The notes beneath the pieces were generated by a model. It searched no databases and was not told the DNA's origin. It saw nothing but the letters and a program-made list of their open reading frames with translations. The position numbers were made by a program, and so were the translations under genes. Of a stretch of 64,000 nucleotides of DNA, positions 1-64,000 are shown one piece after another. Origin of the DNA: Candidatus Woesearchaeota archaeon (lineage in GTDB: Archaea > Nanobdellota > Nanobdellia > SCGC-AAA011-G17 > JACPIM01); the NCBI GenBank assembly GCA_964513145.1, contig CAZELK010000001.1, positions 128,001-192,000 on the forward strand. Reading direction: 5' to 3'. Position 1 is the first letter of the stretch, and the number at the start of each line of letters is the position of its first letter.

Positions 1-213
1 CATTTAGTTGCTATAGGTCATTCTTTTGAAGATATGCCGGCAGATATTAAAATACCATTTATTTATTTGGGTGTGAAAAAAAACAAATTAGCCCAAGCAT
101 TACTTGCCGGAGTTGAATTTATAGAAGGTAAAGAACCGACTAAATTTAGAATTACAAAAAAAGGGATAGATTTGGGTAGTAAAAAATTTGAAGATTTCTT
201 TATAGTATATTAG
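1..213 (+). CDS. 3' end of a hypothetical protein (partial, begins before the window)
   Basis: Frame 1 open from base 1 (HLVAIGHSFEDMPADIKIPF...KKFEDFFIVY) to TAG at 211-213. Confidence 0.55.
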   Translation, partial: HLVAIGHSFEDMPADIKIPFIYLGVKKNKLAQALLAGVEFIEGKEPTKFRITKKGIDLGSKKFEDFFIVY

Positions 214-253
214 CCGATAGGTTCTTAAATTAAATTAATAATTTATCTAGATT

Positions 254-745
254 ATGATAAAAGAAGACTTTCAAAAAATAAGATTATCTGAAAAATTTAA
301 AGCAATAATCGGGAGATCAATTTTAGTAAGCTGTTTTTTAAATGATGATTTAAGCAAGAAATTGTGGGAATATAATTTTCTTTCAGAAGACAATAAAACT
401 ACTTATACTTTTATAGTTGATGGCGAGGTTATTTTAAAAGACTCTGGAACTTTGCTAAGCAACAAAAATTCTCATGAAGAACTGCAGTTATTAAATTTAA
501 AGTTAGAAGAAAAAGAAATAATTGCCATAACTCATTATGAACTGATGAGGACTTACAAGGAAGACAGACTCTCGAAATTAATAATCTCAATTGAATCTTC
601 TAATAAAAACATAAACTGGAATATTACAACAGTTTTAAAGAATCTTAAAATTATCAACATAAAAATTAATGACAAAACTTCGCAAATGATTGAATCCAGG
701 GAAGTAATTCCATTTAGCCCTTTAAACCAAAATGCTTATAAATAA
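254..745 (+). CDS. hypothetical protein
   Basis: 163-aa ORF, no recognised motif. Confidence 0.55.
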   Translation: MIKEDFQKIRLSEKFKAIIGRSILVSCFLNDDLSKKLWEYNFLSEDNKTTYTFIVDGEVILKDSGTLLSNKNSHEELQLLNLKLEEKEIIAITHYELMRTYKEDRLSKLIISIESSNKNINWNITTVLKNLKIINIKINDKTSQMIESREVIPFSPLNQNAYK

Positions 746-769
746 AAACCAGCATTTTCTTTATATAAA

Positions 770-1171
770 ATGACGCAATTAGACGAGCCACCTGAGAGTG
801 GTTTTCACCGGTGTACTTCTGATAAAGTAATAGATATTAAATTAGAAGAAAAAATTAACAATATTACTCAGACTTTTAATGGAGAATCTGAAAATAAAAA
901 AATTGGAGTTTCTATATCATTTAATAAAACATTAAAATTGTCGAGACAAGAAAAAGCAGAGATTCTGGAAATTATTAAAGGAAATTTTCCAAAAACTACA
1001 GATTACTTAGGGAGAAATCACATTGATTATTTTCAGTTAGGATCTTGCGGAAGTTTAGTGACTGAAGCAACAATAAAACAGATTAATGATCTGAATAAAA
1101 TAGATGAAATAAAAAAAATAGAATTTGCTTCCAATGACTTAAGCGTTTATCGTGCGACTTTTAAATACTAA
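770..1171 (+). CDS. hypothetical protein
   Basis: 133-aa ORF, no recognised motif. Confidence 0.55.
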   Translation: MTQLDEPPESGFHRCTSDKVIDIKLEEKINNITQTFNGESENKKIGVSISFNKTLKLSRQEKAEILEIIKGNFPKTTDYLGRNHIDYFQLGSCGSLVTEATIKQINDLNKIDEIKKIEFASNDLSVYRATFKY

Positions 1172-1886
1172 ATATTTCCAAGGCTTCTTCTTCTGAGAAA
1201 TGCAATTTTCCGGGAATTATAAAACATTGTGGATAATTTTTAAAATTATATTTTATCAGGTCCTTGATTTTTCCATATTTTATTTCCTTATTTTCAGAAC
1301 CTAAAGAACAACAAGCAATACAGAAAGTTTTTTTATTAAGATTGTTGCTTGCTAAATAAGACAGTCCATCTTTTATGTTCATATATTTATTATCTTTTAT
1401 ATCCAACAAAAATAATGTATGCATACCAAAATTTAAATTATTTTTAAAAACCTCCAAAGGACTTTTTATATTTTTATTGTCAAAAGGTATTGTTGTTGTT
1501 TTGCCGAAATTATACAAACTTAAGCCTGTTTCCCCAACAGCAGTCAAAATTGATGACCCATGTATAATATTAATTTCTATATTTTCTTTTTTAGCTTCTG
1601 TTAATAGCGAGATATGGGTTGTGGCGCTAAAGCAATCACCAGGAATTAAAATACCTATATCAACTTTTTTTGCCTGCCTAATTATCTTTAGACTCTCATT
1701 TTCCAAATCTTCTCTTTTTAATTCTATAATTTTCTTTTCAAAAAACTTCTCCAGTTCTTTTAAATTACTGCCAAAATAATTTGTATATTTTTCGAGGAAT
1801 AATAAATGGCATTTTTTTGCAGTTTCAAAACCTTTTATACTAATGTCTTTTTTATCAAATAAACCCAGAGAAATTATATGCAACAT
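1161..1886 (-). CDS. dph5: diphthine synthase (diphthamide methyltransferase)
   Basis: MLHIISLGL, FLEKYTN, ATTH, GLSLYNFGKTTTIPF, GMHTLFLLDI motifs. Confidence 0.93.
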   Translation of the reverse strand: MLHIISLGLFDKKDISIKGFETAKKCHLLFLEKYTNYFGSNLKELEKFFEKKIIELKREDLENESLKIIRQAKKVDIGILIPGDCFSATTHISLLTEAKKENIEINIIHGSSILTAVGETGLSLYNFGKTTTIPFDNKNIKSPLEVFKNNLNFGMHTLFLLDIKDNKYMNIKDGLSYLASNNLNKKTFCIACCSLGSENKEIKYGKIKDLIKYNFKNYPQCFIIPGKLHFSEEEALEIFSI

Positions 1887-1887
1887 T

Positions 1888-2391
1888 TTATGTTAAAGAG
1901 AATTTATTTCCAATTAAATAATTACTTAAACCACCAGCAGCAAAACCGATTAGTAAGTCAATCATTAAAACTTTTTGAAAAATAAACATGCTAAATGGCA
2001 AGAAGAACATTATGAACAATATTAACATTCTGGAAAAATTTAGCTTTGTTATCCTTAACAGACTTCCGTAAATAATTGAATACATAAATACAAGAAAAGA
2101 AGCAACTAAAAGTATATCTTTCTGCAAGAACAAACTAACACCCAGTTCCAAGCCAAAAAATAGAAATTCTGACAATATATATGCACTTAAGAATCCGAAT
2201 AAAACACCTATGAAGAGCAGCGAATAATTCTTAGCAAAGACTATTATTGCAAACACAAGAATTCCAATTATAATTTTACTTAAAATTAGCAGATAATTTC
2301 TGTTGCCCCTTATTTCTTCTCTTGTAAATTTAGCTATTAATATGCCTACAAATATTCCAAAAAAAGCCAGTATAGGGACTATTATCTCCAT
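1888..2391 (-). CDS. multi-pass membrane protein
   Basis: About five hydrophobic segments; directly upstream of dph5 on the same strand. Confidence 0.7.
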   Translation of the reverse strand: MEIIVPILAFFGIFVGILIAKFTREEIRGNRNYLLILSKIIIGILVFAIIVFAKNYSLLFIGVLFGFLSAYILSEFLFFGLELGVSLFLQKDILLVASFLVFMYSIIYGSLLRITKLNFSRMLILFIMFFLPFSMFIFQKVLMIDLLIGFAAGGLSNYLIGNKFSLT

Positions 2392-2447
2392 GAAAGTTTA
2401 GGTTTTAGTTATCTTTAAATATATTGCTATTTCTAGTTAATCTTAAA

Positions 2448-2813
2448 ATGAACACAATAAAAGAAAGACCTGGCTGGATTAAGGAAAAGAATCTGGCTCC
2501 TGATTTTGAAATCTTTGAAGTTGATAAGTGGGATGATTACAAAGATTTTAGAACTGATGACGGGTGCTATGTTTTAATTAAAATTTACAGAGACAGAAAT
2601 GAAATTGGAGTAGCTGTCTGCAATTATAAACATCAAATTCTTAAGGAATTTCGCGGAAGAAGGGCACAAGACATTTACTTTTGTATATTCAAGTATTCTG
2701 AAGATAATAAACTAAATTGGTTCAAAAGACTTGATCATGCAGCTTATTTAGGAAAAGAGTTAAAGAAAGCTGAAATCTGCCTGGCTTTGGGCTGTGATTA
2801 TTATCAAGAATAA
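2448..2813 (+). CDS. DUF4346-domain protein
   Basis: GCYVLIKI...LDHAAYLGKELKKAE..L...YYQE signature; ATG at 2448 preferred to the upstream TTG. Confidence 0.8.
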   Translation: MNTIKERPGWIKEKNLAPDFEIFEVDKWDDYKDFRTDDGCYVLIKIYRDRNEIGVAVCNYKHQILKEFRGRRAQDIYFCIFKYSEDNKLNWFKRLDHAAYLGKELKKAEICLALGCDYYQE

Positions 2814-2825
2814 AAAAAATAAATT

Positions 2826-3203
2826 TTATTTCATCATTTCATCTAAAGCCCATTTCTTTGAACCGAAGGTCATCATTACTAAAAATGCTGCAAAGTATAA
2901 TAATGCCAGTTCCCCCTTATTTTCCAAAGGGCTTAAACCATTTGGAAAATGAACCATAAAATAAGCTACAAGCATTTCAACTGCAGAAATTAATGCAACA
3001 TACCTTGTCAACAAACCAATTACCAAAAATGCTCCGCCAACTAATTCTATTATTCCTGCAAGACCCATTAAACTGAACAGGGATGTTGTTCCATTAAATA
3101 TTCCAGGCATTTTCTGCACACCATGCAGCAAAAAAAGCAATCCAACAATAACCCTAAACACAAAATAGAAATAATCTCCCTTATCTTCTAAAAAACCCTT
3201 CAT
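2826..3203 (-). CDS. DoxX family membrane protein
   Basis: RVIVGLLFLLHGVQK, ELVGG..LVIGLLTR, GELALLY. Confidence 0.9.
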   Translation of the reverse strand: MKGFLEDKGDYFYFVFRVIVGLLFLLHGVQKMPGIFNGTTSLFSLMGLAGIIELVGGAFLVIGLLTRYVALISAVEMLVAYFMVHFPNGLSPLENKGELALLYFAAFLVMMTFGSKKWALDEMMK

Positions 3204-3339
3204 AATATTTTCCCCCTTATTTGATAAATAATAATCAATCTTAACTTATTTAAATATTGCGAAAATTTAGGCTCTATATAAAATTATCTTTGCTTTGGTT
3301 TTAATGCCAGCAAAATTTTAATTTCAATGCGATATTATG

Positions 3340-4584
3340 TTACTTCTTCAATGTTTTTAAAATAAATACCTTATCATTCTTTCTTACTTTTTCTTTAATT
3401 GGGATTGTAATCAAGCTCCCCTTTTCAGCAAAAGAACTATTTTTGTCATTGACCCTAATGTTATCAACTTTAGTTTTTACAATACCTGTAGTTGGACCAG
3501 TAATTAAAATTTCATCATTAACTTTTAAAGAATCAGCCTGCAGTATTATTTCAGTAATTTCTGGTTTCAGGAAATAATTTTTTACAATACCTATGAATGA
3601 TTTTTCTTTAGTGGCTTTATTCCCCCTTGAATTACTCCATTCTCCTAATTTATTTCCCAAATAATAACCCCCATGCCAAAATCCCCTATTAAACACTGAC
3701 TCAAGTTCTTTAGCCCATTTTTCTATATTTTCTTTTGTGTATCTTTTATTGTAAATGCTTTCAACAGCTTCTTTGTAAACTTTTGTTGTGGTAAAAACAT
3801 ATTCTGGACCCCTGCCGCGACCCTCTATTTTTAAAATACTAATTCCAGATTTAATTATTTTATTTAGAAAACTTATTGTACAAAGATCTTTGGGAGACAT
3901 TACATATTTATTATTCAAATTAAGTTCATAACCAGTTTCTTCATCAATAACCCTGTAACTTCTTCTGCAATTTTGGAAACAAGCACCTCTATTTGCGGAA
4001 GAATTATATTCTGTTAAACTCATATAACATTTTCCTGCTATAGCCACGCATAATGCACCATGAGCAAATATTTCTATTTTTACTAATTCTTTATCTGGAC
4101 CACAAATATTTTGTTTTTTAATTTCTTCACAAATACTTTTAATTTGTTTTATTGTTAATTCTCTAGCCAAGACAATTGTATCTGCATATTTAGAATAAAA
4201 TTTTACAGCTTCGATGTTTGACACATTTAGCTGGGTAGAACAATGAACTCTCAACCCAATTGAATTTGCATAATTTATTACTGAAATATCACTCGCTATA
4301 ACAGCATCAATATTTTCTTCTTTTGCGCGATTGCATATTTTTTTCATTAAATTTAAGTCTTCATCATACATTATGATGTTTAAAGTTAAATAACACTTCA
4401 CTTTGTTTTCTTTGCATATTGAAACTATTTTTTTCAAGTCTTTTAACATAAAATTGTTTGCAGACCTAGCCCTCATATTTAATTTTTCAATTCCAAAATA
4501 AACAGAATCAGCTTTAGCTTTGATTGCAGCAATTAGGGATTCAAAAGAGCCTACAGGAGCCATAACTTCAATTTTATTTTGCAT
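3340..4584 (-). CDS. peptidase U32 family protein (probable TrhP/RlhA-type RNA hydroxylase)
   Basis: EVMAPVGS, STQLNVSN, VLAREL, HGALCVAIAGKC...NRGACFQNCR four-Cys motif, LKIEGR. Confidence 0.88.
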   Translation of the reverse strand: MQNKIEVMAPVGSFESLIAAIKAKADSVYFGIEKLNMRARSANNFMLKDLKKIVSICKENKVKCYLTLNIIMYDEDLNLMKKICNRAKEENIDAVIASDISVINYANSIGLRVHCSTQLNVSNIEAVKFYSKYADTIVLARELTIKQIKSICEEIKKQNICGPDKELVKIEIFAHGALCVAIAGKCYMSLTEYNSSANRGACFQNCRRSYRVIDEETGYELNLNNKYVMSPKDLCTISFLNKIIKSGISILKIEGRGRGPEYVFTTTKVYKEAVESIYNKRYTKENIEKWAKELESVFNRGFWHGGYYLGNKLGEWSNSRGNKATKEKSFIGIVKNYFLKPEITEIILQADSLKVNDEILITGPTTGIVKTKVDNIRVNDKNSSFAEKGSLITIPIKEKVRKNDKVFILKTLKK

Positions 4585-4663
4585 ATATTTTTACTTTAAA
4601 TGATTAATTTAAAATTTTTGTTTATTTAAATTATACACCAAATATTTTTTTATATGAAAAATA

Positions 4664-4826
4664 CGCCGGGGCTGGGACTTTCATTCATCATAAAGCAACG
4701 TGAGCTACTTCATGAAAGCGCTTTTGAACCCAGATATCCTTTCGGAAACAGGATCTTTACAACCTTTAGCAATCCAACACGCAATTTAAAATTTCTCTGC
4801 GCATTACCAGGTTGTGCCACCCCAGC
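4664..4826 (-). tRNA. tRNA-Ser(GCU) with three introns (about 29/30, 22 nt; 37/38, 12 nt; 59/60, 45 nt)
   Basis: Removing three inserts gives an 84-nt cloverleaf: GCTGGGG/CCCCGGC acceptor, CAGGA-TTGCTAA-TCCTG anticodon arm, long variable arm, CTGGG-TTCAAAT-CCCAG T arm. Confidence 0.85.
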
Positions 4827-4902
4827 GTAAATTTTAATCTAATTATTTAACTTTTAAAAGTTTCTTTTCTTTTTTACAGCAAGTTTTATATACAAAAAAA
4901 TA

Positions 4903-5412
4903 ATGTTTCTAGTTATGGCTCAGAGAGATGTAGTAGCCTCAGGAATAAAAATAAAACAAAGAAGTGTTTTTAATCTTGATGAATTGTACAAGATAATGTG
5001 GAGATGGTTTGAGCTCTATGGGTATAGCATGCAGGAGCTTGAGTACAGAGATTCTTTAGAGGGGGGTTCTAAACACTTAGAAATAAAATGGATATCGAGA
5101 AAACAAATAGATGAATATATAGAATTTCATATTGTGACTAATTTTTTAATATTGGGTTTAGAGAAAGCTGAAATTGAACAAGATGGAGTAAAGTCGAAAC
5201 TTGATAAAGGAGAAGTAGAAATGAATTTTACAGCCTTTATAAACAAAGACCCTGAAGACAAATGGGATAATGGCTGGAACAGAGTTATAAGGGGTTTTTA
5301 TGATAAATATGTAATAAGAAGCAGAATTGAAAGTCTTGAAGGTGAATTATATGAAGAACTTTACAAACTTTTGGATGAAATTAAGGCTTTTTTAAATCTT
5401 CATAGATTTTAA
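4903..5412 (+). CDS. conserved hypothetical protein
   Basis: 169-aa ORF with an upstream TATA-like TTTTATATA; no function assigned. Confidence 0.65.
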   Translation: MFLVMAQRDVVASGIKIKQRSVFNLDELYKIMWRWFELYGYSMQELEYRDSLEGGSKHLEIKWISRKQIDEYIEFHIVTNFLILGLEKAEIEQDGVKSKLDKGEVEMNFTAFINKDPEDKWDNGWNRVIRGFYDKYVIRSRIESLEGELYEELYKLLDEIKAFLNLHRF

Positions 5413-5453
5413 AAATCATAAGGTTTTTATATTCTACATACTACATAAATTTA

Positions 5454-5630
5454 GCCCGCCATGAGAATACTCAATGGAGCTAACGATATTATATCAAGCG
5501 ATGAGCTTGGGAGTTAGTGTTGCGGGCAATATTATTAAAATTATCAAGGTAATAACGGAACAAGATTCCAATAATAATCATTACTCGCTAATAAAAAAGT
5601 AAGTAAATTGGGCTTAGATAGCTCTTGTTC
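5454..5630 (+). ncRNA. candidate structured RNA or 5' leader upstream of dnaG
   Basis: Nested complementary segments GCCCGC/GCGGGC, CATGAG/CTC(A)ATG, CTAAC/GTTAG, AAGC/GCTT, GAACAAGA/TCTTGTTC in a GC-enriched intergenic stretch; strand uncertain. Confidence 0.35.
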
Positions 5631-5655
5631 TAAAATAGGTACCTAGGAGTTAAAA

Positions 5656-6945
5656 ATGGGAAAAATAAGCCCAGTATCATCAAAATATATAGTTCATACT
5701 CAAATACAGATTGAGGGTGTTGTTGATAGACCTGATGTTATTGGTGCAGTTTTTGGCCAGACAGAAGGTTTATTAGGGTCTGAACTTGAATTAAGAGAAC
5801 TTCAAAGATCTGGAAGAATAGGAAGAATCGAAGTTAAATTAGACACTAAAGGTGGAAAAGCAGAGGGATCCATAATAATACCTTCCAGCTTAGATAAAGC
5901 TGAAACAGTAATTATTGCTGCTGCTTTGGAAACTATTCAAAGGATAGGTCCTTGCAATGCGAAGGTAAAGATAGAAAAAATTGAAGATGTAAGAATTTCT
6001 AAAAGAAATTTTGTTGTTGAGAGGGCAAAAGAATTGTTAAAACAATTAACAGAAGATATTTTGCCTGATTCGCAGGAGATTACAGATGAGGTAGCTAGTT
6101 CTGTGAGGATGATGGAGATTACAGAGTATGGAAAAGACAGGCTGCCTGCAGGTCCAAATATTGAAGAGGCTGAAGAAGTTATTTTAGTTGAAGGAAGAGC
6201 TGATGTTCTTAACTTACTAAAATATGGAATCAAAAATGTTGTTGGAATGAATGGAACTGCTGTTCCACCAAGCATAGTTGAATTAAGCAAGAAAAAAACT
6301 TTGACTTTATTTGTTGATGGAGATAGGGGCGGGGATTTAATTATAAAAGCAGTCTCTGAAATTGCTGAAATAGATTATGTAATAAAGGCTCCTGATGGAA
6401 AAGAAGTAGAAGAAATAACAAAGAAAGAAATACACAAGGCTTTAAGAAGCAAGGTTGCAATAGAACAAATTAAAATGGATTTATCCAGAGTAACTGATTC
6501 TTTAAGAAAGCCGATTATAAGAAGAGACCAGCAATATAACAGAGAACCTTATAATAGGGAACAACAGTATAGCAGAGAACAACCTTACAGCAAAGAAAGC
6601 AGCAGAGAACAGTACAGTAGGATACCTCCAAAATCAGTTGTTGCAAAAGAAGGCTTAAAAAAAATGCTTGATGATCTTGTAGGGACAAGAGGCGCTTATA
6701 TTTTGGATAATAACTCCAATATATTGGGCAAAGTACCTACATCAGAATTAACTACAACAATCAAAGACCTTAACAGCGGAAACATATATGCAATTGTTTT
6801 TGATGGTTCAATTACTAAGGATATAGTTTCCATAGCAGAAAAGTCAAATGTCAAGGTTTTGGTTGCGATGGATTCAAGAATAAAATCCTCTGAAACACCT
6901 ATTGACATATTAACAAGCACTGATTTACAAACAGTGCAGACTTAA
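5656..6945 (+). CDS. dnaG: archaeal DnaG-type primase / exosome RNA-binding subunit
   Basis: GVVDRPDVIGAVFGQTEGLLG, LRELQRSGRIGRI, TOPRIM VEGRADV and DGDRGG. Confidence 0.96.
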   Translation: MGKISPVSSKYIVHTQIQIEGVVDRPDVIGAVFGQTEGLLGSELELRELQRSGRIGRIEVKLDTKGGKAEGSIIIPSSLDKAETVIIAAALETIQRIGPCNAKVKIEKIEDVRISKRNFVVERAKELLKQLTEDILPDSQEITDEVASSVRMMEITEYGKDRLPAGPNIEEAEEVILVEGRADVLNLLKYGIKNVVGMNGTAVPPSIVELSKKKTLTLFVDGDRGGDLIIKAVSEIAEIDYVIKAPDGKEVEEITKKEIHKALRSKVAIEQIKMDLSRVTDSLRKPIIRRDQQYNREPYNREQQYSREQPYSKESSREQYSRIPPKSVVAKEGLKKMLDDLVGTRGAYILDNNSNILGKVPTSELTTTIKDLNSGNIYAIVFDGSITKDIVSIAEKSNVKVLVAMDSRIKSSETPIDILTSTDLQTVQT

Positions 6946-7028
6946 TTTTTTAATTCTTTTTATTTTTAGTATTTTTTCTAAACAAGCTTATAGAAACATT
7001 TTTATTCTTTTTAATTTCTTATTTATCA

Positions 7029-7508
7029 ATGCAAAGAAATAAAGTTCTTATAATAATCTTGGCTATCATGATATTTATAGGTTTTAATTTTTATTATTTT
7101 GGTTTAATTAAAAAAACCTGTGATTCTTCTGAATGTTTTTTAGAATATGTTAAAGATTGTTCTCCTGTAAAATATGGAAATTTAATCAACAATAACAAAT
7201 ACAAATATGAAATTTCAAGATCATTTGGGTCTAAATGCAAATTATGGGTTTATCTTGAAAGGGCTTCTGAAGGCACTGATTTTGAGACAAAAGAAAAGTT
7301 AGTTGGAAAATCAATGAGATGCTTAATACCAAAAGATGAATTGGCTTTTGTTAAAGTAACTGAAGTCAATAATTTGTTGCAATACTGCACAGGGTCTTTA
7401 AAAGAAGGAATTTATGAAATAATTATAAAAAACATGTATAATTTAATTTTAAGCAATCTAGGAGAAGTTTTAAGCGACGTACAAACTTCTTTAATTAAAC
7501 AATTATAA
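7029..7508 (+). CDS. hypothetical exported/membrane-anchored protein with Cys residues
   Basis: N-terminal TM segment followed by C-x4-C...C motifs. Confidence 0.6.
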   Translation: MQRNKVLIIILAIMIFIGFNFYYFGLIKKTCDSSECFLEYVKDCSPVKYGNLINNNKYKYEISRSFGSKCKLWVYLERASEGTDFETKEKLVGKSMRCLIPKDELAFVKVTEVNNLLQYCTGSLKEGIYEIIIKNMYNLILSNLGEVLSDVQTSLIKQL

Positions 7509-7509
7509 A

Positions 7510-7932
7510 TTAATCTATATTTATTCTGCTTCCAATTTTAGTTTTCATTTTCGGTATTGTTATTTTTAGGCTGTTATTTTTAAATTCTGCCTTTATATTG
7601 TCAATATCAACATGACCAGGTATGCCAATATTTGCCTTATAACCCCTATATGTTGATTCTTCAGAATCTTTTTTTATTAATTTCTTCTTTTTTTCAGCAG
7701 TAATATCAAGACTGTTGTGATTGATTTTTACATTTATATCTTCTTTATCAAGACCATGCAGCTCAACATTAATTGTTACAAGATTGCTGTTTTGAGAAAT
7801 ATTTATTGATGGTCTTTTATAATTTCCAAAAACACTTTCATTAAATTTTTCAAAAACATTATTGATTTCTTTTTGCACAGAACCAATATTATCCTGTATT
7901 TTATTAAAATTAATCAAATCCTTAACACCCAT
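7510..7932 (-). CDS. small heat-shock protein (Hsp20/alpha-crystallin)
   Basis: VELHGLDKEDINV, VDIDNIKAEFKNNSLKITIPK. Confidence 0.88.
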   Translation of the reverse strand: MGVKDLINFNKIQDNIGSVQKEINNVFEKFNESVFGNYKRPSINISQNSNLVTINVELHGLDKEDINVKINHNSLDITAEKKKKLIKKDSEESTYRGYKANIGIPGHVDIDNIKAEFKNNSLKITIPKMKTKIGSRINID

Positions 7933-7954
7933 TTAATATCACCTCTTCTTTGAA

Positions 7955-8512
7955 TTAACTAACGTGCTCGTCATGAACACTTTTATAACTATGAAGTTCA
8001 TTTTCTTTAAACCATAATTTAATTTCGTCTTTTGCCTCTTCCTTTGTTCCTGAAGCATGAATCAAGTTTCTACCACCAAATTTTCTTATTGTCGCATAAC
8101 CCATACTAATAGATGAAAAATCTCCCCTGATTGTCCCTGGCTGGGCTTTATTGGGAGAAGTGCTTCCTGTAATTTTTCTAACAACTTCAATAGCATGAAC
8201 ACCTTCTAGAACAATTGCAACAATCGGGCCTTCTGTAAAAAAGTCAAGCAAATTTTCCCAGGCTTTTTTGCCTAAAACTTCTTTGGATTCTGTTGTTTTT
8301 ACACCCATTTCAGTGTAATCTTTTATTGTATGTTCTCCTAATCTCGGGATTAATTCTTCTGGATAATGTTTTTTGGCAAATTCTTTATTAACCCAGACCA
8401 TTTTTAAACCAACAATTTTTAAACCAGTTTTTTCAAACCTAGAAATAATCTCGCCACTTAAACTTCTTTTTACACCATCCGGCTTAATTAAAACTAATGT
8501 TCTTTCTATCAT
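7955..8512 (-). CDS. ndk: nucleoside diphosphate kinase
   Basis: ERTLVLIKPDGV, PGTIRGDF, catalytic NLIHASG. Confidence 0.96.
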   Translation of the reverse strand: MIERTLVLIKPDGVKRSLSGEIISRFEKTGLKIVGLKMVWVNKEFAKKHYPEELIPRLGEHTIKDYTEMGVKTTESKEVLGKKAWENLLDFFTEGPIVAIVLEGVHAIEVVRKITGSTSPNKAQPGTIRGDFSSISMGYATIRKFGGRNLIHASGTKEEAKDEIKLWFKENELHSYKSVHDEHVS

Positions 8513-8679
8513 TCTTTTTTATAATATTTGCTCCATTTAATGTGCAATGGACTTCTTTTAAGCTTGAACATATTTTTATCACATTTATTTGAGCACAGGA
8601 AAATCTGCTTACCTGACTTTTGCACAAATATTTTTCCAGTTCCTAAAGGAATTACATTACCACAAAAATTACATTTCAT
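8509..8679 (-). CDS. rpl24e: 50S ribosomal protein L24e (not in the ORF track)
   Basis: Manual translation MKCNFCGNVIPLGTGKIFVQKSGKQIFLCSNKCDKNMFKLKRSPLHIKWSKYYKKE; lies between rps28e and ndk. Confidence 0.93.
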   Translation of the reverse strand: MKCNFCGNVIPLGTGKIFVQKSGKQIFLCSNKCDKNMFKLKRSPLHIKWSKYYKKE

Positions 8680-8680
8680 A

Positions 8681-9013
8681 TTATCCTTTTCTTCCCTGAC
8701 TTAATTTTCTTGCTTCGATTTCAGTTTCCCTTAACATTAATGTGTCTTTTTCCCTAATTGGACCTTTGACATTTCTTCTCATAATCTTGCCTTTATCATA
8801 ACCATCTAAAATTCTACATCTAACCTGGGTAACTTCGCCTTTTGTACCTGTTCTTCCCAAGATTTCTTCTACTACTGCCGGAATTGCAGTTGTGAAAAGA
8901 CTTTTTTCTCCAGTACTAGAAGTTTCTTTTGGCATCTCAGCAAAAATAATGCCTTTTCTTTCTTTTCTCTTACTTTTTCTATCTTCTTTTCTTTTTTTTG
9001 CGTCGTCAGCCAT
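8681..9013 (-). CDS. rps28e: 30S ribosomal protein S28e with N-terminal extension
   Basis: [19 protein letters not shown]...[24 protein letters not shown]. Confidence 0.93.
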
Positions 9014-9014
9014 T

Positions 9015-9362
9015 TTACTTCTTCTTTTCTATTTCCTTAATTAATTCTTTAGAATCGCCTTCTTTTACAATAGCGACTGCAGTTGTTCCCAATTCAATAC
9101 CTGCTGCAGCACCCAAGTCTGTTTTACTTGGAACTATTACTAAAGGAACTTTTTTTTCCTCGCAAAGAATCGGCATATGCATTAAAATTTCTTTAGGGTT
9201 AACATCTTTAGCTATTACAACTAATTTTGCCAGCCCCCTATCAACTATTTTTGTAACTTCATTTACCCCTTTTTTTATTTTTCCTGTATTTTTAGCTATT
9301 TCAATAGCTTCGTATGCCTTACTTACAATTTCTTTTGGAAAATCATCATCTAAACTTACCAT
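9015..9362 (-). CDS. rpl7ae: 50S ribosomal protein L7Ae
   Basis: [29 protein letters not shown]. Confidence 0.96.
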
Positions 9363-9489
9363 GTTTTGCTTCCTCCTTCATCACGATATTATTCGTTTTA
9401 GAGATAACTTATTTTCATAAAATTCCTTTTAAATAGGTTTCGTTTTTGCATTATGGTTTTTAGACTGTTTATAGCTTACTTTTGAAATA

Positions 9490-9729
9490 TTAGAATTTAA
9501 TATGTAATTCTTTCATTAAAGCAGGCTTGTCGAAACCAATTATAATTTTGCCGTTTATTTCTATCACAGGAACACCCATTTGCCCTGATTTTTCAACCAT
9601 TTCCTTGGCTGCATTAATGTCTTTTCCAACATCAATTTCCTTATAATCGATACTCTTTTCTTTAAAAAAATCCTTGGCTTTTTTACAGTAAACACAAGTA
9701 CTTGTTGAGTAAATTAAAACTTTGTTCAT
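9490..9729 (-). CDS. glutaredoxin-like protein (NrdH/YruB family)
   Basis: CVYC redox motif and SGQMGVPV. Confidence 0.9.
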   Translation of the reverse strand: MNKVLIYSTSTCVYCKKAKDFFKEKSIDYKEIDVGKDINAAKEMVEKSGQMGVPVIEINGKIIIGFDKPALMKELHIKF

Positions 9730-9767
9730 GCTAATGAGTTAATAATTTTAATTTATATACTTTTTTG

Positions 9768-10331
9768 TTAACTAAAAGTTATATTGTAAATCTTAAGACC
9801 ATTTCTTTTTGCACTTATGTTGAGTAAATGGTAATCATATTCCTGAGAATTTATAAGATTATAATTTTTAGGATCTTTCAAGGGAAACCCACTATATTCC
9901 AGTTCTTCTTTATCTAAATCAACATAAACTTGCGTTCCTTTCCCTGCACTAGCATACATATCAACTTTTTTTGCATAAAAAAGGACTAGGATACTTCCTT
10001 GATCATCAATTAATTCCATATTTTCTGGATTATTTTTCCATCTCCCAGCCAAATAAGCATTATTTCCAAGCAATGATGCCGGAATTTTATAATCAACAGT
10101 CTGATTCGGCATAAACCATTCATCATTACCTAATTCTGCGTCTGGATGCTTGTAACCAAGAAAAATTTGGGGTGTTATTTTTTTGTTAACTGCTTTATTG
10201 GCTGTTATATTTTTTTCATTTTCTACTGTTTTAACAACAGAATTATTTATTGTGCTGTCATTTGAATAATTATTTGTACAGCCCATGATAAACATTAAAA
10301 TTATTAAATAAACCAAATTATATTTCCTCAT
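9768..10331 (-). CDS. lipoprotein with DipZ C-terminal-like domain
   Basis: Lipobox-like IMGC; TPQIFLGY, YLAGRW, LKIYNITFS resemble the DipZ C-terminal domain. Confidence 0.6.
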   Translation of the reverse strand: MRKYNLVYLIILMFIMGCTNNYSNDSTINNSVVKTVENEKNITANKAVNKKITPQIFLGYKHPDAELGNDEWFMPNQTVDYKIPASLLGNNAYLAGRWKNNPENMELIDDQGSILVLFYAKKVDMYASAGKGTQVYVDLDKEELEYSGFPLKDPKNYNLINSQEYDYHLLNISAKRNGLKIYNITFS

Positions 10332-10385
10332 AATTATTTTGAATATTTAATGCTAAATAAAAATGTTTTGTTAGAAAAATGTCAG

Positions 10386-10437
10386 AGAATAAGTAGGTAC
10401 GGAAAGAGGTGTTGAGAAAACCATACCTACTTATTCT
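10386..10437. repeat. perfect 14-bp inverted repeat (long hairpin)
   Basis: AGAATAAGTAGGTA (10386-10399) and TACCTACTTATTCT (10424-10437). Confidence 0.85.
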
Positions 10438-10528
10438 GTATGACTATTAGTGTTATCAAAAAGAATGTGTTACTCTCCCCCCTAAGAGTATAATATATGT
10501 TGGACTATATAAATATTTTCAAAAAATT

Positions 10529-11122
10529 CTATATACTACTTTTTAGTAGATTTGTTTTTACTTTAATTATGGCAACATAAAGCGTAATAATTAAAATATT
10601 CATGGCAAGGCTTTTTAGAATTATTTCTCTAAAAGCTTTATAAAAAAATATTTCTGGAAAGAAATTAATCAGGTTGTCTGTTGCCGGATCTAATAACCAT
10701 AAATTGTTATTAAATATCAAGAGATGAAAATTATAAAATAACTTATTGAAATTTATTATGTAAGCAGTTATAGTTGTGATCAGCATAAATATCAATGAAA
10801 TTACAAATATTTTTAATAATTCTTTTTGGAATTTATTAATAAAGAAAATAAAAATAAAAATAAAAATATACAAAATAATTATTGTCAGATTAATTATTTT
10901 CTTTACATCATTTAAATGTTCCTTTTCTTTTTGATTGAAAAATTCATCATTAAGTTCATTATTATATTTAAAATAATTAATCAAATTATATGCATATTCT
11001 TTGGAGTTTATTTCATTTGAGAAATCTCCGTCGCTGTAAAAATCATTATTGAAAACAACTAGCCTAAAGTTTAAAAATATGATAATTAAAGCAAATAATA
11101 TTCCTGGCAAATATTTCATCAT
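10529..11122 (-). CDS. DUF1461 / TIGR01906-like integral membrane protein
   Basis: EKEHLNDVK, FYNFHLLIFNNNLWLLDPATDNLINFFPE..F. Confidence 0.82.
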   Translation of the reverse strand: MMKYLPGILFALIIIFLNFRLVVFNNDFYSDGDFSNEINSKEYAYNLINYFKYNNELNDEFFNQKEKEHLNDVKKIINLTIIILYIFIFIFIFFINKFQKELLKIFVISLIFMLITTITAYIINFNKLFYNFHLLIFNNNLWLLDPATDNLINFFPEIFFYKAFREIILKSLAMNILIITLYVAIIKVKTNLLKSSI

Positions 11123-11137
11123 GATTTTTATAAATTC

Positions 11138-11713
11138 TTAAATTAATCCACTAATAAACAACAATATTGACAAGACAAGCAAACTAAAATATATTCTCTT
11201 GCTGCCTTGAATAATTTTCCCACCATCAAATGGAAAAACTGGTATTAAGTTAAATAAAGCAAGCCACGAATTAATATTATATCCATAATTACTTATCAAA
11301 TTCACAGTTTTATTATTTGATATACTTATTATTAAAAATATTACTGCAATAATAATATTCATTAATGGACCAACTGAGGCTATTTTTGCCATTTTTTTAC
11401 TATCAACATTGCCATTTATCACTACACCGCCAGGAGCAGCAAATAGAAACCCAAAAAATGCACTTACTATTGATATAAGCAGCATTTTATTGTCTGCCTG
11501 AAACTCCGCGAAACAATTATATTTTTGAGCAAGATACTTGTGAGCTAGTTCATGCAATAAAAATCCTACACCAACTGTGAAGAATGATATAAGGAGATTT
11601 CCCATTAATGTTTGAAAAGAAAAAATGTTATTAGTTATTAAAATTCCAAAAGCAACTGAGATTATAACCCAAGCTTTTATTATGTCCTTTTTTTCTGCTA
11701 ATGAAAATTTCAT
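11138..11713 (-). CDS. site-2 protease family (M50) metalloprotease
   Basis: HELAH, AGP-like SVGPLMN, NLIPVFPFDG. Confidence 0.9.
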   Translation of the reverse strand: MKFSLAEKKDIIKAWVIISVAFGILITNNIFSFQTLMGNLLISFFTVGVGFLLHELAHKYLAQKYNCFAEFQADNKMLLISIVSAFFGFLFAAPGGVVINGNVDSKKMAKIASVGPLMNIIIAVIFLIISISNNKTVNLISNYGYNINSWLALFNLIPVFPFDGGKIIQGSKRIYFSLLVLSILLFISGLI

Positions 11714-12066
11714 TGGCTTTTATTTATTTCTTTATTATATAGATTATTGTCTAACTTATCCAGGACTATTACTGACGGGAAAAATAAACTGCCATCTTTT
11801 GACAGGTATGAATTAAACTGCTGCCCATTTAGATTTATATTCAACATATACAGACCTTTTTCTTCTTTTAAATCAGTAATTGTAGGCTGGCCTTTGCCTG
11901 CCAAAGCAGTATTTAGAAAATTAATAACTCTTTCTTTTGCCTCTTCTTTGCTTATTAAATTAAAAACTTTAAAACCATTTGTCAGAAAAGAAATTATTAT
12001 TAGAATAATTAATAAGATGCTTAGCCCTTGCCAAAGATATATTTTTTTAATTCGAATTTCCTTCAC
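11710..12066 (-). CDS. hypothetical membrane-anchored protein
   Basis: N-terminal TM; overlaps the M50 gene start by 4 bp. Confidence 0.6.
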   Translation of the reverse strand: MKEIRIKKIYLWQGLSILLIILIIISFLTNGFKVFNLISKEEAKERVINFLNTALAGKGQPTITDLKEEKGLYMLNINLNGQQFNSYLSKDGSLFFPSVIVLDKLDNNLYNKEINKSQ

Positions 12067-12087
12067 TTCAAACTATAATTAGCATTA

Positions 12088-12122
12088 CTATATAAATATT
12101 ACCGCAAAGTTTTATATATAAA
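12088..12122. promoter_or_regulatory. back-to-back archaeal TATA-like promoters for divergent genes
   Basis: CTATATAAATATT and AAAGTTTTATATA about 25 bp from the 12066(-) and 12140(+) starts; the same motifs precede many genes here. Confidence 0.4.
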
Positions 12123-12139
12123 AATAAACTAATTAATTT

Positions 12140-12559
12140 ATGCAGAAGAAATATTTTACGCTTCAAGAAGCACAAGAAATTTTAAATCAAATAAAAAATG
12201 AAATAAAAAGGATTATTGAATTAAAATCTTCTTTAGATTTAATAAATTCAATTGACATTGAATATAGTGATGAATATACTGGAAACTTTGATGAGTTAGA
12301 TTTTACAAAGATGAACAAAGAATTCCATAAATTAGCACACGAATTTTATTCTAAAATTGAGTCTGTAGAAAATAAAGGCTGCGTACTAAAAGATTTAGAT
12401 GAAGGTCTTATTGATTTCTATTCCTTATATAATGGGAAAGAAATTTTTCTATGCTGGAAATATGGCGAGAATTATATTGAATATTGGCATGATTTAGACT
12501 CTGATTTTACTGGAAGACAGCATGTAGACAATTTATTAGCCAATAAAAAATTAAATTAA
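12140..12559 (+). CDS. DUF2203 family protein
   Basis: KYFTLQEA, LKDLDEGLIDF, IFLCWKYGE..IEYWH....F.GR. Confidence 0.88.
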   Translation: MQKKYFTLQEAQEILNQIKNEIKRIIELKSSLDLINSIDIEYSDEYTGNFDELDFTKMNKEFHKLAHEFYSKIESVENKGCVLKDLDEGLIDFYSLYNGKEIFLCWKYGENYIEYWHDLDSDFTGRQHVDNLLANKKLN

Positions 12560-12620
12560 TTTCTGTAAAATTAATTCCTAAAGTTTATATCTTTTTGTGA
12601 ATATAGCTAAAATGAATATA

Positions 12621-12727
12621 TGCTCCCGCCGGGATTTGAACCCGAGTTTACGGCGCGAAAGGCCGCCGTCCCTCGTCTTCCTTTGAATTTTATTCAAAAA
12701 ATTTTGACCGGACTAGACGACAGGAGC
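12621..12727 (-). tRNA. tRNA-Glu(UUC) with an intron of about 32 nt in the D-loop
   Basis: GCTCCTG/CGGGAGC acceptor, GCGGC-CTTTCGC-GCCGT anticodon arm, GGTTCAAATCCC T arm; AT-rich hairpin insert after GGTCA. Confidence 0.9.
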
Positions 12728-12782
12728 ATATGAATCTTCAGATTTGAATAATTTTTAAAGGTTTGGGTTTTATGTTTTTTTA

Positions 12783-13478
12783 ATGTTAAACAATCTAAAA
12801 CAAGATCTTGAAAATTTAAAAAATAAAGAAAAAGCAATTATTCTGGCAAGGTTCTTTAAAACAGGCAAAGGCCAGTATGGAGAAGGAGATCAGTTTCTGG
12901 GTATTGTTGTTCCAATTCAAAGGAAAATAGCAAAAAAATATATAGCTTTAAGTTTAAATGAAATACAGCAACTTCTCTCAAATAATATTCATGAATTTAG
13001 GTTAACTGCTTTATTAATCGTTGTTGAAAAATATAAACAAGCAGATTCAAAATTAAAAGAGGAAATATACAAATTTTATTTAAGCAATACTAAGTTTGTA
13101 AACAATTGGGACTTGGTTGACTTAACTGCCCCAAACATAGTGGGAGATTTTCTATTAGAAAAAGATAAATCAATTTTATACAAATTAGCTAAATCAGATA
13201 ATTTATGGGAGAGAAGAATATCTATAATTTCAACTTTAAACTTCATAAGAAAAAATCAATTTCAGCACACTTTAGAAATCTCAAAAATTTTGCTTTTTGA
13301 TAAGCACGATTTAATCCAAAAAGCAGTTGGTTGGATGCTAAGAGAATTAGGAAAGAAAAATCAAGAATTAGAAGAAAGTTTTCTAAATGAAAATTATAAA
13401 ACTATGTCAAGAACGACACTAAGGTATTCAATAGAGAAATTTACACCAGAAAAAAAATCTTTTTTTATGAAAAAATAA
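12783..13478 (+). CDS. alkD: DNA alkylation repair protein (AlkD family)
   Basis: FFKTGKGQYGEGDQFLG, NNWDLVD, LIQKAVGWMLRE, RTTLRYSIEKF. Confidence 0.9.
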   Translation: MLNNLKQDLENLKNKEKAIILARFFKTGKGQYGEGDQFLGIVVPIQRKIAKKYIALSLNEIQQLLSNNIHEFRLTALLIVVEKYKQADSKLKEEIYKFYLSNTKFVNNWDLVDLTAPNIVGDFLLEKDKSILYKLAKSDNLWERRISIISTLNFIRKNQFQHTLEISKILLFDKHDLIQKAVGWMLRELGKKNQELEESFLNENYKTMSRTTLRYSIEKFTPEKKSFFMKK

Positions 13479-13518
13479 TGCAAAAAATTAATATAATCAA
13501 AAAGCTTGAAATAATTTA

Positions 13519-13995
13519 ATGAAACTTTCAAGTATAGCATTCAGAAATAATAATAAAATACCAGAAAAATATACTTGTGATAGTCAGGGTATTTCTCCAC
13601 CATTAGAAATATCAGACATTCCAAAAGAAGCAAGAAGTTTAGTATTGATAATGGAAGATCCAGATATACCTGATTTTGTTAAAGAAAAGTTCAAGATAGA
13701 TATTTGGGATCATTGGGTTATTTTTAATATTCCGTCAAATACAACAAAAATAGAAGAAAGCAAAAACCCAAAAGGAGTTCTAGGTCTAAATACAAGCAAA
13801 AAATTAAGTTATCAAAGTCCATGCCCGCCAGATAAAGAACACAGGTATTTTTTCAAGCTCTTTGCATTAAATTCTTTGTTAAATTTAAAAGAAGGATCTA
13901 CAAAAAAACAAGTTGAAGAATCTATGAAAAATAATATTATCTCTCAAGCAGTTTTAATAGGAACTTATGGAAGAAATAAGCAAAAACAGCAGTAG
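13519..13995 (+). CDS. YbhB/YbcL (PEBP/RKIP) family protein
   Basis: SPPL, LIMEDPD, WDHWVIFNIP, PCPP...HRYFFKLFAL. Confidence 0.92.
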   Translation: MKLSSIAFRNNNKIPEKYTCDSQGISPPLEISDIPKEARSLVLIMEDPDIPDFVKEKFKIDIWDHWVIFNIPSNTTKIEESKNPKGVLGLNTSKKLSYQSPCPPDKEHRYFFKLFALNSLLNLKEGSTKKQVEESMKNNIISQAVLIGTYGRNKQKQQ

Positions 13996-14048
13996 AAAAC
14001 TATATAAATAAAATACTGCTTATAAATAATAAAAAAGGAGGGTTATTA

Positions 14049-14495
14049 ATGGATAAAAATAATAGGGTTCTCATAGGTGCTGTTTTATTGATCTTTGTCA
14101 CATTATTATCTTTCAATTTAGATACAATTACAGGTCTTTCAACAAAAGACAAAAATATTCCATCTGTTTCTATATCTCCAAAAGTAGTTCAGCCAGGCAG
14201 CAGAATTACAGTTACAGTATGGACTGGTAAATTAGGTATGAATGAAAAAGCCTGCCTTTATGATTCAAATGCAAGAGTTTCTTGTACAAACAATGCTTGT
14301 GCTGGAAATTATAAATGTTATAGTACAGATAAGCAGCCAGTTAGTTTCAATTTTGCCACATCAACAAGTTTAGATTCTGGAGTTTATAGTTTATGTGTTT
14401 GGGATTATTCCCTTGCTCAGGAAAAATTAAGAAAAGGAGATAATTCACAATTAAGAGGTTATGTATGTGGAGAATTCACAATACAAAGCAAATAA
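14049..14495 (+). CDS. exported Ig-like hypothetical protein
   Basis: Signal/TM then ITG motif, beta-rich Cys-containing domain. Confidence 0.6.
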   Translation: MDKNNRVLIGAVLLIFVTLLSFNLDTITGLSTKDKNIPSVSISPKVVQPGSRITVTVWTGKLGMNEKACLYDSNARVSCTNNACAGNYKCYSTDKQPVSFNFATSTSLDSGVYSLCVWDYSLAQEKLRKGDNSQLRGYVCGEFTIQSK

Positions 14496-14517
14496 AAGAA
14501 TGAGGTGCAAATAAAAA

Positions 14518-14982
14518 ATGGAAAAAGACAATAAGGTTTTGTTGGGAGCTGTTCTGATATTATTAGTCGCCATGGTTTCATTTAGTTTCAATGATGCAGT
14601 AACAGGCGAAGTAACAAGCTCAGCAGCTTCAGTATCAGCAAGTCCGACACAAGTTTATTTTAACTTTGATGACCTTGCTAATAGGCCAACAAAAATAGTT
14701 ACAGTTACAGTAAATGTAAGGGAAGGCAGTGTTGAAAATGACATTCAACTTTACAGAGATACTGGTGAAAAAGTTGAGGCTAAAAAACAAATTTGTAAAG
14801 CTTCAGCATCTACATGTAGCAAAGGTGTTTATGAAGTTCCAGTGCAAGTAAGCAGTAGTTTGGAAGAAGGAGATTACTTTTTCAGAGTTAGTGGCAGATC
14901 TTTTGCTAAACAAAACCAAAAAGTATATGACTCAAACAAAATAAATGTAGCAAAATACACTTCGTCTTCAGATTACCAATAA
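14518..14982 (+). CDS. exported Ig-like hypothetical protein (N-terminus paralogous to the upstream gene)
   Basis: MEKDNKVLLGAVLILLV...VTG versus MDKNNRVLIGAVLLIFV...ITG. Confidence 0.6.
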   Translation: MEKDNKVLLGAVLILLVAMVSFSFNDAVTGEVTSSAASVSASPTQVYFNFDDLANRPTKIVTVTVNVREGSVENDIQLYRDTGEKVEAKKQICKASASTCSKGVYEVPVQVSSSLEEGDYFFRVSGRSFAKQNQKVYDSNKINVAKYTSSSDYQ

Positions 14983-15224
14983 ACAACTTTTCTTTATTTT
15001 TTTAATTTTTTAAAATAATAAATTAGAAATATAAAAAGATTTTTTAATTATACTTTCAAATAAAAGAAGGTATTTTTTAATTTATCCAAAAGAAATCATT
15101 AAATCTTATTGTATAACTCTATAAAAATTGAATTCTATAATTTTTTGTTGAGCCCCCACAAATTCTTGGCTTCTGAGATAACATTATCAATTAGAAAGTG
15201 TATTAATCAAACTTTTGGAAGAGT

Positions 15225-15926
15225 TTATCTTACTGTTTTAGTAATATATTTGTCAATAATTTTAATTTCTTTTACTTCAATATAGCCATTATAGTCTCCT
15301 TCCATAACTTTGTCAAAAGAAACTAGCTCTAATCTCTTTGGAAAAAATGGTCCATCACATACTAATGTGTTATAAGGTCCACCCTCTCCTCCAACATGAA
15401 ATCCATATTTTTTTGATGTATTTATAAATTCATTTAAATTTTGTTCATTTAATTGTTTCCCTAACCAGTCTTTTCCAAGCCCGTCAGCAGCCACTTCAGT
15501 TATTCTTATATCATATCCCTTGCTGATCATTTCTTTCATCAGGCTTAAATGATCATACCCTGTATGACTTGCAAAAACATCAATGCCTAATGAAAATAAT
15601 GCATCTCGAATGCTTTTTATCTGGGTTTCTTGTAAACCAATTCCGCCCAAAATAACAGAATCAACAGGATTTGTTTCTACAATTTTCTTGACTATATCTG
15701 CTTCTTTAACAGGATCTGCTTCAGTGCAAGTAGTATAAACTTGTTTTATTCCAAGGAATTCTGCAATCTTTTTGGTTAATTCTACAGTTGCAAAGTGAAA
15801 TAAATAACAGTCAGTCCTGTTTGGCTTCACAGAAATTAAATATTTGATATTCCACTTTTTTTCTAAGGCATATTCTATGGCAAAGGTACTATCCTTTCCA
15901 CCACTATAAAGTATAGCTACATCCAT
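15225..15926 (-). CDS. dph6: diphthine--ammonia ligase (PP-loop ATPase)
   Basis: LYSGGKDS, VAADGL...WLGK, GEGGPYNTLVCDGPFF. Confidence 0.88.
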   Translation of the reverse strand: MDVAILYSGGKDSTFAIEYALEKKWNIKYLISVKPNRTDCYLFHFATVELTKKIAEFLGIKQVYTTCTEADPVKEADIVKKIVETNPVDSVILGGIGLQETQIKSIRDALFSLGIDVFASHTGYDHLSLMKEMISKGYDIRITEVAADGLGKDWLGKQLNEQNLNEFINTSKKYGFHVGGEGGPYNTLVCDGPFFPKRLELVSFDKVMEGDYNGYIEVKEIKIIDKYITKTVR

Positions 15927-16070
15927 ACTCTCAAACAGAGTTCTTTTAATATATAAATATTGGGATATTTGATTTGACTCCAGAAAGCCTTAGAACACTA
16001 TAAGAGCAGCATTTGTAAAAGTTTTTATACAAAAATTTATAAATAAAATCAGCCTTTTTATAACTGTCAG

Positions 16071-17105
16071 ATGGAAAAAACCGGAATAAAAAACCATTCA
16101 AAGTATTTTTTTATTGCTTCTTTTGCTGTGTTAATTATACTGTCAATAACATTAATTTCCCCGTTTTTTACAACAATTTTGGGGAGCGTAATTATAACAT
16201 ATATTTTTTACCCAGTATATAAAAAATTATTTATATGGACAAAAAGCAAAAATATTTCTTCTCTGATAATGTCTTTTTTAATTTTATTATTATTAATTAT
16301 ACCCGCCTTTATAATTGCAAATGCTGTTTTAAAAGAGTCAGTTGGTTTATTTTATAATATAAGGAATATTAATGCACAAATAGAATCATGGAGCAATGCA
16401 TTTTTAATAGATTTTTTTGATAATATTGAAATAGCAAATTACATAAAAGATGCATTGAATAAATTTTCTATAGCTCTTCTTAATCAAACAGATGATTTTA
16501 TAGTTAACTTGCCTGCGAAAATTGTAAACTTCTTCGTGATGTTTTTTATTATATTTTATTTGTTTAAAGATGGAGAAACATTTGTTGAAAAAATAAAGCA
16601 CGAGTTGCCGTTAAAGGAAAAATACAAGCAAAGTCTGATTAAAAAGATATCAGATACATTATATGCTACAGTTTACGGAGTATTGGGGGCAGCTTTTGTT
16701 CAAAGTATTGTTGCAATAATTGGCTTTTATATATTCAAGGTTGATTCTCCTTTATTTTTTGGATTTTTATTATTCATAGCAGCAATAGTTCCATTTTTTG
16801 GTTCTGCATTAGTATGGCTCCCAATTGTAATCTTCAAGTTGGTCTCAGGTGATAATTTTAATGGAATTGGTCTATTAATTTACAGTCTTCTTATAATAGC
16901 ATTTGTAGACAATATAATAAAAGTAAAAATAATTGAAAGAGGCGCTAAACTTCATCCAATTTTATCTTTATTGGGTGTTCTTGGGGGATTGCAGATTTTT
17001 GGTCTTCTTGGAGTTATTATTGGTCCGCTTAGTCTTGCTTTAATGCTGGCTTTTTTCGAGTTCTATTTAATTGAAAAAAAAGAAGCCACATTTATATTCA
17101 AGTGA
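16071..17105 (+). CDS. AI-2E family transporter (UPF0118)
   Basis: FYLFKDG, VPFFGSALVWLP, DNII, LHPILSLLGVLGGLQIFGLLGVIIGP. Confidence 0.92.
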   Translation: MEKTGIKNHSKYFFIASFAVLIILSITLISPFFTTILGSVIITYIFYPVYKKLFIWTKSKNISSLIMSFLILLLLIIPAFIIANAVLKESVGLFYNIRNINAQIESWSNAFLIDFFDNIEIANYIKDALNKFSIALLNQTDDFIVNLPAKIVNFFVMFFIIFYLFKDGETFVEKIKHELPLKEKYKQSLIKKISDTLYATVYGVLGAAFVQSIVAIIGFYIFKVDSPLFFGFLLFIAAIVPFFGSALVWLPIVIFKLVSGDNFNGIGLLIYSLLIIAFVDNIIKVKIIERGAKLHPILSLLGVLGGLQIFGLLGVIIGPLSLALMLAFFEFYLIEKKEATFIFK

Positions 17106-17144
17106 ATCAAAAAATTAATAAAAGGACATTCATAGCTTAATTTT

Positions 17145-17675
17145 ATGCAGATTAAATCTCTTTTAATATTATTGTTGCTGTTCATTAGCATAGTAAATGC
17201 TGGTGAGACTTTTAATTTGGATTTAAAAAAAAGTCCTACTTATTTAATCGGAGTGCAAGAAGGAGATAGAGTAGAATTTGAATTAAATAATTCCAAGCAT
17301 ACCCTTATAGTCGAGAGTATAACTGAAAGCCAAGTTAATCTCGGTGTGTTTACTTATATAAATATTAACAATGAAAATGCGCCTTATTATTCCGGAATAT
17401 CTAAAGATAAATTTTTAAAATTAGACGTTGATAGAAATCAAAAGCCGGACTTATTTGTTATTTATGATAAGTCAAATAAAACTGCTGCAGTATTAAGGTT
17501 TCAGTTGCCTGTTTTGGTAAATAAAGATTTGGAAGTTCTTCCTCAAAGTAATTTTAAAGATAAAAATTATCTGATTTACATTTTTGTTGCTATCTTTGTT
17601 TTATTATTAGTTTTATATTTTGTATTAAAAGGTAAAAGAAAAGAAGAGAACACAGAAGCAAAATCAAATTTCTAG
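17145..17675 (+). CDS. exported protein with C-terminal membrane anchor
   Basis: Signal peptide, C-terminal TM and basic tail. Confidence 0.6.
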   Translation: MQIKSLLILLLLFISIVNAGETFNLDLKKSPTYLIGVQEGDRVEFELNNSKHTLIVESITESQVNLGVFTYININNENAPYYSGISKDKFLKLDVDRNQKPDLFVIYDKSNKTAAVLRFQLPVLVNKDLEVLPQSNFKDKNYLIYIFVAIFVLLLVLYFVLKGKRKEENTEAKSNF

Positions 17676-17719
17676 CATACAAAAGAATTAAAAATAAGCT
17701 AAATTCATATTTTTAATAA

Positions 17720-17846
17720 GGGCCCGTAGCTTAGCCTGGTTAGAGCATTGAAACTTCAAAGAAGTTATGTAGGTCTTATATGGCGACTCTAACAACAAGT
17801 CAATTAGGAAAGCCAAAGGTCGTCGGTTCAAATCCGATCGGGCCCA
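17720..17846 (+). tRNA. tRNA-Ile(UAU) with two introns (about 29/30, 22 nt; 37/38, 30 nt)
   Basis: GGGCCCG/CGGGCCC acceptor; after intron removal TTGGT-CTTATAA-GCCAA anticodon arm; 75-nt mature tRNA. Confidence 0.8.
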
Positions 17847-18280
17847 TTATTTATACCATTTAATAATCTTATAAGTCCGTTTATGCCGTCTCTTTCAGTT
17901 TCATCCCATGCTTTTTTTTCCAAAGATTTGAAAAAATATTGTCCATCTAATTTAAGTTTGCTCATTAATTCTCTGAAATTTTTTAATGTAAAATCGCCAT
18001 GATAATATTCGCCTTTATTGTCAAATAAGAAAAATCTCTTATCTCTGTCAAAATAGATTAAATCAACCTTGACATCCACTTTCTCTTTATTTTTTTCCTT
18101 AATCACTCTTTTCTTAATTAATAAATAAAGAGGCACCTCAGTAAAAAATATATTGCCTATTGAGCATTTAAGTATTCTTGCACATTGAGAATTTGGTCCA
18201 GAAAGATTGTATTTTTTTAAGCAATCAGTATATTCATTTTTCAGTTCATTTTTAACATCTGTCCAATACAAATAAGCCAT
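17828..18280 (-). CDS. hypothetical protein, possible PD-(D/E)xK nuclease fold
   Basis: E..VDL...FLFDNK pattern; 3' end overlaps the tRNA-Ile 3' end antisense. Confidence 0.45.
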   Translation of the reverse strand: MAYLYWTDVKNELKNEYTDCLKKYNLSGPNSQCARILKCSIGNIFFTEVPLYLLIKKRVIKEKNKEKVDVKVDLIYFDRDKRFFLFDNKGEYYHGDFTLKNFRELMSKLKLDGQYFFKSLEKKAWDETERDGINGLIRLLNGINNGPDRI

Positions 18281-18325
18281 AAAAATAATTTAAAGAAAAA
18301 ATATAAAAATCTTGCTATTTTAAAG

Positions 18326-19216
18326 TCAAGTATTAATAGAAAATTTTTCATTATTTAAAGAACCTTCTGATATTCCCAGACCAATATAATAGCTGTATTT
18401 GCTAAAATACTTGTCTAAAGAACTAAAAAAACCTTTTTTTGATGCGAATGTAACTATCTTTGCTTCTGTTATATTTGCCATCTTTTTAGTTAAGTCTATT
18501 GCTGTTTCTTTATTCCCCAAATGATCTATTAACCCGATTTCTTTTGCTTCCACACCCAGGAAAAATTCACCATTGCTATATTTGCTTAAATCTTTCTTTC
18601 TGTTCTTGCTTACTTCTTTGCTGAACATGTCATGAATAATATTTAATTTTTTAAGTAAAAGCTGCCTTTCTTCTTCTGTTAATGTTTTGTAAGGGCTTCC
18701 CAAGTCTTTGTATTTTCCAGTAACCAGTCTTTCATATTTAACCCCATATTTGTTCATTAATCCTTCAAATTCCAAATAAGATCCAATTACGCCTATGCTC
18801 CCAGTTATAGATAATGGGTCTGCTATAATTGCATCTGAAGAAGAAGCCACCCAATAAGCCCCGCTTGCCCCAATTCCTTTAATTAAAGAAACTATTGGTT
18901 TGTTGAAATTTTTTACAGCATCTGAAACTTCCTTGCTTCCAATAGCTGTCCCTCCTGGACTGTTTATTTCTAAAATTACTCCCTTGATTTTTTCATCTTC
19001 ATTTGCTAATTTAAGATAATTTATTACATCACCTGAATTTGTTACTTCATCATTCAAAAAATTATTCCCACCATTTGAAACAATTACTCCATTAATTGGA
19101 ATAAGCACAATCTTGTCATTAAAATCAACATTATTAAAATTATTAGCCAATAAATAACTAAAAATAAAAAATACGCTAAGCATAATTACGATTTTTAAAA
19201 TTTTATATCTCGCCAT
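18326..19216 (-). CDS. sppA: signal peptide peptidase SppA (S49)
   Basis: INSPGG, GASGAYWVASS, SITGSIGV, GKYKD. Confidence 0.93.
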   Translation of the reverse strand: MARYKILKIVIMLSVFFIFSYLLANNFNNVDFNDKIVLIPINGVIVSNGGNNFLNDEVTNSGDVINYLKLANEDEKIKGVILEINSPGGTAIGSKEVSDAVKNFNKPIVSLIKGIGASGAYWVASSSDAIIADPLSITGSIGVIGSYLEFEGLMNKYGVKYERLVTGKYKDLGSPYKTLTEEERQLLLKKLNIIHDMFSKEVSKNRKKDLSKYSNGEFFLGVEAKEIGLIDHLGNKETAIDLTKKMANITEAKIVTFASKKGFFSSLDKYFSKYSYYIGLGISEGSLNNEKFSINT

Positions 19217-19637
19217 CTACAACCTCTGTTCTGCTTATTTTTTCAAAATATCTTTGATAATCCTTGTTAAATAAAACTTTTAATGAATCAAAGAAAAGCA
19301 AAATTAATGAAGTTTTAGTCATATTCCTTACAAAACATTGCCATAATTTAAGTTCTTCTTTGTCCTTGCTTCTTATATAAATATTGAAAAAAGCCTTTCC
19401 AGCACTTTGTTTTAAAAAATAATCAAATACAGTCCAGTAAAGTAAAGTTAAAATTATTATAATCAAGCTAACTTTAATTATCCCTGTGTTATTTTCCAAA
19501 GAAAAATCTTTTAGATTATTGAAAAATTTATTAAACTGAAAAACAATTATAATATTTATCAGCATATAATCAATAAGAAAAGCCATAACTCTTTTCCATA
19601 ATTTTACAGGAGCAACTATTTTATTTAGTTTCATCAT
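19203..19637 (-). CDS. RDD family membrane protein
   Basis: WKRVMAFLIDY, QSAGK, CFVRN. Confidence 0.85.
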   Translation of the reverse strand: MMKLNKIVAPVKLWKRVMAFLIDYMLINIIIVFQFNKFFNNLKDFSLENNTGIIKVSLIIIILTLLYWTVFDYFLKQSAGKAFFNIYIRSKDKEELKLWQCFVRNMTKTSLILLFFDSLKVLFNKDYQRYFEKISRTEVVDGEI

Positions 19638-19735
19638 ATAAACTGAAAATAATACAGGTTATAAAACTTGCTTTCGAAAACTCTTCGGAATTATTAGCAC
19701 AAACAATATAAACAAAAAAACACAAAAGGTTTCTT

Positions 19736-20107
19736 ATGATATATATGTATATATTCTGGTTGTTGGTTGTTGCAGGCGCAGTATATTTTGTCTGTAGTAA
19801 TAGTCAGAAAAAAGAAAATAATATTTTTATGATCCTGATATTAGCCTCTGCCTTTTTATTTGTAGCAATAGTCTCAAAAGATCCAATTTTTTCAGCATTT
19901 GGCGTGCCTGTTGAGTTTGAATGGGTGGTTGGGATATTTATCACAAGTTTCACATCATGGAAACTTTATTTTGCACCGCTTAAAGAAAGAGTGGTGTCAA
20001 CAGAAAAAGAGATCATAACAATAAAGTCTAACTTAGAGTCAATAAAAAACAGCCTGGCAATGATTGATTCAGATATTGGTCTGTTAAAAGATCGTTTACT
20101 TAAGTAA
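19736..20107 (+). CDS. membrane protein with C-terminal coiled coil
   Basis: Three TM segments and a heptad-like tail. Confidence 0.6.
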   Translation: MIYMYIFWLLVVAGAVYFVCSNSQKKENNIFMILILASAFLFVAIVSKDPIFSAFGVPVEFEWVVGIFITSFTSWKLYFAPLKERVVSTEKEIITIKSNLESIKNSLAMIDSDIGLLKDRLLK

Positions 20108-20542
20108 TTCTAATATTTCTTTGCTATGTGCAGATGCATTAACATCGTGAAAAATTTTCATTATTTTCCCATTTTCATCAATTAAAAAAGTAGATCTTTT
20201 TATTTTCTTTCTAAGCCCTAAAAAAGATTTTAGAACACAATATTTTCTTGCTGCACTATAATCTTTGTCAGATAATAACATGAAAGGCAGATGAAATTTT
20301 TCTTTGAAAGAAACATGCGATATTTCGCTGTCTGCACTAACTCCAATAATTATTGCATTCTTATTTCTGATCTCTTTGTAGTCGTCTCTAAATCCACAAG
20401 CTTCTTTTGTGCATCCGGGAGTATCATCCCTTGGGTAAAAATAAAGAACTATTTTTTTCCCTGAAAATTCTGATAAACTATGAAAATTTCCATTAGTGCA
20501 TTTTAAGGCAAAATTCGGTGCATAGTATCCTTCTTTTAGCAT
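20096..20542 (-). CDS. bcp: peroxiredoxin (Bcp/PrxQ)
   Basis: YFYPRDDTPGCTKEACGFRD, RSTFLID. Confidence 0.94.
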   Translation of the reverse strand: MLKEGYYAPNFALKCTNGNFHSLSEFSGKKIVLYFYPRDDTPGCTKEACGFRDDYKEIRNKNAIIIGVSADSEISHVSFKEKFHLPFMLLSDKDYSAARKYCVLKSFLGLRKKIKRSTFLIDENGKIMKIFHDVNASAHSKEILELLK

Positions 20543-20590
20543 TCTAAAATTAACTCATAAATAGTTTTTAAATTTTTCCGTATTTTAAAG

Positions 20591-22312
20591 ATGCCCAAAA
20601 AGATTATAAAACAAGATTTTAATTTAGCTAAAATGTATCAAGCATTTATTGATGAAATAAGAGAGAATTTGCCAAAAATAAAAACTAAGAAAGAATTGGA
20701 CAAATTAAAATTATGGTTATCTAGAAAATATAAGCTGAATAAAAATCTAAGCAATATTGATTTATTGTCAAATATAAAAGACCCAAATTTTAAAATCCTG
20801 TTAACAAAACCAATAAGGACAATTTCAGGTGTCACCCCAATATCTATAATGTCAAAACCAGCAAATTGCCCTTCTCAGGCAAAATGCATTTACTGTCCTG
20901 GCGGCATTAATTCTGTATTTGGAAATACCCCAAAAAGTTACCCAGGAAACTCCCCTGGAATAATCAGGGCAATAAGAAATGATTACGATCCATATTTACA
21001 AGTATTCAATAGATTAGAGCATTATGTTTTATTAAATCAGGATATAACAAAAGTTGAATTTATTGTAATGGGTTCAACATTTTTATTTTTTGATAAAAAC
21101 TATAAAGAAGATTTTATTAAATTCTCATTAAAAGCATTAAATGATTTTTCTGATATGTTTGTAAAGGACAATAAAATAGATTTTGAGAAATTTACAAATT
21201 TCTACGAACTTCCTGCATCAATAAAAGATAATGAGAGGATAAAAAGAATAAAAGAAAAATTGCTAAAACTAAAATTAAATACAACTTTGGGAAATGAGCA
21301 GTTAAAAAATGAAACATCTTATTCAAGATGTGTTGCAATGTGCCTGGAGACAAGGCCAGATTATTGTTTTGAAGATCATATTTCAGAGATGCTTGATTAT
21401 GGCACAACAAGAGTTGAAATAGGTGTTCAAACGCTGTCAGATGAAATTCACAAGATAATAAAAAGAGGGCATACAAACCGGGATTCAATAAAAGCGACAC
21501 AATTGTTAAAAGATTCTTTCTTGAAAGTTACCTATCATAATATGCTAAATCTCCCTGGATCAACAATTGAAAATGACAAATATGAATTAAAAGAAATTTT
21601 TGAAAATCCGGATTATAAGCCAGACTCATTAAAAATTTATCCATGTTTGGTATTCAAAGGAACTGAATTATATGAGCAATGGAAACAAGGAAAACATAAA
21701 GAATTTACAATAGAAGAAATAATTGATATAATTGTAGAATCGAAAAAATACATTCCAAAATATTGCAGAATAATGAGAATTAACAGGGACATTCCGACTT
21801 TTATGTCTGAAGCAGGGGTTAGAAAAACAAATTTAAGACAGTATGTAGAACAAGAGTTAAGAAAAAGAGGGATAAACTGTAATTGTATTAGATGTAAAGA
21901 ACCAAAACTAAATAAAATTTCTTGGAAAGATGTTAAATTACAAAGATTAGATTATGAAGCTTCAAAAGGTCATGAAATATTTTTATCATACGAAGATATA
22001 AAACAAGATTTGTTATTAGGTTTTGCAAGATTAAGAATTCCTTATAAACCATTTAGAAAAGAAATAACAGACAAATCAGCAGGAATAAGGGAGCTTCATG
22101 TTTATGGTGAAGCAATTAAAATAGGAGATAAAGGAAATATTCAGCATAAAGGCTTAGGAATAAACTTAATGCAGGAAGCAGAAAAAATTGCCAGAGAAGA
22201 ATATAATATTAAAAAAATGTTAGTGATTTCTGGAATAGGTGTTAAAAATTATTATATAAATAAATTGGGTTATAAAAAAGATGGAATTTATGTAAGCAAA
22301 ATATTAAAGTAG
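20591..22312 (+). CDS. elp3: tRNA uridine(34) acetyltransferase Elp3 (radical SAM + KAT)
   Basis: RTISGVTPI, C...KCIYCPGG, ETRPD, VEIGVQT, RELHVYG, QHKGLG..L...AE, ISGIGVKNYY. Confidence 0.96.
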   Translation: MPKKIIKQDFNLAKMYQAFIDEIRENLPKIKTKKELDKLKLWLSRKYKLNKNLSNIDLLSNIKDPNFKILLTKPIRTISGVTPISIMSKPANCPSQAKCIYCPGGINSVFGNTPKSYPGNSPGIIRAIRNDYDPYLQVFNRLEHYVLLNQDITKVEFIVMGSTFLFFDKNYKEDFIKFSLKALNDFSDMFVKDNKIDFEKFTNFYELPASIKDNERIKRIKEKLLKLKLNTTLGNEQLKNETSYSRCVAMCLETRPDYCFEDHISEMLDYGTTRVEIGVQTLSDEIHKIIKRGHTNRDSIKATQLLKDSFLKVTYHNMLNLPGSTIENDKYELKEIFENPDYKPDSLKIYPCLVFKGTELYEQWKQGKHKEFTIEEIIDIIVESKKYIPKYCRIMRINRDIPTFMSEAGVRKTNLRQYVEQELRKRGINCNCIRCKEPKLNKISWKDVKLQRLDYEASKGHEIFLSYEDIKQDLLLGFARLRIPYKPFRKEITDKSAGIRELHVYGEAIKIGDKGNIQHKGLGINLMQEAEKIAREEYNIKKMLVISGIGVKNYYINKLGYKKDGIYVSKILK

Positions 22313-22313
22313 A

Positions 22314-23213
22314 TTATTTTTTTCTGTAAATTCTAAAACCATAAAATGCCGCAAGAAATAATATTACTATAGCTGCATTAAAATTTGAAAAAAAGGGGAA
22401 TGGAACACTTTTTTCATAGCATTTAACTTGATTACTTAAAGGCTTGACAAGACCGCAACCATTTGGAACTTCAGGGCAATCAATGCTTTTAAATCCGTTT
22501 ATGCATTCACCCATAGTGCACTTCCATCCAGCACAAGAAGAACTATATTCAGAGCATTGTGTTGAATCTTGTGCATCTTCATTTCCATTAGCACAGTCTA
22601 AGCTTTCATCAGAACAACCATCTCCATCATTGTCTTGGGCATCATTGCATGAATTAACATTTGAACCTGCAGGATCAATATCCAATAAATTTGACTCACC
22701 AGTCGGATTTATTCTAACCTTGAATTTAAAAGTTGAAATGTCTGGATCTGATCCTAATTGCGGAGTTATTTTAGCATAAGCTTTGTTATTACTAATTACT
22801 TTTGTTGCAAAAGATTGTTGAATTAAAACTTCTTGATCAGGAAGCAAAGTTCTTTTCCTTATTCCATAAATATCAAAATTAGCATCCTTGTTATTGCAGT
22901 TAGAAGTTTCAACATACATGTAAATAGACTGCCCTTCATTAACTCTTGTCACCCTATCATTTCCACCAGAATCTGTGCTCCAATAAACATTATTATTTCC
23001 TGATAAATCTTTTTTTATAGTACAACAGTCAGGATCTTCAATATAGCAAGTTTCATCTGGTGGAAAATAGTCATTAGGACATATTCCATCAGAAACACCG
23101 CAATCTCTATTTATGTTGCAAATACTTATCCCATCGTTTGTTTGTGAATAAGCTAAAGATAAATTAATTAAAATTAAAAAAAAGACTAAAATACCTACAA
23201 CCCTCTTTTTCAT
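22314..23213 (-). CDS. Cys-rich exported surface protein with C-terminal anchor
   Basis: Signal peptide, multiple Cys clusters, DNDGDG Ca-binding-like motif, PFPFF + TM + RKK tail. Confidence 0.65.
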   Translation of the reverse strand: MKKRVVGILVFFLILINLSLAYSQTNDGISICNINRDCGVSDGICPNDYFPPDETCYIEDPDCCTIKKDLSGNNNVYWSTDSGGNDRVTRVNEGQSIYMYVETSNCNNKDANFDIYGIRKRTLLPDQEVLIQQSFATKVISNNKAYAKITPQLGSDPDISTFKFKVRINPTGESNLLDIDPAGSNVNSCNDAQDNDGDGCSDESLDCANGNEDAQDSTQCSEYSSSCAGWKCTMGECINGFKSIDCPEVPNGCGLVKPLSNQVKCYEKSVPFPFFSNFNAAIVILFLAAFYGFRIYRKK

Positions 23214-23249
23214 AAGCTAATAAACTATCTTTTCAATATAAAAATATTT

Positions 23250-23666
23250 CTATTCTTCCAGTGTTTTAACATTGATTTGTATTTTGTTTCCTTCTATTAG
23301 CTTATATTCTATTCCTTCAAAAAAAGTATCCTTTTCTTCAGCATCTCCTGAGAATTTAGTAATTTGTTTTTCTAGTTTGCATATGCTAATTAAATTACCA
23401 TATTTGTCAGCCTTGGGAACATACCATATGCGGTCATTAATTTCCATTAAATGAATATCATATTTGCGTGAATTCTCATTTCCAATTCTTCTCTTGATAA
23501 CTTTAACCCCTTGTGTTGTATAGTCTGGGCTTTTATTAACCATTGCAATTACATCCTTGGCAAAATACCCGATCGCAATTCCAAGCAAAGCAGATGCTGC
23601 AATTTTTCCTGTTTTCTGCAGGCATTTTTCTAAAATATATTCTCCAACTTTAGTTTCATCTATCAT
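23250..23666 (-). CDS. hypothetical protein (one TM)
   Basis: 138-aa ORF overlapping the Lrp gene stop. Confidence 0.55.
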   Translation of the reverse strand: MIDETKVGEYILEKCLQKTGKIAASALLGIAIGYFAKDVIAMVNKSPDYTTQGVKVIKRRIGNENSRKYDIHLMEINDRIWYVPKADKYGNLISICKLEKQITKFSGDAEEKDTFFEGIEYKLIEGNKIQINVKTLEE

Positions 23667-24121
23667 TTTTCCTCCTGATTAATATTTAAGAAAGCCTCTC
23701 TTTTTATTTCCCCGACAATGTACAAAACATCATTTTTTATTAAATTAAATTCATTCTCTAAGCAATCAATAAATTCTTGTAGTTCCTGCATGTCTTTAAA
23801 AATTCCTTCAACAAAAAAATCATAGTTATTGCTTGTCTTGAAAATAGTATTCAGGCATTCCTTGTTAATTAGAAATTCTTTTAGTCTGTCTTTCTCTTCT
23901 TTATTGGTCTTTATCAATATGCAGACATCGAAATCATAGCCTAATTTGCTGAAATTAAGCAGGCAGCTGTGCTTTTTTATAATAAAATTATCCTCATAGC
24001 CCCTTATTTTATCAAAAATAGTGCTTATGGGTATTTTTGTTTTTTTAGAAATATTGGTTAATTTTTCTCTCCCATTATTTCTTAAATTTGATAAAATTAA
24101 AATTTCTTTTTTACTTACCAT
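23663..24121 (-). CDS. Lrp/AsnC family transcriptional regulator
   Basis: N-terminal HTH (LRNNGREKLTNISKKTKIPISTIFDKI) and RAM domain (NYDFFVEGIF). Confidence 0.88.
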   Translation of the reverse strand: MVSKKEILILSNLRNNGREKLTNISKKTKIPISTIFDKIRGYEDNFIIKKHSCLLNFSKLGYDFDVCILIKTNKEEKDRLKEFLINKECLNTIFKTSNNYDFFVEGIFKDMQELQEFIDCLENEFNLIKNDVLYIVGEIKREAFLNINQEEK

Positions 24122-24279
24122 AAATATGCCTCCATTTTAAATTCAATAAAAGTAGAAATCCAATATATATTTGCTCAATATATTATAATAATTGATTATA
24201 ATATTATAATTTTTGCAAAGAGTTTATATATTAAGGGAGTAGTATTTTTTAGTTAAGTTTTTTCGCTAAAAAGGTTAAA

Positions 24280-25176
24280 ATGAAAAGAAAAATAGCCAAA
24301 ATAGGTCCGTCAACACTAATGGTATCTTTGCCATCAAAATGGGCTAAAAAATTCAATTTAAAAAAAGGCGACGAATTAGAGGTCTCTGAAAACGAAGAAA
24401 GATTAATTGTCTCTACTCAAAAAGAAGTCTTCAAAAAAGAAATAGAAATGAATGTTTCTTCCTTGGATGTAATGTTATATAGGCTGATTGGTGCAGTATA
24501 TAAGTCAGGTTACGAACAAGTAAAAATTATTTTCAATGACTCAAAACAATTGGAAACAATTTACGATGTCTTGAGAAAAACATGCATAGGTTTTGAGATC
24601 ATTGAGCAGTCAAAAAATTTTGTAATCATAAAAGAAATATCAAAGCCAGAACATCTTGAATTTGAAAATGTTTTAAGAAGAAATTTTTTATTCTTATTGT
24701 CTGTTGCAAAGGATAGTCTTGAGGCAGTTAAAAAGCATGATTATCCGGAATTAAAGAATATTACATTAAGGGATTATAATATAAATAAATATTCTGATTT
24801 CTGTCGGAGAATTTTAAACAAAAGAAGTGTTTCTGAATTTAGCAAAAATGCGCCTCTTTACTGTATAATTGAGCAGACAGAAAAAATAGGGGATTTATAC
24901 AGGGATATTTGTCATTCTGTTTATGAAAATAAATTAATTTTGGATAAAAATATTCTAGAAATATACAGCAAAATTAATGATTTTATATTAAGTTTCTATG
25001 ATTTATTCTACAAATTTAATTTTGAAAACATAGAAGAATTTGGAAAAAAGAAAAATGAAACTTTAAATTTATTAAATAAAACTAAATCTGAAAATAAGGA
25101 AATACAATTTTTATTGAGTAATATATTCAAAACAACATTTGATTTAAATGGTGCATTAATGACTTATAAAATTTAA
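24280..25176 (+). CDS. AbrB-domain / PhoU-like phosphate uptake regulator
   Basis: MKRKIAKIGPSTLMVSLPSKWAKK AbrB N-terminus; EKIGD PhoU motif. Confidence 0.85.
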   Translation: MKRKIAKIGPSTLMVSLPSKWAKKFNLKKGDELEVSENEERLIVSTQKEVFKKEIEMNVSSLDVMLYRLIGAVYKSGYEQVKIIFNDSKQLETIYDVLRKTCIGFEIIEQSKNFVIIKEISKPEHLEFENVLRRNFLFLLSVAKDSLEAVKKHDYPELKNITLRDYNINKYSDFCRRILNKRSVSEFSKNAPLYCIIEQTEKIGDLYRDICHSVYENKLILDKNILEIYSKINDFILSFYDLFYKFNFENIEEFGKKKNETLNLLNKTKSENKEIQFLLSNIFKTTFDLNGALMTYKI

Positions 25177-26654
25177 TAAATTTTTCTTAGTTCATTCAAC
25201 ATTAGTTGATATTTCTTTGCCTCTTCTTCAGGTTTTGATGCGAACATAATTGCCCTGCTTACATTTGAAATTACATTATTTCTCCCAAAAAAATTAATAA
25301 TATATTTTGCATCTCCACCCTGAGCTCCAATTCCAGGCATTAGTATCAATTTCTCTCCAGCAATGTCTCTTACTCTTTTTACTTCATGTTCTGTAATATG
25401 ATTTGTTGGGCTTGGTGCACCTACAACAATCGCATCTGCGTCATATTCTGCAGCCTGAAAAGCAAAATATTCATATCCTTTTAAGCCGCGAATTGTAGAC
25501 TCTTTAATTGCCTTAAATTCTTTATTTGACATTAATACTAAAGCTATTACACCGATCCCCCTTGGGTGTGCTTGTTCTACAGCCTCTTTTGTATTGCCAG
25601 GAAAAGCAGCATATGTTACTGCATCAAAACCCTCTTCTTGTGCATGATAAAACCCAGAATCATTTGTTTCACCAATGTCAGTTAATTTGCTGTCATCAAT
25701 TGCAACCATATTTAATTCATGTATTTTAGTAACAATTTTTTTTATTTCTGGTCTTGATAAATCTTTTATATAATTCCTGTTTATTTTCACTGCTGCAGAA
25801 AAAGGTGCAACTTTCTCAACATAATCCAAACACCATTCAAGCTTGTCAGTTCCCCTTGGCAAAACAAAATCAGCTCTTTGACCATATTCAGCCGGGTCTA
25901 AGCCAGCACAAAGAATTGAGTTTTTCCTTTCAACAGCTTCAAGCCATTTTTTTCCAAAACTTTTTTTTTCGCCTTTCGGAAATCCATGTCTCTCCCCCCA
26001 ATTAAATGGATCAAGCCTCCACCCTTTTAAATTTTCCAATTGGTCTTTTTTTATATATTCATTTTTAATTGCTGTCTCAAGAAGTAAGTCATAAGTTACT
26101 AACGAATCTAATGTACATTCAGCATTTTTAAATTCCTGCTCTGTTTCTTTAAATCCATAATTAAAAATTGAAAAGACATTTTTTACTTTTCCAGAAGCAT
26201 TTCTTATTGCCCTTATTGCCTTTATTGTGCTTCCACCTGTTGAAACTAAATCCTCAATTAATAAAGCTGTTTTTCCTTCCAAGTCAGAACTAGAATCAAT
26301 TCCTTCTATTTGATTTCTCAAGCCATGGTCTTTTGGTTTGTCTCTTATATAGATAAGTGGTTTTTCTAAAAGATCAGCCAATGTTGTTGCATGGGGAATC
26401 CCGGCAGTTGCAATCCCGGCAACCACGTCAAATTTTATTTCTTTTTCTTTTATCAATGAATGAAAACCATGGGCAATTAATTTTCTGCTAGAATGGTCTA
26501 CTAAATGCATTCTGTTATCATTATAAATTGGCATAAAAAATCCAGAAGCCCATTGAAAAGGATGTAGAGTATCCAGCCTAATTGATTTTATGCTCAACGA
26601 TTTTTCTGCCAAGGCGACATCAAAATTAGTCATAAAGTTTTTATAAATTATCAA
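25173..26654 (-). CDS. pyrE-pyrF: bifunctional orotate phosphoribosyltransferase / OMP decarboxylase (PyrE-PyrF fusion)
   Basis: WASG..PIYND, LIEDLVSTGGS (PRPP loop), then LCAGLDP, DSKLTDIGET (DxKxxDIxxT), MPGIGAQGG, VSRAI. Confidence 0.9.
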   Translation of the reverse strand: MIIYKNFMTNFDVALAEKSLSIKSIRLDTLHPFQWASGFFMPIYNDNRMHLVDHSSRKLIAHGFHSLIKEKEIKFDVVAGIATAGIPHATTLADLLEKPLIYIRDKPKDHGLRNQIEGIDSSSDLEGKTALLIEDLVSTGGSTIKAIRAIRNASGKVKNVFSIFNYGFKETEQEFKNAECTLDSLVTYDLLLETAIKNEYIKKDQLENLKGWRLDPFNWGERHGFPKGEKKSFGKKWLEAVERKNSILCAGLDPAEYGQRADFVLPRGTDKLEWCLDYVEKVAPFSAAVKINRNYIKDLSRPEIKKIVTKIHELNMVAIDDSKLTDIGETNDSGFYHAQEEGFDAVTYAAFPGNTKEAVEQAHPRGIGVIALVLMSNKEFKAIKESTIRGLKGYEYFAFQAAEYDADAIVVGAPSPTNHITEHEVKRVRDIAGEKLILMPGIGAQGGDAKYIINFFGRNNVISNVSRAIMFASKPEEEAKKYQLMLNELRKIY

Positions 26655-26681
26655 TTTATATTAATTTATTTGCTAGAAAGG

Positions 26682-27215
26682 TTATTTCATCTTCAATTTT
26701 TCTTCTGCCATTAAAATCATCAAAGAAATAGCTGGGTTTGGAAATTCTGCATTTTTAGCCATTTTTAAAACTTCCATAAAAGGTTTTTTAATTAATTTAA
26801 AAAATTCATTTTCATCTTTTTTTCTTGGTTCATTTGGATAATATAGTTGTGTTGCAAGATAATAAAAAGTTGTTTGTCTTATTGTATTAGAACCGCCGCT
26901 TTCAAATAATAATTCTAAACTGCGTGCTTTGTAGCTAGTTTCTTCAAATAATTCTCTTTGAGCAGCTTCTTCCGCATTATTATCTAGATTATCTATTCCC
27001 CCGCCAGGAATTTTTAAGATATTTTTTTTATGAGCTGGGCTGTATTGTTCAAGAAGTATTGCTTCATTATTTATTATTGGTAAAATGAAAACCGAATTTA
27101 TTCTCTCTATAATTTCCCTTTCAACTATTTTTCCATTTGATAATCTAAATTTATCTAATCTTAACTTTACAACATGCCCATCATAAATTAGTCTTGAATC
27201 TAAATTTTCTTCCAT
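26682..27215 (-). CDS. NUDIX hydrolase (ADP-ribose pyrophosphatase-like)
   Basis: IPGGGID...EEAAQRELFEETSY Nudix box. Confidence 0.88.
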   Translation of the reverse strand: MEENLDSRLIYDGHVVKLRLDKFRLSNGKIVEREIIERINSVFILPIINNEAILLEQYSPAHKKNILKIPGGGIDNLDNNAEEAAQRELFEETSYKARSLELLFESGGSNTIRQTTFYYLATQLYYPNEPRKKDENEFFKLIKKPFMEVLKMAKNAEFPNPAISLMILMAEEKLKMK

Positions 27216-27223
27216 TTGTTTGA

Positions 27224-27304
27224 CGCCGGCACTAGGATTTGAACCTAGAAGTCCGAAGACCTAGTTTTCGAGACTAGTGTATTACCTGATTATACTATGC
27301 CGGC
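27224..27304 (-). tRNA. tRNA-Ser(CGA), intronless
   Basis: GCCGGCA/TGCCGGC acceptor, CTAGT-CTCGAAA-ACTAG anticodon arm, variable arm, GGTTCAAATCC. Confidence 0.95.
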
Positions 27305-27432
27305 TTAAAATTAGTTCTTGTTTTTTGTTTTATAAAATATTCTTTTTATCCTTTCTGTTGTATTTAGTGATTAAGACTTTATCTTAGTAAGATAGTAGAA
27401 CTTATATACTAAAGAGAGTATAACTATTCAAT

Positions 27433-27570
27433 ATGGGAAAAGTTAAACTAGCAGGCTATGTATGTGAACGTTGTGGGCATAAATGGGTCCCTCGAGAAAC
27501 AACTACTGGGGAGCCGAAAGTCTGCCCAAAATGTAAAAGTCCTTATTGGAATGTGCCTAGGAAAAAATAA
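27433..27570 (+). CDS. 45-aa zinc-finger protein (not in the ORF track)
   Basis: MGKVKLAGYVCERCGHKWVPRETTTGEPKVCPKCKSPYWNVPRKK, two CxxC pairs. Confidence 0.8.
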   Translation: MGKVKLAGYVCERCGHKWVPRETTTGEPKVCPKCKSPYWNVPRKK

Positions 27571-27575
27571 TCAAT

Positions 27576-28289
27576 ATGAAATTTTTCAAGAAATATTGGT
27601 GGAAAAGCAGCTACAAACTACCAGTTAGTTTTATTCTATTTTTTGTGCTGGCTTTCTTTCTTATTGGTGAGCAGTTAGTGGCTCTGCCAATCTATTTATT
27701 TGGACCAGGGCTGGATGGAAATGGTCCTGATAAACTTCACATATTAGACTTGGATCTAAGTGATGCTATCCATCGTCCTATTGCTTATATAGTGATTGGA
27801 ACAGTAATTTGGGTTCTTTTCAAAATATTTGCTTGGCCTATTGCTTGGGTTATTGGAGCATTTCTTTGGGCACTAGAGCAGTTATTTCTAACCCCCCTAG
27901 ATCAGCGCCCATCAATATTAAACATAATAGTTTTTACATTTACTTTTTGGATTGTTCTCACTTTAGTTCCATATTTCATTTATAGGGCTATAGATAATAA
28001 ATTGGGGGAGAAAGGCAAGCGTAATGCTATTTTAATTACAATTTTAATAAATATTTTGCTTCTGGGATTTTTCACCTATCAAATTTTTTATTTGCATAAT
28101 TCATACAATCAACAAGTGCTGCCAGCCAATACTTGCCCTGATAAGTTGGTTGAAATTGTGAGAGAAACTTCTGAAACCAGTATTACAGTCATTTATTGGA
28201 AAGGCAGGACTTATCAGTCAAGTGCTGAAATCTACAATTTTGTGGAAAAAAATTGCCCAGGTGTAATAGAAAGAATCGAGAGGCAGTAA
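27576..28289 (+). CDS. multi-pass membrane protein with small C-terminal Cys domain
   Basis: About five TM segments; C-terminal CPD...CPG. Confidence 0.6.
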   Translation: MKFFKKYWWKSSYKLPVSFILFFVLAFFLIGEQLVALPIYLFGPGLDGNGPDKLHILDLDLSDAIHRPIAYIVIGTVIWVLFKIFAWPIAWVIGAFLWALEQLFLTPLDQRPSILNIIVFTFTFWIVLTLVPYFIYRAIDNKLGEKGKRNAILITILINILLLGFFTYQIFYLHNSYNQQVLPANTCPDKLVEIVRETSETSITVIYWKGRTYQSSAEIYNFVEKNCPGVIERIERQ

Positions 28290-28403
28290 TTTTTGAAAGA
28301 TAAAATTTGATTTATAGCTAATTATTGCGACAGAAAGCTTTTTGTTAATTACTTAAGAAATAAGAAAAAAATAAAAAAATATCTGGATTATGACCAGGAA
28401 GAT

Positions 28404-28610
28404 TTATCGTCTCTTCTTTGCAGCTTTTCTTTTTGCAGCCATTTTTCCTCCTCTTTTATCTTCCAATTGTTTTTCCATTTTTTCATCAATTGCAAGTATT
28501 AATTTTTCTAGTCTGAAAATTCTTCTTAGACTATAAACAATTCCGACTATAGCTCCCAATAATATATAGAGAATTAAACCCGGATCAATTAAACAAGATG
28601 TTACCATCAT
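28404..28610 (-). CDS. small membrane protein with basic tail
   Basis: 68 aa; GAIVGIVYSLRRI...KRKAAKKRR. Confidence 0.6.
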   Translation of the reverse strand: MMVTSCLIDPGLILYILLGAIVGIVYSLRRIFRLEKLILAIDEKMEKQLEDKRGGKMAAKRKAAKKRR

Positions 28611-28769
28611 TTCACCCCTTTTAAAAATAAAAATCTTTTATAATATAAATACTTTACTATTTTTTGTAAAAATTTTTAATAATTTTTTAAAATATTTATC
28701 TAAAATTTATTTTTAATTCTTGCTTATTTTTTAAAAGTCACAATTTTTGCTTAAGCTTTTTTTAAAAGC

Positions 28770-30494
28770 TTATTCTTCGAGAATTTTTTCAATAATGCTT
28801 CCGAAGGCAGGTCTTGTTATAAATACACCCGCAGTAATGCCAACTATAGTTGTAAATCCAAGACCACGAACTAATCCAGCGCCAGCATACCATAATGGGA
28901 TCATTGCTACAGTTGTTGTTGCATATGATGCCAAAATAATGAAAAAAGCGTTTTTGAGTCTTGCTTTCCAGTTTAAGTTTTTTGATTCTTTTCTTATTGT
29001 TTCATCTATAATTACTATTTGTGCATCTACTCCGGTGCCTACAGCAGCAATTATACCAGCAATAGAAACTAAATCCAAATTCCATTGTATTAAAGATGCA
29101 AATCCAAGAATAATAATAATTTCAGACACCATAGTAAGTAATAGTGGAATTACCAAGCCTAATTTTTTATATCTAAAAAATATGACTAATGAAACTCCAA
29201 TAAATGCAGCAAGTGTAGTTAAAATAATATTTTTTGTAAATCCTTCTCCCAATAACGGAGATATGCTGTCAATTTTTATTATGTTTAATTTTTGTGGCAA
29301 AGAACCAGTTATTAAAACAGTCTGTAATTTGTCCATGTTTGCTAAAGCATTTTTGTATGCTTCTTGTTCATCTCCGCCAAAACCAGGACCTGAAATCGAT
29401 ATTGCATTTGCCTCTTGCCCTTTTAATGAAGAAGAAATTCTTAATGTATCAACCAATTGGTCATCCAAATATAAATCTAAATTTTTTTCCAAATAGCCGT
29501 CTATATTGGTTGGTATGTCTTTTGTAATTGTAGCGTGTTTCTTTGCTGCATCAGGGCTCAATCTTATTGTAAATTCGAACCTGCAAGCATATCCGTTATT
29601 GCTTGGTGTGCAAGGTGGAACTATGCCGCTGCAGCTTCCATCCCCCCTGCATACAAAAGTTATGTCCTTTTGTCCGCCTTCAAAAACAGTGTCATTTCCT
29701 ATTTTCGCCTCAAATTTGCCCTGTTTTGCAAGCAAAGATTCTACTTCTTCTTTTGATGCACCGGCAATTTCAGCCAGAATAAATATATTGCCATTAAGAT
29801 CTTTTGCTGGTCTTATCCTTATATCTGATAAACCATAAACATCTAGTCTATTGTTTAATATTTTTGTTAAAGATTCAGTGTCTTTTTCATCTAAAGTTAT
29901 TTCGGGTTTTAATAAAACCCTTGTGCCTCCAACAAGGTCAAGTCCTTTCTTAATATTTGTTGTTTCAATATTTTTTACAGTAATATCAGGAGCGCCTTTT
30001 GATAAAAATGCTATCAGCCCCCTATTTGTATCAATATTGAATCTTATTTCCTTAAATAATCCTTTTTCTATTTTTTCAAAATCAGATGTGCTGTTTATTA
30101 AATTATTATTTATTTCAATTATTTTTGACCCTGTGATTAAAGGAACATCTTTATTTACAGAAGTTATTGTTAAATTGCTATCTAATCTAAAGCCAATTGA
30201 ATTAGTCACATTATAAGTAACATTTTTAGTGCTTGTGCTTACTTTGATTTGTTTTACAGGTGCTTTTGTTAATTCATTCATAAATATGTTAAAATCATCG
30301 CTGTTTTTAATTTCAATATTGTTTACTCTTGTAACTATGTCGCCTGATTTTAAGCCAGATTCTGATGCAATTCCTGAAACAGATCTTACTTCCACACCCT
30401 CAGTAGAAAATCTTGGTCTTATTGCTAATAACATTAAAGCCAAAATAATAATTAATACTATTACCTGCCAAGTTAGAAATTTTCTAAGTTTCAT
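28770..30494 (-). CDS. secD: protein translocase subunit SecD with N-terminal PDZ-like region
   Basis: GLDLVGGTRV, RLDVYGL, VLITGSLP, GTGVDAQIVI, VRGLGFT. Confidence 0.92.
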   Translation of the reverse strand: MKLRKFLTWQVIVLIIILALMLLAIRPRFSTEGVEVRSVSGIASESGLKSGDIVTRVNNIEIKNSDDFNIFMNELTKAPVKQIKVSTSTKNVTYNVTNSIGFRLDSNLTITSVNKDVPLITGSKIIEINNNLINSTSDFEKIEKGLFKEIRFNIDTNRGLIAFLSKGAPDITVKNIETTNIKKGLDLVGGTRVLLKPEITLDEKDTESLTKILNNRLDVYGLSDIRIRPAKDLNGNIFILAEIAGASKEEVESLLAKQGKFEAKIGNDTVFEGGQKDITFVCRGDGSCSGIVPPCTPSNNGYACRFEFTIRLSPDAAKKHATITKDIPTNIDGYLEKNLDLYLDDQLVDTLRISSSLKGQEANAISISGPGFGGDEQEAYKNALANMDKLQTVLITGSLPQKLNIIKIDSISPLLGEGFTKNIILTTLAAFIGVSLVIFFRYKKLGLVIPLLLTMVSEIIIILGFASLIQWNLDLVSIAGIIAAVGTGVDAQIVIIDETIRKESKNLNWKARLKNAFFIILASYATTTVAMIPLWYAGAGLVRGLGFTTIVGITAGVFITRPAFGSIIEKILEE

Positions 30495-31368
30495 TTTTTA
30501 AATACCACCTTAAAATTCCGGCATTCATAAGATAAGTAGAAATAACATCACTCAACAATCCAATTATAAGAACAATAAACATTTCTTTTAAAACAAATGA
30601 GTTCGTAATAAAATAAGCAAATAACAAGGCAGCAACAGCTGCAAAAGTCATTGTAATTCCAGTTAAAAAAGAAGAATACATCCTTTCAAATATAGTTCCT
30701 TCCTTCCTTCTAAGTACTTTTGTAGAAAGCAGCACATCAGTATCAACACTATATCCTATCATTAACAATAAGGCTGCAACAGTTGCATCAGAAACTCTAA
30801 ACCCAAATAAATCCACTATCGCAATAGTATTAACCATGTTTAAAATTGGGGCTAATACAACTGCTATTGAAGGCACTAATTTTCTATAAATAATAAATAC
30901 AGTAACAAACATAAAAGCAAAGGCAATTAATATTGTCCAGAGCATCTGGTTATAGAAGCTTTTGCCTAATGTAGAGCTTGTTTCTTTTACAAAATAATTT
31001 TTATCTTCAACTAGTTTTATTTTTAAAATATCAGTTATAGCAGACCTTATTTCGCTTTCTTTTATGTCAGAACTTTCTACTATAAATCCATTTTGCTGTG
31101 TACTTGAGAAATCAACAAGTTTTCTTATAAAAAAATCCTTTCCTTTAAATTTAATTTGTAATTTTTCTTCTAAACTGTCAACCAAAGCAGGGTTTACAGT
31201 CTTGTCAGGATAAACTTCTACACTTAAGCCGCCTTTTAAAGAAACATCCTTATTTACAATATCTCCTGTTTTCTGATAATGGCTGAAAATAACTAAAAGA
31301 CTTATTATTAATAAAATAATGGGAATAAAAAATAACTTCTTATAATGTTTATTGTAAAATTTCTCCAT
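30484..31368 (-). CDS. secF: protein translocase subunit SecF
   Basis: VSLKGG, ALLLMIGYSVDTDVLL, YLMNAGILRWY; adjacent to secD. Confidence 0.92.
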   Translation of the reverse strand: MEKFYNKHYKKLFFIPIILLIISLLVIFSHYQKTGDIVNKDVSLKGGLSVEVYPDKTVNPALVDSLEEKLQIKFKGKDFFIRKLVDFSSTQQNGFIVESSDIKESEIRSAITDILKIKLVEDKNYFVKETSSTLGKSFYNQMLWTILIAFAFMFVTVFIIYRKLVPSIAVVLAPILNMVNTIAIVDLFGFRVSDATVAALLLMIGYSVDTDVLLSTKVLRRKEGTIFERMYSSFLTGITMTFAAVAALLFAYFITNSFVLKEMFIVLIIGLLSDVISTYLMNAGILRWYLKNET

Positions 31369-31486
31369 ATCAGCTTAAAGTCTTCAGTTGTGCGTTTATA
31401 AATATTTTTATTGTTTTTTATGAGTTCCTATTTTAGTTAATTTTATATATGTGTTTCCACTGATTTAAAATGAAAAGAGGGTTATA

Positions 31487-33934
31487 ATGAGGTATTTAAT
31501 CTTAATATTTATTTTATTAAATTTGAGTATTGTTCTAGGTGCAAATAGCTTAAGTTTGGTTTTAGATAAAGAAAAATACTCGCCAGATAGCTTTTTGCAC
31601 GGAAATATTTTTTTAAATTTAGATAGAGAACTTGATTTGGGTTTAGAGCCGGATTTAATTATTTATTTAGATAATATAAAAGAAAAAAGAAATATTATTG
31701 ATATTTTAAATTCACTAGATAATAATCTTGAAATAATAAGCAATTCAAAAGATGCTGCAGACCCGGCAATACAGAAAGATTTTTCATTAGCTCAAAACAA
31801 GCTTTTTGGTTTTAAAATTCCAAAAGGAAGTGAGATAACAAAAATAGATTTTGATATAACTGGTTTAAATGCAAATGGTTTTCCAAATTTGCCATTTATA
31901 GATTTTGAAGAGTATAATATCTGGTTTTATGCTGGCATATTTAATGGCTGGAATTCTCAATCACAAAATGCCATTGGTTTAAGTGATATAAAAGCAGGTG
32001 ATATAACAATAGACTCAAATGATGTTCTAAACTGTGAAATTGTAAGCCTGCCTTATGCCAATACTTTTAATGTCTCCATAGAAGTAAACACATTAGACAA
32101 TTCTGGAAATATTAGCCTGCATATGTTTAGGTTTGATGCAGATACAAATACTGCAGAAGAAAAAATAGGTGAATGTGAATTAAAAAATATTCCTGGCTTG
32201 GATTCGCCAAGCTGTATTATAAACTCTGCAGAATATATAATTGGCAATCATTTAGTTTGTTTTTATAATGATAAAAATTCTGGAATTTATTCATTGCCTG
32301 TAGATGATAATGGTGACAGCAGATATGAATGTGATTCAAGTGCTCTGGACACAGCTACTGAATGTTCAGTTGTTGATGATGGAGATTTTTTTATAAAATC
32401 ATTTAACCCAGTATATATTGGCGAACTAGATAAATCAGTAAAATTCAGTGATTTCAGTTTTGAAGATGAAGTAAAAATAGCCCTTAATGATTATTTAAAT
32501 AATTGTGAAGAAAATGATGAAAATGATTGTGTTTTATACTTTAATTCTGGAGCACAAAATAACAAAGGTTCATTAAGATTAAGCAATTTATTTTTAGAAT
32601 ATGTTAAGCCAAATCAGATAAAAAGCGTTTTAAGAAATTTTTATGATGTTGAAGAAACGACTGCAAAAATCTTGGGTTTAAAAACAGGCGATTTCATCAA
32701 TTACTCATTAAAAATACCATTAAGTGTTTTTGATAATTTAACTGTGCCAGGTATATCAGATAATACAAGCACCATGAACATGAAAGTCGGGCTTAATGCT
32801 CTGTCTGATGAAAAAACCATATTTGTTGATAAAAACCTGTTTTTGTCTCCAAAAGAAATAATTGATGACGCCTTATTCAGTCTCAATATGCTAAAAAATA
32901 ACTCAAAATATGGTGATATTTTTTCTGTTTTAAATATTAACATGGATGATTTGGAAACCAGTCTTAATAATTATAATCTGCAGTTAGATCAGCTTGCAGA
33001 AAATAATATTACTATTGATCAAAAAAATGAGCAGTCAGATTTGATTAAAGAGCAGATAAATATCATTCTTGAAACAGTGCCAAAAGTAATAAACATAAAA
33101 ACTGATGTTGAATATCCCAGAATTTTCCCAATTAAAATTGATGCCCAATTATTAAACGGAGAAACTGAAGAAAATATATTGAACTTGCAGGACAGTGTAA
33201 AAATAGAAACAAAAGTCAAACTATTCAGCATAACTGATTTTTCAGGCGAAACCACTCAAAAAACACTTATTAAGAGAAGCTTATCCAGTGATTTAGATGA
33301 ATATTCAGTTGTTGAAGATATATCAAAAGAAATTGCAAGCTCCGTTAGTTCAATTAAATTTAACACAGATGATTACATAGTAATCAAAGATGACCCATTA
33401 ATAAAATGGAACATAAAAGGAAATCAGGAAATAGCATACCTTATTGAGGGAGATATTCTTAATAAATTGAATAAGATTACAACAACAGTTTTGACTAAAA
33501 GTGATACTGAAGAGTATGCTGGTGAGCCAGAATGTGGTGATAATATATGTACAGAGATTTTAGAAGATGAAATAACATGCCCTTCTGACTGCAAGCCGAA
33601 ATACAAAATAAACTGGCCTATAACTATTATTTTATTGATAATATTAATCTTGGGTGTAATTTATTTTAATTTCTTCATGGGTAAGAGAAGTTTAAAAGAA
33701 TTAATTGTAAAAAAACCAGTTTTTGCATCGTTAAATGATGAAACAAATTTAAGAAATTACATATTAAGATCTTTAAATAATAAAGTGCCAAGAACTTTGA
33801 TTTATAAGGCTTTATTGTCAAAGAAATGGACAAAAGCACAAATAGATTATGTTTTCAATAAATTAGACAGACCAATAACAAATAACAAAGAAAATATATT
33901 GAATAAGATTATAAATAAATTCAAAAAGAAATAA
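31487..33934 (+). CDS. large exported surface protein with Cys repeat, TM and cytoplasmic tail
   Basis: Signal peptide, CGDNICTEILEDEITCPSDC, TM near aa 700, helical C-terminal domain. Confidence 0.7.
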   Translation: MRYLILIFILLNLSIVLGANSLSLVLDKEKYSPDSFLHGNIFLNLDRELDLGLEPDLIIYLDNIKEKRNIIDILNSLDNNLEIISNSKDAADPAIQKDFSLAQNKLFGFKIPKGSEITKIDFDITGLNANGFPNLPFIDFEEYNIWFYAGIFNGWNSQSQNAIGLSDIKAGDITIDSNDVLNCEIVSLPYANTFNVSIEVNTLDNSGNISLHMFRFDADTNTAEEKIGECELKNIPGLDSPSCIINSAEYIIGNHLVCFYNDKNSGIYSLPVDDNGDSRYECDSSALDTATECSVVDDGDFFIKSFNPVYIGELDKSVKFSDFSFEDEVKIALNDYLNNCEENDENDCVLYFNSGAQNNKGSLRLSNLFLEYVKPNQIKSVLRNFYDVEETTAKILGLKTGDFINYSLKIPLSVFDNLTVPGISDNTSTMNMKVGLNALSDEKTIFVDKNLFLSPKEIIDDALFSLNMLKNNSKYGDIFSVLNINMDDLETSLNNYNLQLDQLAENNITIDQKNEQSDLIKEQINIILETVPKVINIKTDVEYPRIFPIKIDAQLLNGETEENILNLQDSVKIETKVKLFSITDFSGETTQKTLIKRSLSSDLDEYSVVEDISKEIASSVSSIKFNTDDYIVIKDDPLIKWNIKGNQEIAYLIEGDILNKLNKITTTVLTKSDTEEYAGEPECGDNICTEILEDEITCPSDCKPKYKINWPITIILLIILILGVIYFNFFMGKRSLKELIVKKPVFASLNDETNLRNYILRSLNNKVPRTLIYKALLSKKWTKAQIDYVFNKLDRPITNNKENILNKIINKFKKK

Positions 33935-33964
33935 TTAAATACTATTTTTACTCCAAGTTTTTTT

Positions 33965-34486
33965 ATGATAGAATTAGAAAGAACTTATTTGTTGAAAGAA
34001 ATTCCAAAGAATCTTAAGAGTTGTAAATTCAAAGAAATTATTGACCTTTATATTCCTAAATCAAATCAGCATCCTGTTTTAAGAATAAGAAAGAATGGGA
34101 GTAAATTTGAAATGACTAAAAAACAGCCAATCAAAGGCAACGATTCTTCTTGCCAAGAAGAACAAACAATAACCCTCAGTGAAGAAGAATTTAAAGAATT
34201 AAATAAAATTGATGGCAAAAAAATACATAAAATAAGATATTATTATGATTGCAATAATAAAATAGCTGAAATTGATGTTTTTCAGGATTTATTGAATGGC
34301 TTGATCCTTGTTGATTTTGAATTTGAAACAACTGAAGAGAAAGATTCTTTTAAAATTCCAGAATTTTGTTTAGCTGATGTTACACAAGATAAATTTATTG
34401 CTGGAGGAATGCTTTGCGGCAAATCATACAAAGACATAGAAAATGAACTTAAACAATTTAAATATAAAAAATTATTTTTAGTTTAA
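33965..34486 (+). CDS. CYTH domain protein
   Basis: MIELERTYL (ExExK-like), LRIR, KIRY, EIDVF, VDFEF. Confidence 0.82.
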   Translation: MIELERTYLLKEIPKNLKSCKFKEIIDLYIPKSNQHPVLRIRKNGSKFEMTKKQPIKGNDSSCQEEQTITLSEEEFKELNKIDGKKIHKIRYYYDCNNKIAEIDVFQDLLNGLILVDFEFETTEEKDSFKIPEFCLADVTQDKFIAGGMLCGKSYKDIENELKQFKYKKLFLV

Positions 34487-34660
34487 TTTTCTCACAGCAA
34501 TCCCAAAGAAAAATGTTGTTACAATTCCAAAATCCACTGGCTTGATGCACATTATGGAAAATTGATAAAGATGATTTAAGCAAATTATATTATGAATTTG
34601 AAATACAGATTTTGAGCAAGAAATAGAAACTTTTTTTAATTATTAACTCTGTATTTTATT

Positions 34661-35278
34661 ATGCTTAAAGAATGGATTTCAAATGATTACTTGAAGGAAA
34701 ATAAAATTAAAGAATTGCGAAATAAATTTAATAAAGCAAGTCCTTTTTCGCATATAGTTTTAAAAGATTTTTTTGATAAAAAGAAATTAGCCCAGGTTTT
34801 AGATTCTTTAATACACCAGGAATTTATTGAAAAAAATACGGATTTATTCCAGTTCAAGCAGTCCCAAGATATAAGTTCAATAAATTTAAACAGTTTAAAA
34901 GATTTTTACTCTTTTTTTTCTTCAAGAGAATTTTGTGATTATATAAGCAGGCTAACTAATACGCAAGTAGAAAGCATAGATATGTCTGGTTTTTTTTATC
35001 AAAAAACAGATTACTTATTGCCTCATGATGACCAATTAGAAGGAAGGAAAATCGCCTATGTTGTGAATTTGTCAAATAAGTTTAAAAGAAAAGATGGTGG
35101 AAGGCTGCAATTATTCTCTGTTTTTAATGGAAAGCCAAAAAAGATAATTAAGTCATATTTACCAGAATTTAATAAGTTTATTTTATTTAAAGTCTCAGAA
35201 ATCTCATTTCATCAAGTAGAAGAAATTATGTCAAATAAGGAAAGAATTTCTTTGGCTGGTTGGTTTCATGGAAATTAA
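34661..35278 (+). CDS. 2OG-Fe(II) oxygenase, OGFOD1/Tpa1-like catalytic domain
   Basis: IDMSG..Y..TDYLLPHDDQLEGRKIAY (HxD), GGRLQLF, SFHQVEEI (distal His), RISLAGWFHG (2OG-binding Arg). Confidence 0.88.
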   Translation: MLKEWISNDYLKENKIKELRNKFNKASPFSHIVLKDFFDKKKLAQVLDSLIHQEFIEKNTDLFQFKQSQDISSINLNSLKDFYSFFSSREFCDYISRLTNTQVESIDMSGFFYQKTDYLLPHDDQLEGRKIAYVVNLSNKFKRKDGGRLQLFSVFNGKPKKIIKSYLPEFNKFILFKVSEISFHQVEEIMSNKERISLAGWFHGN

Positions 35279-35870
35279 ACAATTATTAAAATCAGAAATT
35301 CTAAATGAATTTATTGCGCAAGATTACCTAGACTACAGTAATCTGTTAAATATTAAAGATACTTTTGGTGCAAATACTCCAAAAAGCATTAAACTAGAAC
35401 AATTCTTTAAAAAAGAAAAATATGATTTATTAAAAAAAGAGATTTATGATTTAAAATTTAAAGAAATATATATTCCAGATAGTTATTCTTTTTCAAAGTC
35501 AAATTTAGGAAATGAATTCTCCAGATTATTTAATTCAAAAGATTTTATTTCATTTATTTCATTCATTGTTGGAAGAAATATAAAAAATATTAAGGCAGAG
35601 TCTTTGTTATTTGATCATAAAGATTATACATTATTAAAAGATAATGCAAATGAAACATTTCTTGAAATAAATTTCTTTTTTAATGATGACTGGAAAGAGG
35701 AATATGGTGGTTATTTTTCATATTTTAAAGATGAAGAATTATTAAGAATTTTCCCAGTTGAAAATAATGTTACAATTATTTATTTAAGGGAAATGCAGAG
35801 ATTTGTTAAATATATTAATGTAAAATCTTCAAAAAGAAAGATTTATTTAATATCATTATCAGAAAAATAA
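35268..35870 (+). CDS. degenerate 2OG-oxygenase fold resembling the OGFOD1/Ofd1 C-terminal domain
   Basis: SIKLEQFFKKEK, LFNSKDF, YTLLKD, DWKEEYGGYFSY, DEELLRIFP..N, RFVKYIN; no HxD...H triad. Confidence 0.75.
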   Translation: MEIKQLLKSEILNEFIAQDYLDYSNLLNIKDTFGANTPKSIKLEQFFKKEKYDLLKKEIYDLKFKEIYIPDSYSFSKSNLGNEFSRLFNSKDFISFISFIVGRNIKNIKAESLLFDHKDYTLLKDNANETFLEINFFFNDDWKEEYGGYFSYFKDEELLRIFPVENNVTIIYLREMQRFVKYINVKSSKRKIYLISLSEK

Positions 35871-35871
35871 G

Positions 35872-36129
35872 ATGTCTTTAGACAATTTGCCGATTTTAGA
35901 AAGTTTAAGGGAACTAACAAAAAGACCAATAAAAACAGTTGAAAAAGCTATAATAAGCGGCTTTAATGTGGATGGAATTTATGTCAAAGAAGTTTTTGCT
36001 ATGGGTATTGTTAATTCTGAAACTTTTGGCATGAAACCAGGAAAGAAATTTTTAGTTTATATTGAAAAGAATTCTAAAAGCCTTGTAGCCACACAAACAG
36101 ATTATATAATTAATTATGATGCTGGGTAA
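35872..36129 (+). CDS. hypothetical protein
   Basis: 85-aa ORF directly after the oxygenase pair. Confidence 0.5.
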   Translation: MSLDNLPILESLRELTKRPIKTVEKAIISGFNVDGIYVKEVFAMGIVNSETFGMKPGKKFLVYIEKNSKSLVATQTDYIINYDAG

Positions 36130-36163
36130 GTTTTATAAATTGGATTTTATAGGTTAAGTTAAT

Positions 36164-36297
36164 GCACTAGTGGTCTAATGGCTATGCGTCAAAAATTTAA
36201 TTTTTGTCTAGCAAACGTCGGCCTTCCATGATATTGGGAAAAAAGTAACCAAAATAGAGGAGAGCCGGCTATCGGGGTTCAAATCCCCGCTGGTGCA
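36164..36297 (+). tRNA. tRNA-Gly(UCC) with two introns (about 23/24, 28 nt; 37/38, 34 nt)
   Basis: GCACTAG/CTGGTGC acceptor, TCGGC-CTTCCAA-GCCGG anticodon arm after splicing; 72-nt mature tRNA. Confidence 0.88.
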
Positions 36298-36599
36298 TAT
36301 ACCTATTTTGAATGATTTAAGGTGATGAGCTAATATTTAGCAAGAGTCTCTCAAAATAATTCAACTTGATGTTGTATTCTGCCGGCGCATACATTTATTT
36401 TAATATAATTTACAATAATATGAGTCCTAATATGACTTGGATTTCTCATAAAGATCAAATTTTCAAAAAAGAAGTTACAGATGTTATGCTTGAAAATATT
36501 TAATTTTATATAGAGAAAGAGCAAGGACAATACAAAACAAGATGAAAATAGCACAATGAAAATAGAACATTAAAAGCTTTAAATACTATTGTAACATTT

Positions 36600-37148
36600 A
36601 TGTTCCATATGGAACAAATTATAGATTATAGGTTTGAAGTTATTAATGAATTATTGAAAGAGAAAAATCACATAAGAAATCTAGCTAAAAATCTAAAAAC
36701 CAACCATATGACTATTCTTAGAAGAATAAAAGAACTTTTTGATTTAAATGTAGTAGACTATAAAGAAGAAGGCAAAAATAAAGTTTATTTTTTAAAAGAT
36801 ACTATAGAAGCTAAAACAACTATAAATATGGCTGGAAATTATAAATTATTAAAAATAATAACAAAATATCCAAATTTAAGAAGAATAATAGAAAAACTAC
36901 AAGAAAATAAACAAATACATCTTGCAGTTTTATTTGGTTCTTATGCAAAAGAAATCCCAAAAAAAGAAAGTGATATTGATGTATATATAGAAACAATTTC
37001 TCAAGACTTAAAAAAAGAATTAGAAAAAATAGATTCAAAATTAAGCATTAAAATTGGAAAGTATAATAAAGATAACCCAGTTATAAAAGAAATTAAAAAA
37101 AATCACGTAATAATCAAAGGAATTGAAAGATATTATGAAATCAGTTGA
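36600..37148 (+). CDS. HTH-fused minimal nucleotidyltransferase (MNT), no adjacent HEPN
   Basis: N-terminal wHTH; LFGSYAK....SDIDV. Confidence 0.85.
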   Translation: MFHMEQIIDYRFEVINELLKEKNHIRNLAKNLKTNHMTILRRIKELFDLNVVDYKEEGKNKVYFLKDTIEAKTTINMAGNYKLLKIITKYPNLRRIIEKLQENKQIHLAVLFGSYAKEIPKKESDIDVYIETISQDLKKELEKIDSKLSIKIGKYNKDNPVIKEIKKNHVIIKGIERYYEIS

Positions 37149-37243
37149 TTTTTTAAAAACTTTAAAAATAGAGGGAAATTAACCTTAGATAAAGCAAAAG
37201 CTTATATATAAGATTTATCTTACTAATAAGATAGGTGAACAAA

Positions 37244-37501
37244 ATGAATGAATTAATTGAAATGGGCAAAATAAGTGCAAGAGGACAAGTAGCCATTCCT
37301 ACAGAAATTAGAGAAAAAATGCACTTAAAAGAAGGACAAAAAATACTTTTTGTTTTAGCTGGCGATACTTTAATGGTTAAAAAGGTAAATACTGAAACTT
37401 TTGCTGAAATAACAAAGCCATTAAAAGAAGCTGCAAAGAAAGTTGGTTTTAAAGAAGAAGATGTTGTTGATATAGTTCATAGAGCAAGACAAAAGAGATG
37501 A
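37244..37501 (+). CDS. AbrB/MazE/SpoVT family antitoxin
   Basis: GKISARGQVAIPTEIREKMHLKEGQKI; AGGTGA RBS before the ATG at 37244. Confidence 0.9.
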   Translation: MNELIEMGKISARGQVAIPTEIREKMHLKEGQKILFVLAGDTLMVKKVNTETFAEITKPLKEAAKKVGFKEEDVVDIVHRARQKR

Positions 37502-37905
37502 AAAGAATAACAGTAGATACTAATGTATTAATTTCAGCTACATTTTGGCATGGAGATTCTGAGAAAATAATTGACAAAGCAGAAAATAAAGATGTGGCTT
37601 TAGTTTTGTCTAAAGAAATATTAGAAGAATATAACCAAGTCCTTGAGTATGAGGAAATAAAAGAGAAAATAAAAAATAAAAATTTGGAAATGAAAAAAGC
37701 AATGCTAAAAATAGGAACTATATCTGAAATAGTAGAAGTTAACTCTAAAGTTAATGTAGTAAAAGAAGATCCTGATGATAATAAAATAATAGAATGCGCA
37801 ATTGATGGCAATTCAGAATATATAATAACAAAAGATAGACATTTATTAAAATTAAAAGAACATAAAGGAATAAAAATATTGACTCCTGAAGAATTTTTAA
37901 AATAG
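37498..37905 (+). CDS. PIN domain (VapC-like) toxin
   Basis: TVDTNVLISA, DPDDNKIIECA, IITKDRHLL, ILTPEEFL; 4-bp overlap with the antitoxin. Confidence 0.92.
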   Translation: MKRITVDTNVLISATFWHGDSEKIIDKAENKDVALVLSKEILEEYNQVLEYEEIKEKIKNKNLEMKKAMLKIGTISEIVEVNSKVNVVKEDPDDNKIIECAIDGNSEYIITKDRHLLKLKEHKGIKILTPEEFLK

Positions 37906-38156
37906 TGTTTTTACTTTGTTATTATCTGTTATTTTAACAAATCTTTTTTATTTGGATTATTTTACAAAACAATAATTTATTTAAATAATAAAGTTATACA
38001 ATATTATTACAAGACAGAAAAAGTCTCTGTAAATAATTCAATTTGGTGTTTTACACCGCTGGTGCATATATTAATTTTTATAGTGCATTGAAGTTTCAAA
38101 AATTTAAATATTAAGATTTACTTTTAAATTGAGCTGTATTAATTTATACAATAGTT

Positions 38157-38474
38157 TTAATGGAAATAATGATTTCTTTTATCTATTTTTTTTATTTTCT
38201 TTTTAAATAAATTATATTTGTGTACTAATTTTGTTATCTTATAAGCTGCAAACCCAGCAAATAAAATTCCTAATATTTTTAAAAATAAATATTCAAAAAA
38301 TTTCAGCATTAAAAACCCCAACCCTACAACACCCAAAAAAACATTTATTTCTGCCAATAATGTTCTTTGTTTTGCAAGAATTGTCCTTTCTAAATCTAAT
38401 TCTGCTTTTATATGGCTTTTTTCAAGAAGTCTTCTTTTAACATGATTTTCTATTAAGTTATTATTGTCTATCAT
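38157..38474 (-). CDS. DUF202 (YidH-like) membrane protein
   Basis: LERTILAKQRTLLA followed by two TM segments. Confidence 0.7.
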   Translation of the reverse strand: MIDNNNLIENHVKRRLLEKSHIKAELDLERTILAKQRTLLAEINVFLGVVGLGFLMLKFFEYLFLKILGILFAGFAAYKITKLVHKYNLFKKKIKKIDKRNHYFH

Positions 38475-38791
38475 GTTTTTTCAAATAGTCTTCATATTTA
38501 AAAAGTTATATAATTTTAGTAGTTGTTCACCTTTCTGAAGTTCATCATCAAAATAATGGTATTAGGAAGCTCACAATTGAAAAAGATTAGTTTTTGTTTT
38601 TCGTAGTGGCAATTTTACTGAATTGTCTTTTATTCAAAGTTTTTAATGTTTATAGACAAATTAACCTCAGAATACTGAATAGATACTGATTTTAATATCC
38701 AGACCTGGAAGGATTTGAACCTCATTATTAAGTTGTAGCTTTTGGCTGTTAGCTTTTAGGATTTTATTTTTCATATTGACCCCCCGAGTTT

Positions 38792-39355
38792 TTATTCTAA
38801 ATGTTTTATACAATTCATTAAATGAACTTTATTTTTATTATTCTTAGAAATTTCAAAAATGCTTACGCAAGTGTTAAATTGAGGAATTTTTGTTTTATCT
38901 TCAGAATCTAAATTTAGAATAACTCTAATTAAGGATTTATTTATCGCATTATGTCCAACAAGTAAAACTGTCTTATCTTTATATTTTTTATAGACTTGTG
39001 ATAAAAGCTTTTTAGCTCTTTTATACAAATTTTTTCTGCTTTCAACATCAGAAGGCATATTCTCCCAATCAACTTCATTTGTTTTTTTACCAGAATAACT
39101 ACCGTGATACATTTCTTTTAATTCATCAATGAAATTTATTTTTATTTCTTTATGATATTTTGCTATTACAAGTGCAGTTTTTTTCGCTCTTGGATAAGGA
39201 CTCGAAAATATTATTTCTATCTTTTCGTTTTTTAATCTTAAAGCAAGCTTATTTATTTGTTTTAATCCTTCTTTTGAAAGTTTTCCTTCTGAACCTTCTA
39301 GAATACCAGCTTTATTGCCTTCAGTTTCTCCGTGCCGAACAATAATTAATTTCAT
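38792..39355 (-). CDS. histidine phosphatase family protein
   Basis: LIIVRHGET, SSPYPRAKKTA, LLVGHNAIN. Confidence 0.92.
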   Translation of the reverse strand: MKLIIVRHGETEGNKAGILEGSEGKLSKEGLKQINKLALRLKNEKIEIIFSSPYPRAKKTALVIAKYHKEIKINFIDELKEMYHGSYSGKKTNEVDWENMPSDVESRKNLYKRAKKLLSQVYKKYKDKTVLLVGHNAINKSLIRVILNLDSEDKTKIPQFNTCVSIFEISKNNKNKVHLMNCIKHLE

Positions 39356-39515
39356 TTTTAATTTATCTTTAATAATTCTTCTGTATTAATTATTTTAAAT
39401 TCTTTCTTATTATTGAAATCAGAATCGTTTGTCCATATATACTCACAATTTAATGCTAAATAACAAGCAACATAAGTTATATCTTCTTTCATAATTTCTT
39501 TTGCTTTTTCCAAAT

Positions 39516-40007
39516 TTATTCATCTTCTTCTGGTTTTTCAACTTCTTTCAATTTTAATTCAATTTCTTTTTTTAAGCTATTTATGTATAAATCTAACTGC
39601 AATTGTATTTCTCTCCAGTCTTTATAGGTTATCAATTTTCCATAATATAAACTTCCATTTCTTATAGTTCTTATTTTTTCAAAAAATTTCCAATCAAATT
39701 CTAATTCAATATGCTTTTCACACAAATATGTAAACAAACATTCATGAGTTCTTACTTTAATTTTATCAAAAATTAGAAAGGCTTCAACTAATAAATGCAA
39801 AATATCATAATTAATTTTAAAAATTGCATTCCATTGATTGCTTTCTTTTTTTGCATTTTTTATCCATTCATTATTTGATTCTAAATCTGCTGAAGCGGTT
39901 TTAAGCATTGATTTTATTTTTTCCATATCTGTATCTATTAAAGGTATAAAAGAACCTTCTTCTTCACACGCCTCATATATATTTTTTTGTGTTCTTTCTT
40001 TATACAT
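39516..40007 (-). CDS. HEPN domain protein (toxin partner of MNT)
   Basis: Helical HEPN fold with IRNGSLYYG; directly downstream of MNT; GAGGT RBS before the ATG at 40007. Confidence 0.75.
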   Translation of the reverse strand: MYKERTQKNIYEACEEEGSFIPLIDTDMEKIKSMLKTASADLESNNEWIKNAKKESNQWNAIFKINYDILHLLVEAFLIFDKIKVRTHECLFTYLCEKHIELEFDWKFFEKIRTIRNGSLYYGKLITYKDWREIQLQLDLYINSLKKEIELKLKEVEKPEEDE

Positions 40008-40548
40008 AGGCAACCTCTAAAAAATTTAAATTACCTTTTATCTTATATCCTGCGATTATATTTTTTAGTAATCCCAAAGGCAAATTTTGCAATTCTTTTT
40101 TATTCTCATAAGAAAATATTTGTATTTCTCTGTGTAATTTCTTTCTAAATTCGCCTTCTTTAAATCCTTCAGAACTTCCTAGGATAAATAAGTCTATGTC
40201 ACTATCTTTATACCAATCCCATCTGCTTAAACTTCCAAATAATATTACTGTTTTAGCTTTTGGTAATTCTAATAAATGTTTTAGGAAACCAGTTTTGTTT
40301 AAATTTTCCAAAGCATATAGTCTTTTATTATTTTGGTAATTAGGACTTTCATAATTTGCAACATAATAAGGCATTTTATTTTTTGGTTCTAACTTTTTAA
40401 TTAACTCTTCTTTTAAAAATTTCTTTAACCAATTATTTAATTGAGGCCTACTTATTTTAGCTTCCTTAATTAATTCTTCAAAATGCCAATGCTTAGTTGG
40501 ATATTCATAAAATAATTTTATTATATTTTCTTCTTTAGCTTTTACCAT
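40000..40548 (-). CDS. HTH-fused minimal nucleotidyltransferase (MNT)
   Basis: HFEELIKEAKISRP HTH; LFGSLSRW....SDIDL. Confidence 0.88.
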   Translation of the reverse strand: MVKAKEENIIKLFYEYPTKHWHFEELIKEAKISRPQLNNWLKKFLKEELIKKLEPKNKMPYYVANYESPNYQNNKRLYALENLNKTGFLKHLLELPKAKTVILFGSLSRWDWYKDSDIDLFILGSSEGFKEGEFRKKLHREIQIFSYENKKELQNLPLGLLKNIIAGYKIKGNLNFLEVAYV

Positions 40549-40700
40549 TAGTTATGTTAATACTAACTATTATTTAAAGTCTTTGTTTTGCAGTGATTAG
40601 CTTCAAAAGATGGTTCTGATAAATCTATTGATTTATAGTTATTATTTATTAGTAGTTAAAATAGAAAGATTTTTAAAAACCGAAATTGAATTCTTTTATA

Positions 40701-41189
40701 ATGAAAGACGTAATTTATAGAGGAACTGTATTATCTAATGTTAAAGATAGACTTGTTCTACTTTCTGGACTTAAAGAAATTTCATATTTATATCCAGATA
40801 AATTTACTTTAGACCCTGATGGAGCTGTAGGTTACGCGTATGAGCATTTTGTGAAATCTGGAAAGGATCGGTCCAATCCACCTTGTATTTTGGCTTTAAA
40901 TGGAAGTTATGCTAAATCTAGCTTTTCTGATGGGGATTATGGAGTTTATATGCCAGAGGATGCAGTACCTTTAAACGAAAATGGTTTAATGGTAATAAAC
41001 CCTTTAAATAGGGGTGGTTTGGAATTGCTATTTGATTTAATTAGAAAGAGGTCACATCCGAAATTTAAAGAGAAGATTAAACGGACTTTACCAGGAAGAT
41101 CTTTAAAACAAAAATTAGAATTATATATAGAACATCTGTTTTTTCTTACATTAAAAAAATTAGAAGAGGAATGGAAAAAAAGTTCCTAA
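40701..41189 (+). CDS. hypothetical protein
   Basis: ORF inside the tRNA-Arg islet; ATG at 40701 follows a TTTAAA promoter-like box. Confidence 0.55.
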   Translation: MKDVIYRGTVLSNVKDRLVLLSGLKEISYLYPDKFTLDPDGAVGYAYEHFVKSGKDRSNPPCILALNGSYAKSSFSDGDYGVYMPEDAVPLNENGLMVINPLNRGGLELLFDLIRKRSHPKFKEKIKRTLPGRSLKQKLELYIEHLFFLTLKKLEEEWKKSS

Positions 41190-41228
41190 ATTTTTCAATT
41201 TAAGATTAGACTTTGGAATAGAAAATTC

Positions 41229-41303
41229 CGGGCCTGGAAGGATTTGAACCCTCGACCTTAGCATTAGGAGTGCTACGCTCTATCCAAACTGAGCTACAAG
41301 CCC
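41229..41303 (-). tRNA. tRNA-Arg(CCU), intronless
   Basis: GGGCTTG/CAGGCCC acceptor, TAGCA-CTCCTAA-TGCTA anticodon arm. Confidence 0.96.
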
Positions 41304-41338
41304 TTAAATAGAAAAAACAAAATTAAAATTATATAAAT

Positions 41339-44300
41339 TTATGCCCTTAGTTCTATTTTCTTGCCTTTATCAACTGCTTTTAGTATATCCCTTCCAAAAT
41401 TACTTTTTTTATGTATTTTAATCTCACCTTTTTTAGAAGAAATAGCAGTAAGCAAAAATTCGTTTTCAATAAAAATCTCCACATCCTTATTTTCTTCTGT
41501 AAATATTCTTATTAACTTGTTTTCTTCCTGTATTTTGAAGGGTATTGTTTTTCTGTCTTTTTTTATTTCTCTTACTTCAATGCCTATTCCGAGTTTGTTT
41601 TCAATTTTTTCTATAGTTTTTCCTTGTGCCCCGATAACTCTAGAAATATTTTCTGCTGGAATATAAATTACAGCCCTGTTATCATTTAGCATTTCAACTT
41701 CAACTTCACTTACATAATTTAGTAATTCTTCTTTAATTGATTTCTCAGCTAATTTATCTTTGGCGCCTCTCTTTTTTTCTTTAGAAATTGGAATTACAAC
41801 AGTTTCTTCACCATAACTGTAGATTTCATATTCTAATTTGTCAATCTCAAAATCTCTTACCTCAACTATTGGTCTTGCTAAGTCAGATTCTGTCATGCCT
41901 GTTGGTACTTTTACCAGCATTTTCAAAGTATAAACTTTGGAAATTTTTCCTTTGTCTATATATAATATGGTGTCAACAACACTAGGTATCATGCCAGTAT
42001 CCAATCTCCTGATAAATCTCTGTACAGCATCTATAGGAGTTGCTGAATGTAAAACCCCGATAACATTTGACCCAGCTAATCTTATGTCTATATATAATTG
42101 AAAGTCTGGTGTATCTCTCATTTCATCAAAAATAATATAATCTGGTCTTGATAAAAACAAGATATCATGAATCTCTTCGCTGTTTGTAAAATTTTTAGAA
42201 TACTGAGTTATGTTCTCATTTAATTGCAGATCTCTTGGAGATTCAACTGTCTTTGTTATCTTTCCAGATTTGGAATAATCTTCTGCTAATGCTTGGGCAA
42301 TTGTTGAATTGTGAACTATAAATGGCACATCTCCTGCTAAGAAATTATGAGTATTTTCAACCTCTATATCGAATACTTCTTTTTCTTCTTTTATTTCCTC
42401 TCTTCCTATCACTTTATCCCACTGTATATACTCTGAAGAAGCTAACTGTATCATGGCCAAATCATTTATGCTAATTTCATTAGTAATTTGTGGTATAATT
42501 AAGGAAATCATTTTTCGTGTTTGTTCATGAGAAAAATCTCTTTTTAAAAATGGGTATTTTATGTGCAATTCTTCTCTTAAATTTATTTTATTTAATAAAT
42601 AGCCAATTGGAATAGTATCTTTATTTGGACTTCCAGCTTTATTGTTTTCTAAATATCTTCTAGCTTGCCATTCTTTTTCTATTAAACTAATTTCTTCTTG
42701 GAATTTTTTTACATTATTATATCTGTAAATATATAGGATATAATACGGTTTGTTATTGATTATCTTTTTTCGAATTGAAGATTGTATATTGAAATTTAAT
42801 AAGACTAATTGTGTATCTTTTATTAAACCAATACTGGCACTAGAAATCTCTATTCCTTTTTCTTCATGAACATAACTTTCTGTATCAAAATAGGCTCTTA
42901 AAAATGAAGCCATTTCTAATTTAGTTGAATTTAAAATTAATTTAGGTATTCTATGATATGTTGCTCTTTTTTTAGAATTTAATAATGAAATATCTAAACA
43001 CCTATTCAAGAAAATTTCTATTGTCTTTCCTTTATCAGTATAAACATCAGTTCCTTTTCTTTGTTTATTTACATCTATATCAAATATGTTTTTTGATAAA
43101 TCAACAAATCTTTTTTGACAAAATTTACTGTCAGTACTAATTCCATATTTAGTTAAACATTCGCCTATGTAGTATCCCAATAGTTCACAAATTTCTTGTG
43201 TTAAAAATCTTGGGGGTTTTATTGGTTCTGACTTATGCCAAGTTCCAAAATGAAGTATTTTATCTGTAATTTCATATATTTCTTCCTTTGTCAAATATTT
43301 TTTTAAAGTTTTTAATGGAATTAACTCTTCTTTTTTTAATTTTATTTTGTCTTTTGCTAAATTATATATAAATTTATCTTGTTTTTTTCTTAATATAATT
43401 CCTTCCTTATTTAATTGTAATAAAAGTACTCTTATCCAACCAGAAGTTGAATTTAATTCGTTATTAATATCTATCTGTTTACAATTTTTTGTATTTTTTA
43501 TAATTGTTATTATTTTGCTTTTTAATCCTAATAAAACTTCTTCAATTGGAATTTCTATATTTAAATCTTCTTTTAATTTGACTAGAAATTTTTCTTCGGG
43601 CAGTAAATCTACCCAATCTATTACTTGTAAACTACCCTCATTATTTAATTTTCTTACAGTTGCTATCCTATTTCCCAATATTAATTCTTTAGCATTCACC
43701 CATTTTGGTATACCATCTTTAAACGATAAAACTGGATGTTCGGGTGTTAATTCTATTTCTTTTCCAAAATTAGTTTTTATCTTTATTGTTTTACTTTTTC
43801 TTGTAAATTTATTTATAACTTTTTCATGGGTTATTTGACAATTTTTATTATATGTTAAAACTACGTCATTAATATTTACGTTTTCAATGTTTTTTATTAT
43901 GTTATTTTTTAGATAAATTTTTGTTCCTTTTGGCAGACATTTACCAGAACCAGTCTCGCCAGCAATAATAACTCCCCTTGCTTGTTTTAATTTTTTTAAC
44001 AGTTCTTCATTAATTTTATACTCTTCTAAATCAAGTTTCTTGATCGGTCTTACAACAGTTATTTCCCAGCCATCAGAAACAGGAGGTTTGACAATAACAA
44101 TTCTGTAATTTTTATATTGTACAATTGTAGAGCCTCTTCTCGATATTTCTATGAAAGATTCTTCATCTATTCTTGATCTTTCTATTATTTCTTTTACTAA
44201 TTCCTGTATTTTTTCGCTTGTTAAGATTTCATCGCTTATTTTCTCAAGCTTCCATTGTCCAGGAAAGCCTTTCTTTCCAAATGGAAAACATTTTTCTTTT

Positions 44301-44740
44301 AAATGAATAGACATAGTAGTATCATCAAAGAAACTTTCAATTTCTATTTTTTCTGTTAATTCTTTTGGTGCTAAATAAATAACTTCTAATCCAAAAGCCT
44401 TGCCAGATTCTGCTTGTACTTTGTCAGCAGTTATCAAAATAGCCTTTTCTTTATTTGCTATGTCTCTGATCAATGCATCAATCTCACCAGATTTAGCAAA
44501 CTTAATTTGGGTTTCATTAGCTCTTTCCCCTACAAATTCTATTTTTAGATTTAATTTTCTAATTTGTTGAATTTCTTCTAATCCTATAAAGCCTATTTCC
44601 TGGCCTTTATTCGCCTGGTTTTCTAATTCTCCCACTACTGCATTCGGGATTAAAATAGTTCCATCTATTTTTTTTTCTTTGTAAAACTGAGTAACTGCTT
44701 TTTCAATTACTGCAGATGTGTCTATAACATATTTTTTCAT
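41339..44740 (-). CDS. PINA-type PIN-ATPase-KH protein containing an intein
   Basis: VIDTS PIN start, GETGSGK|S Walker A, VESPRDL, IFDEMR, GVLH, VIGAQG KH motif; extein 589 aa. Confidence 0.88.
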   Translation of the reverse strand: MKKYVIDTSAVIEKAVTQFYKEKKIDGTILIPNAVVGELENQANKGQEIGFIGLEEIQQIRKLNLKIEFVGERANETQIKFAKSGEIDALIRDIANKEKAILITADKVQAESGKAFGLEVIYLAPKELTEKIEIESFFDDTTMSIHLKEKCFPFGKKGFPGQWKLEKISDEILTSEKIQELVKEIIERSRIDEESFIEISRRGSTIVQYKNYRIVIVKPPVSDGWEITVVRPIKKLDLEEYKINEELLKKLKQARGVIIAGETGSGKCLPKGTKIYLKNNIIKNIENVNINDVVLTYNKNCQITHEKVINKFTRKSKTIKIKTNFGKEIELTPEHPVLSFKDGIPKWVNAKELILGNRIATVRKLNNEGSLQVIDWVDLLPEEKFLVKLKEDLNIEIPIEEVLLGLKSKIITIIKNTKNCKQIDINNELNSTSGWIRVLLLQLNKEGIILRKKQDKFIYNLAKDKIKLKKEELIPLKTLKKYLTKEEIYEITDKILHFGTWHKSEPIKPPRFLTQEICELLGYYIGECLTKYGISTDSKFCQKRFVDLSKNIFDIDVNKQRKGTDVYTDKGKTIEIFLNRCLDISLLNSKKRATYHRIPKLILNSTKLEMASFLRAYFDTESYVHEEKGIEISSASIGLIKDTQLVLLNFNIQSSIRKKIINNKPYYILYIYRYNNVKKFQEEISLIEKEWQARRYLENNKAGSPNKDTIPIGYLLNKINLREELHIKYPFLKRDFSHEQTRKMISLIIPQITNEISINDLAMIQLASSEYIQWDKVIGREEIKEEKEVFDIEVENTHNFLAGDVPFIVHNSTIAQALAEDYSKSGKITKTVESPRDLQLNENITQYSKNFTNSEEIHDILFLSRPDYIIFDEMRDTPDFQLYIDIRLAGSNVIGVLHSATPIDAVQRFIRRLDTGMIPSVVDTILYIDKGKISKVYTLKMLVKVPTGMTESDLARPIVEVRDFEIDKLEYEIYSYGEETVVIPISKEKKRGAKDKLAEKSIKEELLNYVSEVEVEMLNDNRAVIYIPAENISRVIGAQGKTIEKIENKLGIGIEVREIKKDRKTIPFKIQEENKLIRIFTEENKDVEIFIENEFLLTAISSKKGEIKIHKKSNFGRDILKAVDKGKKIELRA
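42308..43939 (-). mobile_element. intein (544 aa) with LAGLIDADG-type homing endonuclease domain
   Basis: Starts CLPKGT after the Walker A Lys; block B LTPEHP; block F VFDIEVENTHNF; ends IVHN before Ser; LLGYYIGE and FLRAYFDTES endonuclease motifs. Confidence 0.93.
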
Positions 44741-44887
44741 TTCCGTAAGTTTTTTAAACTCCTTAATTTATTATTTCATAACTTAGTCTAAGTAGAATTC
44801 AAGCTTACTTGGGCTAAGTCAAAAGAGTATTTAAAACTTCTGTTTCACTACAAAAATTAATTTAAACAAGAGATTTCTAGTATATTT

Positions 44888-45466
44888 ATGCTGATTATTG
44901 GTTTAACAGGAACATTAAGTTCTGGAAAAGGGGAAGTTGGAAAATATTTGGTTGAAAAAGGATTCACATATTTTTCTTGTTCAGATGAACTAAGGATAGA
45001 AGCTAAAAAATTGGGTTTGGAAGAAACTAGAGAAAATTTAGGTGTAGTTATCGGAGACAAACTAAGAAAAGAGTTTGGAAAAGGAGTTTTAGGAAAAAGA
45101 ATTTATGAGAGAATTTTAAAAAATAATGTAAGCTTAGCTGTAGTCGACAGTCTCCATTTAATAGAGGAAGTTAATGAATTAAAAAACTCAGGTAATTTTT
45201 ACTTAATTTTTGTTGACGCACCAATTGAAATAAGATTTAAAAGAGCTTTGCAAAGAAAAAGAATCACCGACAATATAAGTTTACAAGAATTCAAAAAAAC
45301 TGAAGATAAAGAAAGATTTGCTAAAGGAACATTGCAGAAAATGCAGGATTGTTACGATGCTGCAGACTTTAAAATAATAAATGAAAGCAATTTAAATGAC
45401 CTGCATAAAAAAATTAGTGAAATTTTAAATAAAACTCAGGTTAATTTGTCAACTTCATCTAAATGA
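44888..45466 (+). CDS. P-loop nucleotide kinase (dephospho-CoA kinase-like / UPF0200)
   Basis: IIGLTGTLSSGKG, SDELR, VDAPIEIRFKR, ADFKIIN. Confidence 0.75.
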   Translation: MLIIGLTGTLSSGKGEVGKYLVEKGFTYFSCSDELRIEAKKLGLEETRENLGVVIGDKLRKEFGKGVLGKRIYERILKNNVSLAVVDSLHLIEEVNELKNSGNFYLIFVDAPIEIRFKRALQRKRITDNISLQEFKKTEDKERFAKGTLQKMQDCYDAADFKIINESNLNDLHKKISEILNKTQVNLSTSSK

Positions 45467-45720
45467 TAAGTTTTTCTGCAATCTGAAAAAGAAAAGCAGA
45501 AACCATCTTCTGTTGTTATAAAATAATCTTCAATACTATACTCTTCAAGCCTGCCTTTTCTGTGAAGTGCATAAATCTGTCTTTTAATCTTAGCCTCTCC
45601 AATTGTTTTAATTGGTGGCAGCTTGGTTAATTTTTTTATGTCAATTGCAAGTCTTTCTAGTTCCGAACTTAATAAACCCTCATCAGGCAAAAAGACTTTC
45701 ACCTCAATTATCTCTGACAT
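45436..45720 (-). CDS. hypothetical protein
   Basis: 94-aa ORF. Confidence 0.5.
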   Translation of the reverse strand: MSEIIEVKVFLPDEGLLSSELERLAIDIKKLTKLPPIKTIGEAKIKRQIYALHRKGRLEEYSIEDYFITTEDGFCFSFSDCRKTYHLDEVDKLT

Positions 45721-45821
45721 TTTCTTAGAACTTACTAATTAGATTTAAAAACTATTTGTATATTCGGATTTATCTTTAGTTAAACACTAAAAAATATAAA
45801 TACGTAATATCTAGTAACTTT

Positions 45822-46145
45822 ATGGATGAAAGTGACCTTTTTAACAGCGTTTCAGACCAGCTAAGTTCTGAAGAAATGGAGATTCTTAATTTACATTATG
45901 AGTTATGGTTCGAGAGACAACTAAGAGAGCAAGACAAAGAACGTTATGAAAAAGTAATTAAAAAATTAAGGGATAATAATTTGCCAAATTATTTAAAAAA
46001 ATCACTCGGTTATTCTAAATTAGAAAGATCTATAAAAAAAACTAAAACAGATTTTAATGAATTAGGTATAAAAACTGATAATACTTTATTTTGGGTTTGT
46101 GCTGTTTATGATGTTGTTGAATCATTATTATCAAGAAAATATTAA
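45822..46145 (+). CDS. hypothetical protein
   Basis: 107-aa ORF. Confidence 0.5.
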   Translation: MDESDLFNSVSDQLSSEEMEILNLHYELWFERQLREQDKERYEKVIKKLRDNNLPNYLKKSLGYSKLERSIKKTKTDFNELGIKTDNTLFWVCAVYDVVESLLSRKY

Positions 46146-46852
46146 ATATTTCTTAAGAAAACTAAAAAAGCAGTATGTGCTATCATTTGTGATTTGGGCC
46201 GTACTTTTAATCCTTCAACATACCATTCCCTCTCAATTAATTCAACAACTTTTTCAAGAATAAATTTATTTTCAGCATTTTTTACAAGCTCAATTACTTG
46301 GGATATTGTAGGCAGATAAGCAACTAAAAAAGAGCCATTTCTTAAGCTTTTTTTTGCATGATCTATAACTCTCCATGGTTCTGGAAGATCCAAAACAATT
46401 AAATCTAAATTTTTTTCATCTATTCCTTCATAAATGTCTCTGGATTTTATTTTTATGTCTAAGCCAAGTTCTTTAAAATTCTTCTTGGCTATGTCTAGAA
46501 ATTCGGGATTTTTTTCATAAGTTGTTATATTTGGAGTTATTCTTCCTAAAAATGAAGTTAAAAAACCAGAACCAGTTCCAGCATCAACAATTTTGCTGTT
46601 CCTGTGAACTCCGGTACTTGCTATTATGTACCCAATATCCTTTTTTGTTATTATTGCCGGCCCTCTTTTTAATTTCTCTAGTTTATCAATAAAATTTGCT
46701 TCAAATATTAAAAATTCTTTATTAATATGGGATTTTATTTTTCCTGTTTTGTTTTTTAAATCATCTTCTTTTATTAGACCCAAATAAGTGTGTAAATCTC
46801 CACTAGACCAGTAATATCTGTTGCCTTTTTCATCAATTATTACTTTTTTCAC
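46142..46852 (-). CDS. trmI: tRNA (adenine-N1)-methyltransferase TrmI/GCD14 family
   Basis: KRGPAII..KD, DAGTGSG, LDLPEPW, AYLPT, MIAHTAFL. Confidence 0.93.
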   Translation of the reverse strand: MKKVIIDEKGNRYYWSSGDLHTYLGLIKEDDLKNKTGKIKSHINKEFLIFEANFIDKLEKLKRGPAIITKKDIGYIIASTGVHRNSKIVDAGTGSGFLTSFLGRITPNITTYEKNPEFLDIAKKNFKELGLDIKIKSRDIYEGIDEKNLDLIVLDLPEPWRVIDHAKKSLRNGSFLVAYLPTISQVIELVKNAENKFILEKVVELIEREWYVEGLKVRPKSQMIAHTAFLVFLRNI

Positions 46853-46930
46853 TTAGGAAGTTTATTTTCTAACTTATATAAAACTTCTCAAAAAGATAAT
46901 CTTTATAAAACGCCTTTTTGTCGTTTTATT

Positions 46931-47209
46931 ATGTTTAAGGCATTTAGGGATCTGGAAAAAGAAAGAACATTGCCTAAAGAATTAAGACCAAATATTCAGG
47001 CTTATTGTCCTGGATGTAAAAAAGAATCTGATTTTATTTATATTGGCTGTAATAATGAGATTTATAATTTAATTACACCCAAAGCCATTGAAATTTTGGG
47101 GAGTATAGATGCATTTATTGAAAGATACGGGAATTGTTACCAATTATATGATTGTTCTGGGTGTCATAGTTCTCAAACTTTAAAAACCTTAACAAACCCG
47201 AGAAAATAG
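46931..47209 (+). CDS. small zinc-ribbon protein
   Basis: CPGC...CSGC. Confidence 0.6.
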   Translation: MFKAFRDLEKERTLPKELRPNIQAYCPGCKKESDFIYIGCNNEIYNLITPKAIEILGSIDAFIERYGNCYQLYDCSGCHSSQTLKTLTNPRK

Positions 47210-47251
47210 AAATAATAATATTTAAAAATTAAGTTCTTGTTATATTAGAGC

Positions 47252-47785
47252 ATGGATTTTGTTTTAAGAAAAGAGTTTAGTGACAATAATAGGGTTTATG
47301 TTGATTTGGTAAGCCCTAAAAAAATTAGTGAAGTAAAAAAAATAAGCCCATCAAATAAAATTATTGTGATTAAAACAACAAATGATGATATAAGCAGGAG
47401 TTGTTTGGAAAATAAAAACATTGATATTTTATTGGGCCTTGAGTCATGCAATTCAAGGGATTTTATTCATTATCGAAATTCAGGCCTTAATCAAGTTCTC
47501 TGTAAGCTGGCGAAAAAAAATAATGTTGCAATAGGCTTTAGCTTTAATGATATATTAAACAATGAAAAAAAAGAAATTGTTCTGGGAAGAATGATGCAAA
47601 ATGTTATGCTTTGTAGAAAGTATAAGCTAAAAATTGTGATTGGAAGTTTTGCAAGTAAGGACATAGAAATAAAAAACAAGAGTGAGTTAATGAGCTTTGG
47701 AAAAGTTATTGGCATGAATGGGTCAGAAATCAGGCAAAGTTTAAATTTTAAAAAGAAAGAGGGATTAATTAAAATAATAAAATGA
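47252..47785 (+). CDS. rnp3: RNase P protein component 3 (Rpp30)
   Basis: DFIHYRNSGLNQVLCKLAKKNNVAIGF, MMQNVMLCRKY, IVIGSFA. Confidence 0.88.
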   Translation: MDFVLRKEFSDNNRVYVDLVSPKKISEVKKISPSNKIIVIKTTNDDISRSCLENKNIDILLGLESCNSRDFIHYRNSGLNQVLCKLAKKNNVAIGFSFNDILNNEKKEIVLGRMMQNVMLCRKYKLKIVIGSFASKDIEIKNKSELMSFGKVIGMNGSEIRQSLNFKKKEGLIKIIK

Positions 47786-50601
47786 AGTTTTATACAACAA
47801 TATTATTCTTATTATTAGCTGCAGTCTGTGTAAATGGTATATACATTGATGAAAATGTAGAAAAGATTTTACAAAATAATAGCAATGTTAATGTAATAAT
47901 AAAATTTTCTGATAAAAGTGAATTTCTAAAAAATGAGTTTAGTGCAAATGCAATTTTAAATAATTTAAATAAAAATGAGTTTCGTGGCAGATACAATAAA
48001 AATACGAATACTGCTGGTGGAAAAATTTCTAGGGAAGATTTTGAAAGGCTCACTTCAAATGTTAATATAGATGGAATTTATTTAAACCATATATTCAAAA
48101 TAGATTTAGATCAGTCAACTAAGATGGTTAATTCAACCATTGTTAACACATTAAAAATAAAAGGAACAAATAATATTACTGGAAAAAATTTAAGTGTTTG
48201 TATACTTGATACTGGCGTTAATTATAATCTTGCTGATCTTGGTGGTTGTTTCGGTAATGGTTGTAAAGTAGTTGGTGGTTATAATTTTGTAGCCCCAAGT
48301 AGCGAGGTTGCAGATGATAATGGACATGGAACTCATGTTGCTGGCATTGTTGCTGCAAATGGTTCAATTACTGGTGTAGCACCTGAAGCAAATATAGTCG
48401 CAATAAAAGTCCTTAATAGCGCTGGTTCTGGGACAGAATCAGATATAATAAGTGGTATAAAATGGTGTACAGATAATTCAGCTAACTTTAGTATAAAAGT
48501 AATTTCAATGAGCTTTGGTTTTGGAATATATGAAAATAATTGCGATGCCAGTTTTCAGTTATTGTTAAATTCAATTAGTGAAGCCACAGCAAAAAATATT
48601 TCTGTTATTGCAGCGAGTGGAAACCGCGGTGATTCAACACAAATCATAGGAAACTATACTGCAATTTCCTCGCCAGCCTGCTTAAGTAATGTTACTGCAG
48701 TTAGTGCAACAAATAAAAGTCATAGTATAGATAATAGTTATTCTAATAGAAATAAGTTAGTTTCTTTATTAGCCCCGGGAACATCAATAAAATCTTTAAA
48801 TTATAATTCAAATACCTGTTTATGCAGTAGTGGGTGTATAGGCAATTACATGACATGTTCAGGTACATCAATGGCTACTCCTCATGTTGCCGGTGTTTAT
48901 GTTTTATTAAGTCAATATTTGAGAGATGAAGTTAATATATCAGTAAATAATTCTTATATAAAAGAACTTTTAAATTCTACTGGTATTCCAATTATAGATA
49001 ACAAAACAAATTTAACTTATACTTTTGTTAGCACATATAAGGCCTTGCTGAATTTAGATACTTATGTGCCAGAGTTAATAATTAATTATCCTGAAAATAA
49101 GACTTATGCTTTAAGCAATATAAGTTTTAATTTCAGTAGTCTTGATGCAAATTTAAATTCAACATGGTATAATATAGATAACACAAATAATATAACTGTA
49201 ATATCAAACACAACAATAAATCTAAGCAACGGCAACCATATAATATACTTGTATTCTAATGACACAAATGGCAATTCAAATAAAACAAATATTAGTTTTG
49301 TTATAAATACTAATCTGCCAATTATTAACTTAAATGAACCTGCTAATAATATGACAGACATTGATGGAAATATAACATTTAATTGTTCTTCCACATCTAT
49401 TCCACAATTGAAAAATATAAGTTTGTGGCATAATTTAAGCGGCAATTTTGTATTAAACCAAACATCATTAATTTCAGGTACAAATAATTATAGCTTATTT
49501 AATTTGCCAAATATAAACAATACTAAATTTATCTGGAGTTGTTTAGTTTATAATGTAGACGAATATTATGCATTTTCAAACAACAGGTCTTTAACAGTGA
49601 AAATAAATAATAAGCCAAATATTACTGATTATTTGCCAAGTAGCTCAAGTGTCAGCGTTGATGAAGGCAAAAGTTTAAGTTTTAATCACACCACTATTGA
49701 TATTGATGATGATCAATTAACTTATTCATGGTTATTAGATAGCTTGTTGAAAACTAATCAGCAAAATTATACATATAGTCCAAATTATACTGAGGAAGGG
49801 ACCCATAGTATAAGCCTAATAGCTGGTGACAATCTCATAAATACATCTTTCAATTGGAGTCTGACAGTAAATAACATAATATACTGTGGTAATAATATTA
49901 AGGAAACAAATGAGTCATGCGATACAAATGATTTGAGTGGTGCTACATGTACTAACAAAGGCTTTACTGGCGGAAGTTTAAGTTGCTCCAGTAGCTGCAC
50001 TTTGATTACAAGTTCTTGTACAAATTCTTCAGACTCCGGAAGTTCTGGTTCTGGCAGCTCAGGTAGTCCAAGCGGTGGTGGCGGAACCCAGGTTAGTTCA
50101 AGCGAATTTGATGACAATTTAAACACAGCAGCACCAGCATCAACTGCAGCAGAAATTAAATCAGAACCAGTAAAAAGCACACCTCCAGAATTGGTAGTTG
50201 AAGAATCAGAAAAAGCAATTAAAATAATAAAAGGGGAAACTGTTAATTTTGTTTTCGAAAATAATAATCACGCCATAACATTGGACAATATACAGGAAGA
50301 TTCTGTTGATATAACAATAAATTCAGAGACAGTCAAATTAACATTAAAATTAAATGAAGAGCAGATTGTTGATCTGGAAGAAAAAAGCAAATTAAAAATT
50401 AAATTAGAAAGCATTTCAAATGATGAAGTAAATATTAAGATATCAAAAACAATAACTTCCTCTGAAGCATCTTCAGATGGAAAATTAATTACTGGTTTTT
50501 CAGTTTATACAGAGGGTATAAAAAATTATGGTCTGGGTGCCATTGGCTTAATTTTAATATTATTGTTATTTAGATGGGGAATTAAAAGAAAAAGCAAATG
50601 A
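47782..50601 (+). CDS. membrane-anchored S8 subtilisin-like protease with Ig-like and Ser/Gly-rich stalk
   Basis: Triad motifs LDTG, HGTHVAG, GTSMATPHV; oxyanion ASGN; signal peptide and C-terminal TM. Confidence 0.92.
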   Translation: MKFYTTILFLLLAAVCVNGIYIDENVEKILQNNSNVNVIIKFSDKSEFLKNEFSANAILNNLNKNEFRGRYNKNTNTAGGKISREDFERLTSNVNIDGIYLNHIFKIDLDQSTKMVNSTIVNTLKIKGTNNITGKNLSVCILDTGVNYNLADLGGCFGNGCKVVGGYNFVAPSSEVADDNGHGTHVAGIVAANGSITGVAPEANIVAIKVLNSAGSGTESDIISGIKWCTDNSANFSIKVISMSFGFGIYENNCDASFQLLLNSISEATAKNISVIAASGNRGDSTQIIGNYTAISSPACLSNVTAVSATNKSHSIDNSYSNRNKLVSLLAPGTSIKSLNYNSNTCLCSSGCIGNYMTCSGTSMATPHVAGVYVLLSQYLRDEVNISVNNSYIKELLNSTGIPIIDNKTNLTYTFVSTYKALLNLDTYVPELIINYPENKTYALSNISFNFSSLDANLNSTWYNIDNTNNITVISNTTINLSNGNHIIYLYSNDTNGNSNKTNISFVINTNLPIINLNEPANNMTDIDGNITFNCSSTSIPQLKNISLWHNLSGNFVLNQTSLISGTNNYSLFNLPNINNTKFIWSCLVYNVDEYYAFSNNRSLTVKINNKPNITDYLPSSSSVSVDEGKSLSFNHTTIDIDDDQLTYSWLLDSLLKTNQQNYTYSPNYTEEGTHSISLIAGDNLINTSFNWSLTVNNIIYCGNNIKETNESCDTNDLSGATCTNKGFTGGSLSCSSSCTLITSSCTNSSDSGSSGSGSSGSPSGGGGTQVSSSEFDDNLNTAAPASTAAEIKSEPVKSTPPELVVEESEKAIKIIKGETVNFVFENNNHAITLDNIQEDSVDITINSETVKLTLKLNEEQIVDLEEKSKLKIKLESISNDEVNIKISKTITSSEASSDGKLITGFSVYTEGIKNYGLGAIGLILILLLFRWGIKRKSK

Positions 50602-51062
50602 CAGCAGTAATGGATTTGGAAAAAGAAAGAACACTGGAAAATATACAAAGATTTCTAAAATTAAATTTAGATGATTTATTTAAAAAAATAATGAAGGAAT
50701 TAAATATAAGTATTAATAAAAATCTTCGAAGCAACGCCATATTTATTTTAAAGGAGATTAGAGAACTGGAAAAGAAAATTAAAGAAGAGTTATTAAAAAT
50801 TAATTTTTATAAAAGAAATGTCGAAATAAATATAAAAGGGTATTCTGATATTGAAGATAATTATTTTCTGCATTTAGCTATGATGGATTTGAAAAATATA
50901 CTAAAATCATTCAAAAGCATGCATTCAGAAATTATAAATACAATCTCGGCAATTTTAGAAGATGAGAAATTGTCAAAAAAAATAACATCAGAATTAAATT
51001 CATTAAAAATTCTTGCAATAGAGATAACCAATCTGGAAACTAACATTCATTCTATAAAATAA
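50598..51062 (+). CDS. hypothetical helical protein
   Basis: 154-aa ORF overlapping the protease stop. Confidence 0.55.
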   Translation: MTAVMDLEKERTLENIQRFLKLNLDDLFKKIMKELNISINKNLRSNAIFILKEIRELEKKIKEELLKINFYKRNVEINIKGYSDIEDNYFLHLAMMDLKNILKSFKSMHSEIINTISAILEDEKLSKKITSELNSLKILAIEITNLETNIHSIK

Positions 51063-51893
51063 TTATTTTCTTATTAGCAAATAAAGATAAACCAGTAACC
51101 CAATTGCAGAAACTATTTCTTTGTTATAATTGTGGGGAAATACAGAATAAACATATATTTTTTTATCTTTATAAATGCCATAAAGGCTTATTTTCGAGTT
51201 TAATTTAAGAGTTTCACTTGTTTCAAGCTCGAATTCATGGTTCATTTCATTTAATTTAACCGGGTTTAATGATACAACCTTGCTTATTAACAAGCTGACT
51301 TCCTTATTTTCATATTTTTCAGGATGTAAAATAAAGTCACTTCCCTTGACATTATTCTCAATTAATTTGTTTGGCGTTGATAATAATATTATAAATGTTA
51401 ATAAAAGCGGAATTAAAAAATAAACATTTCTTTTAAATTTTAGTTCAGATTTTTCTAGATTAAAAAAACAAACAATAAAAACTAACCCGCCAATTATTGG
51501 CAATATTACATTCCCGCCATAAAATAAATTTAGTGCATATTCTTCCAGATAAAAAGGGTAAAACAACATAGCCCCAAATTTCCCAACAAATTGCAGCAAA
51601 TCTAAAAAAAAATGTGAAATTATGCCCAAAGCCAGCACTAAAAAATTATTCAGTCTTTTCTCAAATAATAAAGATATGCTTAAACCTAGTAGTAAAGAGA
51701 TAAATGGGGTATGAATTGGCTCTATATATAATAGTGTCTTTATTTCGTCAAAATTTAAAAAATTTAATATTGTTATTATAATTCTTGAAACATCAGGTAA
51801 AATAGCCCCGGTTATTAATAATTTCCAGTTTTGTATTTTAAATAAAACTCCTATCAATAATGCAAAAGTCATATGTACTAATAAATCTGGCAT
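51063..51893 (-). CDS. metal-dependent membrane hydrolase (YdjM-like) with C-terminal OB-like domain
   Basis: MPDLLVH, GAILPD, HT, SHFFLD. Confidence 0.75.
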   Translation of the reverse strand: MPDLLVHMTFALLIGVLFKIQNWKLLITGAILPDVSRIIITILNFLNFDEIKTLLYIEPIHTPFISLLLGLSISLLFEKRLNNFLVLALGIISHFFLDLLQFVGKFGAMLFYPFYLEEYALNLFYGGNVILPIIGGLVFIVCFFNLEKSELKFKRNVYFLIPLLLTFIILLSTPNKLIENNVKGSDFILHPEKYENKEVSLLISKVVSLNPVKLNEMNHEFELETSETLKLNSKISLYGIYKDKKIYVYSVFPHNYNKEIVSAIGLLVYLYLLIRK

Positions 51894-52037
51894 AATTTCT
51901 TTCCAATATTATTGCTTAAATAATTTCTGTATGCTACAAAAAAAGAAATCCACAGTAACCTTTATATATTACTCTTAAATTAAATATTTCTTGTAAGAGA
52001 GAAGAAAAGCTAAAAAGCTATATTCTCAGGTGAAAAA

Positions 52038-52352
52038 ATTAAACCTTTATTGCCTAGTTTAAGAGAAAGAAAAAGGTATATGTTATATAAAGTAAGTAAA
52101 GTCAATTTTGTTGAAAGAGAGTTTTTATATAATATGATAAAAAAGTTTTTAGGAGATCTTGTAATGGCTAAGGCTGGCATTATGATATTAAATAACACAG
52201 ATACAAAAGGAATAATAAGAGTAAATCACTACTATGTTGATGAAGTTAAAACAGCATTGGCATTAATTAACAATTATCACGATAATGAAATAAGGGTGGA
52301 GACAATAAAAGTTTCCGGAGTAATAAATAAATTAAAAGAGGAAGGTGTATAA
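52038..52352 (+). CDS. rnp2: RNase P protein component 2 (Pop5); start uncertain (ATT 52038 or TTG 52050)
   Basis: KPLLPSLRERKRY, GDLVMAKAG, GIIRVNH, KVSGVINK; directly upstream of psmA. Confidence 0.9.
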   Translation: MKPLLPSLRERKRYMLYKVSKVNFVEREFLYNMIKKFLGDLVMAKAGIMILNNTDTKGIIRVNHYYVDEVKTALALINNYHDNEIRVETIKVSGVINKLKEEGV

Positions 52353-52353
52353 A

Positions 52354-53070
52354 ATGCAGCCTGATATGAGTCATCAAGCAATGGGTTATGATAGAACTAG
52401 CATTATGTTTAGTCCTGATGGAAGATTGCTTCAAGTAGAATATGCAAAGAAAACAGTAAAACAAGGGACAAGCACACTTGGAATAGTGTGTAAAGACGGT
52501 GTTCTTTTAGTTGCTGATAAAAGGATTACAGATAAATTAATTGTTCCAACAAGTATTGAGAAAGTATACCAAATAGATGAGCACATTGGTGCAAGTGGTT
52601 CTGGTATATTAAGTGACGGAAGAATTTTAATTGAAAGGGCCCAGGTTGTAGCACAGCAGCATAAAGTAACATATGATGAGCCCATTGAAGTTGGAGAAAT
52701 TGTTAAAGACATATCCAATCTTAAGCAAGCCTACACCCAAGTTGGTGGAGCAAGGCCATTTGGTGTTTCTATTTTATTTGCTGGTGTTGACAAAGAAGGA
52801 GCAAGATTATTTTTAACAGACCCAACAGGCATATTTTTTGAATTCAAAGCTACAGCAATTGGCGAAGGAGATACAGAAATTAAAGATATGCTCGATAAGG
52901 AATATAAGGAAACAATAACACTTGAAGAAGGTTTAAAATTAGCTATAAGGGCATTAAAGAAATTTTTAGGAAAAGACTTCGATATAACTAGAGTAGACGG
53001 AGCATATATAAAAACAGATGAGAAAGTTTTTACAAGGCTAAAAAAACAGGATCTATTAAAATTAAAGTAA
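52354..53070 (+). CDS. psmA: proteasome subunit alpha
   Basis: GYDRTSIMFSPDGRLLQVEYA, RPFGVS. Confidence 0.97.
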   Translation: MQPDMSHQAMGYDRTSIMFSPDGRLLQVEYAKKTVKQGTSTLGIVCKDGVLLVADKRITDKLIVPTSIEKVYQIDEHIGASGSGILSDGRILIERAQVVAQQHKVTYDEPIEVGEIVKDISNLKQAYTQVGGARPFGVSILFAGVDKEGARLFLTDPTGIFFEFKATAIGEGDTEIKDMLDKEYKETITLEEGLKLAIRALKKFLGKDFDITRVDGAYIKTDEKVFTRLKKQDLLKLK

Positions 53071-53077
53071 AAGCAAG

Positions 53078-53776
53078 ATGGCAATAAGTATTGACAAAGC
53101 AGTTATCGCAAGATTAAAGAGAAATGGTAAGAATTTTGAGATCTTGGTGGATTGTGAAAAAGCCATAGAATTTAGGAAAGGAAAAAATATATCTTTATAC
53201 GACATTCTTGCAAGTGATATAATTTATAAAGATTCAAGAAAAGGTGAAAAAGCATCTGAAAAAGATATGGAACTGCTTTTTAAGACAGCAGACCCAGCAG
53301 AAGTTGCCAAAATTATATTAAAAGAAGGCGAAATTCAGGTTAGCAAAGAAATAAGAGATAGCGAAAGAGAATCTAAAAGAAAAAAAATTATCGAAATAAT
53401 CCATAGAAATGGCATTGATAGCAAGACTGGTCTGCCCCATCCACCCCAGAGAATAGAAAATGCAATTAATGAAGCAAGGGTTAATATAGATGAAAATAAA
53501 AGCGCAGAAGAGCAAGTTGATGCTGTCCTTGAAAAAATAAGGGCAATAATCCCAATAAGATTTGAAACAAAAAAAATAAGTTTATTAATACCAGCTAAGT
53601 ACGTAAACGGAAGCTTAAGAGTATTGAAGATGTACGGAAAAATTTCAAAAAATGAATGGAAAAGCGATGGAAGCTTGGAAGCAGTTATAGAAATACCAGG
53701 AGGAATAATTGACGAATTTTTTTCCCAGCTAAATGGCATATGCCATGGGGAAGTAAATTCAAGAATTTTAAATTAA
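53078..53776 (+). CDS. ribosome maturation protein SBDS/Sdo1
   Basis: ARLKRNGKNFEILVD, GEIQ, TGLPHPPQRIE. Confidence 0.96.
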   Translation: MAISIDKAVIARLKRNGKNFEILVDCEKAIEFRKGKNISLYDILASDIIYKDSRKGEKASEKDMELLFKTADPAEVAKIILKEGEIQVSKEIRDSERESKRKKIIEIIHRNGIDSKTGLPHPPQRIENAINEARVNIDENKSAEEQVDAVLEKIRAIIPIRFETKKISLLIPAKYVNGSLRVLKMYGKISKNEWKSDGSLEAVIEIPGGIIDEFFSQLNGICHGEVNSRILN

Positions 53777-53778
53777 AA

Positions 53779-54477
53779 ATGAGCGAATTACTAATTAAAG
53801 ATAAGGATATTGTTACACCAGGCCAGGAATTGGCTGTTGGTATGGATTTTTTGCCTAACTCGGGAACATATAGGGATAATGATAAAATTATAGCATCACA
53901 ATTAGGTTTAGTTAGTCTAAATAGTCGTGTAATTAAAATAATCCCTTTAAATGGAAAATATGTCCCTAAAAGAGGAGACACTGTAATTGGAAAAATTAAA
54001 GATATGAATTTTAGTAATTGGTTTGTTGATATAGGTTATGCCTATGATGCTGTTTTGTCATCCAAAGAAATTAGCACAGACTATATTGAGAGGGGCGCTG
54101 ATTTATCTCAGTTTTATGATTTAGGTGATGTAATTGTTGCTAAAATCACAAATGTCTCAAAATTAAAAATGACTGATCTGTCAATGAGAGGACCAGGTTT
54201 AAGAAAATTAACAGAAGGAAGAATTGTTAAAATAAGTACAGTTAAAGTTCCAAGGCTAATTGGTAAAGAAGGTAGCATGATAACAATGATAAAAGAATTG
54301 ACTGATTGCAAAATAACTGCTGGTCAAAATGGTATTGTTTGGATTAGTGGAAATGATTCTAGAAAGGAAAGAATAGCTGTAGAAGCAGTAAACATGATCA
54401 GTGATAAATCTCAATCTAGTAATCTAACTGAAAAAGTAAAAGAATTTTTAGAAATGAGGCTAAAAGAAAATGTATAA
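53779..54477 (+). CDS. rrp4: exosome RNA-binding cap protein Rrp4
   Basis: VTPG, YVPKRGDTVIG S1 domain, KVPRLIGKEGSMI KH, GQNGIVW. Confidence 0.96.
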   Translation: MSELLIKDKDIVTPGQELAVGMDFLPNSGTYRDNDKIIASQLGLVSLNSRVIKIIPLNGKYVPKRGDTVIGKIKDMNFSNWFVDIGYAYDAVLSSKEISTDYIERGADLSQFYDLGDVIVAKITNVSKLKMTDLSMRGPGLRKLTEGRIVKISTVKVPRLIGKEGSMITMIKELTDCKITAGQNGIVWISGNDSRKERIAVEAVNMISDKSQSSNLTEKVKEFLEMRLKENV

Positions 54478-55171
54478 GAAAAGATTCGACGGAAGAAAAT
54501 TTGATGAAACAAGACCAATAGAAGCAAAAGTTGGCATCGTGAAAAGAGCAGATGGTAGTGCAATGTTTGCAATTGGCAAAACAACTGCCTTGGCAGCAGT
54601 TTTCGGTCCTAGAGAACTTCATCCAAAGTTTTTGCAAGACCCGTCTAAAGGTATTTTAAGATGTAGTTATAATATGATGGCTTTTTCTGGTTCAGGTGAG
54701 AGAGTTAAGCCAGGAACTTCAAGAAGAAGCAGGGAAATTTCATTAGTAACGGAAGGCGCATTAAACCCAGTTTTAGATTTAAATGAATTCCCTGGAACTG
54801 TTGTAGATGTTTTTGTTGAAATAATCCAAAGCGATGCTGGCACTAGATGTGCTGGTATTTGCGCAGCTTCAATGGCTTTGGCAGATGCAGGTTTTCCAAT
54901 GAAAGATTTGGTTAGTGCAGTTTCAGTTGGAAGAGTTGATGATAAATTAGTTGTTGATTTGAATAAAGAAGAAGAAGATCATCATGAAGGTGCTGGAGTA
55001 GCTGACATTGCTGTTGCCATGATGCCAAGATTGGGAAAATTAACTTTATTGCAAATGGACGGCGTAGTTACTAAAGAAGATATTTCAAAAGTATTGGAAA
55101 TGGCAAAAGAATCTTGCAAAAAAATTTACGAAGTGCAAAAAAATGCTTTAATGGAGAAATATAAACTATGA
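54470..55171 (+). CDS. rrp41: exosome catalytic subunit Rrp41
   Basis: RFDGRK, ADGSA, RRSREIS, SDAGTRCA, LQMDG. Confidence 0.96.
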   Translation: MYKKRFDGRKFDETRPIEAKVGIVKRADGSAMFAIGKTTALAAVFGPRELHPKFLQDPSKGILRCSYNMMAFSGSGERVKPGTSRRSREISLVTEGALNPVLDLNEFPGTVVDVFVEIIQSDAGTRCAGICAASMALADAGFPMKDLVSAVSVGRVDDKLVVDLNKEEEDHHEGAGVADIAVAMMPRLGKLTLLQMDGVVTKEDISKVLEMAKESCKKIYEVQKNALMEKYKL

Positions 55172-55965
55172 AAATAATAACAGATCATATTTATTCTTTG
55201 CTTGACAAAGGAGAAAGGCTTGATGGGAGAAAATTCAACGAATTTAGAAAAGAAATTGTTGTTGAATATGGAATAAGCCCAAAATCTGCTGAAGGCAGCG
55301 CAAGAGTTAAAATTGGAAACACAGAAGTTGTAGCTGGTGTTAAATTTGAGCTGATTAAGCCATATCCAGACGAACCAGACAAAGGAACAATTATGGCTGG
55401 TGTTGAATTATTGCCTTTAAGTTCTCCTGAATTTGAAAGTGGTCCTCCGGATATTAAGGCTGTTGAACTGGCTCGTGCTGTTGTAGACAGGGGTTTAAGA
55501 GAAAGCGGAGCTATTGATTTCAAAAGTTTATGTATTAAAAAATCTGAAAAAGCATGGGTAATAGTAATTGATGTTTACTCTATAAATGATGATGGTAATC
55601 TGGCAGATGCAATGGGTCTGTGTGCCTTGGCTGCATTAAAAGATGCAAAATTCCCAAAATATGATGAAAAAACCGACAAAATTCTATATAGTGAAAGAAC
55701 AACAAAAGGGCTTAATCTAAAAGAGCTGCCTATACCAATTACAGTTATAAAAATAAAAGATAAATTATTAGTTGATCCAACATTGGAAGAAGAAAATTGC
55801 ATAGATGCAAGATTAACAATTACCACAGTCGAGGACGGAAAAATCTGCGCCCTCCAAAAAGGCGGCAAAGGACCATTAACAATAACAGAAATTGAAAGCA
55901 TGGTTGATCTTGCAATTATTAAAAGTAGAGAATTAAGAAAAATTCTTGAAAAATCGCAAAAATAA
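55168..55965 (+). CDS. rrp42: exosome subunit Rrp42
   Basis: RLDGRKFNEFR, AEGSARVKIG, ELARAVVDRGLRES, DDGNL, ALQKGG. Confidence 0.96.
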   Translation: MKIITDHIYSLLDKGERLDGRKFNEFRKEIVVEYGISPKSAEGSARVKIGNTEVVAGVKFELIKPYPDEPDKGTIMAGVELLPLSSPEFESGPPDIKAVELARAVVDRGLRESGAIDFKSLCIKKSEKAWVIVIDVYSINDDGNLADAMGLCALAALKDAKFPKYDEKTDKILYSERTTKGLNLKELPIPITVIKIKDKLLVDPTLEEENCIDARLTITTVEDGKICALQKGGKGPLTITEIESMVDLAIIKSRELRKILEKSQK

Positions 55966-56013
55966 TTTTTCAAAAGGTTTTTAAACAATAATTTTAAATT
56001 TTTATAAGGCAGC

Positions 56014-56232
56014 ATGGAAAAAATGAAATACACAAAGTATGAAACTGCACGAATTATAGGTGCAAGAGCCTTGCAGATAACTATGGGCAGCCCTTTGTTG
56101 ATAAAAGTAGACGATGAAAAATTACAAAAAATAAATTATAGTTCTATAGAATTGGCAAAAGAAGAATTTAGAAAAAATGTTCTGCCAATTACAATTAAAA
56201 GACCATTGCCTAAAAAAATAGTTCTTCCTTAA
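56014..56232 (+). CDS. rpoK: DNA-directed RNA polymerase subunit K (Rpo6)
   Basis: YTKYETARIIGARALQITMGSP, LPITIKR. Confidence 0.95.
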   Translation: MEKMKYTKYETARIIGARALQITMGSPLLIKVDDEKLQKINYSSIELAKEEFRKNVLPITIKRPLPKKIVLP

Positions 56233-57218
56233 TTTTTTTCTGCAAAACATTTTGCAACAATTAATGGGAATAAAATAGTTGCATCTCCAAAAACTTTTAC
56301 TGATTGTGATTTTGGAATAATTTTCCCCCATGAAACAGCCTCATCTGGTCTTGCTCCAGCATCAGAACCGTCAAATTCCTGTGAATTATTAATATAAACA
56401 GCATAATCACATCCGTTTCTCATCATATTTGTATTTAGAATATGATGCTTTACTAAGCCAGATCCTAAGATAATTACTCCTGTTTTTTTTGATTCAAAAG
56501 TTAAGTCATTTAATCTTTTCATGTCTTCAGCAATGTCAATTTTAAACTCTGGATGTTTAAACTTGAAAAAATAAATCATGTCACCAATAGACCCGTCAGT
56601 TATGGCTGGACAAAAAATAGGGATTTTATTTTTATAAGCCCAGTAGCATATTGATTCTTCATTATTAATTGCTTTTCCCAAAATATGTGCAAATTCAGAA
56701 GGCGAGATTATTTTTCCAGTCTCATTTTGTTCTTTTGCTATTTTTTCTAGTTCTGGAATTAAAAAATCTTCAAATCTGCAATACCTAGAATTAGGAACAA
56801 AAATATTACCAGTCCTGTTAATTCCCCTTTCCCTTAATTTTTTCCCGTCTTCTTCAAAACTTCCCAAAATAAAGTTGTCAATGCACTTTATGATATCTTC
56901 TTCAACTCCGCCAGCTGTTGTTACTATTATATCTACTAATTTATGCTGAGCTAAATACCTAAAAATATCCCTTAATCCAGAAGTAACCATATTTGATGTA
57001 TACCCCAAATAAATCCTGCAATTATCTTTTCTCATTTCTTTGATTATTTCAATTGCTTTTGCTAAATTTGTAGCTTGGAACCCGGTAGTAAAAAAAGAAT
57101 CTATTAATTTATCATAATTCAAGCCTTTATTGAAGTCGTATCCTTTTATAGCTGTATAATCTTTAGGTTCTTCTGATTCTCTCAAGACATTCTCTTTTGC
57201 TTCTTTTAAGTTTTCCAT
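56229..57218 (-). CDS. dys: deoxyhypusine synthase
   Basis: GFQATNL, GYTSNMVTSGLR, TTAGGVEED, NRTGN, DGSDAGARPDEAVSWGK. Confidence 0.96.
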   Translation of the reverse strand: MENLKEAKENVLRESEEPKDYTAIKGYDFNKGLNYDKLIDSFFTTGFQATNLAKAIEIIKEMRKDNCRIYLGYTSNMVTSGLRDIFRYLAQHKLVDIIVTTAGGVEEDIIKCIDNFILGSFEEDGKKLRERGINRTGNIFVPNSRYCRFEDFLIPELEKIAKEQNETGKIISPSEFAHILGKAINNEESICYWAYKNKIPIFCPAITDGSIGDMIYFFKFKHPEFKIDIAEDMKRLNDLTFESKKTGVIILGSGLVKHHILNTNMMRNGCDYAVYINNSQEFDGSDAGARPDEAVSWGKIIPKSQSVKVFGDATILFPLIVAKCFAEKN

Positions 57219-57259
57219 AGTTTTTGAAAAATTATAAAATATATAAATTTGAGTAAGGA

Positions 57260-57733
57260 TTAAGATTTAGGCGATTTCTTTATTTCACTATCTGGGTTTG
57301 AAATGATAATATCAAAATCTTTTATAATAAAGTCTAAATTTGGTTTTGTTAAATTAGGGTTAAAAATAAAAACATTTACATCAGAGCCCCTTTCTGAATA
57401 TTCCTTTATTTCTAAATCCCACATAAATATGACATCTTTAGAAGGAGCTACAAAATTATACCCAACATGATAAAATAAATATTCTAATTCATTAAAATAT
57501 TCACTAATATATCGATCATATGCGTCATGTGAATAGTAAGCTGAAACACCCCACATATTATTTATAATCTTGGGTCTCTGAAATTTCTCTATAGCTTTTC
57601 TACAAAAATATGTTTTCCCAGCATTTTGTGCACCATGAACACTAACTATAATAGGTTTATTTTTGATTTGTTTATAACGATTTTTAACTTCTTCCAAAGC
57701 TTCTTCAATTGTAAATATTTTTGATGGTTTCAT
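57260..57733 (-). CDS. divergent P-loop protein
   Basis: IVSVHGAQNAGKT Walker A-like motif. Confidence 0.5.
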   Translation of the reverse strand: MKPSKIFTIEEALEEVKNRYKQIKNKPIIVSVHGAQNAGKTYFCRKAIEKFQRPKIINNMWGVSAYYSHDAYDRYISEYFNELEYLFYHVGYNFVAPSKDVIFMWDLEIKEYSERGSDVNVFIFNPNLTKPNLDFIIKDFDIIISNPDSEIKKSPKS

Positions 57734-57838
57734 TATTTTCTTTTGTTATTCAAAATCTATTTATAAAGCTTACTATTTTTTACTACTAATAAGTAAAATA
57801 AGAAATGTTTTTATAATTACATTATAAACTAAATTTGA

Positions 57839-58963
57839 ATGAAAATAAAGAACATTAAAATAAATCAAATTTTAAATTCTAAAAATGAAAATACAGTTGA
57901 ATTAATAGTAAATGATAAGTTTAAAGCTTCTTCTGGCGGGGATGGCGATTTAAATAAAAATATAAGTGAAAATCCGGGAGAAGATATAAACTTCCTGAGT
58001 AAAATTTTGAATAAAGGCATGTATAATTTTGATATTTCAACATTTAAGGATATTCTAGAAATTGAAGAAATTCTATTGGGTTATGATAAATCTAATAAAC
58101 TTGCTAAATTAGGTGGCAATGTTCTGTTGTCTTTGGAATTCGCCCTTTTAAAATTAATAAATAATCAGCCATATAAAATTTTTAACAAGCACCCGGATAA
58201 ATTACCTTTGAATATGTGCAATTGTGCTGTTGTTAATTATGATGAAAAAAGGCAGATTAAGCAGGAAATAATCTTAATACCAAACACAACCAAGTTTTCC
58301 GAAGGTTTTTTTGCTAATACATATATCTATAGAAAGTTAGGGTCTTTATTCAAAACAAATGAAAAAAATGATGAAGGTAGTTTTATTATCAATTCTAAAA
58401 TAGAAGACTCATTTTTTCAGCTTGAAAAATTGACAAATGAAGTAACAAAAAAATTGGGAATAGACTTTTCTTTTGGTTTGAATTTGGATGCACAATCAAT
58501 AATTAAAAATAATATATATAAGTTAGGTAAAAATAATTTTACAATAAATGAACATCTATCTTATATTAATAAATTAATCAATAGATTTGATATAAGTTAT
58601 TTAGAAGACCCGTTAAACAGGGAAAATGTAAATTCCATAAGTAAATTAAAAACAGAATATCTGGCTGGAAATAAGATCTTTAATAATATGCAGAATTTAA
58701 AGAAATATGCAAGGCATTTTAATTGTGCTGTAATAAAAATAAATGAAATCGGAAGTCTGGGAAAATTAAAAAAAATAATCGATTTTTGTAAAAATAATGA
58801 TATAAGTACTGTTTTAAGCCAGGCAACAGGCGACACAAATGAAACAGTTATATCTGATATAGCAGTTGGTTTTGAATTTGATTTTATAAAATATTGTGCA
58901 TATGGAAAAGAAAGAATATCTAAATTAAACCGTATAAAATCAATAGAAACTGAATTCTCCTAA
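57839..58963 (+). CDS. degenerate enolase-like protein
   Basis: Enolase scaffold (N..ENTVE, QE, DEG, LDA, EDP, IKINEIG, ERISKLN) but SHRS replaced by SQAT. Confidence 0.8.
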   Translation: MKIKNIKINQILNSKNENTVELIVNDKFKASSGGDGDLNKNISENPGEDINFLSKILNKGMYNFDISTFKDILEIEEILLGYDKSNKLAKLGGNVLLSLEFALLKLINNQPYKIFNKHPDKLPLNMCNCAVVNYDEKRQIKQEIILIPNTTKFSEGFFANTYIYRKLGSLFKTNEKNDEGSFIINSKIEDSFFQLEKLTNEVTKKLGIDFSFGLNLDAQSIIKNNIYKLGKNNFTINEHLSYINKLINRFDISYLEDPLNRENVNSISKLKTEYLAGNKIFNNMQNLKKYARHFNCAVIKINEIGSLGKLKKIIDFCKNNDISTVLSQATGDTNETVISDIAVGFEFDFIKYCAYGKERISKLNRIKSIETEFS

Positions 58964-59057
58964 AATGTTACTATTGTATGTAGGTTATAAAACTATTTAT
59001 ATGCAAAATAGAGTATTAATTTATAAAATTTACCATAAAAATAGGAGGTGACATTTT

Positions 59058-59729
59058 GTGGCAAACTTACTTACTGAAACTACAGTAGCTATATTAAATC
59101 CTTTGCAACAATTATGGCTAGAAGCCGTCAGAGTTGTACCTAATTTAGTTGGTGCAATACTAGTTCTTGTTATCGGTGTTTTTGTTGCATCTATCTTAGG
59201 CCATGCTTTAAGAGTTTTGCTTGAGAAGACAAAGATGGATAATGCCCTAAGAAAGGCAAAATTAACAAAAGCAGTAGGACATACTAATGTTCCGGCTTTA
59301 CTAGGAGAACTTCTAAAATGGTTTGTTATTATAATCTTTTTAGAACAGTCTGTTTCTTTGGTAAACTTGGGAAGTTTATCTGCTTTGCTTAACGCTTTTG
59401 TCTTATGGTTACCGCAATTGCTAGTAGCTATAGTTGTATTTTTACTAGGCCTTGCAGGTTCGCATTTCGCAGAGTACAAAGTTCTTGAGCATACTAATTT
59501 AAAGGGCATGAGAATTTCTGCAAAAGTGTTGAAATGGGTAATCGTTTTAGTGGTTTCTTTAGTCTCGCTTAGACAAATAGGTGTTGATGTAGGAATTTTA
59601 GAGAATACATTTTTAGTAGTTGTAGCAGCATTAGGCGCAGGAGTCGCTTTAGCACTAGGTATTGGTTTAGGTCTAGGATTAAAGAAAGAAGCAGAAAATG
59701 TCATTAGAGATGTAAAGAAAAATCTCTAA
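59058..59729 (+). CDS. conserved TM-helix repeat protein (CmpX/MscS-associated type)
   Basis: PNLVGAILVL..G, LPQLLVAI, LRQIGVDVGIL; GTG start after a GGAGGTGA RBS. Confidence 0.75.
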   Translation: MANLLTETTVAILNPLQQLWLEAVRVVPNLVGAILVLVIGVFVASILGHALRVLLEKTKMDNALRKAKLTKAVGHTNVPALLGELLKWFVIIIFLEQSVSLVNLGSLSALLNAFVLWLPQLLVAIVVFLLGLAGSHFAEYKVLEHTNLKGMRISAKVLKWVIVLVVSLVSLRQIGVDVGILENTFLVVVAALGAGVALALGIGLGLGLKKEAENVIRDVKKNL

Positions 59730-59759
59730 TTTATTTTTTCTTTTTAATTTATTTTTAAA

Positions 59760-60317
59760 ATGCGAATATTGGGTAAAACAATACTAGATAAAGATTTAAT
59801 TGAAATTTATTTTTCTCAAATACTTTCTATTACTGGCGGAATAATTGCTGGAGTTTTCTTATTAAATTTAATTAATTTAGAAATTTTGGCTGGTCTGTTC
59901 ATACTATTCCCCGGCTTATTAGAACTGCATGGAAATATATACGGAAGTTTAAGTGCCAGATTAGGCAACCTGTTATTAATGGGGAAATTAAAAGATAGCA
60001 AAGAAAAAAGAGATTTTATAATACAAAATATTTTTGCAGTTTTATTTTTGATTATATTTGTTAGTTTTATTCTTGGTTTAATTGCCTACTTATTTATTTA
60101 TTTAATATTTGGAATAAATAATCAAATAATAATTTTAGTTTCCATGATAAGTTCTATAATTGGTAGTTTTTTCGAAATACCAGTCACATTTTATGTTACT
60201 TTCTGGGTATACAGGCATAGATTAGACCCTGAAGATGTAATGGGACCATATATAACAACAATGAGCGATATAATAAGTATAATATCTTTGGTTTTAATAG
60301 TAAAAATCTTGACATGA
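59760..60317 (+). CDS. MgtE/SLC41 integral membrane half-domain
   Basis: PGLLELHGNIYGSLSARL, LDPEDVMGPYITTMSD. Confidence 0.85.
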   Translation: MRILGKTILDKDLIEIYFSQILSITGGIIAGVFLLNLINLEILAGLFILFPGLLELHGNIYGSLSARLGNLLLMGKLKDSKEKRDFIIQNIFAVLFLIIFVSFILGLIAYLFIYLIFGINNQIIILVSMISSIIGSFFEIPVTFYVTFWVYRHRLDPEDVMGPYITTMSDIISIISLVLIVKILT

Positions 60318-60868
60318 AAGCAAATAAAATAATAAAAGAAAGTTTAAGAGTTTTAATATTGGGTTCTCTTTTAAGTTCAATTGGCGGCTTTAGTTTGGAA
60401 TTGATTAAACAAAAATTAACAATTGCCTTGCCATTGATAATAATTTTGCCTTCATTTGCTAGTATGGTTGGAAGCGCAGGCATAATTTCAGTATCAAAAA
60501 TTACAACACTATTTTATGAAAAGAAAATTAGCTTAAATAATTTATTTTCAAAAAGAATTTTGCACCTTTTCAGTATTTTATTGACTATCTTTTCTTTTAG
60601 TGCTGTTTATGTTGTTTTCCTGTCTTTACTGATTGCCTACTTAAAAGGTTTTAACATGAATTTAAATTTCATTTCTAAAATGCTTGTAATAGTTATTAGT
60701 ACAACAATAATAATTATATCAATAGTCTTTTTGATATCTATATTTGGATCAAGATATGCTATTAAAAGAAACATTGATCCTGATGATTTTTTAATACCAA
60801 TTACCACATCAATAGCTGATCTTGGAAGTCTTATTGTATTTTCATTATTAGTTTTATTTTTTTTATGA
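60314..60868 (+). CDS. MgtE/SLC41 integral membrane half-domain
   Basis: PSFASMVGSAG, IDPDDFLIPITTSIADLG. Confidence 0.85.
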   Translation: MKANKIIKESLRVLILGSLLSSIGGFSLELIKQKLTIALPLIIILPSFASMVGSAGIISVSKITTLFYEKKISLNNLFSKRILHLFSILLTIFSFSAVYVVFLSLLIAYLKGFNMNLNFISKMLVIVISTTIIIISIVFLISIFGSRYAIKRNIDPDDFLIPITTSIADLGSLIVFSLLVLFFL

Positions 60869-61083
60869 CTTTTAATTAAAATGAGCAGAGAAATTTGAAT
60901 GAATTAACTCCGCATGAAGTTTATTTTGGTTTCAAAAAGCATAAGAAATATTACATTTATGAGAGTTTAAATAGAATAATATAATGAGAGTTTAAAGTAA
61001 GGTGGGTGGTGCAATATCTATTGACCCTACACATAAATTCGTAATTAGTTAGATTTAAATACAGCTGATTATGTGAAAGTTTC

Positions 61084-61683
61084 ATGGCTGAACAACAACT
61101 TTTAGTACCACTAGATACATATCTTAAGGTAGGAGTGCATATAGGTACTAAATTCAGAACCAAATACATGGAGCAGTTTATTTATAGGATTAGACCAGAT
61201 GGTCTGGCTGTCTTAAATGTACAAAAAATAGATGAAAGAATGAACCTTGCAATCAAATTCTTATGTAAATATAATAAAGAAGATATTTTAATTGTTGGGA
61301 GAAGGGAAAACGGCTTGGATGCAGTTAAATTATTCTCCAAATTAACAGGCATAAGATGTTTTGCAGGCAGATACCCTCCGGGAATTTTAACAAATCCAAA
61401 TTTGGAAGAATTTATTGAAGCCAAGGTTTTACTAGTCACAGATCCATGGCCAGATAGAAATGCTGTATTTGATGCTATAAAAATAGGAATTCCTGTAATT
61501 GCATTATGTGATACTAATAACGAATCTAACTTTGTTGATTTAGTAGTTCCTTGCAATAATAAAGGTAAAAAGAGCTTGGGCTTATTCTTTTGGGTATTTG
61601 CAAAAGAATTTCTAAAGGCAAAGGGCTTAATAAAAAGTGAAGAAGAAATTCCAGCTAAATTAGATCAGTTTATAGAAGAGTGA
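61084..61683 (+). CDS. rps2: 30S ribosomal protein S2
   Basis: YLKVGVHIGT, GRYPPGILTNP, DTNN, PCNNKG. Confidence 0.97.
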   Translation: MAEQQLLVPLDTYLKVGVHIGTKFRTKYMEQFIYRIRPDGLAVLNVQKIDERMNLAIKFLCKYNKEDILIVGRRENGLDAVKLFSKLTGIRCFAGRYPPGILTNPNLEEFIEAKVLLVTDPWPDRNAVFDAIKIGIPVIALCDTNNESNFVDLVVPCNNKGKKSLGLFFWVFAKEFLKAKGLIKSEEEIPAKLDQFIEE

Positions 61684-62335
61684 AGCTCCCAGTCACAACC
61701 ACGTTTTGATTAAACTTTTTTTTAAAGGTTTATTTTTGATTAAACTTTTTCCAAAAAAGTTTACTGTGTGGCATCCTTTTAAGATAAAGTTTTTCAGTTA
61801 ACGCTTTTCTCAAAAGGGTTAAGGGGTTCTTGGTTCATTGAGTCTGAATAAGTCTTGTTTTTTCCCGAGGCTTTTTCATAAAAAGGCTCTCCCAAAGCGT
61901 TACTTTCTGTCCTTCCGACAGTAGCTTTTTTTAATATATTTAAAGCGGAATTATAATCCCTGTCAATATTTAATCCACAATCACAATTATGTTCTCTATC
62001 AAACAATTCTTTTTTAACTATTTTATTGCAATTACTGCATTCCTGGGTTGTTCCTCTTGGATCTCTTTTATTACTTTAATACCAGCACTTTCAGCCTTGT
62101 ACTGAAGCATTTGTATAAATTTAGACCATGAAGCATCTGAAATTGATCTTGATAAATATTTATTTTGAATCATATTTTGAATTTGTAAATTCTCTACAGC
62201 AATTAAATTGTAATTATTTATATAATATCTGCTTAAATTATGCAAAAAATCATTTCTTTGGTTTTCTATTTTCTCATATAATCTGGCAACTTTTAATCTT
62301 TGCTTGTTTTTATTATTGCTTCCTTTATGTTTTTT
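61680..62335 (-). mobile_element. IS200/IS605-family remnant: 3' half of tnpB plus right end
   Basis: Right end ...GGGAGCTTCAC on the minus strand; tnpB fragments upstream. Confidence 0.8.
61794..62335 (-). pseudogene. tnpB: 5'-truncated, frameshifted TnpB
   Basis: KGSNNKNKQRLKVARLYEKIENQRNDFLHNLS, IAVENL (RuvC II), SDASWSKFIQMLQYKAESAG, frameshift near 62062-62066, TTQECSNC...CDCG..DRDYNSALNI. Confidence 0.88.
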
Positions 62336-62517
62336 AATAATTCTTCTTCAGTCAATAATTTTCTAAGCAGAATTTCTAAATCAGAAAAATTATCTAGAAA
62401 TCCACTTAAAAAATCAGGGCTACCCATCAAATTTAATTAATTTTAATAATATATAAAATTATCATTAGTTACTGCAGTATCAAAAAAATATTAAACATAG
62501 TATTAATTGGATAAAAG

Positions 62518-62853
62518 ATGAATGAAGACTCTTATTCAACAAGACCTATTAAAGAAATTGATATTTTAAGTTTTAAAGATTTAAAATCAAATAAAGAAAT
62601 AAGAGTATCTCCACATGCTTTTGATATGTTAAGCGAAAGGCAAAGAAAGGTATTTAAAGAAGAAGAATTATTATATATGGTAGTTAGAGAAACTCCAAGA
62701 AAGATATATTTACAGGAAAATGGCAGATATTGTGCTTTTTACAGAAAAACAGATGGATATAGGAAATTAATCTTGGAATTTGAAGAAAATATATTAAGCA
62801 TTGTAACATTTGTGGATTCATTAGAAATCCCAAATTTTAAACTTGAAAAATGA
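62518..62853 (+). CDS. DUF4258-like (RelE-fold) putative toxin
   Basis: SPHAFDMLSERQ...IVTF; 4-bp overlap with the DUF2283-like gene. Confidence 0.6.
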   Translation: MNEDSYSTRPIKEIDILSFKDLKSNKEIRVSPHAFDMLSERQRKVFKEEELLYMVVRETPRKIYLQENGRYCAFYRKTDGYRKLILEFEENILSIVTFVDSLEIPNFKLEK

Positions 62854-63257
62854 AAGAAAAACAATTGAATGGAAAAGGAGAATTTTTATATGATTTTAAG
62901 CATGATATTTTGACATTTAAAATCAAAGACAGAGATTATAAACAATCAATAGAATTACAAAACTTTTGTTTAGACATAGATACAGAAAACTTTGTAACTG
63001 GAGTAAGAATATTTGATGTTTCCAAGGTATCTGGATTGAAAAAATTAATTTTTAGGAATTTAACTCATGGTGAGTTTAAATCATCTGTTAAAGACAACAT
63101 AATAACAGTAAGACTTAATTTTATTGGCAAGATAAGAAACAAGTTAATACCTATATTCAGTAAAGAAGAAAACTTTACACAACAGATTGTAACACCAATA
63201 GAGTCTAAAAGAAAAATTGAAGATTCAACAGCTATAGTTCAAGAAATTATAACTTAA
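62850..63257 (+). CDS. DUF2283-like putative antitoxin
   Basis: YDFKHDILTFK...SIEL....LDIDTENFVTGVRIFDVSK. Confidence 0.7.
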   Translation: MKEKQLNGKGEFLYDFKHDILTFKIKDRDYKQSIELQNFCLDIDTENFVTGVRIFDVSKVSGLKKLIFRNLTHGEFKSSVKDNIITVRLNFIGKIRNKLIPIFSKEENFTQQIVTPIESKRKIEDSTAIVQEIIT

Positions 63258-63474
63258 TGGAACTTATAAGAATAGTTCTCAAACCTACGCAACTAGCACA
63301 TGGTAGTGTGCCGGCGTGTCCAGTGCTTTTTGTCCAGTTGTATTTATAAATAGGAGCTGTTTTGTTTTTTAAGTAAATGCTTAATCATTGCAAGCAACGG
63401 AGTATTAAAGGATAATAAAATTTATATACTATTTATTTCAGATAACATTCTAGTATTTTGAAACGGTAGTTACA

Positions 63475-64000
63475 ATGGGGGAACTGATTAATTTATTGAT
63501 TTTATTTCAGAAGTATTTAGTTGTTATATTAGTTATATGTATGGCTTTTATCTGGTACAGCCTAAAATCAAACAAAAAGCTTTATTCTGTAAATTTTTTC
63601 CTTGTAAGCTTGGTTTTCGCAACTAGTTTGCCATTTATTATTGATGTAATTCATTTTATTCCGGAATCATTTAAACTACCATTGGAGGCTGTTTTATTTT
63701 TTATCTCTTCTGTTTCATTATTTTTTGTAGTCTTGATCAATTATAAGGAAAGAACTAAAGAAAGATTTGATTATTTAAGGGAAATAATTGATAAAAAGAA
63801 AGACAACCCATTAAAATTGGAATTTGTTCGCGAACTTATTAATCCGGAATTAAGGGCAATTAAATCAGAGCATAAAAATTTAGAAAAGAAAGCAAAGCAA
63901 ATTGAAAATAGCTATAAAAAATTAGAAGAAATAAAAAATTATCTTGCAGAGCAAAAAGAAGGGCTTTCTATGCAGAAAATTGATTTAGATAATAAAGTCA
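63475..64000 (+). CDS. membrane protein with coiled-coil tail (partial, runs off the window end)
   Basis: Manual translation MGELINLLILFQKY... three TM segments then LEKKAKQIENSYKKLEEI; no stop before 64000. Confidence 0.6.
   Translation, partial: MGELINLLILFQKYLVVILVICMAFIWYSLKSNKKLYSVNFFLVSLVFATSLPFIIDVIHFIPESFKLPLEAVLFFISSVSLFFVVLINYKERTKERFDYLREIIDKKKDNPLKLEFVRELINPELRAIKSEHKNLEKKAKQIENSYKKLEEIKNYLAEQKEGLSMQKIDLDNKV

What the first reader, a model, noticed from the sequence alone, without database searches (positions are those of the whole stretch)
34661..35870. Split, eukaryote-like OGFOD1/Tpa1 ribosomal prolyl hydroxylase in a DPANN-type archaeon
Seen: ORF1 has an intact 2OG-Fe(II) site (LLPHDDQLEGRKIAY, SFHQV, RISLAGWFHG). 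From recalled sequence it is nearly colinear with the human OGFOD1 catalytic domain (LLCHDDELEGRRIAF...SFHQV...RLSISGWFHG). ORF2 overlaps it by 11 bp, lacks the metal triad, and matches the OGFOD1/Ofd1 C-terminal degenerate domain (GWEPEYGGFTSY, DEELL, KFVKHIN versus DWKEEYGGYFSY, DEELL, RFVKYIN). Established: OGFOD1, Tpa1, Sudestada1 and Ofd1 are two-domain eukaryotic enzymes that hydroxylate a proline of uS12 (RPS23) near the decoding centre. Inference: this is a two-gene archaeal version, a lateral transfer or an ancestral unfused state. It may give O2-dependent ribosome modification or O2 sensing in a lineage usually regarded as fermentative.
Basis: partly seen in the sequence, partly recalled or inferred. 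Interest (0 to 1): 0.85.

Follow-up and report, generated by a model that had tools for sequence, protein, structure and literature searches.

The report
Split archaeal OGFOD1-type prolyl hydroxylase
A tiny DPANN archaeon encodes, as two overlapping genes, both halves of the OGFOD1/Tpa1 enzyme that hydroxylates a proline in the ribosome's decoding centre; published structural work calls this enzyme eukaryote-only, yet the split form is conserved in about a fifth of related archaeal genomes sampled.

Summary
ORF1 (34661-35278) is a PF13661 2OG/Fe(II) oxygenase with an intact H122/D124/H184/R195 site. Its best solved relative is the human OGFOD1 catalytic domain (E 7e-36). ORF2 (35268-35870) overlaps ORF1 by 11 nt in the +1 frame. 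It passes the Pfam Ofd1_CTDD threshold, lacks the metal triad, and its model best matches the OGFOD1, Ofd1 and Tpa1 C-terminal domains.

The split is real. In 75 independent archaeal assemblies the partner gene starts at or just beside the ORF1 stop, each with its own start codon, and none is fused. The pair occurs in 75 of 401 high-quality genomes of the phylum.

Fused forms, eukaryotic wherever named or placed by gene context except one on a bacterium-like contig, form one clade (SH-aLRT 99) in both halves. The archaeal forms are compatible with a sister clade, so the direction of descent is unresolved.

A model supports an ORF1-ORF2 heterodimer, possibly from memory of OGFOD1. The genome's uS12 keeps the target motif KQPNSA (Pro63). 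It has Fe-SOD and peroxiredoxin but no terminal oxidase was found.

The best reading is a heterodimeric, O2-dependent uS12 prolyl hydroxylase. The activity and the substrate are inferred. Another window of this scan noted the same stretch.

The parts
34661..35278 (+). ORF1, 205 aa: the catalytic 2OG/Fe(II) oxygenase half, equivalent to the OGFOD1/Tpa1 N-terminal DSBH domain. Metal ligands are H122, D124 and H184; the 2OG-binding residue is R195.
   Evidence: PF13661 102.7 bits. phmmer to human OGFOD1 4NHX residues 79-259 gives E 7e-36, and to Tpa1 8e-16. H122, D124, H184 and R195 are present in 77-78 of 78 archaeal homologues.
35268..35870 (+). ORF2, 200 aa: the non-catalytic second DSBH half, equivalent to the OGFOD1/Ofd1/Tpa1 C-terminal domain. 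The triad positions read K124, N126 and V180.
   Evidence: PF10637 Ofd1_CTDD 52.2 bits against a cut-off of 27. phmmer to OGFOD1 residues 466-544 gives E 1.6e-9. The AF2 model has pLDDT 96.4. Foldseek best hits are OGFOD1 4nhy (E 4e-17, TMq 0.84), the Ofd1 CTD 6e0t (TMq 0.84, TMt 0.68) and Tpa1. The triad columns are variable across 82 homologues.
35268..35278 (+). The 11-nt overlap junction. The ORF2 ATG is embedded in the His-Gly codons of the ORF1 C-terminal GWFHG motif, and the ORF1 stop lies 8 nt further on. This is a conserved junction of the translational-coupling type at the exact NTD/CTD domain boundary.
   Evidence: Sequence. The same design (TGGTTYYATGR...stop) recurs in relatives. 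Across 75 archaeal pairs the overlap is 8 nt in 31, 11 nt in 18 and 13 nt in the other frame in 7, with the rest short overlaps or spacers. An own start codon is always present (ATG in 72).

Best explanation
ORF1 and ORF2 are two separately translated, translationally coupled genes. Their products assemble into a heterodimer that recreates the two-domain OGFOD1/Tpa1/Ofd1 architecture. ORF1 carries the Fe(II)/2-oxoglutarate active site. ORF2 is a paralogous double-stranded beta-helix that has lost the metal site and packs against ORF1 through the minor beta-sheets. The complex most likely uses O2 and 2-oxoglutarate to hydroxylate Pro63 of ribosomal protein uS12, in the motif VEAKQPNSAMRK at the decoding centre. 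The modification would then be made only when the cell meets oxygen.

Shown here: the identity of both halves, the intact versus degenerate active sites, the reality and conservation of the split, and the presence of the target motif. Model-level only: the heterodimer. Inferred by homology: the enzymatic activity, the uS12 substrate and any physiological read-out such as decoding accuracy or O2 sensing.
For: Identity of the halves.
- Pfam, PDB sequence and fold matches are given.
- The ORF1 family keeps H122, D124, H184 and R195 in 77-78 of 78 sequences. In the ORF2 family the equivalent positions vary: His in 29 of 82, Asp in 9 of 82, Val/Ile/Thr at the distal His.
- The two families are full-length paralogues: hhalign probability 99.5%, E 2.5e-23, 184 columns.

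Reality of the split.
- In a GTDB-wide scan 80 loci were kept. In 76 a CTD gene follows directly, including one locus (L066) where no start codon could be assigned; 75 pairs have a measured junction. Two more loci end at the contig edge. None is fused.
- The pair was found in 75 of 401 genomes of the phylum that are at least 90% complete, always as open frames of about 170-300 aa.

Heterodimer (model only).
- Complex prediction scored 0.87, with the best of 3 controls at 0.00. That mark was reached by 58 of 80 solved complexes and 2 of 110 mismatched pairs; the counts hold only roughly because my own alignments were used.
- The runs agree in at least 97% of contacts, and the partner's pLDDT is at least 91.
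- The pass may come from the model's memory of OGFOD1 and Tpa1 structures.
- The interface uses ORF1 residues 115-123 and 183-190 and ORF2 residues 118-123 and 179-186. These are the strands bearing the metal ligands and their ORF2 equivalents. OGFOD1 is described as packing through its minor sheets (PMC4396695).
- The nearly invariant ORF2 residues Y120, Y182 and N184 lie in this interface.

Substrate.
- The genome's uS12 (G000:C8, 145 aa) carries VEAKQPNSAMRK. This matches the eukaryotic site around Pro62 as I recall it.

Oxygen context.
- The genome has Fe/Mn-SOD, a peroxiredoxin and glutamate dehydrogenase as a 2OG source.
- In the 401-genome sample, 72 of 75 genomes with the pair have SOD, against 158 of 326 without it.
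- The SOD-positive, pair-negative cell includes three unpublished genomes (G281, G390, G425). Leaving them out gives 155 of 323 and the same result.
Against: There is no biochemical evidence. Hydroxylation, the substrate and the dimer are all inferred.

The KQPNSA motif of uS12 is, to my knowledge, general in archaea. Its presence therefore does not discriminate between genomes with and without the pair.

Immediate gene neighbours of 75 pairs show no recurrent partner and no enrichment of ribosomal genes.

The pair is patchy: it was not found in about 80% of the phylum's genomes sampled and in 3 of 5 genomes of the window's own family. Whatever it does is therefore dispensable.

The SOD association is not corrected for relatedness or genome size.

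The Nro1 partner family of the fungal enzymes was not found in the genome. That search rang in none of the control genomes, so it is uninformative.
Confidence: 0.6

Rival explanations
1. The same heterodimeric 2OG oxygenase acts on a substrate other than uS12. This could be another translation factor or protein prolyl site, or a nucleic-acid or small-molecule substrate.
For: No neighbourhood link to ribosomal genes was found. The distribution is patchy and the pair is dispensable. The archaeal clade is separate from the fused clade, so specificity could have diverged. Other activities have been proposed for Tpa1, although DNA repair by Tpa1 was disputed (PMC6746446, listed).
Against: At E<=0.01 the only solved relatives of ORF1 are the uS12 hydroxylases OGFOD1 and Tpa1. 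The two-domain architecture is specific to this subfamily (PMC4396695). The target motif is conserved in this genome's uS12.
Confidence: 0.25
2. Evolutionary rival: the pair is a secondary fission of a fused eukaryotic OGFOD1 gene acquired by lateral transfer, rather than a primitively unfused state.
For: Among prokaryotes in the GTDB scan the pair was found almost only in DPANN genomes, and it is patchy there. The AU test does not reject archaeal forms as a single clade sister to the fused forms (p 0.96). A single ancient transfer is therefore possible. At least one fused form sits on a bacterium-like contig (P0137), showing that this family does cross domains.
Against: The fused forms are one clade excluding all archaeal forms in both halves (SH-aLRT 99). 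No sampled eukaryotic lineage is therefore the donor, and any transfer must predate their radiation. The archaeal halves resemble each other more than the OGFOD1 halves do: 26% identity between ORF1 and ORF2 and 20% between the family profiles, against 12% reported for OGFOD1 (PMC4396695). That fits a less derived state. All 75 pairs are split at the same domain boundary.
Confidence: 0.3
3. A programmed +1 ribosomal frameshift or stop read-through makes a single fused OGFOD1-like polypeptide from the two frames.
For: ORF2 is in the +1 frame in the window and in 58 of 75 pairs. In 3 pairs the two ORFs are in the same frame with a single stop between the ORF1 coding frame and the ORF2 open frame.
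Against: The frame relation varies: +1 in 58 pairs, the other frame in 14, the same frame in 3. The overlap length varies, and the last sense codons and stop codons are not conserved. Every pair has its own start codon at the junction, ATG in 72 of 75. No conserved slippery motif is present.
Confidence: 0.03
4. An assembly or sequencing frameshift, or a decaying pseudogene of a fused gene.
For: An overlap in another frame is what a single-base error would produce. One same-genus genome (G001) does carry an ORF2 copy interrupted by stop codons.
Against: The same two-gene layout appears in 75 other assemblies from many studies and in 75 of 401 genomes of the phylum. Catalytic residues are invariant in ORF1, and a distinct conserved set is kept in ORF2.
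Confidence: 0.01

Closest known systems
Human OGFOD1 (PDB 4NHX/4NHY), a uS12 (RPS23) Pro62 trans-3-prolyl hydroxylase
   Same: The ORF1 catalytic domain aligns colinearly with residues 79-259 (E 7e-36). The HxD...H triad and the Arg correspond to His155, Asp157, His218 and Arg230. ORF2 aligns to the CTD by sequence (E 1.6e-9) and by fold (TMq 0.84). The predicted interface uses the same strands as the reported minor-sheet packing.
   Different: There are two genes instead of one polypeptide. The 31-residue proline-rich linker and the acidic disordered insert (371-430) are absent, and each half is only about 200 aa. The host is archaeal. The two halves are less diverged from each other than in OGFOD1.
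S. cerevisiae Tpa1 and S. pombe Ofd1 (uS12 prolyl 3,4-dihydroxylases; Ofd1 C-terminal degradation domain, PDB 6E0T)
   Same: The domain pair is the same. The ORF2 model matches the isolated Ofd1 CTD (TMq 0.84, TMt 0.68) and Tpa1. ORF1 matches Tpa1 at E 8e-16.
   Different: The long Tpa1 linker and dimerisation inserts are missing. The Nro1 partner family was not found, though that search was uninformative. There is no Sre1 pathway in archaea, so the O2-sensing circuit of fission yeast cannot be carried over.
Single-domain prokaryotic prolyl hydroxylases, such as Pseudomonas PPHD acting on EF-Tu (PDB 4J25/4IW3)
   Same: They are prokaryotic 2OG/Fe(II) prolyl hydroxylases that target the translation machinery, and they share the DSBH fold.
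   Different: They are only distant fold matches to ORF2 (Foldseek E about 1e-7). ORF1 has no sequence match to them at E<=0.01. They lack a partner CTD domain or gene.

Membership tests
OGFOD1/Tpa1/Ofd1 subfamily of 2OG-dependent prolyl hydroxylases | Catalytic DSBH domain of the PF13661 type with an HxD...H Fe(II) triad and a 2OG-binding Arg | tested here: met
   PF13661 102.7 bits. OGFOD1 E 7e-36. H122, D124, H184 and R195 are invariant in the archaeal family.
OGFOD1/Tpa1/Ofd1 subfamily of 2OG-dependent prolyl hydroxylases | A second, non-catalytic DSBH domain (Pfam Ofd1_CTDD) lacking the metal site | tested here: met
   PF10637 52.2 bits against a cut-off of 27. Fold best hits are the OGFOD1, Ofd1-CTD and Tpa1 structures. 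The triad columns are degenerate.
OGFOD1/Tpa1/Ofd1 subfamily of 2OG-dependent prolyl hydroxylases | Both domains on one polypeptide joined by a linker | tested here: not met
   There are two overlapping ORFs in different frames. The split is conserved in 75 pairs and 75 genomes, and no fused archaeal form was seen.
OGFOD1/Tpa1/Ofd1 subfamily of 2OG-dependent prolyl hydroxylases | [quoted passage not shown] | tested here: met
   This is a prediction only. ipSAE is 0.87 against a best control of 0.00. The mark was reached by 58 of 80 solved complexes and 2 of 110 mismatched pairs. Runs agree in at least 97% of contacts and the partner's pLDDT is at least 91. The interface lies on the ligand-bearing strands. 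The pass may reflect memory of 4NHX and 3KT4.
OGFOD1/Tpa1/Ofd1 subfamily of 2OG-dependent prolyl hydroxylases | The substrate uS12 carries the target proline in a KQPNSA context | tested here: met
   The uS12 of G000 (L016:1396-1833) reads VEAKQPNSAMRK, with the target at Pro63.
OGFOD1/Tpa1/Ofd1 subfamily of 2OG-dependent prolyl hydroxylases | Demonstrated C-3 (and C-4) hydroxylation of the uS12 proline | not testable with these tools
   This needs an enzyme assay with mass spectrometry, or proteomics.
OGFOD1/Tpa1/Ofd1 subfamily of 2OG-dependent prolyl hydroxylases | Groups with OGFOD1-type proteins rather than with generic bacterial PF13661 oxygenases | tested here: met
   In the exhaustive search the best 150 hits are 85 archaeal-type short forms and 67 fused two-domain forms. 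The fused forms are eukaryotic wherever named or placed (Amorphochlora, Rozella, Schistocerca, eukaryotic gene contexts), apart from P0137 on a bacterium-like contig. The archaeal and fused forms are each coherent groups.
OGFOD1/Tpa1/Ofd1 subfamily of 2OG-dependent prolyl hydroxylases | Eukaryote-only distribution, as stated in the literature (PMC4396695) | tested here: not met
   The pair lies in archaeal genomes next to RadA, PCNA, NAC and L21e genes.
YhhC cyclophane-peptide 2OG oxygenase (NCBIfam NF041706) | Score above the equivalog cut-off | tested here: not met
   37.1 bits against a cut-off of 150.

The most novel reading that the evidence does not exclude
The DPANN two-gene pair is the surviving pre-fusion form of OGFOD1. 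A single-domain prolyl hydroxylase gene duplicated in tandem, one copy lost its metal site and became an obligate partner, and the eukaryotic enzyme arose from this heterodimer by one gene fusion. O2-dependent hydroxylation of the uS12 decoding-centre proline would then be an archaeal invention, inherited or acquired by the eukaryotic stem, and not a eukaryotic one.
Probability: 0.3. Interest if true: 0.8.

Novelty: new variant of a known kind. Interest (0 to 1): 0.66.

Why it matters
The structural paper on OGFOD1 states that this subfamily is found only in eukaryotes (PMC4396695). A review from the same field states that protein modification by 2OG oxygenases is common in eukaryotes and many prokaryotes, but not archaea (PMC4543633). 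I found no paper in the held library linking DPANN archaea to this enzyme.

A conserved archaeal version would matter in four ways:
- It extends ribosomal prolyl hydroxylation, or at least its enzyme, to Archaea.
- It offers a natural experiment on the still unexplained non-catalytic C-terminal domain, because here that domain is a separate protein of about 200 aa that can be left out or added back.
- It gives a plausible duplicated-but-unfused stage for the origin of OGFOD1.
- It points to an O2-consuming reaction in ultra-small archaea in which no terminal oxidase was found, and it tracks superoxide dismutase across the phylum.

Public pipelines already label some ORF1 homologues as Tpa1-like. 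The catalytic half is therefore not unannotated. What appears undescribed is the partner gene, the split architecture and their distribution.

Tried and rejected
- **Search for longer homologues.** A 'longer' homologue search with ORF1 returned nothing. This is a word-index artefact, because the exhaustive search later found 67 fused forms.
- **Read-through query.** A read-through translation (P0121, code TGGT=W) recovered only two eukaryotic fused proteins.
- **Locus scan.** A 24-sequence alignment was too diverse for the locus scan, so an 8-sequence alignment was used. That scan depends on the single motif LL[PC]HDDxLEG, so divergent members, such as the second archaeal group with other residues there, are missed.
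- **Eukaryotes nested among archaeal forms.** The quick paralogue-rooted tree drew the fused clade nested among archaeal forms. I do not claim this. A tree with the archaeal catalytic domains held together had a log-likelihood 44 higher, with p-AU 0.96.
- **Neighbourhood analysis.** Among the 140 immediate neighbours of 75 pairs, the commonest family (dCTP deaminase-like) appears only 7 times.
- **The 85-aa ORF just downstream.** ORF 35872-36129 has no detectable homologue next to other pairs, so it is not part of the system.
- **Uninformative searches.** The Nro1 search rang in none of the control genomes. The bacterial-type promoter and terminator scan found nothing above the shuffles.
- **Paper not held.** Loenarz et al. 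2014 (PMC3964080) is not in the library, so its statement on archaeal uS12 could not be checked.
- **Loci labelled as bacterial.** One of the three (L027) lies beside a PCNA gene and is archaeal. L065 and L094 could not be decided.
Full report
**What is there**

The window holds two ORFs on the + strand. ORF1 runs 34661-35278 (205 aa) and ORF2 runs 35268-35870 (200 aa). They overlap by 11 nt (ATGGAAATTAA). ORF2 is in the +1 frame, and its ATG lies inside the His-Gly codons of the ORF1 C-terminal GWFHG motif.

ORF1 matches Pfam PF13661 (2OG-FeII_Oxy_4) at 102.7 bits. ORF2 matches PF10637 (Ofd1_CTDD) at 52.2 bits against a cut-off of 27. The only NCBIfam hit, YhhC, is far below its cut-off.

Against all PDB sequences at E<=0.01, ORF1 hits only human OGFOD1 (E 7e-36, residues 79-259) and yeast Tpa1 (8e-16). 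ORF2 hits only the OGFOD1 C-terminal domain (E 1.6e-9, residues 466-544, with a weaker stretch at 283-326).

**The two halves**

In 78 archaeal ORF1 homologues, H122, D124, H184 and R195 are invariant. Only one masked or gapped sequence departs from this. These residues correspond to the OGFOD1 ligands His155, Asp157 and His218 and to Arg230 (PMC4396695).

In 82 ORF2 homologues the equivalent columns are variable: His in 29, Asp in 9, and Val/Ile/Thr at the distal His. A different set is nearly invariant: Y120, D125, G147, G148, N166, Y182 and N184.

The two families are full-length paralogues, with hhalign probability 99.5%, E 2.5e-23 and 184 columns.

The ORF2 AlphaFold model has pLDDT 96.4. 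Its best PDB matches are OGFOD1 (E 4e-17, TMq 0.84), the isolated Ofd1 C-terminal domain 6E0T (TMq 0.84, TMt 0.68) and Tpa1. These rank well ahead of PHD2 and the bacterial prolyl hydroxylases.

**Is the split real?**

Yes.
- Genomes of the same genus and of four other families of the order carry the same two overlapping genes.
- The ORF2 ATG is again embedded in the (H/Y)-G codons of GWF[HY]G.
- A scan of one genome per GTDB species with the motif LL[PC]HDDxLEG found 86 relatives.
- Of the 80 loci kept, 76 have the CTD gene directly downstream, and two more end at the contig edge. None is fused.
- A junction could be measured in 75 of the 76 (no start codon could be assigned in L066). The overlap is 8 nt in 31 pairs, 11 nt in 18 and 13 nt in the other frame in 7. 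The rest are short overlaps or spacers.
- ORF2 is in the +1 frame in 58 pairs, the other frame in 14 and the same frame in 3. Every pair has its own start codon, ATG in 72.

This pattern excludes an assembly frameshift. It also argues against programmed frameshifting and fits translational coupling of two products.

**Whose genome, and how widespread**

The assembly is 978 kb in 18 contigs, 98.8% complete and 29% G+C. The window has long tRNA matches of 107 and 127 nt that probably hold introns, and the uS12 is of the archaeal/eukaryotic type. The same-genus loci are deposited as a Woesearchaeota archaeon and a Nanoarchaeota archaeon.

Nearly all 80 loci carry the names Woese-, Pace- or Nanoarchaeota, or 'uncultured Methanosarcinales archaeon'. 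I take the last of these to be a placeholder label. Three loci are labelled bacterial. One of them (L027) lies beside a PCNA gene and is archaeal.

In an even sample of 401 genomes of the phylum, all at least 90% complete, 75 have a strong CTD match. Each is a frame of about 170-300 aa beside a weaker match to the catalytic gene. Three further matches near E 1e-4 were discarded. The distribution is patchy: 61 of 281 genera including those three weak matches, and 2 of 5 genomes in the window's own family.

**Relation to eukaryotes**

An exhaustive phmmer search of 1.84 billion cluster representatives gave 1528 hits. The best 150 comprise 85 proteins of about 200 aa and 67 proteins of 343-961 aa. 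Of those long proteins, 57 show both domains in full.

Where they could be named or placed, the long forms are eukaryotic:
- Amorphochlora, Rozella, Schistocerca, Parascaris and an EukProt entry.
- Contigs carrying Nic96, FYVE, G-gamma or WW genes.

One fused form (P0137, 426 aa) lies on a dense prokaryote-like contig. A language-model lead places its pyruvate kinase near Bacteroidota.

A second group of short forms (P0142, P0256 and others) is also a split pair on archaeal contigs, with NAC and TrmB genes and an Fe-SOD gene nearby.

In a tree of both halves together, the catalytic and C-terminal halves separate with support of 100. Within each half the fused forms are one clade, with SH-aLRT 99. 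The quick tree drew that clade among the archaeal forms. However, a tree with the archaeal catalytic domains held together is better by 44 log-likelihood units, with p-AU 0.96.

I therefore conclude only this much. The archaeal pair is not a recent acquisition from any sampled eukaryote. The archaeal and fused forms are compatible with sister clades. The direction of descent is unresolved.

One observation favours a less derived state in the archaeal pair, but only weakly. ORF1 and ORF2 are 26% identical and their family profiles 20%, whereas the two OGFOD1 halves are 12% identical.

**How it probably works**

Complex prediction on the two alignments scored 0.87, with the best of 3 controls at 0.00. 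That mark was reached by 58 of 80 solved complexes and 2 of 110 mismatched pairs; the counts hold only roughly because my own alignments were used. The runs agree in at least 97% of contacts, and the partner's pLDDT is at least 91. Because OGFOD1 and Tpa1 are solved, this pass may be memory. It shows likeness, not binding.

The interface consists of ORF1 residues 115-123 and 183-190 and ORF2 residues 118-123 and 179-186. These are the strands bearing the metal ligands and their ORF2 equivalents. That agrees with the minor-sheet packing reported for OGFOD1. It also places the conserved ORF2 residues Y120, Y182 and N184 at the contact.

The genome's uS12 (G000:C8, 145 aa) reads VEAKQPNSAMRK, with the target proline at position 63.

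The genome has:
- glutamate dehydrogenase, a source of 2-oxoglutarate;
- Fe/Mn superoxide dismutase;
- a peroxiredoxin at window 20156-20524.

No rubrerythrin, cytochrome bd or haem-copper oxidase was found.

Across the 401 genomes, 72 of 75 genomes with the pair have SOD, against 158 of 326 without it. The naive Fisher test gives p about 1e-16, not corrected for relatedness. The second count includes three unpublished genomes (G281, G390, G425). Without them it is 155 of 323.

Immediate neighbours of the pair show no recurrent partner.

**Comparison with what is known**

[quoted passage not shown] A 2015 review states that such protein modifications are not found in archaea (PMC4543633).

Searches of the held library for OGFOD1 or Tpa1 with archaea, DPANN or Woesearchaeota found nothing on this system.

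Some ORF1 homologues already carry the automatic JGI name 'Rps23 Pro-64 3,4-dihydroxylase Tpa1-like'.

This is therefore a new variant of a known kind. All sequence and fold criteria of the OGFOD1 subfamily are met. The exceptions are the single-chain architecture and the eukaryotic host. The chemistry and the substrate remain untested.

**Verdict**

The most likely function is a heterodimeric O2- and 2OG-dependent uS12 Pro63 hydroxylase (confidence about 0.6). The main rival is the same enzyme acting on another substrate (about 0.25). Another window of this scan noted the same stretch (e1-5721146).

Noticed in passing
window 35872-36129 (+): An 85-aa ORF starts 2 nt after the ORF2 stop. It has no Pfam hit and no detectable homologue beside the pair in any other locus or elsewhere in the genome. 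It is either an orphan or not a gene.
   Followed up: partly
G001:C24:628-1089 (same genus as the window; locus L009): The ORF2 homologue of a sister species is interrupted by two to three stop codons near a contig end. This suggests the pair is decaying in that lineage, which fits the patchy distribution.
   Followed up: no
L017:10001-11281 (metagenome contig SRR6202010_42297): A fused 426-aa OGFOD1-like protein (P0137) lies on a dense prokaryote-type contig with DsbD, AhpC, radical-SAM, ArsB and pyruvate kinase genes. The kinase resembles Bacteroidota clusters. In the trees the protein nests in the fused clade, whose placed members are otherwise eukaryotic. This is a possible eukaryote-to-bacterium transfer.
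   Followed up: partly
L065 and L094 (records labelled Candidatus Buchananbacteria and Patescibacteria group bacterium): The same split pair occurs on contigs assigned to CPR bacteria. The flanking genes gave no decisive archaeal or bacterial marker. It could be mis-binning or DPANN-CPR gene sharing. A third locus labelled 'bacterium' (L027) lies beside PCNA and is archaeal.
   Followed up: partly
L099:1163-1774 and L100:754-1356: In a second, divergent archaeal group carrying the split pair, an Fe/Mn superoxide dismutase gene lies about 3.5 kb upstream of the pair in both contigs.
   Followed up: partly
L008 and L012 (G030 and G055, one genus): Here the pair lies directly next to what I read, from the translated N-termini alone, as genes for ribosomal protein L21e and RNA polymerase subunit Rpo4/F. 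This is seen in one genus only and is not general.
   Followed up: partly
window 36600-37148 (+): A 182-aa protein with an N-terminal HTH-like region and a Polbeta/NTP_transf_2 nucleotidyltransferase domain, of the MNT type, lies downstream of the pair.
   Followed up: no
window 12621-12727 (-) and 17720-17846 (+): Two tRNA matches span 107 and 127 nt, far longer than a tRNA. They probably contain introns, as is usual in such archaea.
   Followed up: no
window 33965-34486 (+): The 173-aa ORF upstream of ORF1 has no Pfam hit. In same-genus genomes a NUDIX gene occupies this position instead, so the flank is not conserved even within the genus.
   Followed up: no
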